64,000 bases of DNA from Octopus vulgaris (Eukaryota). Below the pieces are notes generated by a model, which was not told the origin of the DNA, did no database searches, and saw only the letters and a list, made by a program, of their open reading frames with translations. Numbering within the stretch: the first letter of the stretch is position 1; each line of letters begins with the position of its first letter. Below, piece after piece: positions 1 through 64,000 of the stretch. The position numbers and the translations under genes were made by a program. The stretch spans positions 21,018,001-21,082,000 of the forward strand of contig OX597838.1 of NCBI GenBank assembly GCA_951406725.2, given 5' to 3'.

Positions 1-827
1 GGGTTTGCGACAGAGTTTAGTGGCACTCACCCCCTCTTCAGTTTAATGGCTGTAGGTGTGGGAACTGAGCCAAATTCCTCTTCAGTGACTTGCCAAGATT
101 TTACTATTTTTCTGTAATGTTCCCATTACTTGATATTATAAACATTTCTGTAAGCCGGCCTGTGCTGCTGTAGCTCTGGATAGACGTATGCCTATTAAAT
201 GGCAGACGTTTATCTTCAGCTGATGTTTCTACAGTATTTTTTAAGCTGTAGTCTGCCATTTCATCAGTGCAAGGCTTGTCTCTACAGCCTGTAAATTGTT
301 ACTCTATCTTTGCTGTGATGGTTAACACCGATTCCTTTGTCAGAGAGTATGCAGCGCGTGGGTGACATGATTAAGTCAAATCCCCCCCTGGTTTTGCTAT
401 GACCTGCAGTGAATGAGTAATGCAATGAAAACAAAGGTGGCGGTGGTGGCGATAGAGCTTGCTATGAATATTGGAATTAATTTTGGTAAACCAAAGAAGA
501 AAATATTCACTTCGTTTTATTTAGTGTTTTTTTTGTTTTTTCAAACATGAATTTCAAAGCAGACAATGTTATAAACAATAGCATGTAAATATTTGGGTTA
601 AAAAAAAAACCCTTTGATTTTTATATTCAAAGATTTTTTTTTTTGACCCAGTATTTAAGATTGTATCTGTTTTAAGATTCACCATTCCCCACCACCCCAC
701 CCACAAGGAATTATTTGATGTTCTCTCAAAGTTTATAAATTCTTATGATGCCAACAACACATTCAGTATTTTGTTTCTATTAAAGCACAAGTGTTTAAAT
801 TCATGTTTTGTTTTTGAATTAATTCTT

Positions 828-1205
828 CATCATCATCTGCTTTCCAAGCTGGCATGGGTTAGATGGTTTGAGTGAAACTGGTGAGCAGGAGAGCTGCACC
901 AGGCTCCAATCATGATCTGGCAGTGTTTCTACAGCTGGATGCCCTTCCTAATGCCAACCACTTTACAGAGTGTATTGGGTGCTTTTTACGTGCCACCAGC
1001 ACAGGTGCCAGGGGAGGCTGGCAGCATCCACGATTGGTTGATGCTTTTTATGTGCCACTGGCACGGAAACAAGTCAAGGTGGCGCTGGCCTCAGCCACAT
1101 TCGGTTGGTGCTTTTTACGTGCCACCGGCACAGGTATCACAACTACAATTTCCATTTGATATTTTTATTTTGATGTTGATGTACTCGACTCAATAGGTCT
1201 CCTAT
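828..1205 (-). mobile_element. Same RTE-associated element, inverted relative to 12390-12836
   Basis: Reverse-complement match over about 370 bp, e.g. tcacaactacaatttccatttgat...ctcaataggtctcct. Confidence 0.8.
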
Positions 1206-1375
1206 TGACGAATGTGAATATTAATAAACATTTCATATAATAGAGTAAGCTGAATATATATTTCTCATTTATCACCTGAAAGATTAATTTATTCTCTCTC
1301 TCTTTCTTTCTCCCTTTTTCACTCTCTGCCTTGCTCACCTGCTTCTATCTCGGGCATCTTTTCAAAACACTCAAG

Positions 1376-1501
1376 ACGTATGAACCAACTTCTATCTATA
1401 CCTGGTAATGACCGCTGCTGTGACTGTAACTCTCCTGACCCACGATGGGCCAGTATTAACCTTGGCATAACGCTCTGCATAGAATGTTCTGGAATACACA
1501 G
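1376..1501 (+). CDS. ACAP2: ACAP/centaurin-beta exon: ArfGAP domain N-part with C4 zinc finger
   Basis: Reads [42 protein letters not shown] (CxxC-x16-CxxC-x4-R). Acceptor tcaag, donor ag|gtaag. The acceptor position is less certain than the donor. Confidence 0.93.
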
Positions 1502-2080
1502 GTAAGAAGCAATGTTTTCAATTGTCTTTTTCTTTAGGCAACAATTAAAGGCATTTTCCCCACCATTTGCAATATCTGTGAAGAAGTACAACCCATTTTG
1601 TGTTTTAATTAATTTCGAAAATAATTAACTAATTGAATAATTTTGAAAATAATTGAGAAATGTTTTGCTCCAGTTTCAATACCATTGTGTAGCACTTTAG
1701 ACAGGTGTTTCTGCTGTGACCTCAGGTTGACTGATTGACCAGTTGAGTGGAATACAGCGGATGGAAACTGGGAAAAAGGCGGCGAGCTGGCAGAAACGTT
1801 ATTTCATCTGCCGCTATGTTCTGAGTTCAAATTCCACCGAGGTCGACTTTGCCTTTCATCTTTTCGGGGTCAATTAAATAAGTACTAGTTATGCACTGGG
1901 GTCGATATAATCGACTTAATCAATTTGTCTGTCCTTGTTTGTTCCCTCTGTGAGCAGTAAAGAAATAGGAAACTGTGAAAAAGTCTGTTGTGTGTATGTG
2001 TTTACCATTTTACCTCTCTTGTATAGTTTTATCATTTCACTATCTTATGTACTTTTTTTCCCCTTTTCACTCTTTTACAG

Positions 2081-2245
2081 GAGTTTTGGTGTCCATATGT
2101 CAAAAGTGCGGTCGATAATGCTGGATGCCTGGGAACCAGAACTGTTGAAGGTCATGGCAGAACTTGGTAATGACGTTGTCAACAGGACCTATGAGAGCAC
2201 CGTAGATGAATCCATTGCACCACATGCAACTCCTGACTGCACCAG
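2081..2245 (+). CDS. ACAP2: ACAP exon: ArfGAP domain middle
   Basis: ttttacag|g...ag|gtaag. Reads SFGVHMSKVRSIMLDAWEPELLKVMAELGNDVVNRTYESTVDESIAPHATPDCT. Phase 2-2 fits neighbours. Confidence 0.96.
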
Positions 2246-3422
2246 GTAAGTGCAACATGCACCAAACCATATCCTCTACATTGTGCTATGCTACAATCAA
2301 ACATGCGCCATATAGTGAGGGACACTACATCCATCCATACATGGAGGTAGACCACACCAATACATGTGTCTTTTTCTGCTACACTGCAGAAAATGTAAGA
2401 GGTGATGCTGAAAAAAGTTCCTGGTTTTAAGGGTGTCCTGAAAGGCCTGGTTGGAGGCCTAACTTTCTGAGTTCTTTTACAGAGCTTAGATGCAACAGTG
2501 GATGTGTGAGGAATATGGTAGTTACTCTTATACACATGATAACAGCTGTTGATGCAACAGTTCTTGTGATGACGGTTGCTATGTAAATGCTGACATGAAT
2601 GTTGGTGTATTTACTGCTAATGAGAGAACTCTTAGTAGCATCCTTGATACGACTTTAATCTACATTTGGTGGCGGGATCCTAGTTCAGCAGTTCTAGGAT
2701 TTTGAGCAACATAAAATAATCTCTTATCCACTATTGTCCCCAGGTCTTTTCTGACTCAGAGTAGTAGCATTTATCAGAATCCCAACTGGGGGCTAATTAA
2801 CATGTGACCACCCGAGCTAGGGTACCTTTAAATAATGGGATGGAACATGGTGGATGTGAACTATTTCGGCAAATGAATCTTCCCAAATGAATGGCAAATG
2901 TCACCAGATGCAGAGCAGATGAACAGACAACCAACTATCAGTGGTTAGGATCAACCAGTTCAGATAAAGACCTACTGCTATCATCTGTAGTTGCGGCATG
3001 TGCAAATAAGATATTTCAGCCAGAGAAAGACCAATGTGACTAAAAGCCAGGCCAGGTGTTCATGTTGCATTACTTGATTGAGACATCTGGTATGGAAGAG
3101 TTACATTGGTCTGGGCATGTCACCTGACCAGATGGTGATATGATCTGTTGCGTATTTGTGTATTTCCTCATGTAGGAGATGCCGCATCAAGTTGTCAGGT
3201 CACCAATCAGCTGATGTGCTGATTATTGACCCGACAATTTAATGTGGCAACTACTACATGAGAATGTAAAACTTGATGTGGTTTGTACACGACACCTTAG
3301 CTAGTACAAATGTTGCTGTTAATGTAACAGAGATGAAACAGCATTTGAGACTGTTACATGAGAATGTGACAAGATTGTGACAGGGAATGATACAAATTCT
3401 TTCACATTTCATTTTCGTACAG

Positions 3423-3637
3423 GAGTATCCGAGAGGCATGGATACGATCTAAATATATCCAGAAAGCCTTTGTTAGCAAATTACCTGGTTTCAAAGACAA
3501 CAGCAGTGAAAAGATCCAAAGCTGGAGTGTACGGAAGCGGACGAAAAGATCTCCTGGTCGATCTCTCATCAAAGATGATAACTTGTCAACTACTCAGCCA
3601 TCAGAGAAACTGGAAAATTCTAGTGACTTAATGAAAG
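3423..3637 (+). CDS. ACAP2: ACAP exon: ArfGAP C-end plus linker
   Basis: ttttcgtacag|...aaag|gtatgt. Reads SIREAWIRSKYIQKAFVSKLPGFKDNSSEKIQSWSVRKRTKRSPGRS..., matching the RE-WIR-KY ArfGAP end motif. Phase 2-1. Confidence 0.93.
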
Positions 3638-3731
3638 GTATGTAATTTTAGATGTTTCTGTATTTTTGTCTGGTGTGTGTGTATGTGGGTCTGATTTTCT
3701 TTCTAGACGTGTGTGTATGTATGTATGTATG

Positions 3732-3768
<37 letters not shown>

Positions 3769-6700
3769 AGTGAGAGAGAGAAAAGAAAAGGAATGGAGCT
3801 ACAATTAACAATTAGAAGTTGATCATTGGTACTAAATGGTCATAGCTTAACTGCAGTTAAAATAATATTTACAGCTGTTTTGGTTTGTTATTTTTGAGGT
3901 AAATTTTTATTTATCTTGTTCCATGTAACAAACATTGTCAGAATGACTCAGAGTTTATTGGAGGAATATACACAGGAGAGAAAGGGAAAAGAAAATGGAA
4001 AAAAGTTGAGGTCCCTCAGTCATGCTTGCCAGCCATGCCATTAGCCTCAGTTTCTGGTTCTGGTTAGTTATTGATCTGAAGGCAGTGGCTGGCCAGCAAC
4101 AGGGGTACGAAACAGAAGCTGCACCTCATAAATTATGTGTACGTTCCACGTCCTTTAAACGTTAATGCATGTCTAAGAGAAGCTGTTGGTAGAAATATTT
4201 GGAACTCCATGACATGCTAGTGCCAATTTCTTTCATTTGTACATGTATCTGTGTGTGTGTGAGAGAGAGAGAAAAGATGCATGTAGGAAAGTAGTACTCA
4301 ATACAGCTGGAGTTTAACCCCTTGGTTATAGGGATCAATAAAATATGTACTGGGGACAAAAACGATCAACTGGTAAGCAAGCTATGTGGTAAGTAGCTTG
4401 CTTACCAACCACATAGTTCCAGGTTCAGTCCCACTGTATGGCACCTTGGGCAAGTGTCTTCTACTATAGCCTCGGGCCGACCAAATCCTAGTGAGTGGAT
4501 ATGGTAGACAGAAACTGAAAGAAACATGTCGTGTGTGCGTCTGTGTTTGTCCCCTTGTCCCATCATCGCTTGACAACCGATGTTGGTATATTTACGTCCC
4601 CGTAACTTAGCGGTTCAGCAAAAGAGACCGATAGAATAAGTACGAGGCTTACAAAGAATAAGTCCTGGAGTTGATTTGTTTGACTAAAGGCGGTGCTCCA
4701 GCATGGCTGCAGTCAAACAACTCAAACAAAGAAAAGAATACCATTCAGAGATGTACCTCAGCTTGGATGAAATCTATAAAGGAATGTGTGTACATGTATG
4801 TGTGTGAGTGGAAAAAAATATGGATTCTTGTTCTTTTAACAATTTAATTACCATTAAGTTTGACAGAATGTTTGTTATTATTATTATTATTGTTACTACC
4901 ATGCTGGGCAAAATGCTTAGTGGTATTTCTTCTGGTTTTACATTCTGGGTTCAAATCCCATAAAGGTTGACTTAGCTTTTCGTCCTTTCAGGGTCAATGA
5001 ATTAAATACCATCTAAGCAGTGGGCAAAGTCAATGTAATTAACTACCCCAACTCCATCCTCTCCCCCCCCCCCACCAAAAAAAAAATGTCAAGCCTTGCG
5101 ACTGTTGTAGAAAGAATTACTACTACAGATTGTAAAGGTAGCAAACTGGCAAAGTCGTAAAAGTTCCCTGTGATATTTCTTTCCTGTGCCCTTTGAATTT
5201 AAATACCCACCCTCTGAGGCCAAATTTGCTCGTTGTATCTTCCAGGATTGAATTGTAATCAACAAGTCCCCTTCTCTCAAATTTGCGGCCATGTGCCTAT
5301 GTTGAAAATGATTTATTAAAGATTGCAATTTGCATGATTTTATTATCACTTTAAAACGCTGCCATTTCCTGCATGCCGAAAGAGCAAGGGCAGCAAAAAT
5401 CCTGCTACATCCACAACAGCAACCATTGCATTGCATGTTCTGCAAAATGAACTCAGTCACCTTTGCTATGGTTCTAATTTTGAGCATTTGTTTTATAAAA
5501 TTTTATTAATTAATTTATTTATTTGTTATTGATTTTTTTTCTAATCAACTCAGTTTCCACGATAGCTTTTCCTTTCTACTCTTAATTTGCAGAATTAATT
5601 TATTTAATAATCCAAGTTAAAGGGTTTCTGTTATGTTTGTTATGCGACCTTGTTCTGTTCTAGCATGGGTTCTATGAACTGATAAAAGCAGGTGGCAAAC
5701 CCAGCAGTTGTAACTTTTCCATTGTAAAATAGGGGTTCTACCTTGTTTACAGCTAGAGCTGACTGAGGCATCTTACTCAGAGGATGATGTGGATATAGTA
5801 CCATAATATGGGAGATCTAATCCACTAGCTAGCATAACACCATTGTTATTGCTATTGCCAAAGCCTTGTGTGTAGATTTGGTAGATGGAAATTGAAAGAA
5901 GCCCATCACATGTGTGTGTGTCTTTGTGTTTGTGTCCGTTTCCCCATCACTTGACAACTAGTGGTGGTTTGTTTACACCCCTTTAACCTAGTGGTTTGGC
6001 AAAAGATACTGATAAAATGAGAAGAGAAGAGAAGAATCCACCTTTGTCATGAATGTTCATGGGATTGCTCCTAGAAAGTTATTCTCCGAGGCACAAGTCC
6101 AGGCAAGGTTATTTATGGAAGACCAGCCATCACCCATGCATACCAGCCTTCCCTCTCCATGCTATCAATGTTATCCAAGGGAAAGGCAAAGGCTGATACA
6201 GCTTGGCACCTGTGATGTTGCTGCTTATTTCTGCAGTTGAGTGACCTGATGCAACGTGAAATAGAATTCCTTGCTCAAGAACACAACACACAGCCTGGTC
6301 TGGAATCAAACTCACTACCTCATAATTGTGAGCCCAGTGCTCTAACCATTCAGCCATGCACCTTCACGCATGGCTGAATGGTTAAGTACCTGACTTTAAA
6401 CAAAGATATAATAAGTCCTGGGGTCAATTTGTTCAGCTAAAGTGATTAGCAAATAAACAAGGACAAGGTTGAGCCGAGAGACCTTTTAGTCTTGTTGAAA
6501 ATGTGAGAATCTCTTGGATGCTGACCCCAACACATTCTGTAAAGTGTTTGGTGAGAGGAAGAACACGTAGTTGTTGAAGTCGAGTCAAAGTTTAAGTGTC
6601 TGAGTGAGATGTGATCCTTTCACCCAACTAGGAACGTAGACTTGACAGCAGCTAAGAGACAACATGTACTTCAAATTAATGATTCAAAGAATTATGGGAT

Positions 6701-6906
6701 AAATTGAACAATCTCTGAGATGTCATCAAAGACAAAATCCCAAACTAAACCAGAAAGTTCAGTGAAAAGAAAGAAACAAACAAAAATAAAAAAACTAAGA
6801 AACCCACTAATGTACTTATATCTTTTCTGAACACACAGTAAACTAGATTCTATGACTAACATTAAGAAAGCTTATTTGGTCAGCTAATGACTAACTAATA
6901 TTAGAG

Positions 6907-7129
6907 CAGTGGTTTTCAACCATCTTTTATCCATGGACCTCTTTGATTCCAGTTTTGCTTTACTGGATCCCCTTAGCCATTCAGTGTTTTTTTTTAAAAA
7001 GACCCTATTATGTTTTATATTTAAATATTAGGAATTTTGTAGAAAATTGTTAAAACATTTTGTGTAGAAGTATATCCAGTTTATCAATGAAAGCAAGATC
7101 TTATATGGACCCCCAGTTGAAAACCACTG
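6907..7129. mobile_element. hAT-type MITE
   Basis: 14-bp TIRs CAGTGGTTTTCAAC / GTTGAAAACCACTG and a degenerate 8-bp TSD (tattagag / cattgggg). Confidence 0.75.
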
Positions 7130-7539
7130 CATTGGGGGGGGGGTCTTGCCTGGTTAGATGGTGGCTAATATTGAAGAAAAGACAGTTCATAGACAGGCCC
7201 CACATGTATCACATGATATCAACTGCAAAGGTTTCAGCATTTCCTCTAAGACAGGTTAAGTGGTTTTATGACTTAAATTAGGCCATACTTAAGACCAAAT
7301 TAAGTTCTTTGATTTTTCAGTTTATTCATAGCAAAACCCCAGATGGCAGTTACAGTCTGCTACCAGACTTTTCTACTTAAACAGGATGTTAAAAATCTGT
7401 TCTGTCTTGTAATTTATTTCTTTGTTTTTTTATTTGAATCTTGGGAACCAAGAAATTTGTTAAAATTTTGTAATGTAATACTTCTTTATCTCTACCTGAT
7501 ATCAAAATATCGTATCACCCGTCAAGAACAATCCCACCC

Positions 7540-8160
7540 ATATCAACCCCTTGGATGTTCTAATCTCCTATATCTGGATGTCCAAAACTCTACTCTCCTG
7601 TCTGGAAGTCTTAAACTCCCATATTCTCTCCAGATGTCCTAAAATCCTATATCCCTTCTCATTTTCCTCAACATCTGTACCCTCTCTCCTCTTCAATGTC
7701 CCAAACTTCTGTGTCCTCTCTTGGTGTCCTAAATTCCTGAATCCTCCTTCAGTATCCTAAACTTTTGTATCCTCTTTTCTTGATCTAAACTCATATCCTT
7801 TCTCGGTGTCCTAAACTCCCATGTCCCTTCTCAGTGTCCTAAAATTTTGTATCCTTTCTTAATGTCCTAACCTCATAATATCCTCTCTCAGTGTCCTAAC
7901 CTCATAATATCCTCTCTGTGTCCTAAACTCCCATGTCCCCTCTCAGTGTCCTAAACTTTTGTATCCTCTCTTAATGTCCTAACCTCATAATATCCTCTCT
8001 GTGTCCTAAACTCCCATGTCCCTTCTCAGTGTCCTAAACTTTTGTATCCTTTCTCAATGTCCTAACCTCATAATATCCTCTCTCAGTGTCCTAACCTCAT
8101 AATATCCTCTCTCAATGTCCTGATCTCATAATATCCTCTCTGTGTCCTAAACTCCTTTAT
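7540..8160. repeat. Minisatellite, ~26-29-bp units (tgtcctaa...ctctca)
   Basis: Recurring variants gtgtcctaaactcccatgtccc, gtgtcctaaacttttgtatcc and atgtcctaacctcataatatcc. Confidence 0.9.
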
Positions 8161-8390
8161 TATATCTGAAGGCCATACTTTCTTAACCCTCAGTTACTTC
8201 CTCTTTACAATGCAATTCCTGTCATTCTGTCATCCCAACCTCCACCATCCTTTACCATCTCGGTCCATTTGACAACCAGATATGTAATTTCTTATATTCT
8301 GACCAATTTAACCAGCTAAACCTGCATGCGGACATGCTTACTACCTATAGCCCTGCTTGCTTTCCTGACATGCTATTTCTATGGTTCCAG

Positions 8391-8510
8391 CTGTTCTTTC
8401 AGTATCCACGGCAACCTCGAAGGACAATGGCAATGGGCACCGAAATTCAGAAGTTCTTGTGTTTGGCTCCGATGTGGAATTACCTGAAGTGAACCCAAGT
8501 AAATTCCTTG
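8391..8510 (+). CDS. ACAP2: ACAP linker exon (120 nt, symmetric phase 1-1)
   Basis: ggttccag|ctgttc...ttccttg|gtaagt. Open frame AVLSVSTATSKDNGNGHRNSEVLVFGSDVELPEVNPSKFL joins the flanking exons in phase. A second in-frame acceptor lies at 8402/8403. Confidence 0.8.
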
Positions 8511-8699
8511 GTAAGTATTTTCTTTAACTGATATTTTGGTTTAAGGTTCAGCTCCTTCGTGCTAGACGTGAATGTGTTGAATGGAGATGCAAATATTGAG
8601 ATTTACTGAATAAGTTGCTGCAGTAGCCATAAGTGAGTGTTTAAAGAATCATCTGAGCTGTTGTGAGATAGAAGTGCTACTAGTTTACTTAGCTGTGTC

Positions 8700-8912
8700 T
8701 ATAGATAGATAGGTGGATAGATAGGTAGATCGATAGATAGATAGATAGATAGACAGATAGGTTGATTGATAGGTAGGTAGGTAGATAGATAGATAGATAA
8801 GAAGATAGACAGATTGATAGATAGATAGGTAGATAGATAAACAGATATATAGGTTGATAGGTAGGTAGGTAGGTAGGTAGGTAGGTAGGTAGGTAGGTAG
8901 ATAGATAGATAG
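8700..8912. repeat. (GATA)n/(GGTA)n microsatellite
   Basis: Direct inspection. Confidence 0.95.
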
Positions 8913-9161
8913 AGCTAATAATAATAAGGTTAATTAAAACAAATGAAGGAATTGTTCTTTTATTTATATGTATATACAGCAAGTCTTCAGATTTGGAATG
9001 AAATAAGATAAAATAAAGTCGAATGTTTACGTTAATACATTTCCTTGGAAAATTTGAAAATTCTCTGTATATCAATAAATTAAGAATTCCTTCAGTTCTT
9101 CTGACTAATTGTATTGTTATTACCAACGTATTACTCTGTACTCTACCAAAAAGTGTTTTCT

Positions 9162-9204
<43 letters not shown>

Positions 9205-9997
9205 TCATTTAATCTCCATGTTCTGGCATGGTATTGATGGTTTCACAGGATCCTAAGACTCCAATGGCTCTGCATTTTGCTCCGGTGTCTGCTTTGGCAT
9301 GGTTTCAAAGACTGGATATCCTTCCTAATGTCAACCACCTTACAGCATGTACTGGGTGCTTTTTTAAGTGCCACCAACAGTATTGTGGTCACGGTTGCAA
9401 CCTCACAAGACTATGGAACCTACTGAAGTGTGTGGGGGGGATGGTTGGCTTTATATTGGGGTACAAGGGGGATAAAGCGTGAGCGGTGGGAGATAGAACT
9501 GGTTCTTGTAGAGCAATTTCATTGGCTGTTCGCATTTAGAAGAGATGGGGACAGTGATTAGAAGGAGCTGCAAAGCAATAAATAGGCATGAGGTGGATAG
9601 AAGTAAGTTGGTGGTGGGTTTACAGGATTGTGTGAAGGGCATCATATGAGAGGATGGGAGAGGGAAGGAGACTGCAACTATAAAAATTGGGTAGATTCGA
9701 AGGGCAGATGACCAGTGAGTGATGAGATGAAGAAGATAGAGAAGATGAATGCGAAAATGTGTTGAGAGGGGTGGTGGGCAGGTTGACAGGATGGTAATGA
9801 TGATAGGGTTGACTGGAAGGAAAGAAAAGAGGGAAATGGTGCAGTTTAGGTAGGCTGCAGGAGTGGTGATGGTGTTGGGGGTAGGGAAAATGTGGGAGAG
9901 AAGATGAATCTGTGTGATGCGTGGGTGGAGAGAAACAATGTTAATGGGGGAAGAATAGCCCAATGGGTGAAACGGTACTGGTATTAGTTGAAATGAA

Positions 9998-10216
9998 GGC
10001 GGCGAGCTGGCAGAATCGTTAGCACGCCGGGCGAAATGCTTAGCAGTATTTGTCTGCGCTACATTCTGAGTTCAAATTCCGCCGAGGTCGACTTTGCCTT
10101 TCCTCCTTTCGGGATCGATTAAATAAGTACCAGTTATGCACTTGGGTCGATATAATTGACTTAATCCGTTTGTTTGTCCTCTCTGTGTTTAGCCCCTTGT
10201 GGGTAGTAAAGAAATA
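9998..10216 (+). mobile_element. tRNA-derived SINE (head ggcggcgagctggcagaa), tail type A, with 15-bp TSD
   Basis: A/B-box-like head (gagttcaaattcc) and a central gactttgcctttcatcctttcggggtcgataa block. TSD ggtattagttgaaat at 9980-9994 and 10217-10231. Family copies near 1778, 11571, 19835, 20577, 21935, 28949, 36523 and 58300(-). Confidence 0.9.
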
Positions 10217-10399
10217 GGTATTAGTTGAAATAATGTTGTATTTAGGGAGAGCTGCAGTGGTGGATATGATGAATGATAGGAAAAGGAGGAGGAGGAGGAA
10301 GAGATAGGGTGAGGTGTCCATTTGTGTAAATATATACAGTTATTCCAAAACTCAATTTTGCTGAGGTAGGTAGGGGTCTTCTGGAGAACTTCATATCAG

Positions 10400-12070
10400 C
10401 AGACATCTCGGTTCTTTGTCAACTTCTCTTGTGAGACTTCAGGGTCCTGAGGTCAGCTTTCACCACATCATTCCATGTCATCCCATATCTTCCTCTTCTG
10501 CAAGTTCCGGCCACATTGAGCAATCAGCACCTCTTCACATAGTTGTCCCCATCTGTATGCATCACATGTCCATCCCTGCACAGTTTTCTTTCTTGCACAC
10601 TAACATTGGTTCCTTTTATGTCCAGTTTTTTTTCTTTCTTTTTTTTTGTTTTCTCAGCACATTTGTTCTGTCATTCATGCACACTTACAATGCATATCCA
10701 ACGGAGCATGCTCACCTCATTTCTTTCCAGTCTCCTCATGTACCCCATGTTCAAGATCCATGTCTCTTTACCATGTAGCATTGCAATTCAAACACAAGTA
10801 TCATACACTCTGCCCTTCACTTTGTAGGAAAAGACCTTTGATGCCAACAACGATAATAGGAGCAACCACTTCCCTTGTTGATGACATCTCTTCTTAAGTG
10901 GCAAAAGCTATCAACTACTTCTAGTTAACCGCCCAAGAAATTAAGGGGATCAAGTTTGTTTTTAGAAAGCACTGCTCCATACGAAGCTTATGTTCTTTGC
11001 TAGTCTTTTTGTGATTTCCCTACATCTCTTGTGCATCCGTAGCCTACATTGGGTACAACATTTGGAGTTTGTATCTACTCCTTTTCTCCATACTGAGCAA
11101 GGCCATTTCCTAGAAGGTACCAGGGTCCTGTCTTCTTCCCTACTTACTAAGACCTTTATCTTTGCTAAGTTCACTTCAGGATTCTAGGTTTAGCTTTCAT
11201 GCATGGAATTTCTCGTCTGTTTGTAGAATGTACTGCTCCAGTGCAGTTCAAGCCCCATGAATCACTACCATGCAGCATTGCAGTTCTAACACAAGCCTCG
11301 TGCAACCTGCCCTTCAATCTGGGGGGAAAAAAACTGTTGTTGCAAACAATGATAGTAAGAATAACCACTTCTCTTGTTGATGATGTCTCCTAAGTGGTAA
11401 AAGCTATCCACTACTTCTAGTTAACCATCCAGGAAATTAAGAGAGTCTATTTCTAGTGTACCTGTAGAAAGTACTGCTCCAGTGCTTTTGTCACAGACAA
11501 AACTTCTGTTCACTCCTAGTCTCCTTGTGATTCCTCTACATCTGTGGTGTGTCCATAGCCTACATCCAAAGGCGGCGAGCTGGCAGAAACGTTATCACGC
11601 CGGGCGAAATGCGTAGCCGTATTTCGTCTGCCGCTACATTCTGAGTTCAAATTCCGCCGAGGTCGACTTTGCCTTTCATCCTTTCGGGGTCGATAAATTA
11701 AGTACCAGTTACGCACTGGGGTCGATGTAATTGACTTAATTCGTTTGTCTGTCCTTGTTTGTCCCCTCTATGTTTAGCCCCTTGTGGGTAGTAAAGAAAC
11801 ACATAGCCTACATCCAGTACCACATATGGAGTTTGTGCCTACTCCTCTTCTCTATACTGAGAAAGGCTATTTCCCTGAAGGTATCAGGGTCTTGTCCTCT
11901 TTCCTACTAATAAGACCTTTGTCTTTACTCAGTTTACCTGATAATTCTAGGTTTAGCTTTCATGCTTGGAATTTCTTCTTTAATTTCCTTGTAGATTCAG
12001 CTAAAAAAAAACTAGCTCATTAGCATATAAGAATTCCTATGGATATCCAGTCTTAGACTCTTCTGTGGTG
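10400..12070 (-). mobile_element. Decayed RTE-clade LINE fragments, internally duplicated and interrupted by a SINE
   Basis: KGRLHEACVRTAMLHGSDSW and WPCSVWRKGVDTNS...C peptides. Segments near 10770-11210 and 11270-11970 repeat each other. Confidence 0.8.
11571..11801 (+). mobile_element. SINE (same family) inserted into RTE fragment
   Basis: TSD catagcctacatcca at 11554-11568 and 11802-11816. Confidence 0.9.
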
Positions 12071-12149
12071 GCCTGTAGGTTTAATATGCAAAGGAAGAAG
12101 CTGGGGATAAAGCTTTGATGGAATCCAACCCTCACCCTGAATTTTTGAA

Positions 12150-12390
12150 GGACCAAGTTCTGCCAACAATGTACAAGCGCTTGTGCTTGGCTGTTGTTTA
12201 GCCATTTCAAGCAAGGCCTTGTCTTCCACAAAAGAAGGTCTCCTTGTTCTTGGTTTGTCTTTGTGGCTGATGTCACCTTCCTTGAAATGTCTCAACCAGT
12301 TTTGTGTCACAAGTTCATTGGTAGTTCCTGGGTCTTCCACATCATTCATTTCGTTTGCCACTGGCCTTGCACTCAGTCATTTTTTTTATC
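12150..12390 (-). mobile_element. Mariner transposase N-terminal remnant
   Basis: QNWLRHFKEGDISHKDKPRTRRPS (mariner HTH/GRP region). A related piece lies near 13950-14110. Confidence 0.7.
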
Positions 12391-12836
12391 AGAAGTAATC
12401 GGCCTGCTGTGCTTACCTTGGATTGTAGGGTGACCTGCTGTGCTTGAGGAGACCTATTGAGTCAAGTACATCAACATCAAAATAAAAAATCAAATGGAAA
12501 TTGTAGTTGTGATACCCGTGCCGGTGGCATGTAAAAAACACCATCCGAACGTGGCCGATGCCAGCGCCACCTTGACTGGCATCCGTGCTGGTGGCACGTA
12601 AAAAGCACCAACTGATCATGGTTGTTACCAGCCTCCTCTGGCCCCTGTGCTGCTGGCATGTAAAAAGCACCTGCTACACTCATGGAGTGGTTGGCTTTAG
12701 GAAGGGCATCCAGCTGTAGAAACACTGCCAGATCAGACTGGGGCCTGGTGCAGCCTCCTGGCTTATCAGACCCCGGTTGAACCATCCAACCCATGCTAGC
12801 ATGGAAAACAGACGTTAAACGATGATGATGATGATG
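12390..12836 (+). mobile_element. Non-autonomous RTE-associated element with (ATG)n tail
   Basis: aaaaagcacc repeats, ggaagggcatccagctgtagaaac core and gatgatgat tail. Copies at 828-1205(-), 9205(-), 13740, 27830, 39445, 61437(-) and 62165(-). Confidence 0.8.
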
Positions 12837-13082
12837 TATGGCTTGTTTCAAAGTTGTTTTCAAAGTTGTAAAATAATGAATAAATAATTAATGTTTGTAT
12901 GTTATTCATGGAAATAAAAAATAAATGATCCAGCAATGATTGCATAACAAATTGTATCAAATTAATGATATAATATGGAGCTACAAGTTGCCAAAACAAA
13001 TCAGTGAACATCTGAAAAGCCTTTGACTTGACTGATAAATATTGTGTGTGTGTGTAAAAATATATATAATGTGTATAAATAT

Positions 13083-13465
13083 AGGAGTGGCTGTATGGTA
13101 AGTAGCTTGCTTACCAACCACATGGTTCTGAGTTCAGTCCCACTGCATGACACCTTGGGCAAGTATCTTCTACTATAGCCTCGGGCCGACCAAAGCCTTG
13201 TGAGTGGATTTGGCAGACAGAAACTGAAAGAAGCCTGTTGTATATATGTATATATATATATATATAAGTGTGTGTCTGTGTTTGTCTCCCCAACATCGCT
13301 TGATAACCAATGATGGTGTGTTTACGTCCCCGTAACTTCGCAGTTCAGCAAAAGAGACCGATAGAATAAGTACTAGACTTACAAAGAATGAGTCAATTTG
13401 CTCGACTACAGGCAGTGCTCCAGCATGGCGACAATCAAATGACTGAAATGAGTAAAAGAGTGAGA
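13083..13465 (+). mobile_element. CORE-like SINE with internal microsatellite and CR1-like 3' tail (representative copy)
   Basis: Head aggagtggctgt..ggtaagtagcttgc, ccttgggcaagt core, TA/TG tract, and tail gtgctccagcatgg...aaatgactgaaa(gtaaaaga)n. Other copies near 4380, 5864, 22958, 27497, 37615(-), 45266, 55113, 56997, 59215(-), 59590(-) and 63270(-). Confidence 0.88.
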
Positions 13466-13489
13466 GTATATATAATGTGTGTGTGTATT

Positions 13490-13555
13490 TGTATGTATGT
13501 ATATATAAATATATATATATAAATAAATATATATATATATTTATATATATATATT

Positions 13556-13652
<97 letters not shown>

Positions 13653-13680
13653 GTACACACAAACACACATTGTATATATA
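13490..13680. repeat. (TA)n microsatellite
   Basis: Direct inspection. Confidence 0.95.
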
Positions 13681-14312
13681 TGACTGAAACCTTTGGCCTG
13701 ATGTCGTGCGTGAGAAGAGGACCCACATCAAACCAAGCAAAATTGCAGTTGTTGTAGGTATTGGTGTCACGCAAATGGCATGTAAAACCATCCATTACAC
13801 TCTCAGAGTGGTTGGCGTTAGGAAGGGCATCCAGTCGTAGAAAACCGTGCCAAATCAGACCGGAGTCTGGCGCGGTCTTCCAGCTTACCAGCCCTGGTTA
13901 AACCTTCCAAGCCAGCATGGACAACAGATGGTAAGTGATGATGATGACATGAGTAAGCACATAAATACAAAACAAGGTGGGAAAAATAGTACTTGAATCC
14001 CAAAGCCAGAGTAAAATGCTTTTTATTAAAGCTGCAAAAGCATCACAAAAAACAGTTTTGTTCAGCCATTTCGAGCAAGGCCTCATCTTCCGCAAAAGAA
14101 GATCTCTTTACCTTCTAGATTGATCACTTTTATCACAGCTGAGGAGTTCGGCCTAGCCTTACAAAAATCAATTTAACCTACAGATGGGACCCTGACAAGT
14201 ATTACCATTCTGTTACAGAACTGATCTGGGAGTAATGGTAATTAAGGGGTCACTCTTTGTTCCCCACAACTCGAACATATGAACTGGTGCCTCTCAACCG
14301 GACGCTGTTTAA

Positions 14313-15378
14313 CCCTTTCATAACTATATTTCTGACCAAAATACACCCCTTATGTGTTTCAATTAATTTCTAACGTAATCATAAATTTAGTCTGGTTTCA
14401 TTAAACAACTATAACTTTTTTATTTATCGATATATTAATCTGATTTTTGGAAGATAATTTAATGAAATATTCTCAACCAATTCTATACTATAATTTTTGT
14501 CACAAAGTGACTCTAATTGCAGGTAGATACAGGTAAATTCAACAAAATATAAAATTATTAAAATTTTGTTCAAACATCGCTATAGAAAATGGGTTATTAG
14601 CTAATATTCAATTGGGTATACAACAAAATTTTACGATAGAATTTGTTATTCTGGGTAACTTTCTGATACCCATAATAATATTTATGGCAAAATAGGCCTT
14701 AATTTCATTTAAGGTTGTGGGAAACCACTAACTATCGTTTCTTTCACTTTGTTTACGTTTAGCGTAACAGTTCGTTTCCGCTGTAATGATTTCAAATGGG
14801 CTCATTCGAAAAAGTAAAAAGAAATAGTCTAAGGCTTTACTCTTCTGGGAAAGTCTGTGGCTTGGTCCAGTTTCTTCAGAAAAATCACCGAAAGAAACTG
14901 TTTTTAAATTTTCACTCCATTTAGGTGCCAATTCATTTTCTTTATCGCTGTAGGAGCTCTCAGATTCACTGTTTTCACTTTCGGAAAACGAAACATCAGA
15001 TTCATTATCAAATACCACATGCTTTTTTTTTTCAGTCATAGAGTTAGATTTATGAAGGTCTTCAGTAGAAAATCCTTCGAATTCTGACTCGCTGCTTGAT
15101 ATAATGAAATTCATATCCAGAATTACAAATTTTGAAAACACAATAGGAACAAATTTCGGAAAAACATCTCCCAAAATTCACGGAATTAAAATTACACTTC
15201 GATTATTGTACAAAACTGTAGTTGAACTGTTTACGAAGTATAATACGTATTTTCACGAATGTACTAAAGAGATTTGCTCTGATATTCTCATTTAAATATG
15301 AATAGGTGCTTTGGGCGGTTTGGTCACATTAACCAAAATTTTTTTCGGGCGGCTTTGGGCGGTTTGGTAACGAAAGGG
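14313..15378 (-). mobile_element. Internally deleted piggyBac-like transposon
   Basis: TTAA on both sides (14309-12, 15379-82), CCCTTTC...GAAAGGG termini. ORF 14728-15174 encodes a piggyBac transposase N-terminus (acidic tract, GP...LDYFFLLF...ETNCYA). Confidence 0.88.
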
Positions 15379-16058
15379 TTAATGACATACCCAGGACACT
15401 CCAAACACTTAATTTAATAACAAAAAAGAAAAAAAACTTTTAATTAAAAGCATTACTTGTGTTGATGACATCTTTCAGCTCTAATTAAGTCTTCTCTAAA
15501 TGAGATTCACTTGGAATTAATTTAAATGTTGCAATGAATTCTTTGAAACCTATTAAGTTTTATTTGTAACTCTCAGGAGGAAAAAAAAAAACTTGTTTAT
15601 TGCTTTAGATTTCATTGGTTGTGTTCCCCTTTTATCCCCTTTCCTCCCTTGGGGAAACAAATTGATGGATCCTATTAAGTTTGATGTGTAGCTCCTGGGG
15701 TGAGGAAGAAATTATATTAATCCTACTTCTCAACTCAGAAATAAGAAGCACATGTTGTCGTTGAAATGCCAGTTGTTTGGCTTTCATGACGAAATCAACT
15801 CTCTTCTTTCACTGATATCTGCCAGGGCATACGTACATACATACATACATACATACATACATACATGTAAACCTACACGAATAGATGGGGAGATACACAC
15901 ATTCATAAACACATGCAAACACACGTGTCTACATCATAATACATACATATATACATGTGTGTATGTTATTATATACACATTCACAAAAACATATATGCAT
16001 ACACACACAGTATACATGCATACATCTCTCTCTATATATATGTATATATATCTATATC

Positions 16059-16105
<47 letters not shown>

Positions 16106-16769
16106 AATGATTTAGACCATTAAGTATAAATCAATTAGTGTGTTTGAATGTTGAGTAGAGCACCGACAGTTAGGCTACCTGTTGCCATCTGCAGCCATGG
16201 TACACTTCTGTTGGCTCTACTTCAGGAATTCTGCAGTGGCTGTTAAGGTAATGTTAATTAATAGATGGATTTGGTATCTATGTATGTATATGGATATATA
16301 TATATTTTTTTTCATATACATACATAGATACCAAAACGTCCCCCCCAAGTCCAATGGACGGTGCTGAGTTGTCAAACATTTAAACTAGATTTTCTCAAAA
16401 CAACTTGCCCAACCGTCCCATAGGCCTCCCCTTTCAGAAATACTAATTAAACCTAAATTTGAGAGACCAGCAAAAAAAGAAATAAAGATAGACTTTTTTC
16501 TTTTTCAAAGAATGCTTTATCAATCGCATTCTCACCTGGAATCGATGTTCCATGCTGGAATGTGTTGGACAAGTACCAAGTGAAATGGTTCTGGATAGCA
16601 AGAAATAAAAAAAAAAACGGTATCAAAATGCAGGAGCTGCATTGAGAGATGGCAGTGGAGGTGGGTTGAAGGAGGAGATTGGTTGAGATGATCATTTGTG
16701 CAAATATAACACACACAGTACTTCCAGAACTCAGTTTTGCCATAGTGGGCAGATCTTCTCTGGGACCCT

Positions 16770-17665
16770 GTATTGCCAGATGTCCTGGTCCTTGATCATC
16801 TTTCCTGTGAGGCCCAGGGTCCTCAGATCAGCCTTCGTTACTTTATCCCACCTCTCGTTTTGTTTCCATCTTCCACAAACGCCATTCACATTGATTGGCG
16901 CCTATTTCCTATTGCTTCTTCCATTGCTCTCTGCATCCATACGCATCAAAAATCCAAACCGATGCAGTCTTCTTTCTTGCATGCTGACATTGGTTCCTTT
17001 TATCCCCTGTTTCCCTCGCAGCATATTTATACTATGTTGTTCATGCACATTTACATTGCATATCCAATGGAGCATGCACACTTCATTTCTTTCCAGTCCT
17101 CTCAGGTACTCCATGTCCAAGGTCCATATCACTTTATCATGCAGCATTGCAGTTCTAACACAAGCCTCATGCAATCTGCCCTTCACTCTGTAGGGGGGAA
17201 AAAGCCTTTGTTTCCAACAGTGATTGTAGGAGTAACCACTTCTCTTGTTGATGACATCTCCATGGTAGTAACAGCTATCAACTACTTGTAGTTAACCATC
17301 CAAGAAATTCAGGGGGCCAAGTGTGTTTGTAGAACATACTGCTCCAGTAGATCTGTGACATACAAAGTTTATGTTCTCCGTTAGTCCCCCTGTGATTCCA
17401 CTACATCTCTGGTGCATCCATAGCATATATTGGGCACAGTATATGGAATTTGATTCTACTCCTTTTCTCCATACTGAGCAAGGCTATTTCCCTGAAGGTA
17501 TCAGGGTCTTGTCCTCTTTCCTACTAATAAAACCTCTGTCTTTACTAAGTTTACCTGATAATTCTAGGTTTAGCTTTCATGCTTGGAATTTCTTCTTTAA
17601 TTTCCTTGTAGATTCAGCTAAAAAAAACTAGCTCATTAGCATAGAAGAATTCCCATGGATATCCT
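16770..17665 (-). mobile_element. Decayed RTE-clade LINE fragment (same family as 10400-12070)
   Basis: KGRLHEACVRTAMLH...LERNEVCMLHWICNV. Near-identical stretch shared with 11850-12050. Confidence 0.8.
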
Positions 17666-17952
17666 AGCCATTAAACATCTAATGGTTAGGAGGGTCCACC
17701 CATGTAAAATAGGAATCATGAGGGTCCATAGGTAAAAAAATGGTCGGGAACCACTGATCTATGCTATCATTATGTTCTTGCTATTTTGTATTGTTGAGTT
17801 TCCACATTTTTTTACATTCCTTACAGCTTAGCTTATAGCCTTACTTGTGTGTGTGTTTAAATTACATGGTCTCTTGTCAACATCTGTGTTAATAATAATA
17901 ATAATAATGTTAATATGGATTTATTTCTATAATAGTAATAATGAGTGTAGTG

Positions 17953-18004
<52 letters not shown>

Positions 18005-18792
18005 TCCAGAATCATGCCGGACGTGGAGGAAGAGAGAAATAGTAATTCAGTGAAGGAGAAGTAGTGAGAGTAAAAGCCCTGACTGGGAGAGAGTGAGGGA
18101 AAGTAATAGCAATGAGAGAAAGGAAGGGGTGATAGATGAATAAGGAAGGAAGGTGTGAAAAAAATCAGCATTTCAACTGTGTGTGAGTATATGTATGTGT
18201 GTGTGTGCATGTGTGTACAAGAGAAGTATGTGAATGTTTGTATGCGTAATTATTATGTACCTTATTTTGTACTACAATTAGCTGTCATTATTGATGGCAT
18301 GTGGTCAGCTAGTTTCTATAATAATAAGGATGATGATGATGATGATGGTCACTCCTGTTGACTTTCAATGTATGAGTGTTTGAAAATGAGGGTTTAAAAA
18401 AAAAGAAAAAGAAACTTTAAATATAAAAGAAGCTGCATGTATTTGTGATGGATGTGTGAATGTAATTTGAGTCCAGGGATGGATTTTGCTATGTAATCAC
18501 AATGGGGACACTGGTGGTTTTGACTTTTGCCTGGAATTGGGCAAAAAATGTGTCTGTTGATTGCGGGATATAATTCTTTTATTGCTCTTCATCTTCAACT
18601 CAAATAGTTTTGATGTATCATCATCATCCCATTTTGCATCTTACACATCAATCTAGGCAACAACTTCACCATGGTGTCCAATTAAACCATAAGTATTTTA
18701 ATGATTGCTTCAACTTGTCCTTATACCTAATAATAATAATAATAATGGTTGCTGGTTACTACTATTAATTGTGGTTGTTGTTGTTGTTACAG

Positions 18793-19028
18793 ATCTTGAC
18801 CTGGACAGCTCTGAAGACTCCTCTACAGAAACTGAAGACACGGAAGATGCCAAGTCAACAACTTCCTGGGAAGACATGAGCAAGCTCGACCCAAACATGT
18901 TATTATACAAGGCAGCACAAGCCCGTAACCTTCCAGTAATGGTCGAAGCTTTAGCACATGGTGGAAATTCAAATTGGATCAACGAAGAAGATGAAGGGAA
19001 GACACCACTTATGAAGTCAGTGGAAACG
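18793..19028 (+). CDS. ACAP2: ACAP exon: acidic linker and first ankyrin region
   Basis: gttacag|at...acg|gtatgg. Reads DLDLDSSEDSS...LDPNMLLYKAAQARNLPVMVEALAHGGNSNWINEEDEGKTPLMKSVET. Confidence 0.95.
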
Positions 19029-19288
19029 GTATGGGGATATCTTGCTTATTGGATTTCGTCCCAAGTCTCTTTTGCCATCGCAGTTGTTTGTGTACGTGAG
19101 TGAATGAGAGAGTAGGCTTAATCTTCTGGCAATAGAGCGGGTGGACTTAGGCACCCAGGTGTTGTCAGATAATTGTGGTTTAACTGTATGGCTACTTCGT
19201 CCTTGGGTGCTGCTTCATTTATTTTATGTCAGTCTTTTTGCATGCTAACATGGGCATAGATGAATGCATATTACAAAGCTTCTATTTT

Positions 19289-19825
19289 ATTACCTCCACC
19301 TTAGCGAAGGTGGAGGTATTGTTTTCAGTCGTGTTTGTTTGTCTGTGGACAAGATATCTCAAGAACTGCTGGATGGATTTGGATGAAACTTTCAAGAATG
19401 TTTGGCCTTGTAGCTGGCACAAATTGATTAGATTTTGGGATTGATCCAGTACTGAATAAGGATTCTGGATTATTTCTTATATTTACTTTACTTTACATGA
19501 TTATGATCTTATGTTAACTTTCAAGTCTTTCTCAGTTTTCTTCCTGTAACTAGGCTGTAACTATTTTGAAAGGTGAATTTATTAACTTTGGCTTGTATTA
19601 GATAAGGATAAACTATTTATTACTGTTACTAAATTTTCTACAGCCACTTTCACATTCCATGGCGATCATTGGGATCAACCCGATACCGGACAGGGATTCT
19701 GGATTATTCTTCCTGTTTTTTTACTTCGTTTTTAGTATTCTCATTTGTGAGAGCAGTCGAGTTTATTTCAGATATTCTCATTTTAAAAATCATCTCTGGC
19801 TAATCGTTGAGAGGATGTTGGTGAT
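19289..19825 (+). mobile_element. Helentron-associated non-autonomous element (HINE/DINE-like), truncated
   Basis: Subterminal hairpin acctccacct-tagcg-aaggtggaggt, then a gtttgtttgtctgt microsatellite and a ggatggatttggatgaaact core, as typical of this class. Confidence 0.55.
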
Positions 19826-20062
19826 GTGATAAGCCAGGTAGAATCTTTTGCACGTCAGGCAAAATGCTTGGCAGCATTTTGTCTGTCCTTACGTTCTGAG
19901 TTCAAATTCTGCCACGGTTAACTTTGCTTTTCACATTTTTGAAGTTGATAAAATAAATGCCAGTTGAGTTCCACGGTTGACGTAATTGACTTCGCTGAAC
20001 TTGCTGGCCTTGTTCTAAGATTTGAATCCAATATGTTTAATTTCAATAATTTTGTGTTTCAG

Positions 20063-20172
20063 GGTTCTTTAGCTGCCTGCGAGTTTCTCCTGCTCAACGG
20101 TGCTAAGTTGGATCGACGGGACCAGAAGGGAAGAACTCCCTTACATCACGCTACGATACATGGCTACACTGG
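20063..20172 (+). CDS. ACAP2: ACAP exon: ankyrin repeat
   Basis: tgtttcag|...gg|gtaagt. Reads GSLAACEFLLLNGAKLDRRDQKGRTPLHHATIHGYTG. Confidence 0.96.
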
Positions 20173-20245
20173 GTAAGTGGAAGTGACCAAATTGTTTGGT
20201 CAGTACAGATGATACAGTACACAATTGATTGTGAGGTTTGAGTGA

Positions 20246-20506
20246 CTAAAATATGGTCAGCTAGACATGCATAATCTGAATGAGATAATATCAACAAAGT
20301 TGAGTGTGTGATTGTGATAGGATCCAGTTAAAACTAGGATCTAAATCAGATAGGAGTCAACTCAGCTAATGTCCTAAAATATGGTCAGCTGGACATGCAT
20401 AATCTGAATGAGATAATATCAACAAAGTTGATGTGAGTATGTGATTGTGATAGGATTCAGTTAAAACTCGGATCTAAATCAGATAGGAGTCAACTCAGCT
20501 AATGTC
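20246..20506. repeat. Tandem duplication, 2 x ~130 bp
   Basis: ctaaaatatggtcagct...ctcagctaatgtc begins at 20246 and 20374. Confidence 0.9.
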
Positions 20507-21128
20507 TCTGATTAACGATCTGATACGAGATGGTGTTTTTGTCTAATTGAAAACATCATAATTAGTAGATAAATAAGGTGGCAAGCTGGCAGAATCGTTA
20601 GCATGCCAGGCAAAATGCTAAGCAGCATTTCGTCCATCTTTATGTTCTGAGTTCAAATTCTGCTGAGGTTGACTTTGCCTCTCATCCCTTTGGGGTTGAT
20701 AAAATAAGCACCAGTTGTGTATTGGGGTCGATGTAATTGGCTTATCTCTTTCTTTGAAATTGTGCTAGAATTTGAAACCATTATTAGTAGATGAAGAACA
20801 TATTTGTTATGCTCAGTAGAAGCAGTATTAATTTAAAATAGCCATCTGTGTATCATATTTAATGTAATCACATCATTGAAAGGCAAGTGACCACAGTATT
20901 CATCCAGACCTAACATCTCTTATAGATTCAGAGGAAGATGAAAACCACTCCCACTAGCCACCGCTGAGATAATTTTTGTTTCCTTCTGATATAAATTATA
21001 TTTTTAAACGCAGCATGTCCATAAGAGATGTTATCTCTGAATAAATATTGCAGTAACTTGCCTGTCAATGATGTATTTCTTGTGTTTTTATCTCAGTAAA
21101 TAACTGATATTTGTGTTGTATCTTGCAG

Positions 21129-21189
21129 GCAAGTATGCCAGTTTTTGAAACGTGGTGCAGATCGACATGCCAAAGATAATGAAGGCAAG
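21129..21189 (+). CDS. ACAP2: ACAP exon: ankyrin repeat
   Basis: tcttgcag|g...aag|gtgagt. Reads QVCQFLKRGADRHAKDNEGK. Phase 2-0. Confidence 0.93.
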
Positions 21190-22254
21190 GTGAGTCTGTT
21201 ATTACTTATCTATTTGACATCATCAATGTTAACGATATTTTACTTCTACCAAAGTATTTGAGTGGTCAGCTCTTTGTTGACTTCATCAGTAATCGAGTGA
21301 ATTGTATTCATGTTGGTGCTGTGATTTCTGCCATAGATTTGATTGGTCAGTTTTTGTTTGCTGACATCACCAGTCTCTAAGTCCTGTTTAATGTCTTTAC
21401 ATTCAAACACAGTGATCTGATTTGATTTCTAAGCAGTGAGTTGGTGTTTGAAACTCTGCCAGATATTCCCTCAACAGATTAAATTAGTTTGAAGTATCAT
21501 TATCTTATAAACAATAGCTGATTTCAGATATTAAATTTTTCTAATTTGAATCTTCAAATTGATAAAACTAAATGTAGAGGCTTCTTCAAAGAAGATAAAT
21601 GAAGCAAGCATTATTTGCCAAATGTGTAATGTCAGTGTGCATGAATGACAAAGTACAGATGAGTTGAGAAAATAATTTGGTAACAGAGAAATATGTGTAA
21701 GGGGGAAGACTCTGCTGGTACTGATACATGACACCTGAAGTGCCTAATGGTTTAAATGGAATGGGGGAACCTGCAGAAGGGAAAAACTGAGGAAAAAGTG
21801 GTATAGTGTGATCCTTTTGGGTGCTGGACCTTATAAAGATTATCATCATAGCCATGTCAGTTTGGTAAAACAGGTGATGTTGATAATGACTAGAATGAGG
21901 AAAGAAGAGATGTTTGCATAAACTTCGCTATAATGATGGCAAACTGGCAGAAATGTTAGCAAGCTGGGCGAAATGCTTAGCGGTATTTCATCTGCCTTTA
22001 CGTTCTGAGTTCAAATTCCACCGAGGTTGACTTTGCCTTTCGTCCTTTCGGGGTCGATAAATTAAGTACCAGTTACGCACTGGGGTCGATGTGATCGACT
22101 TAATCCCTTTGTTCCTTGTTTCTCCCCTCTATGTTTAGCCCCTTGTGGGCAATAAAGAAATAATTAACTTAGCTATAATCTGTTATGGTTTGGTTGAAAT
22201 CTTGTTTGTACCATTCTCTTTGTTTAAGATGTTGTTGTTGTTGTTGTTTTACAG

Positions 22255-22304
22255 GATGCTGAAACAATTGCTATCGAAGCCACCAATGCCGACATAGTCA
22301 CACT
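22255..22304 (+). CDS. ACAP2: ACAP exon: last ankyrin helix
   Basis: ttttacag|gat...ct|gtacgt. Reads DAETIAIEATNADIVTL (ACAP NADIVTLLR motif). Confidence 0.92.
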
Positions 22305-22466
22305 GTACGTATAAAAGCCTCAAATTAGATTTTAACATTTTTAAAATTGTTTTTGTTGTTTTTTTGCTATGATTGAACTGTTCTCGTTATTGCAATGCAT
22401 CGTCTTTTGATCTTGGGCAATTTACTTCACTTTGCTTTCACACTGGTTGTGATAAAAGACTGTTAA

Positions 22467-22699
22467 CCCTTTTGTTACCAACCCGGCTGAAACCGTCTCT
22501 GGCTCTGTAGCATAAAACAAGCTCTGTAGTCTTGTTTTCATAAGTTCTGAATTAAAATCTTCCACCAAACCTTAGTCACAATTTAGGTTCCTAACACAAG
22601 CTTAATAATAACTAAGTTATTTTACTAAATTCTTTGTTATTTTTAAAATCAATTAACTGAAACACAGAGCATCACAAAATAAATACGGTTGCAAAAGGG
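22467..22699. mobile_element. piggyBac-type MITE
   Basis: TTAA|CCCTTTTG...CAAAAGGG|TTAA. Confidence 0.8.
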
Positions 22700-23124
22700 T
22701 TAACTAATTTCTTCAGACTCATTTAGTTCTTCTGAATTACCATATTTGAACATGTATATGGAATCCCATAATTTTGGGGCTTAAAATTTGGAAAATCGGT
22801 TTTGTAAGGGATTATAATACTGTCCATGTATAAGAAACTCCCATATTTTTTTAACCTAATTTTTGACAAAAAAGGGTTCCTTATACACGTTAGAATATGG
22901 TAATTAGGGCTAAAACTGATTTTTTGATGGAACTCTTGAAGGGTTTGTCTTTAGGTACAGGCATGGCTATGTGGTAAGAAGCTTGCTTACCAACCACATG
23001 ATTTTGAGTTCAGTCCCACAGCATAGCACCTTGGGCAAGTGTTTTCTACTAGTGCATCGGGCTGACCAAAACCTTTTGAGTGAGTGGATTTAGTAGATGA
23101 AAGCTGAAAGAAGCCTGTCGTATA

Positions 23125-23300
23125 TATTGGATTGGTGCATAATTATTGCGGCTTTTTTTCAACAAATCTTGTTCAACAAAAGCAATAAGAATATTTAACA
23201 AAAACATCTTTAAATGACGGTCTGACCATCTGCCAAGCAAATGGGAAGCAGTAATTAAAGTAGAAGGTGAATATGCTCCGGAATAATAATTTAAAGATGT
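23125..23300. mobile_element. Short mariner-derived fragment inside a SINE's TA tract
   Basis: tattggattggtgcataattattgcg TIR-like start and a LPSKWEAVIKVEGEY-like mariner C-terminus. Confidence 0.55.
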
Positions 23301-24112
23301 TTTTTGTTACGTGACTGTAAGGCAGGATATGATATGCTGCCTTTTGGAAACTACATTATCCATTATAACTTTTTTTCTTTTTGTCGCATGATGTGTTTCG
23401 AGGGAGATGTGGTTGCTATTTCGAGTATATGAAACGACCACGTAGCGGTCACCTCATTGACTACAATTTTTTCCACTTGTGGTCTTTTTTTTCTTTTTCC
23501 TTATCTGAATCATTGACTGCACGATTAGCAGTCCCAAACCTGGCTGGATAAGGGAGATAACTCTCATGTAAAGACGCATACATTGTGTGTAATTTTTTAA
23601 AAATCACACGCAGACGCGCATGTACATATGTGCATGCCTAGATATATTTATATATATACACATACACACACAGATATATACATAGACAAACATGGGCACA
23701 CACGTATATACATGTAACCATGCACACGCACACACAAATATATAGAGAGATAGAAATATTTATGGAAGGGCAGTATAATGTAAATTATTTGATTAAACAA
23801 TTAAATCAACCATAACTTTTTTTAAAAAAGCAACAACTGAAAATAAAAGCTACAGACATCATAAATACTGTCTGTAAAAGCAAAAGCCTTTGTTTAAATG
23901 GACCTCTTATTATTCTTCTGTGCGCACTGAACAAACTACTACGGCCTTGATTTACTTAACAGTCCACACTTCAGTATGTTCCATAATTTACTATACTGGA
24001 TCACCATTCACATACTTCTCTATGCAGGTTTCTCTTGGTTTACTGTGTTTGTGTCTGCAAATTTTTTTTTTTCGTGTCTGTGTGTATACATACATGTGAG
24101 AGTATAGCTGTA

Positions 24113-24146
<34 letters not shown>

Positions 24147-24516
24147 ATGTCTGTATATATTTATATATGTGTGTTTGTGTGTATGTATATATTTATATGT
24201 GTGTGTGTGTGTGTGTATGTATGTATTTATATATATATGTGTGTGTGTGTGTCTGTATATATTTATATATATTTAGGTAAGCTGAGTTAGCGGTTGGTAT
24301 AACTGTCTAAGGGATAAGAATGTCCGTTCTTACTACCAGTACAAAATGTTATGTAATGTTATGTTTTGTATTGTTTGTTTGTTTGTTGATCTAAAGTTCT
24401 TACCATTTTCTGCTTTTATATATATATATATATATAAAATTAATAAAAAATAAAAAAGAGATCTCAGAAAGAAGCATACCCTAAAAAATAGTGCAGTAGT
24501 TATTACAAGAAAATTT

Positions 24517-24586
24517 TATATAGAGTTACTGAAGGTTTCGCACCAACAAAGCCAAAGCCTTGTAGATAGCTCGTCAGATTCTATAT
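24517..24586 (-). ncRNA. Type I hammerhead ribozyme motif (Penelope-like element type), intact core
   Basis: Minus strand: AUAUAGAAU-CUGACGA-[stem II GCUAUCUACAAGGC...GCUUUGUUGGUGC]-GAAA-C-CUUCA-GUA-ACUCUAUAU. Stem I has 8/9 pairs; stem III is minimal. Confidence 0.75.
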
Positions 24587-24748
24587 GTTTACAAAATTAA
24601 AAATATCTGTCACAGACGTGAGGAAACATTCGGAACTCGAGGAATACGAAAATATGTATTCATTAATGGGTTTTGTTTTTTTTTGTATTCCTCGAGTTCT
24701 GAGTGTTTCCTCACATCTGTGATGTAGATATTTAAAACTTTTGCATTC

Positions 24749-24817
24749 ATATAGAGTCTGACGAGCTGTCCACAAGGTTTTAGGTTTGTGGGTGCAAAAT
24801 GTTGGGTAACTCTATAT
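24749..24817 (+). ncRNA. Hammerhead ribozyme motif, second (inverted) copy with decayed core
   Basis: AUAUAGAGU-CUGACGA-[stem II]-AAAA-UGUUGG-GUA-ACUCUAUAU. Perfect 9-bp stem I, but GAAAC has become AAAAU. Confidence 0.65.
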
Positions 24818-24994
24818 AAAATTTTGTTGTAATCATATACTTACATACACACACACCACACACACATACATAATTTGTGTACTTTGTTGTTTATTCATGT
24901 TTTCCTGTTTGCTTATACTTTGGTATGTAGATATATTGTTGCCGTATATGAATATTCGAGGGATAAATATTGTGTGTGCAGACACACACACACA

Positions 24995-25740
24995 CGAGGG
25001 TCATCTGAAATGTTCATAGGCTGACCAAGATATTCGCATGGAATGTAACCAAATGAGGTTTATTTTCCAACATAGCCCCCACCCCTTGCAGTCCACACAC
25101 TTCTTCCATTGGAGTTGCAGTGCTCCAATTCTCTTGGTGAAGAAGCCTTCAACCTGTCACTCAAAAATTTAATTAACAGATGTGACATCATCATCATTGC
25201 AATACTCGTTTCCAGTAAAGTGTATTTCTTTTCATGTTGCAGAACTGATTATAGTCAAATCAAGAGAATAGAGATGGTGATCAACCTGTTCAAAGCCCCA
25301 ATCACACTCGGGAGCCATCGAAACAAAAGACTTGTGTGCTGGAGCATTGTCCTGACGAAACAAGACCCCTTTCGTCAGTTTTCCTGGGTGTTTGGTCCTG
25401 ATTGCTTTTTGTAACTGCCTCAGCAAATTGGTATAGTACTCCCCATTGATGGTGTGGCCCTTTTGAAGATAGTCAATAGACACAGTGCTTTTTGCATCCC
25501 AAAAAACAAGCCGTCACCTTCCCTGCAGATGAAACAACCTGTGGCCTTCTTTGGAGCAGGTGAAGCAGGGTGCTTCCACTACATGGACTGTCTCTTTGTC
25601 TCTGGCTCAAAGTGATGAAGCCAATACTCATTCTGGGTTTGGACCCATTCAAGGTAACCAGCTGGATCTGCCTCAAATAATGTCAGATTTTCCCCATTAC
25701 GTGGTCAACCAGATCAGCCAGGACCAATCTTATTCCTAGT
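24995..25740 (-). mobile_element. Mariner transposon remnant
   Basis: IDYLQKGHTINGEYYTNLL...QDNAPAHKS...YSLDL (YSPDL-like) peptides with frameshifts. A cgagggtc.. terminus lies near 24995. Confidence 0.85.
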
Positions 25741-25938
25741 AGAATCTATGTGGGTTACTTACTTCTAAACTTAGATATCCACATGATTTCTATAAGCCCC
25801 TAAATACACTTCTGATAAACTTCCCTGTTACTAAGAGGCAAACCTTCTCTCGAATCGTCATTATCATCATCGTTGTCATTGTTGTCGTTGTTGGTGAAGT
25901 TGTTATTGTTTCGATAATATTTTGTTTTTAAATTTCAG

Positions 25939-25979
25939 ATTGAGATTAGCCCGATTGAACGAAGAAATGAGTACGGACG
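25939..25979 (+). CDS. ACAP2: ACAP small exon (41 nt)
   Basis: aatttcag|a...g|gtatgt. Reads LRLARLNEEMSTD, continuing NADIVTL-LRLA. Phase 2-1. Confidence 0.9.
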
Positions 25980-26797
25980 GTATGTGTGAGTTAACATTTC
26001 TCTTTTTTCTGCATGGATTTGCGCAGAAAACTCTCCCCACCCCAATTCTACAATTATATGGTTTGTGTGTGTGTGCGTATGTGTGAGTGTGCATGTGCAT
26101 GCGTGTGTGTGTGTATGTGTGTGTGTGCACGCGCATGTGTTTTGGTTGGAGTGTAGCAACACAACTCCAAACGGCAATCAAGTGGCAGAAATTTAATTCC
26201 AATGGAACATTATTTGTAATTCTTTACGTGCCTATCCTCATTTGTTGTCATGAACGTTGGATAATGACCGACAGAATTTGAGTGTGGCCAGAAGTGGCTG
26301 AAGCAGGGTTTCGCCAAAGGATCTCTGGAGTAATGTTAATTGACAGGGAGAGACTCCTTGATCTCTGTTGAGATAAGGGAGTCCCCCCCACAACCCCACC
26401 CCCACCTAGTCAAGCCACTACCTGTCTGCATTGAGAGGTCACAGCTCTGGTACTACAGACGTGTGATCAGAAGGTTATTCTCACAAGACAGATTCTTCAA
26501 GCTAAGTCTGTCATGCAACAGAATTAAGGTTGGACCAAGAAGGAAAATATTTGAATGATATTCATAATCTCTGTGGGTCATGTTTGGAAATCCAGCTGGG
26601 GAATCTCCTAAATATATCTGTCCACTTTTGCACTGTTAATAAAGCTGGAGCATCACCCCCTAATGTAGCAAGCATGTCAGCATGATTGTCCTTCGGGAAT
26701 TAAACCCATTTTTTGCAGGTACTTGATAACACCATGGTGCCAAATTTTGTCCATTTTCAAGAGAATTTGCTACTACTTACTTTTGAAGTCTTCTTTG

Positions 26798-27085
26798 TGG
26801 AGGCACATGGCCTAGTGGTTAGAGCAGCGGACTTGCGGTCGAGGGATCGCGGGTTCGAATCTCAGACCGGGCGATGTATGTGTATGTGTTTATAAGCGAA
26901 ACACCAAAGCTCCACGCGGCGAACTTCCGCTGACTCTTTTGCCACAACTTTCTCTCACTCTTTCCTCCTGCATCTTGCATCTCACCTGCGATGGACCGGT
27001 GTACTGTCCAGGTGGGGAACCTATACACCAAGGAAACCGGGAAACCGGCCCTTATGAGCCAGGCGTGGCTCAAGAAGGAACAAAA
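26798..27085 (+). mobile_element. tRNA(Arg)-like-headed SINE
   Basis: tggcctagtggttagagc...gggttcgaatctc head followed by a non-tRNA body. Related heads at 58467(+), 58845(+), 33715(-), 38785(-) and 6365(-). Confidence 0.8.
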
Positions 27086-28274
27086 GGAAGTCTTCTTTGA
27101 ACATTGAGATGTCAGTTTAGCGGGAAAGGTAAACACAGGACCTGTCAGAGGGACGTTCTGATAGGTCCCTACACACAAGGCATTCGTGGACTCTTCTGCC
27201 ACTGCTCTCTCAGGAATGGTGGGCAGAGAAGATGAACGGATACAAAGGAATTCCTCATATTATGGAAGCAATGCAATTTTGGAAATTTTGCTGTGACCAG
27301 AAATCCTGTGATGTGAAACTAATTTTCCTTTTGATTTTTCATGTTATAAAATAAGATGTGTTCTGACAGATTTTGTGCCCCCCACCCACCCTGCAAAATA
27401 GTAATTATAACAAAAAGCAAGCAGCATGACTGTTTTTATGCATGAAAATAAGTTTCTAAATGTACTCGGCATGACATGTTGACATAGTCACTGATTTGTG
27501 TGGCTGTGTGGTAAGAAACTTGCTTCCCAACCACATGGTTCTGGGTTCAGTCCCACTGTGTGACACCTTGAGCAAATGTCTTCTATTATAGCCTTGGGCT
27601 GACCAGGGCCTTGTGAGTGGATCTGGTGGGCAGGAGCTAGGGGAGGGGGACACATGTTTTGTATATCACAGGATCACGTGACCGACCAGGCTATCAAATG
27701 TTGTTACACATCGCTGGTCACAATACGTTTTGCATTGTTTTAGCCTTCTAATAATGCCACCCCACAGGCTAGGTGAGCAGGTCAACATCCCCCCCCCCCA
27801 ATCGAAAAGGGGCCTGGAACAATGTGAAATTACTTTTGGACATATGCTGTGCTTGTGTAAACCTGTCAAACCAAGCGAGACCGTAGTCATGGCTGATGCT
27901 GGTGTCAAGTCAATGGCACCTGTGCCGGTGGTGGGGATATCAAAAACACTTACTACACTCTTCGAGTGGTTGACATTAGGAAGGGCATCCAGCCATAGCA
28001 ACCCTGCCAAATCAGATCAGAACTGTCCAACTCATGCCATCATAGAACACGGACGTTAAATGATGATGATGATGATTATATCACATGCATATATATATAT
28101 ATATATATATATATGATGTATATTTTCCACTTAAATGTGGCTAACCACTAAGGGTGGGTGATACTGTAGCTTGTAGCCCCAGGAGAACATTTCTCTAGCT
28201 GGCTATTGACACACTTTCTGTACCCTGTCAGTATTTGCAAAGGGAAGCCATCCTTCCCATCATCGATCTGATGT

Positions 28275-28326
28275 GATACACACGGACCCGGGTTTCTGGA
28301 TGTTTACCCGTCGTCAGAGAGGAATA
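28275..28326 (-). ncRNA. Degenerate minimal hammerhead motif in a Penelope-like repeat
   Basis: Minus strand: AUUCCUCU-CUGACGA-CGGGU-AAAC-AUCCA-GAAA-CCCGG-GUC. Palindromic CCCGGG in stem III; stem I is poorly paired. Confidence 0.55.
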
Positions 28327-28496
28327 TTTTATAAATCAACTGATGTCAGTCAAAATAAATTGTTGGCTTTATCTGGGGGATTTTTTTTAACAAAAATTAT
28401 ATGTTATATTATAAATAAATTGTTAGTTTGTCAATTGTATTTATCTATTTCATTTGATATTTGTATTATATATATATACACACACACACACATATA

Positions 28497-28655
28497 TAAG
28501 GTGTCCATAAATTATCTTTACAACTTCCAAACTTTTAATCTCAATATTGTAAGTACCTTTATGGACACCCTGTATATATCATATATATATATAATTATCT
28601 TTACAACTTCCAAACTTTTAATCTCAATATTGTAAGTACCTTTATGGACACCATG
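28497..28655. mobile_element. Tc1-like mini-element with partial tandem duplication
   Basis: ggtgtccataaa / tttatggacaccctg TIRs. The ~55-bp 3' part occurs twice. Confidence 0.55.
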
Positions 28656-28657
28656 TG

Positions 28658-28695
<38 letters not shown>

Positions 28696-30055
28696 GGTGC
28701 ATGAAAAAGTTGCTCAGGTTCTGTAGCATAATGTAGATACAGAAATAAATGTACACACATGAAGAATCAAGTGTGTTATTTCAGCTGCTTGTAACTGCTG
28801 AACAAAGAAGGTGCTGCACTGGTCAAGTATTTGTTTGATTACCCTCACTGTATTCCTCACCAAATTTGTTGATTCTAAGATTACATTGCTTCAACATTTC
28901 TTGTCTCTTATGCAAGATGGCATTACTAAATAGTGGCAAGAGTGGGGAAGGTGGTGAGCTGGCGGAATCGTTAGCACGCCAAGCGAAATGCTTAGCAGTG
29001 TTTCGTCTGCCGCTATGTTCTGAGTTCAAATTCCGCCGAGGTCGACTTTGCCTTTCATCCTTTCGGGGTTGATGAAATAAGTACCAGTTATGCACTGGGG
29101 TCGATGTAATCTACTTAATCCCTTTGTCTGTTCTTGTTTGTCCCCTCTGTGTTTAGCCCCTTGTGGGTAGTAAAGAAATAGGTATTTCATCTGTTTTTAC
29201 TTTCTGAGTTCAAATTCCACCGAGGTCAACTTTGCCTTTCATCCTTTTGGGGTCAATTAAATAAGTACCAGTTATGCACTGGGGTCGATGTAATCGACTT
29301 AATCCCGTTGTCCTTGTTTTTCCCCTCTGTGTTTAGCCCCTTGTGGGCAATAAAGAAATAAGACTGGAGATTGTGAAAGTGTATGCGAGAATGATGAAGT
29401 GAAGTTTTCGAGTAAAACTCTGCTGGCGAAAGTGAACAGTGCAAATGTTGGTTGTGAAGTGGCACACTATACAAGACCAATGCCCACTGCCCCAAAACAA
29501 GGAAATCCTGTTGTTTGAATGATGGAAATTATTCAGGACATTCACGAAAGGACTATTGGAAGTCCAAAGAGGCCCAACACATAAATTGGGTCAGCAGCCT
29601 CACACAAGCAGGAGGTCATGCCAATGGCAGTTGTAATGATGTGTCCTTTCCAGCACTAGGAAACTCATTTCTGTATTAACCCCTATGCTATGGAACCTAG
29701 GGCTATTTTTCCGTGCACCACCCAGTGTAATACTCATAGTCAGACGGTCTGTGTGTTTATTTGTGTATCTCTCTGTTTGTCTACTCTTCTGTTTCCATGT
29801 ATATATTGTTCTTCACCCTCTCTTTTTCTCTCTCCCTCCCTCTGCCTCTCTCTCCCCTTTTCTCATTCTCTCTCCCTCTTCCTCATTCGCTCTCTCCTCC
29901 TTTCTCATTCTCTCTCCCTCTCCCTCCCTCTATTTCTCTCTCCCTCCCTGCTCTCTCTCCGTGTTCATGTTTTACAATTAATGCCCATGTGTCACATTGT
30001 GTCACATCGTGTGTCCCTGCTGGAACAACCTCTGACCTTTTACTTCTCTTTGCAG

Positions 30056-30135
30056 GTGATGAAATGTACAATGATGTGTTCCGAGACTTCAGTAACATGG
30101 CCTCACACAATCCAGAAAAGTTGAAACGGAAATAG
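30056..30135 (+). CDS. ACAP2: ACAP terminal coding exon
   Basis: ctctttgcag|gt. Reads GDEMYNDVFRDFSNMASHNPEKLKRK*, closely resembling the ACAP2/3 C-terminal GDETYQDIFRDFSQMASNNPEKL motif. Confidence 0.95.
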
Positions 30136-30179
30136 CGAATTGTTTGTTCCACTTTGCTCCAAGACAGGCATGCAGTGAC

Positions 30180-30400
30180 CACATATATATATATATACAT
30201 ATATATATATAATGTGTGTATAAATATATGTATATGTATATTTAGTGTGTGTATAAATATGTATATGTATATATAATGTGTATATAAATATATATATGTG
30301 CATATGTGTGTATATATATATATATATGTGTATATAACGTGTGTATATGTATATATACACACATACATGCACACACAGAGGCAAACAAATATATACAGAA

Positions 30401-30456
<56 letters not shown>

Positions 30457-30504
30457 TACATACGCCCATATATGTACATATGTTTCTGTGTGTGTGTATA
30501 TATA

Positions 30505-30538
<34 letters not shown>

Positions 30539-30630
30539 CATACACGCACACATACACATATATACATGCATATGATATATATGTTAATGTATGTGTATGT
30601 AGTATAAATATATGTGCGTGTGTATATATG
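30180..30630. repeat. Compound TA/TG/CA microsatellite just after the ACAP stop
   Basis: Direct inspection. Confidence 0.95.
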
Positions 30631-31207
30631 TAATAATACAGAATAATAATTATAATAAACGTTCCTTTATATATCCCCCTCCCTTTTTAATTGAAACCTG
30701 AGACTTAGATAAAGAAAGGAACACACACACAAAAATTTTTTTTTTCTTACTAGAAAACCGAAAAACTCAATCCTTTCTTGGCAAAAATCTACTCATTTCT
30801 CTCCCTTCCTCTCGTCCATGATGGAAAAAAAGTTACGGAAAAAACCCCGCCAAAAAACCAGAAATATCCGAACAAATCTTGTTTGGAGTTGCTTCCCTTT
30901 ATCATGAAAATGCATTTTTGATTTAAGTTTATATCACTATTTTTTTTTATGAATTACGAAATTCTTTTCCCTTTTTTTTTTTTTTTTTGTTTTAAATCCT
31001 CATCTCTTATAAAATCGACACTGACATGATTTTAATATTCATGAAGGGTTCAGTGTTGCCTTTTCATCAAGGGAGAGGAAATACACCAACCATCTACTTA
31101 TCAACTACTTTCCCCTCTGCCAGAAAACTTATGGCCACGTGCCTATGTTAAATCGTTATTATTTATTATTAAATTATTATTATTATCATTATTTTTGTTT
31201 TTTTTAA

Positions 31208-32783
31208 GGCGGCGAAATGACAGAATCGTTAGCATGCTGGGCGTAATGCTTAGCGGAATGATCTTTGTCCGTCTTTACATTCTGAGTTGAAATTCCGCCG
31301 AGGTCGACTTTGCCTTTCATCCTTTCAGGGTCAGTGAAATAGATACTAGCCAAATACTAGGGGTCGATGTAATCGACTTACCCCCCCCCCCACACACACA
31401 CATACATACATCCCCGAAATTCTTGACCTTGTGCCAAAATTTTAAACTATTATTATTCTTATTATTATTAGTTATTATAAAGGTGGCGAGCTGGCAGAAT
31501 CGTTAGCACACCAGGCAAAAAATGCTTAGCAGTATTTTGCCAGCTGCTACATTCTGAGTTCAAATTCTGCCAAGGTCGACTTTGCCTTTCATCCTTTCAG
31601 GGTCAATGAAATAAATACCAGCCAAATACTAGGGGTCGATGTAATCGACTTACCCCCCTCCCCTCCCACACACACACACACACACATACATCCCCGAAAT
31701 TCTTGACCTTGTGCCAAAATTTTAAACCATTATTATTATTATTATTATTACTGTTATTATAAAGGCAGCGAGCTGGCAGAATTGTTAGCACACCAGGCAA
31801 AAAATGCTTAGCAGTATTTCGCCTACCACTACATTCTGAGTTCAAATTCCGTCAAAGTCGACTTTACCTTTCATCCTTTTGGGGGGTCAATAAATTAAGT
31901 ACCAGTGAAATACTAGGGTTGATATAATTGACTCCTCCAAAATTTCAGGCCTTGTGCCTTTAGTAGAAAAGATTATTACTATAATTATCATTAAGGTGGT
32001 GAATCGTTAGCATGCTGGACAAAAACGCTTCGTGGTATTTTACAGCATTTTAAGTCCTGAGTTCAAATTCTACCTACATTGACCAAATAAATACTAGCTG
32101 AACACTGGGGCCAATGTAATTGACTTCCCCCCTCCCCTTGAAAACTGCTGGTCCTGTGCCAAACTTCAAAGCCATTATTATTATTATTATTATTATTGTA
32201 AGGTGGTGAGCTGGCTGAATCATTAGCACGCCAGGCAAAATGCTTAGTAGCAGCATTTCATCCGTCATTGCATTCTGAGTTCAGATTCCACCGAGGTCAA
32301 CTTTGCCTTTCATCCTTTCGAGGTTGATAAATTAAGTACCAGTGAAACACTGGGACCAATGTAATCAACTAATCCCCCTCCCCCCGAATTTCAGGCCTTG
32401 CGCCTTTAGTAGAAAAGATCATTATTATTATTATTAAGAATGTGGTAAGCTGGCAGAATCATTAGCATGCTGGACGAAATTCTTTGAGGTATTTTGTCTG
32501 TCTTTACATTCTGAGTTCAAATTCAGCCAAGGTCGACTTTGCCTTTCATCCTTTCAGGGTTGATAAATCAAGTACCAGTTGAGTACTGGGGTTGATGCAA
32601 TCGACTGTCCTTCGTCCCCCAAAATTCAGGTCTTGTGCCTGTAGTAGAAAAGAATTTTTACTCCAGGATAGATAAAATGTAGTATTAGCTGAGTACAGGG
32701 GTTCAGTGTAATCGACTTACTCCCCCTCCCTGAAATTGCTGGCCTTGTGCCGAAATTTGAAGCCCTTATTATTATTATTACTA
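31208..32783 (+). repeat. Head-to-tail array of ~6 SINE copies plus a partial copy (tail type B), separated by (TAT)n
   Basis: Heads at about 31208, 31482, 31764, 31994, 32202 and 32442. Each ends ...ggccttgtgcc...attattatt. Confidence 0.88.
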
Positions 32784-33934
32784 TAAAGATTTTTGTTTGT
32801 ATTGTTTTGTTTAGTTTTTTTTTTTTTTTTTTTTCCAACTTTGCATTTTACCTTCTGGACAATTTTTCATCAAGAATTAGTTTCCATATATTTTATAACT
32901 TAAAAATGAAAAAAAAAAAAAAAATTTGAATCAAATTTTGGGTTAACATTACACACACACACATTCCCTCTACTCTCTCTTGTCTCTCACACACACACAC
33001 ACACCCATATACATACATAGCAACATGTGCACTCTATACATACATACACAAGGAAAGGTGTCACTATGTCTTGTAGGTGTGTGTATGTATATATATATAT
33101 TGTGTGTGTAATATATATATATATACATACATACATACAGTAGTACATCAGTTTACAAATGCCTCTGATCATGAATAAATTATGCTTTATATATATCTCT
33201 ATCTATCTATCTATCTACACACACACACATATAGCAAGATATATTCGTGATCAGAGTTGTTCAAAAACTGAGGTACTACTGTGTATATATATATATATAT
33301 ATATATATTGAAGAATTTCTGTAAATGTATACATACAAATATGTGCCTGTTTGTTAGCCAAACAAGTACATGTATGTGTGTGTGTGCATATAAAGACTCC
33401 GTCGGTTACGACGACGAGGGTCCCAGCTGAAACGATCAACGGAACAGCTTGCTCGTGAAATTAACGTGCAAATGGCTGAGCATTCCACAGACACGTGTAC
33501 CCTTAACGTAGTTCTCGGGGATAATCAGCGTGACACAGAGAGTGACAAGGCTGACCCTTTGAAATACAAGTACAACTCATTTTTGCCAGCTGAGTGGACT
33601 GGAGCAACGTGAAATAAAGTGTCTTGCTCAAGGACACAACGCGTCGCCGGGAATCGAACTCACAACCTTACGATCATGAGCCGAATGCCCTAACCACTAA
33701 GCCACGCGCCCTCACTATATATATATATATACACACACACACATATACATATGTATATATAAATAAGGATATGATTATTATTTTAAATAGTGATCAAATC
33801 TAGTTGCAGTATGGAAAGAAAAAACCTTATAGGTTATAATTATTATTAAGAGTATCTAAGAGATACCACCAGTCAGGTTTTGACTGCTATTTCAAGCATG
33901 GTGGTATCTCTTAGATACCCTTGTTTATAATTTT

Positions 33935-33974
<40 letters not shown>

Positions 33975-33989
33975 CACCTTTGTACAGAT

Positions 33990-34135
33990 TGGTTTGTGAC
34001 CAGAATGGACCATTTAATTTCGTACCTAATGTTTGGGAATGAAATTAAATGGTCCCTTCTTGCCACAGTCAAACCCTTCAGAGGTGATAGGGAGGTTTGT
34101 AAGCTCTGCCTATGTGAGGGTTTGGAAATTCCTTT
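33990..34135 (+). mobile_element. Penelope-like element remnant (C-terminal GIY-YIG region) with local inverted duplication
   Basis: EIKWSLLATVKPFRGDREVCKLCLCE resembles the PLE WSIL...PY...CxLCLxE motif. 15-bp inverted repeat ggaccatttaatttc / gaaattaaatggtcc. Confidence 0.55.
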
Positions 34136-34659
34136 TTTTTTTTTTTTTTTCAATAGGAAACAAACCCCATACATACATACATAAACATGTATACACAGAT
34201 TTAAGGGATTCATTCCTGCACACAGACAGTTTTAAGGGATCCATTCCTGCACACACACACACACACATTTTCTGCCACCTTGCTCTTGCCTCACACTATG
34301 ATAATACTTTCCCTTTTTTTTTTTTTTAAATTAGTAAAAAGAAAATGGAGTAACTATTTAAGGTAATTAATCTAAAGTGCTTTTGCTTTGGTCAGTTTCG
34401 GAAGAATGTGTTTTAACAGGGATTTCCAGATTGTCTGATGCTGCCCTCCATCTATCAAGTTACTACAGATAAGGAGAAGTACAGCAACTGTTGCTCTGCC
34501 GGCTGGACGATCAACTGCAATGTATGGGCATTGTTGTTGTTATTTGGTTTTTGGGAGTGTGGGACTCTTAGCCACTGTTGTCCCCAGATCCACTCTGACC
34601 TGGAGTAGCTGCACCTATCAGGACCCCAGCTGTAGGTTAATTAGCATATTTAGGGCTTG

Positions 34660-34995
34660 TTAAGTCAAGTTAAGTTAATTTTTTGGCTCAAAAAGCAAAA
34701 AGCAAGGCCATGTAGGGGGACATGGAGTTATGTACAGGGAGGGTGTGCATGCAAAGAGTTCGGGCCATTTCTGGTCGAGAGAGACTTTTAACCGAGCGGT
34801 CGTTGGCATCTTCACTATCTTGTCCGGCAGCTTATTCCACGGATCCGCAACCCGGATGGAGAAAGGCCCCTCTCCTTCGATTGAGATGAAATCGTCGCAG
34901 ATAGAGCTCTTCGGAGTGACCACCTCAGCCAACGCTCTGGAGCAGGAGTGAAGAACAGCTCTTTCGAGAGGTTACACTTTCCGCTTATGATGTCT
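34660..34995 (-). mobile_element. CR1-like LINE 3' fragment
   Basis: FSIRVADPWNKLP C-terminal motif and (ttaac)n tail. Confidence 0.7.
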
Positions 34996-37579
34996 ATCTA
35001 CGCATGTGAAGACTGGATCCTGCAGATTCTGTAGGAGAAACCCTTGCCAAAAAAAAAGACCTTTGTAGTTCAACAGAAGGGAAGGCGGTTGCAACCACAC
35101 ATTGTGTAGTGCAGAGAGCAAGACAAGGCATCTTGGTCATCCACTGCATCTGTCTCCAACCCTAGTTGTCTTTATACAAGTGAAGGCACAAAGTTTGCCC
35201 ACAAACAATAGATATCCTTTGTGTTGAGCTGCAGTTCCTGCTCATATTATACGACCTTCGGGTCACAGCATTATACTCGCAACACAGTTGAGTACTGGGG
35301 GTTGATGTAATCGACCTACCCCACCCCAAGGTTGCTGGCCTTGTACCAAAATTTGAAACCAATATATTGGAACGGTAGTTTACATTCTACACACATTATG
35401 CTTCCATAAACATTTCACGCCTTGGTCTTCCATTTGTTATTTCTGCATTCCTCTCTCTAAAACTGTTAAGGACTCGGTGAAAATAGGGGTTGGGAATAAT
35501 GTCCCCACCACCACCACTTTTTTTTTTACCCACCGTCATACATCATGCTTGGGGAGGAGAGGTAAAGGGAATGAGGGAAGATGGAGAAGAGAAAGATATA
35601 CACACACATACATATACACAGATCCTCCTCGGTGACACAAAATACTTGAGTGGTAGAAAAAAAAAGGATAAAATGAGTAAAAAACAAAAAAAAAAAAAAG
35701 GTTGGGTATGTGGAATGGCAGTGAGAGATTGTCCTGATGGCTCTCTGAGCAGGCACTGGCCCCTAGCTATTGAGAGATAACAACATGAAGGACTGTTCTC
35801 TTCTAAGTCAAACCCTGTTATTCTTCACCCCTGCGCACATCTCAATATAATCCTTATAAACTTCGCTTCCCACCTCTCAATGTTCTTTCTTTCCTTGAAA
35901 CTAGTTTTTTTTTTTCTTATTTTAATTTATCTGAATTAATTTTTTTTTTTAAACTCCATGACTCCAGAGTTCCTTTGACCTATCTTCTGAATTATTTAGG
36001 GATGTGGAGCAAGGAGGTTTGTCTTATTCATGAACTGAATTTTATTATTTCATTCTTAAATGTTCCTTGTTGATCTTGCCACTGTTGCTCATCTGTAAAT
36101 ACTATTGTTGTTAACCTTGTTACTGCCTCTTTGTCAGTATGTAAATGTTTGTTCAGCTTGGAGACTAATAAACTAATTTCTCTCCCTCTCTCTCTCACAC
36201 ACATATACAATCATTTAATCCCAAATCCCCAACAGGCTGACAGAGAGTTATAGTTTAAAGTACCGGTTTCCCAACCTTTTTAACACAACAGACCAATTTC
36301 ATGCAAGACAATTTTACCATAGGTCAAAAGTTCATTCAATAAAATGCATAATATATAATTTAATTATTACACATTTAATACATATATATTACCTATATAT
36401 TTTGCGGGAGGGTCTATAAAATAAAACACCAGTCATGTACTGGGGTTGATGTAATTCACTAGCCCCCTCCCACAAAATTTCAGGCCTTGTGCTCATAGTA
36501 GAATGGATTATTATTATTATAAAGGTGGTGAGCTGGCAGAAATGTTAGCACACTGGGCGAAATGCTTAGCGGTATTTCGTCTGCCGTTACGTTCTGAGTT
36601 CAAATTCTGCTGAGGTTGACTTTGCCTTTCATCCTTTCGGGGTTGATAATTAAGCACCAGTTACGCATTAGGGTTGGCGTAATCGACTTAATCCGTTTGT
36701 CTGTCCTTGTTTGTCCCCTCTATGTTTAGCCCCTTATGGGTAGCAAAGAAATAGGTATTTCGTCTGTCTTTACGTTCTGAGTTCAAATTCTGCCGAGGTC
36801 AACTTTGCCTTTCATCCTTTCGGGGTCGATAAATTAAGCACCAGTCAAGTACTGGGATTGATGTAATTGGCTGGCTCCCTCCCTAAAAATTTCTGGCCCT
36901 GTGCCTAAAGTAGAGAAGATTATTATTATCATTATTATTATAGAATGTTGGATAAAATGCTTAGTGGCATAGTGTCCTCGTGTGTTGAGGTAGCACTGTT
37001 TCTCACACACTCATTTACCTATACAAATGCACTCTCTCCCTCTCTTTCTCTCACACACATACTTTCTCCTACAAACACTCACAGATTCCCCTTTTTTTTA
37101 AGTTTCCAGCCACGTTGCCAATATAAATTACAAGTTCACATTACACTGCAACTTGCTCCGTATGTCGGCCTAGCTTTACTCATCCAAGCCTTTATATTTC
37201 ATTTCATTTTATTTTATTTTACTTGGGTTAACTTAAAATATGTTTTCCAGCTGTCTGATCCACACCATCAAATCAATTTGCACACAGGGGGGACACACAA
37301 TTTGAATGTAGAAATGGGAGGAGGTAAAAGAAAAAAAAAAATTCCCCACATGTGGTAGTTTTTATATTTCCTTCTTGTTCAAAGCTGACCAGTCACTCGG
37401 TTGATACTCCGAGTTATTTTGCTGTTATGCATTATTCCTTCAGGAGATGTTCCGTCTCTTTGTCGCCAGAAACAAATGAACAAATATTTCCAATTGTCAA
37501 GAATACTAAAATAACATTAGCCTAAACCATCAGCTTCCAGCAAGAACACTATATATATATATATATGAATGTAAGTGTT

Positions 37580-37614
<35 letters not shown>

Positions 37615-37965
37615 GACCCCAGGACTTATTCTTTGTAAGCCTAGTACTTATTCTATCGGTCTCTTTTGCCAAACCACTAAGTTACGGGAACGTAAACACA
37701 CCACCACCGGTTGTCAAGCGATGTTGGGGGGACAAACACAGACACTCAAACATATACACACACATACATATATATATACATACATACACACACACAGATA
37801 TATATGACAGGCTTCTTTCAGTTTCTGTCTACCAAATCCACTCACAAGGCTTTGGTCAGCCCGAAGCTATAGTAGAAGACACTTACCCAAGGTGTGCCGC
37901 GCAGTGGGACTGAACCCGGAACCATGTGGTTGGTAAGCAAGCTACTTACCACAGCCACCTACACC

Positions 37966-37999
<34 letters not shown>

Positions 38000-40063
38000 T
38001 GTATATATGTGTGTGTGTGTGTGTAAATATACATATGTATATTTACATAAATCTACATATGTGTACATGTGAAAGTGTGTATCCTTGTGGTTGGGGTGTT
38101 GCACTGACAGTCATAAGATTGTGGTTTCAATTCTCAGACTGGGAGGTGCATCGTGTCCTCGAGAAACACACTTCCTTTCATTCATGTTGCTCTGCGATTG
38201 CATCGGCACCTGGCATGTGGCACACCATGCACTTGTACAGGCAATGCCAGCTTGATGGAAGGGACCAAACTGATGTCCAGCACAACCATTTGACCACTGG
38301 AAACAAATCATCTGTGCAGGAGGCTGTTTGAACAAGAAATTTCAGAACCCTTATCTCACATCTACGACAGGGTACCTTTTCACTTGCATGTGGTGAGTTG
38401 TTTTTTTTTCTTTTACCTCTTCCCATTTCTACATTCAAATCATGTGTGTATTATGTGTGTCCCCTGTGTGTGTGTAGAACCATCAGCTTCCATTTCATAT
38501 CTAAGAGTTAGTCATAGTAATTAAAATTAAAATAAATGCGCCCTTTTAAAAAGCCTAGCCAGGATCATGGGCCCAGTTTCCCGGTTTCAATGGCGTATGT
38601 GTTCCTCGGCTGGACGGGACACAAGTCCATCGCAGTGTTACTCATTTTTGCCAGCTGAGTGGACTCGAGCAACGTGAAGTGAAGTGTTTTGCTCAAGAAT
38701 ACAATGCGTCGCCCAGTCCAGGAATCGAAACCACTATCTTACGATCATGGTGATGACACCTTAATCACTAAGCCACATGCCTCCACAGTCATAGTAATTA
38801 GTAACTCCATAATTCTTGCACACACTAACACACTGTCTTTGACCTTTGGTCTCCTTCCCACTATCTTTATTAAGTTTTTTTTCTTCTTTTTCTATTAGGA
38901 TGTTGGCAAATCGCTATCAGTTGTAAATTTGAATTTTGCTACTTTTTTATCTGTTATGAAACAGTTGAACAGATTATTCTGGTTTCCAGCTGAAAACAAA
39001 AGCATTGTGAGTGTGTATAATTGATGGTAGGCAGGAGTGAGTGAGAGTGGGAAGGGTAGTATTTATTTCAGTTGCTGGTGCCTTGTAGCTCCACACTCCA
39101 AGACCAGTAGTTTTCTTCTGAGGATTTCAGTTGAGATAAGTTAGCAGAATTTTCCCCACTAAAATGATGATTTTGTTACTGTTGTTAGAGACCCTCTTTT
39201 ACATCTTTAGGTTGTGTTTCCCACCCATCAAAGATCGGCTTTACTTTCCTCCTCCTCCTCTTGTCACTGAATAGCTGTAATCTTCTGGGGTTGAGTTAAC
39301 ATTTGAATCAATTGTCCCCATCCATCTTCTCTAAATCTGTGAATCTACTCCAGTAATATACTGAGGTCCAGAACTGTCAAGACATACGATAAACACCCAT
39401 GTGTCTAGTCAAAAGTTGCAAATACAGAAAAGTTGGGCAAGAGAGTGTGGTGTCACATAAAAAGCACCCAGTCCATACTCTGTAAAGTGGTTAGTGTTAA
39501 GAAGGGCACCCAGCAATAGAAACCATGTCAAAATAGACAATGGAGCCTGGTGTGGCTCCTGGTCTTACCAGCTCCCATCAATTTTTTAAATATTGTATTT
39601 TTATGTCAGGGTTCCAACCCGGGTCACAGCAGCAACAAAGTCCACCCGCCACACTTCTTGGTCAACATCACTGGCTCAAGGCCATGGATCCATTCCAGGC
39701 CAGAGTCTGCAATCAAGTTGTTGATGTTAGTGTGCCAGCATGGAAAACGGATGCTAAATGAAGATGATGATGATAGATAAAGATTCTGTAGATAATTTAG
39801 AAGAGACGTAGGCAACTGTGACCCACGGGGACTTTCTGAATTGCATGCAAGGGAAAAGTTACCCTGAATTATTTTAGCAATGTATTCTGTCTGATGACAA
39901 TCCAGGTCTCATACAGCCTGCTTCTCAGAAAAGGATTTCCCATGCTTGGTTCAGTGACTCTGAAAATAAGCCAATTTGTCCATGAAGTGTTGTCCTCCCC
40001 TCTCCAGGACCTCCTTCTCGGGCCTTCAATCTAGCTTTATTGAAATAGGCAGAATTGACCAAA

Positions 40064-40095
<32 letters not shown>

Positions 40096-40893
40096 AAGAG
40101 TGAAAGGGTTAAGTTAAATTTTTTACGTAATCTCTCCAATGTGATATATTGAGGAAATGGCTACTTTTGGTTTATGTCTGAAATTTTTATAAAAATATAT
40201 TTTCTTTTGTCTCCTGATAGAAAATGTTTTCTACACCACAGAGTAAATTAAATTTATAAATATATTGTTTTCCTCTCTTCAGCCCTGGGAACCATGTCAT
40301 TTTTTCGTTGTTTTGTTTGTTCTGTGGAGCTGTCTTTATAAATAATAATAATAATAATGATAATAATTATTATTCAGCACTGTATAAACTTGTTTGCCAA
40401 TGGGTGTATGTAAGATCATGGGGTTGCCTTAGGACGGTGTGTGTGGAACGGGGAGGCACAGGGAACAAGACAACACTCTTACAATATATCTTGTGAGAAT
40501 TAAATCTATTTTGAAACTGTGCATTATCAAGGTCAATCAGTTTTTGTTTTCCTTTTCTGTTTTTTTGTCAGCTTTTTCCTGACCTTTCCCCCACCTCTGT
40601 GCTACCCCCACAATTTTGACTAGTGATAGAACCTTTTTCTCTTGGCCTTTTAAAGAACACTTGACTGACCTTCACTTATGATATCAATAAGTTTGTGATT
40701 TACTGACAAAAGGAACAGGTTCTGCTCCAGTTAGTGACTTGAAGGTGTTTTTTTTTTTCTCTCTCTCTTTTTCTTCAGTCTCTTTGGTCAAACTAAGATT
40801 CGCTAAACACTAAATTCTACATTGGAGACTATCAGTATATAGCAGTAACATTTTCATCGTCATACGTTGAAACTGACAGGAGAGTCCATCAGT

Positions 40894-40938
<45 letters not shown>

Positions 40939-41442
40939 TTCTCTCTCTGCTAATTTTCAGATATGGTAATCAAAGCGAAATGAGACAGCTTCAGTTCCAA
41001 CTTAAGAATAACGGTAACATTTTCATTTCCTTTATTGAAGTAGGAGGAATTGATCAACCACAACGAGGGAAGATGAAAGAAAATTTAAGTCTGCCCATGT
41101 GTGGTTACATTCTTGCTTGACAATGACAATCTTCTCGAGTGACATTGCAATGGCAATCACAAAAACGTTCAGTGGAGACATCACTGCAATCTCCAGCAGT
41201 CAAGCATCTACCATTGACAAGGCCAAGGAAGGCTGAAATCATGTGATTTATCGCCTGCTAGCAATATAAACAAGTGTTTAGATGCTCCAAAAGCCAATAC
41301 GAGATAGTTTCTCTTGTGGTAATTATTGCAGTATTGTGTGTTCTAACACAACATCCACTTTTAAGTAGGGATAAATAATGCCTTTTGGTAATTAATACTG
41401 CTTTCATTGCTAATAATTATTATTTAATAAGCACATCATCCA

Positions 41443-41590
41443 TATACATACATCACATACATATATACACACATATATACACACACACATATACACACAC
41501 ATATACACACATATATATACACATACATACATATACACATACATATACACATACATACATATACACATACATACATATACACATACATAC

Positions 41591-41625
<35 letters not shown>

Positions 41626-42230
41626 CATATATATATACATATATATATACATATATATATACATATATTTATACATATATATACATATATTTATACATAT
41701 ATATACATATATTTATACATATATATACATATATTTATACATATATATACATATATATATACATATATATACACATATATATACATATATATACATATAT
41801 ATATACATATATATATACATATATATATACATATATATATACATATATATACATATATATATACATATATATACATATATATACATATATATATACATAT
41901 ATATACATATATATACATATACATATATATACATATACATATATATACATATACATATATATATACACATACATACATATATATATACATATATATACAC
42001 ATACATACATATATATATATACACATACATACACATATATACATACACACATATATATACATACACATATATATACATACACACATATATATATACACAC
42101 ATATATATATACATACACACATATATATATATACATACATATATATACATACACACATACATATATACACACATACATACATACACATATATACACACAC
42201 ACATACATACACACATATATATATATATAT
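41443..42230. repeat. Compound (TA)n/(CA)/(TATACA) microsatellite
   Basis: Direct inspection. Confidence 0.95.
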
Positions 42231-42881
42231 CACTTACTCTACAAAAAATATACCCATGCCATCAAATAAGCTCTACATGAAGCTGCTACTTGAAAAGGGA
42301 CTGACAAGTTGCCTATACAGCCTAACCGTTTTATAGGTATGAAACCAATTAGTCACTCTCTGATTGGCCGTAACAATCAACCTTATATATAGATATATAT
42401 ATATATGTCTTTGGTGGAATAAGCAAGAGAAATTGAACTCCATAATTAAGACTGTAAAGTTACTTAAGAAATTTAAAAGCTTGAGAGTTTCTGTGTTAAA
42501 CTTATCAAAAACTTGTTGGATTTGTTGTTTTTAGTTGAGATTATTTTTGTTAACGATATCTTTGACTCCATTCAGCTTCTTGCTTGCCACTAAATGTTAA
42601 AACTTTGTCTCTAAACTTTATTTAGTCTCTCTTCTTCAAATGGCCTAATTGCATACAAACCTGGCCATTTATTGTACAATGTACAGTAAAAAACAGTGAG
42701 AGAGAGCAGGAGGTAAGCACAGTTTTTTGCTGTTGTTGTTGTGTGGGAGGGGTGATGTATGTATTCCAATGAAAGGTTTTGTTGTTGTTGTTGCTGTTTA
42801 ATAACATGAAGAGAAATTCTGACGTTTGTTTACCAGAGTTCGAGTTTTATTAACTGTTGCCCCTCCCCCCACCAATCCCAC

Positions 42882-42912
<31 letters not shown>

Positions 42913-45424
42913 GTTGCATCATCAATCACTTAACTGTATGTGTAATTTTCTCTCCACTGGAGTGAACAAACAAATGCAATTTTAGTCTGAATTTTGTGTC
43001 TCTAGTCTCAACATTCTGTGACATAGCAGAGGCAGTAATATTATTGGTACACATGGAAGGTAAATTCCTCTAACACACACACACACACACACACACTATA
43101 GATTCTTTATTTTATTATTTTATTTTGGTAAAAATATTAAAAAAAAATCCATGGTGGTGGATTAAATCATTTCTCTCAATTTCCAAATCTGAGCAAATTT
43201 TGGTAATCTGTACATTTTTTTTTTTTTACTTTGGAATCCTAACAAATGTCACTAAATTAGAGTTGCTTGTCCCCTTTTCCCCTAAATACCACCATCTTAG
43301 TCATCAAAATATTGTGAGGGATTTTAATAAGATTATGTTGGCTGCTGTTAATATCTGCAAGTTGATGGGAAGTCACATATGCATTAATTATTATTATTAT
43401 CATCACTCATTAACCTAAAAAAAATTTTTTTTTTTTTTTTTGAAAAACTAGCCAACTGTGAAATCTAATAATCTGTCTCAAACTTTCACAATTCAAGGAC
43501 ATTTTCTGGGAAGAATTTTGTAGGTGGAAACTTTTGTTTTTGAATTCCCACCTTGCAGAGTAGAATGGCATTAACTAAAATGTTACTTCTGACCAATCTT
43601 TAAGAAAAAAAATATTAAAAAGAAAAAAAAAGTTCCATTTTTAAAAAAAAATTTTTTTTTCTTTTAAATGGGACCTTCATTTCAGCTCATCTAATAGAAT
43701 TTTATTTTCTGGGAGAAAAAAAAAGAAAATATTTTTCAGCAAAACATTCAAACAGCTTTCATTATTATCTCATCTGCTTATAGTCATTATTGTTCTTTTT
43801 AGTAAGACACAAATATCAAACCCCTTGCTTATTCCATTATAAATACAAGGGGAAAACTGACTAGCATAATGTGTTTTCTACCTCAAATCTCCCTTACTGA
43901 CTTCTACACTCTTGTTCCCTTTCATAAAAAAAAAAAAATGATACCCAGGTCACAAGAGTCTTGACCCCTTCTCTCTCTCTCTCATTTGCTGCTAAATATA
44001 TATATTTTTCGTCAACAATGACAGTTTTATTCATTTGCATTGTTCTTTTTTTTTTTAAAGCAAACTGAAGCAAGAAAATCTGTAGGAAATATTAAAAAAA
44101 AATGTTCTTGGAACAATGTCTTGGATAATGAAACCCCCTTCTTTTTTTTTTTGTTTGGAAAGATGAGTTGCAATATTAGTGTGGGTTTGTTTGGAACAAA
44201 GTCTGTTGCTATCCTATTTGAAGAATTTTTTGTACGATATATGTATAATATATTTATATATATATATATATCTCATAGAAATAATTCTAGCCCACGTCTA
44301 TTTGCTGGTCACATCTAAAGAAGTTTGTATATATAAAAATTTTAATTGAAAGTTATATAAAAAAAAAATATCAAAAGTGAATAAAGTAATTTGACTGTAT
44401 TACAGGTGTTCTTTGTTTTTTACCTTTGATTTACTGCATTTTTGTTTTTTATCATGTTAACCCATATATACCCCTGGTTTGAGTTTTTGCAATGCAAAAC
44501 CTGCTCTTAGTTGTTTGGACATGAACTAGCTAGGAAACATCTGACAGAGCATATGAAATGTTCAGTAGATACCCGTAGCTAACAGTTGCATACTGTCCTT
44601 CTCTTCCAGATTATGAAAGCTTACTATAATGTTTAATCTAAACACAGTGAAATTTTAAGACTTCATTTTTAATGGTTTAAAAAATGATATTTTTTTTTTT
44701 TTATAAAATCGCTTTGAAAAATAGAGAGCTGGCAGGCAGGAAACTACATGTAAGTTTTGTATTCTGTAAACCTTTCCATGACTATATTACAATTAATTTT
44801 TTAAAATAACCAAGAATTTGGGGAGAGATTTTGTTACATAAATAACTTTAATCATTATAAAATTTATATTTGGAACATAACTTGATAAAAAAAAAAAAAA
44901 TGTTTTTTACTAAAAGAATAGAAGTTTAAATGTAGATATGAACATTTTAAAATGGAGAGTTTTGTATGCTAGAACCAGAGGCATTCTCAGATGGGTTGCA
45001 AACCAGATATTGAAAGACACTGGACTGTAAGTAAAAGGTTATTGAAATCATATTACTGTTTTGAAAAAATTCTATTCCTTATGCAGCAAGAAACGGTGAT
45101 ATCCCCATTAACACTTTTTTTTTGTTTTTACAAATTTTCACATTTTCTTAATTTTTTTCACGTATTTCATAAAATAGCTGTTTTACAGAGTAAGTATCAA
45201 ATACATTTAGTATTGAACATGAAAACCATACTTACAGGATATGCTGAAAAAAGTATTGCTGGCACAGGAGTGGCTGTGTGGTAAGTAGCTTGCTTACCAA
45301 CCACATGGTTCCAGGTTCAGTCCCACTGCGTGGCACCTTGGGTATGTGTCTTCTACTATAGCCTCGGGCCGACCAAAGCCTTGTGAGTGGATTTGGTAGA
45401 CGGAAACTGAAAGAAGCCTGTCGT

Positions 45425-49600
<4,176 letters not shown>

Positions 49601-51185
49601 TCCTTAAATCCTTAAAAATGTTTTAGCCCGAAGGCCGCGGCCATGCTGGGGCACCACCGCTGAATGAGCTACACTAGTTTGTGAATCCACCTCTGATACA
49701 TGGCACTTGATCTACAAGGGAGTTCGATGCTGCTGCCCGCATCCGTGTCTCCTGTCGTGAGGTAGGTTCATCTGGGACTCCCAACAAGAAGAGATCCAGT
49801 TTAGTTTTAAAGAAACCCACATCCACACCATGTAAGTCTCTTAGGCATTTAGGGAGGATGTTAAAGAGCTGTGGTCCTCTGAAACCCAAGCTGTTGCAGT
49901 ATCTGGACCTGTATTTTGATGGTGATGTTGGAATCCTTGGCACCACGCAGCGGCGCCCCGTTCTGCGGTTGGAGTAACTTTGAATGCCAAAGTTTGGGAC
50001 AAGACCCTCCAGGATTTTCCAGATGTATATCACTGCATATCTCTCCCGCCTCCGCTCCAGGGAGAAGAGGTTTAATACCTTCAGTCTTTCCCAGTAGCTG
50101 ACATTTTGCATTGAGACGATTTTCTTTGTGTAGCTTCTCTGAGTTGCTTCGAGTTCTGCTGTTTGTTTTATATTGTGTGGTGACCAAAGTTGGGAGCAGT
50201 AGTCCAAGCGGCTGAGGACAAATGTTTTCCATAGGACCATCAGTGTCTCCTTCTCTCTTGTTCTGAAAGTTCGGAGAATCCATCCAGCTAGCCGTCTGCA
50301 TTTTATCACCAGATTAGCAATATGCATTTGGAAAGATGCATCATTGCTCATGTCAATGCCCAGGTCACGCACTGATTTTGACTCAGGGATTGCAATTCTT
50401 CCTGGGCCAGTGTATCCAGTCTTCACGTCATTTACCTTTGTGTGCCAGTAGCGCAGGGCCTGGAACTTACCTGCATTAAACTGCATGTTGTTGTCCTCAG
50501 CCCACCTGTATATTGTGTCCAGCTCATGTTGCAGATGCGCAATATTTTCAGGGTTTTGTATTGCGTGGGAGACTTTTGTGTCATCTGCATAGCTAGCAAG
50601 GGTGGTCATCGTAGCAACTGAAGGCATGTCTGAAAGGGCCACTATGAACATCAGTGGCCCCAAGACAGTGCCCTGTGGGACACCGCTTGTTATTTGCGTT
50701 TCCCTGGAGGTGGCTCCATTGCTCACAACTGCCTGTTTTCTGTCTTTTAGGAAGTTGTGCAGCCACTCTCCAAGTTTCCCGCCTATGCCGAGACCACGCA
50801 GTTTGTGACAGATCATACCATGGTCGACTTTATCAAAGGCTTTTGCAAAGTCAAGATATATTACATCCACATTTGAGCCATTTAGTAGCTGTTTCAACAC
50901 CCAGTCATAGTGTTGCAGGAGCTGTGTTAGGCAGCCTCTACCTGGTCGAAATCCATGCTGGGTGTCAGACAGTAAGTCATTTTCTTCAAGGAACATGATT
51001 AGTTTCTTACGGACTATTCGTTCCATGACTTTGCTGATGTGTGAGGTCAGAGAGATAGGCCTATAATTTTTAGCATCTGCTCTGCTACCTCCCTTATGGA
51101 TAGGGCATATTACCCCCTCTTTCAGTTTGACTGGGAGCTTACCACTTGCAAGAAAGCTCTGAAAAAGAAGCTGTAGCGGTTTTGC
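49601..51185 (-). mobile_element. 5'-truncated CR1-clade LINE with uninterrupted reverse transcriptase frame
   Basis: Motifs NYRPISLTS, QHGFRPGRGC, YLDFAKAFDKVDH, GVPQGTVLGP and YADDTK. Stop at 49674. Short 3' UTR with stem-loop and (tttaagga) tail. The 5' end abuts microsatellite. Confidence 0.95.
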
Positions 51186-51262
51186 ATATGTATATGTATG
51201 TATGTATGTATGTATATATGTATGTATGTATGTATATATATATGTATGTATATATGTATGTA

Positions 51263-51295
<33 letters not shown>

Positions 51296-51370
51296 ATATG
51301 TATGTATGTATATATATATATATGTATGTGTATATATGTGTGTATATATATGTGTGTATATATATGTGTG

Positions 51371-51403
<33 letters not shown>

Positions 51404-51762
51404 GTATGTTTATATATGTATGTGTATATATATGTAATTGTATATATATGTATGTGTATATATATGTATATATATATATGTGTATATAGATGTATGTATG
51501 TGTGTGTGTATGTATGTGTATATATGTATGTATATATGTATGTGTATATGTGTGTATGTATATGTATATGTGTGTGTATGTATATATGTATGTATATAGA
51601 TATGTATGTATGTATGTGTATGTATGTATGCATGTATGTGTAATATGTATATGTATGTATATGTGTGTATATGTATGTGTGTATATGTATATGTATGTGT
51701 ATATATATGTATATATATATGCATGTATATGTGTGTATATATATATGTGTATGTATGTATAT

Positions 51763-51872
51763 GTCACGTGACCGACCAGTCCATCAGATGTAGTTACACA
51801 TCGCTGGTCACAATGCCTTTGCATTGTTTTAGCCTTCGAATGACGCCACCCCGCTGGCTAAGCGAGCAGGCC
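51763..51872 (-). other. ~110-bp structured repeat (copy 2, best-paired)
   Basis: Minus-strand helices cctgct/agcggg, ttagcc/ggctaa, acaatgc/gcattgt and gaccag/ctggtc, plus terminal palindrome gtcacgtgac. Confidence 0.85.
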
Positions 51873-53021
51873 ATGTATGTATGTGTATGTATATGTATGT
51901 ATGTATATGTGTATATATGTATGTATGTGTATGTATGTATATGTATGTATATGTATGTATATATATGTGTGTGTGTGTATGTATATATATGTGTGTATGT
52001 ATATATATGTGTGTATGTATATATATATGTATGTGTATGTATGTATATATATATATACACACATATATGTATGTATACTGCTTCTGTGCAGGGATAGGTA
52101 TGTATATATATATATATACACATATATATATACACATATATATATATACACACATATATATACGTATGTGTGTGTGTATATGTTTGTATGTCTGTGTTTG
52201 TCCCCCGTTTGGGCAAGTGTGTGGATTTGGTAGAGGGGAACTGAAAGAAGTGTTTACGTCCCAGTAACTTAGCGGTTTGGCAAGAGACTGATAAATTAAA
52301 TACTAGGCTTACAAAGAATAAGTCCTGAGGTCGATTTGGTCGACTAAAGGTGGTGCTCCAGCATGGTCAGAGTCAAATGACTGAAACAAGTAAAAGAGAA
52401 TGAAAATGGAAATAGTTTAGAGCTGATTTCTATGCCTCTGCTGGCAAGAAAAGGATTCTAAGTGAAGGGTATTTAGTTTGATGCTTGTGTTGCTACATGG
52501 TAGCGAAAACATGGGGCATTAACTGTAAAGAATGTACAAAGGATGGAAAAATATGAAGCAAGAATGCATGTTCTGCCGGATGTGTAATGTTGGTGTACAC
52601 AAACAATGGCATAAATGAAGGGAAAGAAAATAGGGCGCAAGACGAATTATTAGCTGTAGTGTATGAAAGAGATCTTTTTGATATGGACATGTGATGATAG
52701 TAAAGAAGTGACTAGTGATCCAGATAGGAGGAACTTGTGGAAGAGAAAGACGTGGGATAAAGTAGTGAAAGTTCATCTCAGGAGGCTTAACCTCACGAAG
52801 GAGATAACAAAGGATCACAAGCAGTGATGAGGTTTTGTACTGGAAACAACCCCTCAGTGTCAGATGTAAAAATGATCCAATGATTAACCTCCAAGATTCG
52901 TCTTATATTCATCAGTGTTGAGAAACACAAAAGGGTCCTTTTTTTTTTTTTCAAATGTTGTAAACCAGAGGTTCAGATAAATCAACAATTTAAAAAGAAG
53001 AAACTACCAAAATGAAGCTCA

Positions 53022-53108
53022 TCAGCTCCTTCGGTCTCTGTTCTCTTTCTTCGCAATTACCAGTTGGATGAACTTGATTTTGTGGCCTTCATGCTCAAAC
53101 GTAGTAGT
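53022..53108 (-). CDS. Probable terminal coding exon of the EGF-repeat receptor
   Basis: Strong acceptor tttctttcttttttgtag. Phase 0 frame reads TTTFEHEGHKIKFIQLVIAKKENRDRRS*. Assigned by phase and acceptor strength only. Confidence 0.6.
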   Translation of the reverse strand, partial: TTTFEHEGHKIKFIQLVIAKKENRDRRS

Positions 53109-53244
53109 CTACAAAAAAGAAAGAAAGAAAAATGTGTTTCTCTCAAAATTAATTTATCATCAATCAAAGAAAGATTGTAGGAAACTGAATTCAATTCCAG
53201 CAATTCTACAACATCCAAATTTTAATTCCTAGATTTACACAACT

Positions 53245-53700
53245 CGTCATCATCATGGCTCAGCTTCGCGAACGAAAATCAGGAAGGCTGTCCACATCGT
53301 GTGCATGCACACTCATGTCTGACAAGTCCGATACGGGAAAGGCAGGTCCATGAGCAGTGTCCACAGACAAAGGTAACATCCAGTGTGGCGCCAGAGGCAG
53401 CTCGCGCCTTCCTCCTGCGTCTCTTGTCTTTAAGCGCGTCTCTTCTCTGTTCATCTAACTCGCTGACTGCGTTGAAGATCGTGTGGCGCTAGACATCAAT
53501 ACACACTCATCTCTCTCTATCCGCTCAGTCGAAGTCGACTCTTGGTCACTCGTTGGATCAGTGTCCTCCAGTCAGTTCTATCCTGAGCCACTTCCTTCAG
53601 ATTGGCCATGTCCATTCCGGTATCACTCCTAATGGTGTCAAGCCAGCGGGTTCTTGGTCGGCCTCTTCCTCTCTTGCCACTGACCATTCCGAGCATACTC
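53245..53700 (-). mobile_element. Two adjacent RTE LINE 3' ends
   Basis: 53245-53490 encodes FVCGHCSWTCLSRIGLVRHE (RTE/BovB-like C-terminal Zn motif) with an (atg) tail. 53517-53700 encodes GKRGRGRPRTRWLDTI...AQDRTDWR. Confidence 0.75.
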
Positions 53701-54611
53701 ATACACACATGTATAACAACAGTCTTATATATAAATACACACAATTAATTAGTTGCAAAAAGTATAATTACTTACAAGATATAAATTGTAGTTTAGTTTT
53801 CCTCTAAAGTAACTTCATTTTCATAGCAGCCATCTGTATTGTTGGTAATAGGTTGGTCATGTGCATCTTGGTTCTTTAACAGAATCTGAATATACAATAC
53901 GGAAGTTTTAATTAATCAGTACTAAATATCAGAAGCCATATCTTAGATTCCAGAAAACCATTATTAGAGAATAATATGTTGCTGGAGGAGGTAATAAAAT
54001 TGTTTGGCTATATCAGTGACAGAGATCAATAGAATCATCATCATAAGTACTAGGCTTACAAAGAATAAGTCCTGGGGTCGATTTACTCGACTAAAAGGCG
54101 GTGCTCCAGCATGGCCGCAGTCAAATGACTGAAACAAGTAAAAGAGTAAAGAGAATATCATCATAGTCCAGTGTCTGTCTTCCATGCATGGGTAAGATGG
54201 TTGACAGGAGCCAGCCAGCCAGGTAGGAAACTACCCTGTTTTGGCAGGGTTGCATAGTGTAGGTTCAATGACTACCAGGCAATAACATGGGCTTGCAGAA
54301 ATTCCATGTTGGTGATGGACGAACCTGGAAGACCTCTGACTGTTGGGTAGCCCTTAGCTTTCATCAAAGCATGTCTCTAGGGGAAATTGTCACTCTGATA
54401 TAAAACAAATATGCAAAGAATGACATTAAGCATTTTAGGGGTCGTTTGCTTATGGTCAAGGTAATATGCGAAGAATATGGTCATCATTGGGATATGACTC
54501 TGGAGGAAGCAATTGCAACAAATTCTCCAAAACAAGTCAGAGATCTGTTTGCAGATCTTCCCATTTGGGGTCAGTTGCTTAAAAGCTATATACTAGCTTA
54601 AAGTTTGTCCT

Positions 54612-54912
54612 ATAGTAGCAGTAATAGTAGTAACAGTAGTAGATGGCGAGTAGTAGAAGTAGTAGTAGCAGCAGTAGTTGTGGTAGTAGTAATCATAATA
54701 ATAATAGTGGTGGTAGTAGCAGCAAACAACAGAATTGCAATGTAGTGGTAGAAGTAATAGTGGTGGTGATTGAGGTAGTAGTAGATGGTGAGCAGTGTTG
54801 GTGGTGGTAGTAGTAGATGGTAAGTAGCAGTAATAGTAGATGGTGAGTAGTAGTAGAAGCAGCAGCAGTAGTTGTGGTAGTAGTAGTAGTAATAGTGGTG
54901 GTAGTGGTAGCA
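54612..54912. repeat. (GTA)/(GTG) degenerate trinucleotide tract
   Basis: Direct inspection. Confidence 0.9.
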
Positions 54913-55267
54913 AACAACAGAATTGCAATGAATATTTGATTTTAAAAAAAGGAAAGTGATCTGAAGATAAATAAAAGAGGGAGGAAATTGGAGAAATAAG
55001 TATTTTTGAGGTTAAGTACATACAAAGCCGTCTGTGTGTGTGTGTGTGTGTGTGTTGTTTATGTAATGCTGAATATACACACAGTTTTAAATATATATAA
55101 ACAAACACAGTCATAGCTGTGTGGTAAAAAACTTGCTTCCCAACCACATGGTTCCAGGTTCAGCCCCACTGCGTAGCACCTTGAACAAGTGTCTTCTACT
55201 GTAGCCTCAGGCTGACCAATGCCTTGTGAGTGGATTTGATAGATGGAAACTGAAAGAAGTCTGTTAC

Positions 55268-55318
<51 letters not shown>

Positions 55319-55475
55319 TAATAAATAAATGCGCCCTTTTAAAGCCTAGCCAGGCTCATGGGCCCAGTTTCCCAGTTTCAATGGCGTATGTGTTCTGCCC
55401 AGCTGGATGGGACGCCAGTCCATTGCAGCGTTACTCATTTTTGCCAGCTGAGTGGACTGGAGCAACGTGAAATAT

Positions 55476-55660
55476 ATATATATAAAACAATAAGTAATGG
55501 AGCAATAATAACAGTTAGAAGTGGATCATTTGTGTTTTTTGAAGTCATTCAATAACGTTATTAAATGACTTTAAAAAACACCAATTATCCACTTCTAACA
55601 GTTATTATTATCTCCATTACTTATTATTAGCTCCATTACTTATCGTTTTCTTTATATATA
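55476..55660. repeat. Spacer-less imperfect palindrome (foldback)
   Basis: Centred on aataac|gttatt (55556/55557), with arms of about 70-80 bp. Confidence 0.85.
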
Positions 55661-55874
55661 TATTAAACTACAGTTTTACCTTTAAATTACCTACTTTCGT
55701 ATACCTTATAACAAGGACCATACATACTGAGGTAATACCAGGAGTGCCTTTGGTTACATCTATCCCTTAGACGGTTACATTACCTCTAACTTACATCTTA
55801 CACAACCTATCTATCTATCTATATATATATATATACACGCGTGTATATATATATATATATATACACACTCACAC

Positions 55875-55921
<47 letters not shown>

Positions 55922-55939
55922 CATACATGCACGTGTGTG

Positions 55940-55974
<35 letters not shown>

Positions 55975-56492
55975 TTGTCTTTGTTTGTGAATGTCCCCCC
56001 ATCACCACTTGACAATTGATGCTGGTGCATTTATGTCCCCTGTAACTTAGCGGTTCAGTGTAAGAGACTGAGAGAATAAAAAAATCAGTCCTGGGGTTGA
56101 TTGTTAAAACTAAAGCCCTTTGAGGCAGAGCTCCAGCATGGTCACAGTCAAAAGACTGAAACAAGTAAAAGAATAAAGGAATAAAAGAAGAAAAAAGAAG
56201 GAAGAGAGGTAAAGGCCTTGATTTGAATAGGATGGTTCTTGTGGCCAATCCTATTTGAATAGCACAGTAGCTAGACTGGCTGGTGTTATTTGCTATTGTA
56301 GAATGGTAATTAGAAGTCGAGAAAGGGGATTAGGACTTAAGTAGCTAACACTTCAGTGTATAATTGATGTGTAAACTTGATAACGAAACACTAACAACAA
56401 AGCTCCAGGTACTGCGGCTTGCTAATCTGGGCGTAAGAAGAGACACTGTATGGCCTTGGGAAAGCATCGGTTATTGCCATCTCCGACTATTA

Positions 56493-56810
56493 TTTGTACT
56501 TGTGGTCATGTGTTGCGTATGGATGAGGACTGCTGTATGAAAATGTGTCACACCTTAGCATTTGTACTTGTGGTCATGTGTTGCGTATGGATGAGGACTG
56601 CTGTATGAAAATGTGTCACACCTTAGCATTTGTACTTGTGGTCATGTGTTGCGTATGGATGAGGACTGCTGTATGAAAATGTGTCACACCTTAGCAGTAG
56701 AGGGAACCTGTGGAAGAGGTAGACCCAGGAAGACCTCCTGGGATGAGGTGTTGAAGCATGACCTTCGAACGTTGGGCCTCTCCGAGGTGACGACAAGTGA
56801 CCGAGACCGA
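56493..56810 (+). mobile_element. RTE 3' fragment containing 3 identical 68-bp tandem copies
   Basis: GHVLRMDED...GRGRPRKT.WDEV peptide. Units start at 56493, 56561 and 56629. Confidence 0.8.
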
Positions 56811-57219
56811 TATCTAAAATTTACTCCCTTTTTACCCTATAAAGATAGATTGGTGCTGGACTCACCAGGATAGCCACCTGAAGCAAGAGACAGCTTCAGA
56901 CACTCACACATGATATATCACAGCTAGACCTCAACAAGACACAGCATGGTTCTCTCCTCCCAGCTGAGCACTGGATTATCTGCATTTTTCTTATAAGGTG
57001 CAGGTGTGGCTGTGTGGTAAGAAGATTGCTCCCCAACCATATGGCTCTGGGTTCAGTCCCACAGCATGACACCTTCGGCAAGTGTCTTCTATTATAGCCT
57101 CAGGCCAACCAAAGCCTTGTGAGTGGATTTGGTAGACAGGAAGTGAAAGAAGCCCATTGTAGATACATGTATGTTTATGTGTGTGTGTGTCTTTGTGTTT
57201 GTAGACTGTTCTCTATTAA

Positions 57220-57440
57220 CCCTTTAGTGTTCGCATTATTCTGCCTAAATTAATCCTTTTTCATCTACATTGTTTTGAATTAATCATGCATTATCTTGTA
57301 GCTATGAGATTTTGATGAGGTAGCTGTTAATTTTTAAGACGATATTGTAGGGCTGGTGTGAGAGACCAGATCTGGCCAGTTTGAACATAAAACAGGCAGA
57401 ATACTTTTGGCCGGATATGGCCGGTTTAAATGCTAAAGGG
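57220..57440. mobile_element. piggyBac-type MITE
   Basis: TTAA|CCCTTTAG...CTAAAGGG|TTAA. Confidence 0.8.
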
Positions 57441-57695
57441 TTAAACCATATCCTTCTATCTTTCTGTTTCATATCACTTTGCTACAATACCGGGAAACCA
57501 CTGGATACCTAAGTGATGTATATAATAGTAATGATATGGTGCAGGCAGGGCGGCAGTTGAGTATTAACTGAATAGAAGTCTGATAGTGACTATAAGGCCT
57601 TGAAGGGATGTGGTACAGACATATTTCTGACCACAGATCTGCTGGAATAAAGTATGATCAACAGTTAAATTACAATAAGTGCAACAACTTCTTAC

Positions 57696-58138
57696 CTGTG
57701 ATTCATTAGTCATTACTTCATAATCTTGTTTACCTCCATTAGTCATCTCTTCACATTGTTGTTTACCTCCGTCAGTCATCACCTCATAGTCTTGTTTACC
57801 TCCGTTAGTCATCTCTTCACATTGTTGTTCACCTCCATTAGTCATCACCTCATATTCTTGTTTACCTCCATTAGTCATCGCTTCATATCGTTGTTTATCT
57901 TCGTTAGCCATCTCTTCACGTTGTTGTTCACTTTCATTAGCCATCACCTCATAATCTTGTTTATCTATGTTAGTCGTCTCTTGTTGTTTACCTCTGTCAG
58001 CCATCACCTCATATCGTTGTTTAACTTGAACGCTTTTAACGACAGGACTGCGTGGTGGTTGTGGTAACTTTTCCAACTCCATCTCATCATAGGTCCAACT
58101 CGATTCGCTTCCGCAAATAAATGATTCGTAATTGTCAT
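57696..58138 (-). CDS. Cytoplasmic exon with 11-aa tandem repeats rich in YxxM
   Basis: ttcgacag|at...cag|gtaag. Reads DDNYESFICGSESSWTYDEMELEKLPQPPRSP... followed by about 10 units like KQDYEVMTNGG. 443 nt open, phase 1-0. Confidence 0.87.
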
Positions 58139-60256
58139 CTGTCGAATTACAGAAATAAACAAACACAAGTTAAGTACTGCACTATATCAGATGTAGTCAA
58201 AAAAGCATCAGGCCTTTGGCCAAAAAACAAGTAATATTAAAAAAACTCACCATTTTGATTTAGTCTGGTTCAAAGTATTCACCTTGGGAGTCCACACACT
58301 TCTTATTTATTTCTTTATTGCCCACAAGGGGCTAAACAAGGACAGACAAAGGGATTAAGTTGATTACATTGATCTCAATGCATAACTGGTACTTAATTTA
58401 ACTGCCTTGCCAAAGAACAAGTTGTAACTATGCAGCAGTTTATTATATACGGAGTATATATAGTGAGTGGAGGCGCAATGGCCCAGTGGTTAGGGCAGTG
58501 GACTCGCGGTCATAGGCTCACGGTTTCGATTCCCAGACCGGGCGTTGTGAGTGTTTATTGAGCGAAAACACCTAAAAAAGCTCCACGACACTCCGGCAGG
58601 GGATGGTGGTGATCCCTGCTGTACTCTTTCACCACAACTTTCTCTCACTCTTACTTCCTGTTTCTGTTGTACCTGTATTTCAAAGAGCCGGCCTTGTCAC
58701 TACGCTAAGGGTACACGTGTCTGTGGAGTGCTCAGCCACTTGCACGTTAATATCACGAGCAAGCTGTTCCGTTGATCGTATCAGCCGGGACCCTCATCGT
58801 CGCAACCGACGGAGTGATCCTATACTATATATAGTGAATCTTTCAATGCTATGGCTCAGTGGTTAAAGTATTGAGCTTACGATCATGAGGTTGTGAGTTT
58901 GATTCCTAGACTGGGCTGTGTGTTGTGTTCTTGAGCAAGACTCTTTATTTCATGTTGCTCCAGTTCCCTCAGCTGTCGAAATGAGTTGCATCATCACTGG
59001 TGCCAAGCTGTATCGGCCCCTTTGCTTTCTCTTGGATAACATCATCGGTGTGGCGAGGGGAAGCTGGTACGCATGGACAACTGCTGGTCTTCCATAAAAA
59101 CAACCCTCGGTTGTGCATTCGTCAATGAGGCAACTTTCTGTCCAGACTTGTACCCCGGAGGAGAACCTCTTCGGTGAACCTATGGTCATTCGTGACCGAT
59201 GGAATCGAGTTAGTATACTCTTTTACTCTTTTACTTGTTTCAGTCATTTGACTGCGGCCATGCTGGAGCACTGCCTTTATATATATTTCATCGACTCCGG
59301 GACTTATTCTTTGTAAGCCCAGTACTTATTCTATCGGTCTCTTTTGCCGAACCGCTAAGTGACGGGGACGTAAACACACCAGCATTGGTTGTCAAGCAAT
59401 GCTAGGGGGACAACCACAGACACACAAACACATATATATATATACATATATACGACAGGCTTCTTTCAGTTTCCGTCTACCAAATCCACTCACAAGGCAT
59501 TGGTCGGCCCGGGGCTATAGCAGAAGACACTTGCCCAAGATGCCACGCAGTGGGACTGAACCCGGAATATGTATTGTTATATATATTTCATCGTTTACTT
59601 GTTTAGTCTTTTGACTGCGGTCATGGTGGGGCCTTGGAGGATTTTAGTCAAATGAAGCGATCCCAGGACTCATTTTTTACTTAAAGCTGGTACTTATTCT
59701 ATCAGTCTCTTTTGCTGAACTGCTAAACTATAGGGACATAAACACACCAATACCAGTTGTCAAGTAGTGGTAGGGGAGAGACACAAGCAAAAACACACAC
59801 ACACACACACACAGAGCAAGCTTCTTTCAGTTTCTGCCCACTAAATCCACTCACAAGGATTTGGTTGGCTTGAGGCTATAGTAAAAGACACCAGCCCAAG
59901 GTACCATGCAGTGGGACTGAACCTGGAACCATGACATTGGGAAGCAAACTTTTTTATCACTTTATAGTGTTTTGTTATGTGTGTGATACCCTGGTCTGTG
60001 AAAAACAACTGCCTTGCTCAAAACTGGTCCATGGGGCAAAAAAAGGTCGGGGCCCTGCTGCTATACACCACCACAACCACACTAACATCACAATCATCAT
60101 CATCATCAATGGCATCATTGCAGCCCCCCACCCCATCCTCTGGCTATAATCCGACATTCAACCTTTGACATGATCCAGTTTACCTGCCATTATGATCTTA
60201 ACATCAAGCAATTTAGTAGTTGTAATGAACGGAAACTCTAACACTGTGCTACATAC

Positions 60257-60372
60257 CTGTATCTGTGGTGACCCTAATAACAGGGGGTGCTGGTACCGTA
60301 GGAGGTAAAGGCAGGTCCAATGGGAGCGGAAACATCTTTTCCATGTTAAAAGTTCTTTTGGCTGCAGAGATC
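60257..60372 (-). CDS. Juxtamembrane proline-rich cytoplasmic exon
   Basis: ttctacag|g...g|gtatgt. Reads ISAAKRTFNMEKMFPLPLDLPLPPTVPAPPVIRVTTDT. Phase 2-1. Confidence 0.85.
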
Positions 60373-61704
60373 CTGTAGAATTGGAATAAAGATACAATTA
60401 CTTAGAATTTCTAAATGGTTTGCTTGGTTGTTCATCCTTACAACAATAACACAAAAATGGCACCAACGAGAGAGCTTCTTGTACACAATTGTTTGGCCAG
60501 TTAGAAATAGGGGCCAAATCTTCTTCAAGCGACACCATAACATTTTAAGAAATACTATTATTGAAAAGGATCTTGAGTATGACTTTAAACTGGAGTGGGA
60601 GCCTGGTTTGGGAGTTACAGGATTTTGATGGGTACTGAACCACCCCTTAACCACTATTGTTCCCAGGTCTGATCAGACCCAGAATAAGAAGCACCTGTTA
60701 AGGGCTCAGCTATGGATTAATTAGCATGTTGTAGAAGAAACTGCAAGCACAAACCCTCACTATGTTTGTGAGTACCTTGGGAAATGAAAAGGCTTGGTGA
60801 ATCAACCTTAACTTCAAATTAAGGAGTCCCTCTTTAGCACCCTTCAAGCAACTCCACAGTAGGTTGAGCTCCCCTGGAAATTCCCCTAGGAGGAGACCTC
60901 TCCAGAGTAAAACCTACAGCTTACCAGTTTCCACAGCTTGAAGCTGTCTTAGATCACTGAGCTGCTGTGGTTAGACCCCCAAATCTACAGACTGGGATCA
61001 GATTGCATGGACTGAATCTCACTTCAAAACTACCAAGTGCAACACATGTATGACTTTGAACTGTATCCAGCAGTGGGGGCCCTAGTTCATGAGCCCCAGG
61101 GCTTTGAGAAGTGTGGAACCACCTCTTATCTACTATTGTTATCAGAGTCTGAGCCATAGGTTATTATATCATGGAAGAAACTTCATGCAAAAGCCCTCAG
61201 TGCCTTGTGAGTGCCTTAGGAAAAGAAAAGTCTGGTGATATCAACCATCACTGCAATTCAAGGAGCGGAACTCCTCAGGTTGTCCAATGCCCTCTTTAGA
61301 GAGCTCTACTTATACTGGCTACTCAACAACAGTAGTTACTATCAAAGCATATATATATATGAGGCAGCTCTTGTGATGTTACTCAACTAGTCAGAAATAG
61401 CAACTAAGTTTCTCACAAATCACTCCCAGGTATTTTCATCATCATCATCATCATTTAATGTCCGTTTTCCATGCTAGCATGGATTGGACGGTTCGACCGG
61501 GGTCTGGGAAGCCAAGAGGCTGCACCAGGCTCCAGTCTGATCTGGCAGTGTTTCTACAGCTGGATGCCCTTCCTACCGCCAACCACTGTATGAGTGTAGT
61601 GGGTGCTTTTTATGTGCCACTGGCATAGGTGCCAAAGGCAAAAAATACATTAGGCAATGTAATCATAGATGACCCGAAAAAGAGGGGATGGCCATATCTA
61701 GAAT

Positions 61705-62005
61705 ACCAACCTACACAAAGGACCATAACCTACTCATATAAAAGACCAAAATCTACCCACACAAAAGACCAACACCTACCCAGAGAAAGGACCAAAACCT
61801 ACCTACACAAAGGACCAACATGTACCTAGAGAAAGGACCACAACCTACCCACTCAAAGGACCAATACCTACCCATACAAAGGACTAACACCTATCCACAT
61901 AAAGAGACAAAACCTACCCACACAAAGGACCAAAATCTACACATAGTAAAAAAAAAACCCAATACTGACCCATGCAAAGGACCAACACCTACCCACACAA
62001 AGAAT
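61705..62005. repeat. Minisatellite, ~23-bp units (acctacccacacaaaggaccaaa)
   Basis: About 12 degenerate tandem units in the intron after the TM exon. Confidence 0.85.
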
Positions 62006-62044
62006 CCAAAGAACACCTCATTACTTCATGATGTTTATACTTAC

Positions 62045-62126
62045 TTGCAGCAAACTATAATTGTTATAACAATGACCAACAGAATGAAAAAGGCCACAAC
62101 AGGAACACCAACCAGCAACAATAAAT
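62045..62126 (-). CDS. Transmembrane exon of the EGF-repeat receptor
   Basis: ttcttctccag|at...aa|gtaagt. Reads NLLLLVGVPVVAFFILLVIVITIIVCCK (hydrophobic helix plus juxtamembrane CC and K). Phase 1-2 fits both neighbours. Confidence 0.88.
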
Positions 62127-63059
62127 CTGGAGAAGAAGAAAAAAAAAAGATACAGAAAGACATACATCATCATCATTACTGAAAGCCTGTGTCCCACACC
62201 GGCATGGGTTAGATGAGTTGACAAAGTTTGATGGGTTCAGTGTCTGCTTTAGAATGGTTTCTACAGCTGGATGCCCTTCCTAATACCAACCACTTCAAAG
62301 TGTGTACTGGGTGCTTTTTATTGTGCAGCCAGCTCTGTTCAGGTCATCATGGCAGAGCTCACATGCATGGGTGACTACTGGATTTTCATAAACCACCTTG
62401 CCAGGACTTGTGTCTCAGAGGGTAACTTTCTAGGTGCAATCCCAAGGTCATTTATGACCAAAGGGGGTCTTTACCCTATGTACATATAATGGTGTGGAAA
62501 AAGGAGGTTGGTAATGCATGGGTGACTACTGGATTTTCATAAACAACCTTGCCAGGACTTGTGTCTCAGAGGGCAACCTTCTAGGTGCAATCCCATGGTC
62601 AGCCGTTCAAGAATTTGGACCTGGAGATCTCCATTTCCAGTAACTTCGAGGGCCACCCCCCAGTGGTCTCGGGCGTCAATGAAGAGCCCTTGACTACAAT
62701 AAAACGACCAAAGTTTCTTTTTTTTTCCAAGGTCTGGGGTCTCCCGCCCCTAAGCCCTAGACCATCACCTAATCACCCTTACCCGTCCTGTTGCTTAACA
62801 ACAACAACAATCTCATGGTCATTTATAACCAAAGGGGGTCTTTACCCTTTTACCCTGGGGAGGCTAGTATGTATGGGCAACTACTGGTCTTCAATAAACA
62901 ACCTCGCCCAGACTTGGGTCTCGGAGGGGAACTTTCTAAGTGCAATCCCATAGCCATTCATGACCGAAGGGGGCCTTTACATTTGACAGAATAATCTGAA
63001 TGCTAAAAAATTAAACAGTGAAAAGATATTAAGGAAATGAAAAAATGTTAAGTCCTTAC

Positions 63060-63203
63060 TAGGTTTCTCTTCTTGGCAGTTATCTCCTCGGTAACCATGT
63101 TCACATCCATTTTCACAGGTTCCATTCTTATAATCACAGACTACACCATCGAGACAATGGCACTTCAGGGAACACTGGGAACCAAATTTTCCATCTGGAC
63201 ATT
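63060..63203 (-). CDS. EGF-like (laminin/MEGF-type) domain exon of a single-pass receptor
   Basis: ttcttatacag|aa...a|gtaagg. Reads ECPDGKFGSQCSLKCHCLDGVVCDYKNGTCENGCEHGYRGDNCQEEKP with 8-Cys MEGF10/Draper/SCARF-type spacing. Phase 1-1. Confidence 0.9.
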
Positions 63204-64000
63204 CTGTATAAGAAACAACAATTCTTTGGAGTGAAACAACCGTTGGATATTATCTTTTTTTTTAATAGTTTTTACTAGTTTTAGTCATATGGCAGTGCCC
63301 ATGCTGGGGCATCGCCTTGAAATTTTAGTTGAATGTATTGACCCCCAGAACTTATTTTTTACTTTTAAAGCCTGGTACTTACTCTATTGGTCTCTTTTGC
63401 TGAACCACTAAGTTAAAGGGATGTAAACACACCAGTACCAGTTGTCAGGCAACGGTTGGGGACAAACAAAGACACACTACCAAATCCATTCACAAGGCTT
63501 TGATCAACCTGGAGCTATAGTAGAAGACACTTGCCCAAGGTGCCACACAGTGAGACTGAACCCAGAACCATGTGGTTGGGAAGCAAACTTCTTACCACAC
63601 AGCTGTGTTGTGGAAGAATCAACCATATGTTATTGTAAGAATCTGCTAGCAGTGAGTTGGACTGTACTGCACAACTACAGTACCTACACACATCAAGGTG
63701 GACTGTGCCATCCACTTGCTTTCACAGGTAGTAAGGATGTTTCACCTACCTATAGTACATATCTGCTAGTAGATAAATTATACCATGTGCTGATCCACAG
63801 CCGCTCACACATCAAGGTGAACTGCCTTTTCCCCAGTCACAGTTAGTTATCCTAGTGTGCCTAGGATATACCACCACACTAATGATATGACAGAATAGTG
63901 TCATCTAGCAAGGATATCATACAGCAATGACATCTACTGAAAATATAACACAGTCATGATATCTAGGTCTACTGAGGAAAATATATAGTTCATAGATGAG

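Follow-up and report, generated by a model that had tools for sequence, protein, structure and literature searches.

The window analyzed in this study, a stretch of 64,000 nucleotides of Octopus vulgaris, carries part of an ACAP gene on its + strand. This gene was recognized by Pfam matches to ArfGap and Ank and by its best PDB match, ACAP2 (E 9e-12); additionally, BAR_3 exons are located ~133 kb upstream on the same strand. The host intron is predicted to span positions 22305-25938. An earlier sequence-only reading had placed a hairpin with two hammerhead ribozymes inside an ACAP intron, and this position was confirmed. The same intron holds a mariner-type transposase fragment (PF01359) at 24996-25600 (-) and a small inverted repeat at 22735-22905, the 32-nt arms of which are 84% complementary.

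Further features were found elsewhere in the window. A LINE reverse transcriptase ORF (RVT_1, E 7e-30) at 49677-51140 (-) is embedded in a 7-kb TG/TA microsatellite array from about 45200 to 52300. Likely exons of a minus-strand gene were located at 57567-58169 (-) and 62980-63249 (-), one with short tandem peptide repeats and one with a weak match to an EGF-like domain (PF24887).

The feature under study is a long inverted repeat with a hammerhead layout in each arm, as had been described before, and its components are listed in Table 1. The outer and inner blocks of the repeat match at 24502-24596/24739-24833 (83%) and 24597-24652/24680-24735 (84%). The two arms are near-equal with about 165 nt each, and 133 of 158 aligned positions are identical. 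The resulting divergence of 16% consists of ordinary mismatches. For the whole inverted repeat a hairpin of -190 kcal/mol (z -23.5) was predicted, in line with the proposal that the unit would fold into a long dsRNA.

Table 1. Features of the inverted repeat and of the neighboring ACAP exons, given as positions of the window
Feature	Position	Strand	Basis or remark
ACAP ankyrin-region exon, upstream of host intron (predicted)	22255..22304	+	
(TA)n microsatellite, left insertion edge (target site remnant)	24417..24436	.	sequence; Hydra-clade (TA)n insertion; family ends
~60-nt PLE 'tail' extension, left arm only	24437..24501	-	aligned with the tail of another copy
Left arm: 5'-truncated 3' end (pLTR) of Hydra-clade PLE, antisense to ACAP	24502..24672	-	
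Type I hammerhead, core intact, three helix pairs broken	24518..24586	-	C3 at 24577; predicted cleavage after 24527
Head-to-head junction: 8-bp palindrome common to both arms and short T-rich insertion	24653..24679	.	
Right arm: 5'-truncated 3' end of the same Hydra-clade PLE family, sense to ACAP, no tail	24657..24833	+	
Type I hammerhead, G12>A (24796), C15.2>U (24800), C15.3>G (24801), stem I perfect	24749..24817	+	
Degenerate TA/CA microsatellite, right insertion edge	24834..24870	.	sequence
ACAP exon, downstream of host intron (predicted)	25939..25979	+	in phase with last exon 30056-30135

Both edges of the insertion are microsatellites, and a target-site duplication was unreadable here for this reason. 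The left limit given previously missed the tail of a Penelope-like element (PLE), with which the arm reaches ~24437, about 60 nt further. Only the left arm carries this tail (score 73 versus 20 for the right arm).

The hammerhead of the family has a stem I of 9 bp and a stem III of 3 bp with a 3-nt loop. A core of CUGANGA, GAAA and UH together with three helices and an open stem I was found in the family majority sequence, the consensus on which the sequence-only reading had made its proposal depend, as well as in the left arm; the right arm fails at G12. All core bases of the - copy are kept as proposed, but this copy is not pristine, since the stem I pair adjoining the core, one pair in stem II and the third pair of stem III are broken. 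In the + copy, stem I is perfect as described. Both of its core-region changes had been attributed to CpG positions, which holds for G12>A, the sole CpG decay among the three changes, but not for the second change. The latter affects two adjacent stem III positions (24800 and 24801) and does not represent CpG decay, as CC is the family sequence at these positions and CG occurs in 1 of 188 copies.

Scanning with hammerhead models, as suggested earlier, gave a divided result. Up to E 10, none of the Rfam hammerhead families was matched, and the scans gave only miRNA models of the hairpin type that stayed below their cut-offs, whereas a strict hammerhead descriptor matched the - copy as its sole hit in the 64 kb window, compared with 1 match in 40 Markov-shuffled windows. 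Type I hammerheads located in the pLTR, with a long stem II and a short, near-palindromic stem III, are described for metazoan PLEs (Cervera and de la Pena 2014, PMC4209133), and opposite-strand dual hammerheads 100-700 bp apart are reported in the same source. In comparison with the minimal motifs presented there, stems I and III of the predicted hammerhead are longer here.

The arm belongs to a dispersed repeat family, for which 382 candidates were found in the 2.8 Gb genome and at least 221 arms were collected, the sample favoring the best-matching copies. Longer copies run upstream into the C-terminus of a GIY-YIG endonuclease (EN); the nearest named ESM Atlas cluster of this EN piece is GIY-YIG, while a Pfam scan of the piece gave no match. 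A full-length but decayed copy was present in L241 (G000:C2:15862449-15872429, ~2024-5065). It is composed of pLTR, ORF and pLTR with ~2.8 kb plus an inserted repeat. Here, two same-strand arms 3041 bp apart flank a broken ORF that contains reverse transcriptase (RT) motifs and the EN. The RT and the C-terminal GIY-YIG domain of one ORF between direct pLTRs correspond to an EN+ PLE, of which the window holds 3' ends alone. Further features of EN+ PLEs, namely 5' truncation, an inverted head-to-head copy and a one-sided tail, were all observed.

The Hydra clade of PLEs is defined by RWK, DKT, CxCX5C, CxxC/CxH and (TA)n insertion (Craig et al. 2021, PMC8557442). The L241 copy carries RWK and DKT (RT N-terminal region), YRDD, the CxCX5C linker, CxxC and CxH. 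Inspection of the translations by eye revealed the Hydra-type arrangement of CxCX5C, CxxC and CxH around conserved E and N, with no CCHH inside GIY-YIG. Insertion at (TA)n was seen directly at the window edges, and AT/CA repeats follow 91 of 125 tail-less family ends. The earlier reading, a relic of a PLE whose inverted terminal repeats contain hammerheads, was correct, and the L241 motifs and the upstream EN allow the assignment to be refined to a family of the Hydra clade.

A Hydra-1_Obim element of Octopus bimaculoides with a hammerhead is entered in the supplement of the same paper. Besides the motifs of the clade, (TA)n insertion and the type I hammerhead, it shares with L241 two RT stretches in which 46/57 and 39/54 residues are alike by eye. 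However, stem I and stem II of its hammerhead differ in sequence from the octopus family although the fold is alike, and in several family copies the two halves of the GIY-YIG motif are separated by ~100 additional residues of low complexity where Hydra-1_Obim has a short insert. Two motifs of the octopus family were absent from the supplement passages covered, and its hammerhead and 3' sequence were not those of Hydra-1_Obim in this comparison. Judged from these sequences, the octopus family is a Hydra-clade sister family of Hydra-1_Obim rather than Hydra-1_Obim itself because the ribozyme stems differ.

A genome-wide search with the EN fragment gave 17,002 first-look candidates, and the 150 matches that were scored reach down to ~42% identity. 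This suggests many Hydra-like PLE families in the genome. Within the window, a fragment resembling a GIY-YIG C-terminus was located beside a (TA)n run at 33970-34130 (+) and would represent another Hydra-like PLE; no Pfam match and no hammerhead were detected for this fragment.

The arrangement in the window is the usual double insertion of the family, since 45 of 53 close arm pairs were head-to-head. Their arms are truncated at variable positions, and 33 of the 45 pairs meet with an overlap or within 10 nt. The 3' tail was present on exactly one arm in 41/45 pairs and on both arms in none (0/45), versus 9.3 expected (P 3e-5). Previous work has described pLTRs in inverted arrangement, with palindromes at the junction and a tail at one end only (Arkhipova et al. 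2013, PMC3846280). Furthermore, a PLE of the anole cut both DNA strands in vitro and extended them from two sites of RT initiation, one on either side of the tail (Frangieh et al. 2024, PMC11167929). The octopus pairs resemble the inverted pLTRs of both reports in the head-to-head arrangement, the junction palindromes and the position of the tail at one end. The tail is longer here, ~60 nt compared with 30-40.

The two near-equal arms of the window would also fit a MITE-like or retrozyme-type non-autonomous element with terminal inverted repeats of its own. However, arm lengths are free between pairs and range from ~30 to 2800 nt, and in other copies the arms extend into the PLE ORF. Non-LTR retrozymes, as presented in a preprint (bioRxiv 10.64898/2026.07.22.740005), share with our feature a PLE-related type I hammerhead and a short non-coding unit, but they consist of tandemly repeated units in direct orientation, 150-300 nt in length and each containing a hammerhead, whereas the window contains inverted truncated ends of an autonomous family. 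Such tandem arrays were not found among the 53 close pairs: only 3 pairs ran in the same direction, all >3 kb apart or fragmentary. The alternative of a retrozyme relic, which had been left beside the PLE in the sequence-only reading, is therefore unsupported. The MITE-like or retrozyme-type reading is largely refuted already, and we assign it practically no probability.

The tail rule suggests that each arm starts at a different RT initiation site within one event. By analogy with the published inverted pLTRs and dual-strand cases, we infer a twin-priming origin of the window pair. The RT/GIY-YIG protein of the element would have cut both strands at a (TA)n site, two cDNAs would have been primed from two start sites separated by the tail, and the truncated cDNAs would have been joined at a short palindrome. 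Each arm would carry a hammerhead because the hammerhead sits in the pLTR. Since the antisense arm is transcribed first on either strand, the RNA is predicted to fold as a hairpin of ~160 bp that buries the ribozyme. One old insertion event likely laid down the pair, which has likely decayed neutrally since.

The sequence-only reading had pointed out that, of the two copies, the one that could cleave the host pre-mRNA has been disabled. This describes the locus correctly, with a broken sense core and an intact antisense core, but evidence for selection was not obtained: core CpGs decay at background level and intact sense copies exist. Among the full copies of the family the catalytic core was kept in 50 of 189, and the core together with the helices in 13. 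G12>A itself was found in 46 of 183 copies. Counted directly over the family, G>A changes at the two core CpGs (105/407) were not in excess of those at eight other CpGs (278/1050; p=0.84). In 13 of 32 pairs with both ribozymes complete exactly one core was intact, and the pattern 'sense broken, antisense intact' would arise by chance with a probability of ~0.19. G12>A of the sense copy is therefore likely ordinary CpG decay, for which selection is not needed. Non-CpG variation was lower in the core (0.079) than outside (0.14); this comparison was set aside as confounded by subfamily variants.

Intronic copies were compared after 10 kb around 140 of 171 loci had been taken, exons predicted and 253 of them scanned with Pfam. 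This resulted in 14 full arms from 13 hosts with assigned strand. Five of these arms (L172, L255, L279, L215 and L260) are counted on predicted exons without a library match, and PDB searches with the exons of L172 and L279 gave no match. The comparison excludes L217 and L246, in which the junction cuts the ribozyme, the partial copies L163, L165, L211 and the sense arm of L147, and four loci with uncertain host or intronic position (L214, L216, L224 and L234). Ten loci, nine with a strictly intact arm and L224, were extended by 7 kb on each side, and no clear host gene was seen by eye. T/A skew as a proxy of the gene strand was dropped, as it conflicted with several Pfam-assigned hosts.

The core was kept in 2/7 sense and 2/7 antisense arms, so that the bias across intronic copies expected by the earlier reading was not observed. 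The sense copies with intact core are L277, located between consecutive aldehyde dehydrogenase exons, and L172. If strict intactness of core and helices is required, the numbers are 0/7 sense versus 2/7 antisense, which is non-significant in this small test of 7 versus 7 (p ~0.46, calculated by hand). These strict numbers lean towards the selection idea without reaching significance, and a weak effect on fully competent copies would be compatible with them. A near-perfect ribozyme with one change was observed in L234 (G000:C14:51963863). It shares the strand of a C2H2 zinc-finger ORF whose stop codon is located 3.7 kb upstream, and this copy could lie in a 3' UTR.

The idea that selection disabled the sense-strand ribozyme because the ACAP pre-mRNA would be cut draws on the window pattern and on the strictly intact copies, and a preprint reports that Xenopus retrozymes are depleted from introns. 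It is opposed by the chance probability, the CpG counts and the sense copies that retain their core. Furthermore, in its window context the long hairpin is predicted to be more stable than the hammerhead fold by 70 kcal/mol on the + strand and by 62 on the - strand, so that even an intact sense ribozyme would be trapped in it. In addition, metazoan PLE hammerheads are described as cleaving weakly or only as dimers in vitro, and no reads ending at the cleavage site were found for the anole PLE (PMC11167929). Altogether, we regard such selection as very unlikely. A literature search at record level found no published account of a sense/antisense bias in intronic PLE hammerheads. In a broader scenario, octopus introns would be cleared of fully competent PLE hammerheads on the sense strand, and head-to-head pairs would escape this because their upstream antisense arm silences the ribozyme co-transcriptionally; the one-tail rule would then be genomic evidence of one twin-primed event with two start sites. 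This we consider improbable, if slightly less so.

A long hairpin of this kind is a plausible ADAR substrate, and it could be kept in the ACAP intron as functional dsRNA, either for editing or as a splicing modulator. The very stable predicted duplex would be consistent with this. Sequencing runs were covered as contigs only, mostly in small shares. The insertion is probably shared with a second labeled organism because a contig under that label spans the left arm and the junction. However, the arms differ by ordinary mismatches at a level like that of the family, in which copies differ from the majority sequence by a median of 12%. One contig of 84 nt, derived from a putative RNA run, is identical to the right arm, which is weak evidence since contigs drop rare variants. 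Moreover, incidental editing would not show function. We therefore consider a retained dsRNA function highly improbable, more so than selection against the ribozyme. No published account of PLE hairpin editing in cephalopods was found in a literature search at record level.

Taken together, the feature with high probability consists of two 5'-truncated 3' ends of a Hydra-clade PLE, joined head-to-head in an ACAP intron, likely derived from one old insertion and likely subject to neutral decay. The window hairpin is likely an ordinary transposon relic because the damage of the sense copy matches the family-wide decay. With it, one further octopus family of the Hydra clade joins the published one. 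The inverted pLTR insertion type was known already, and the present analysis adds counts for known PLE features; the proportion of pairs with one tail and the lack of pairs with two constrain how inverted PLE insertions are formed. Furthermore, the family represents a usable test set, in which one ribozyme is present in either orientation in a few hundred old copies. This set could decide whether RNA is cut by PLE hammerheads in vivo, a question left open in the cited papers as far as covered here.
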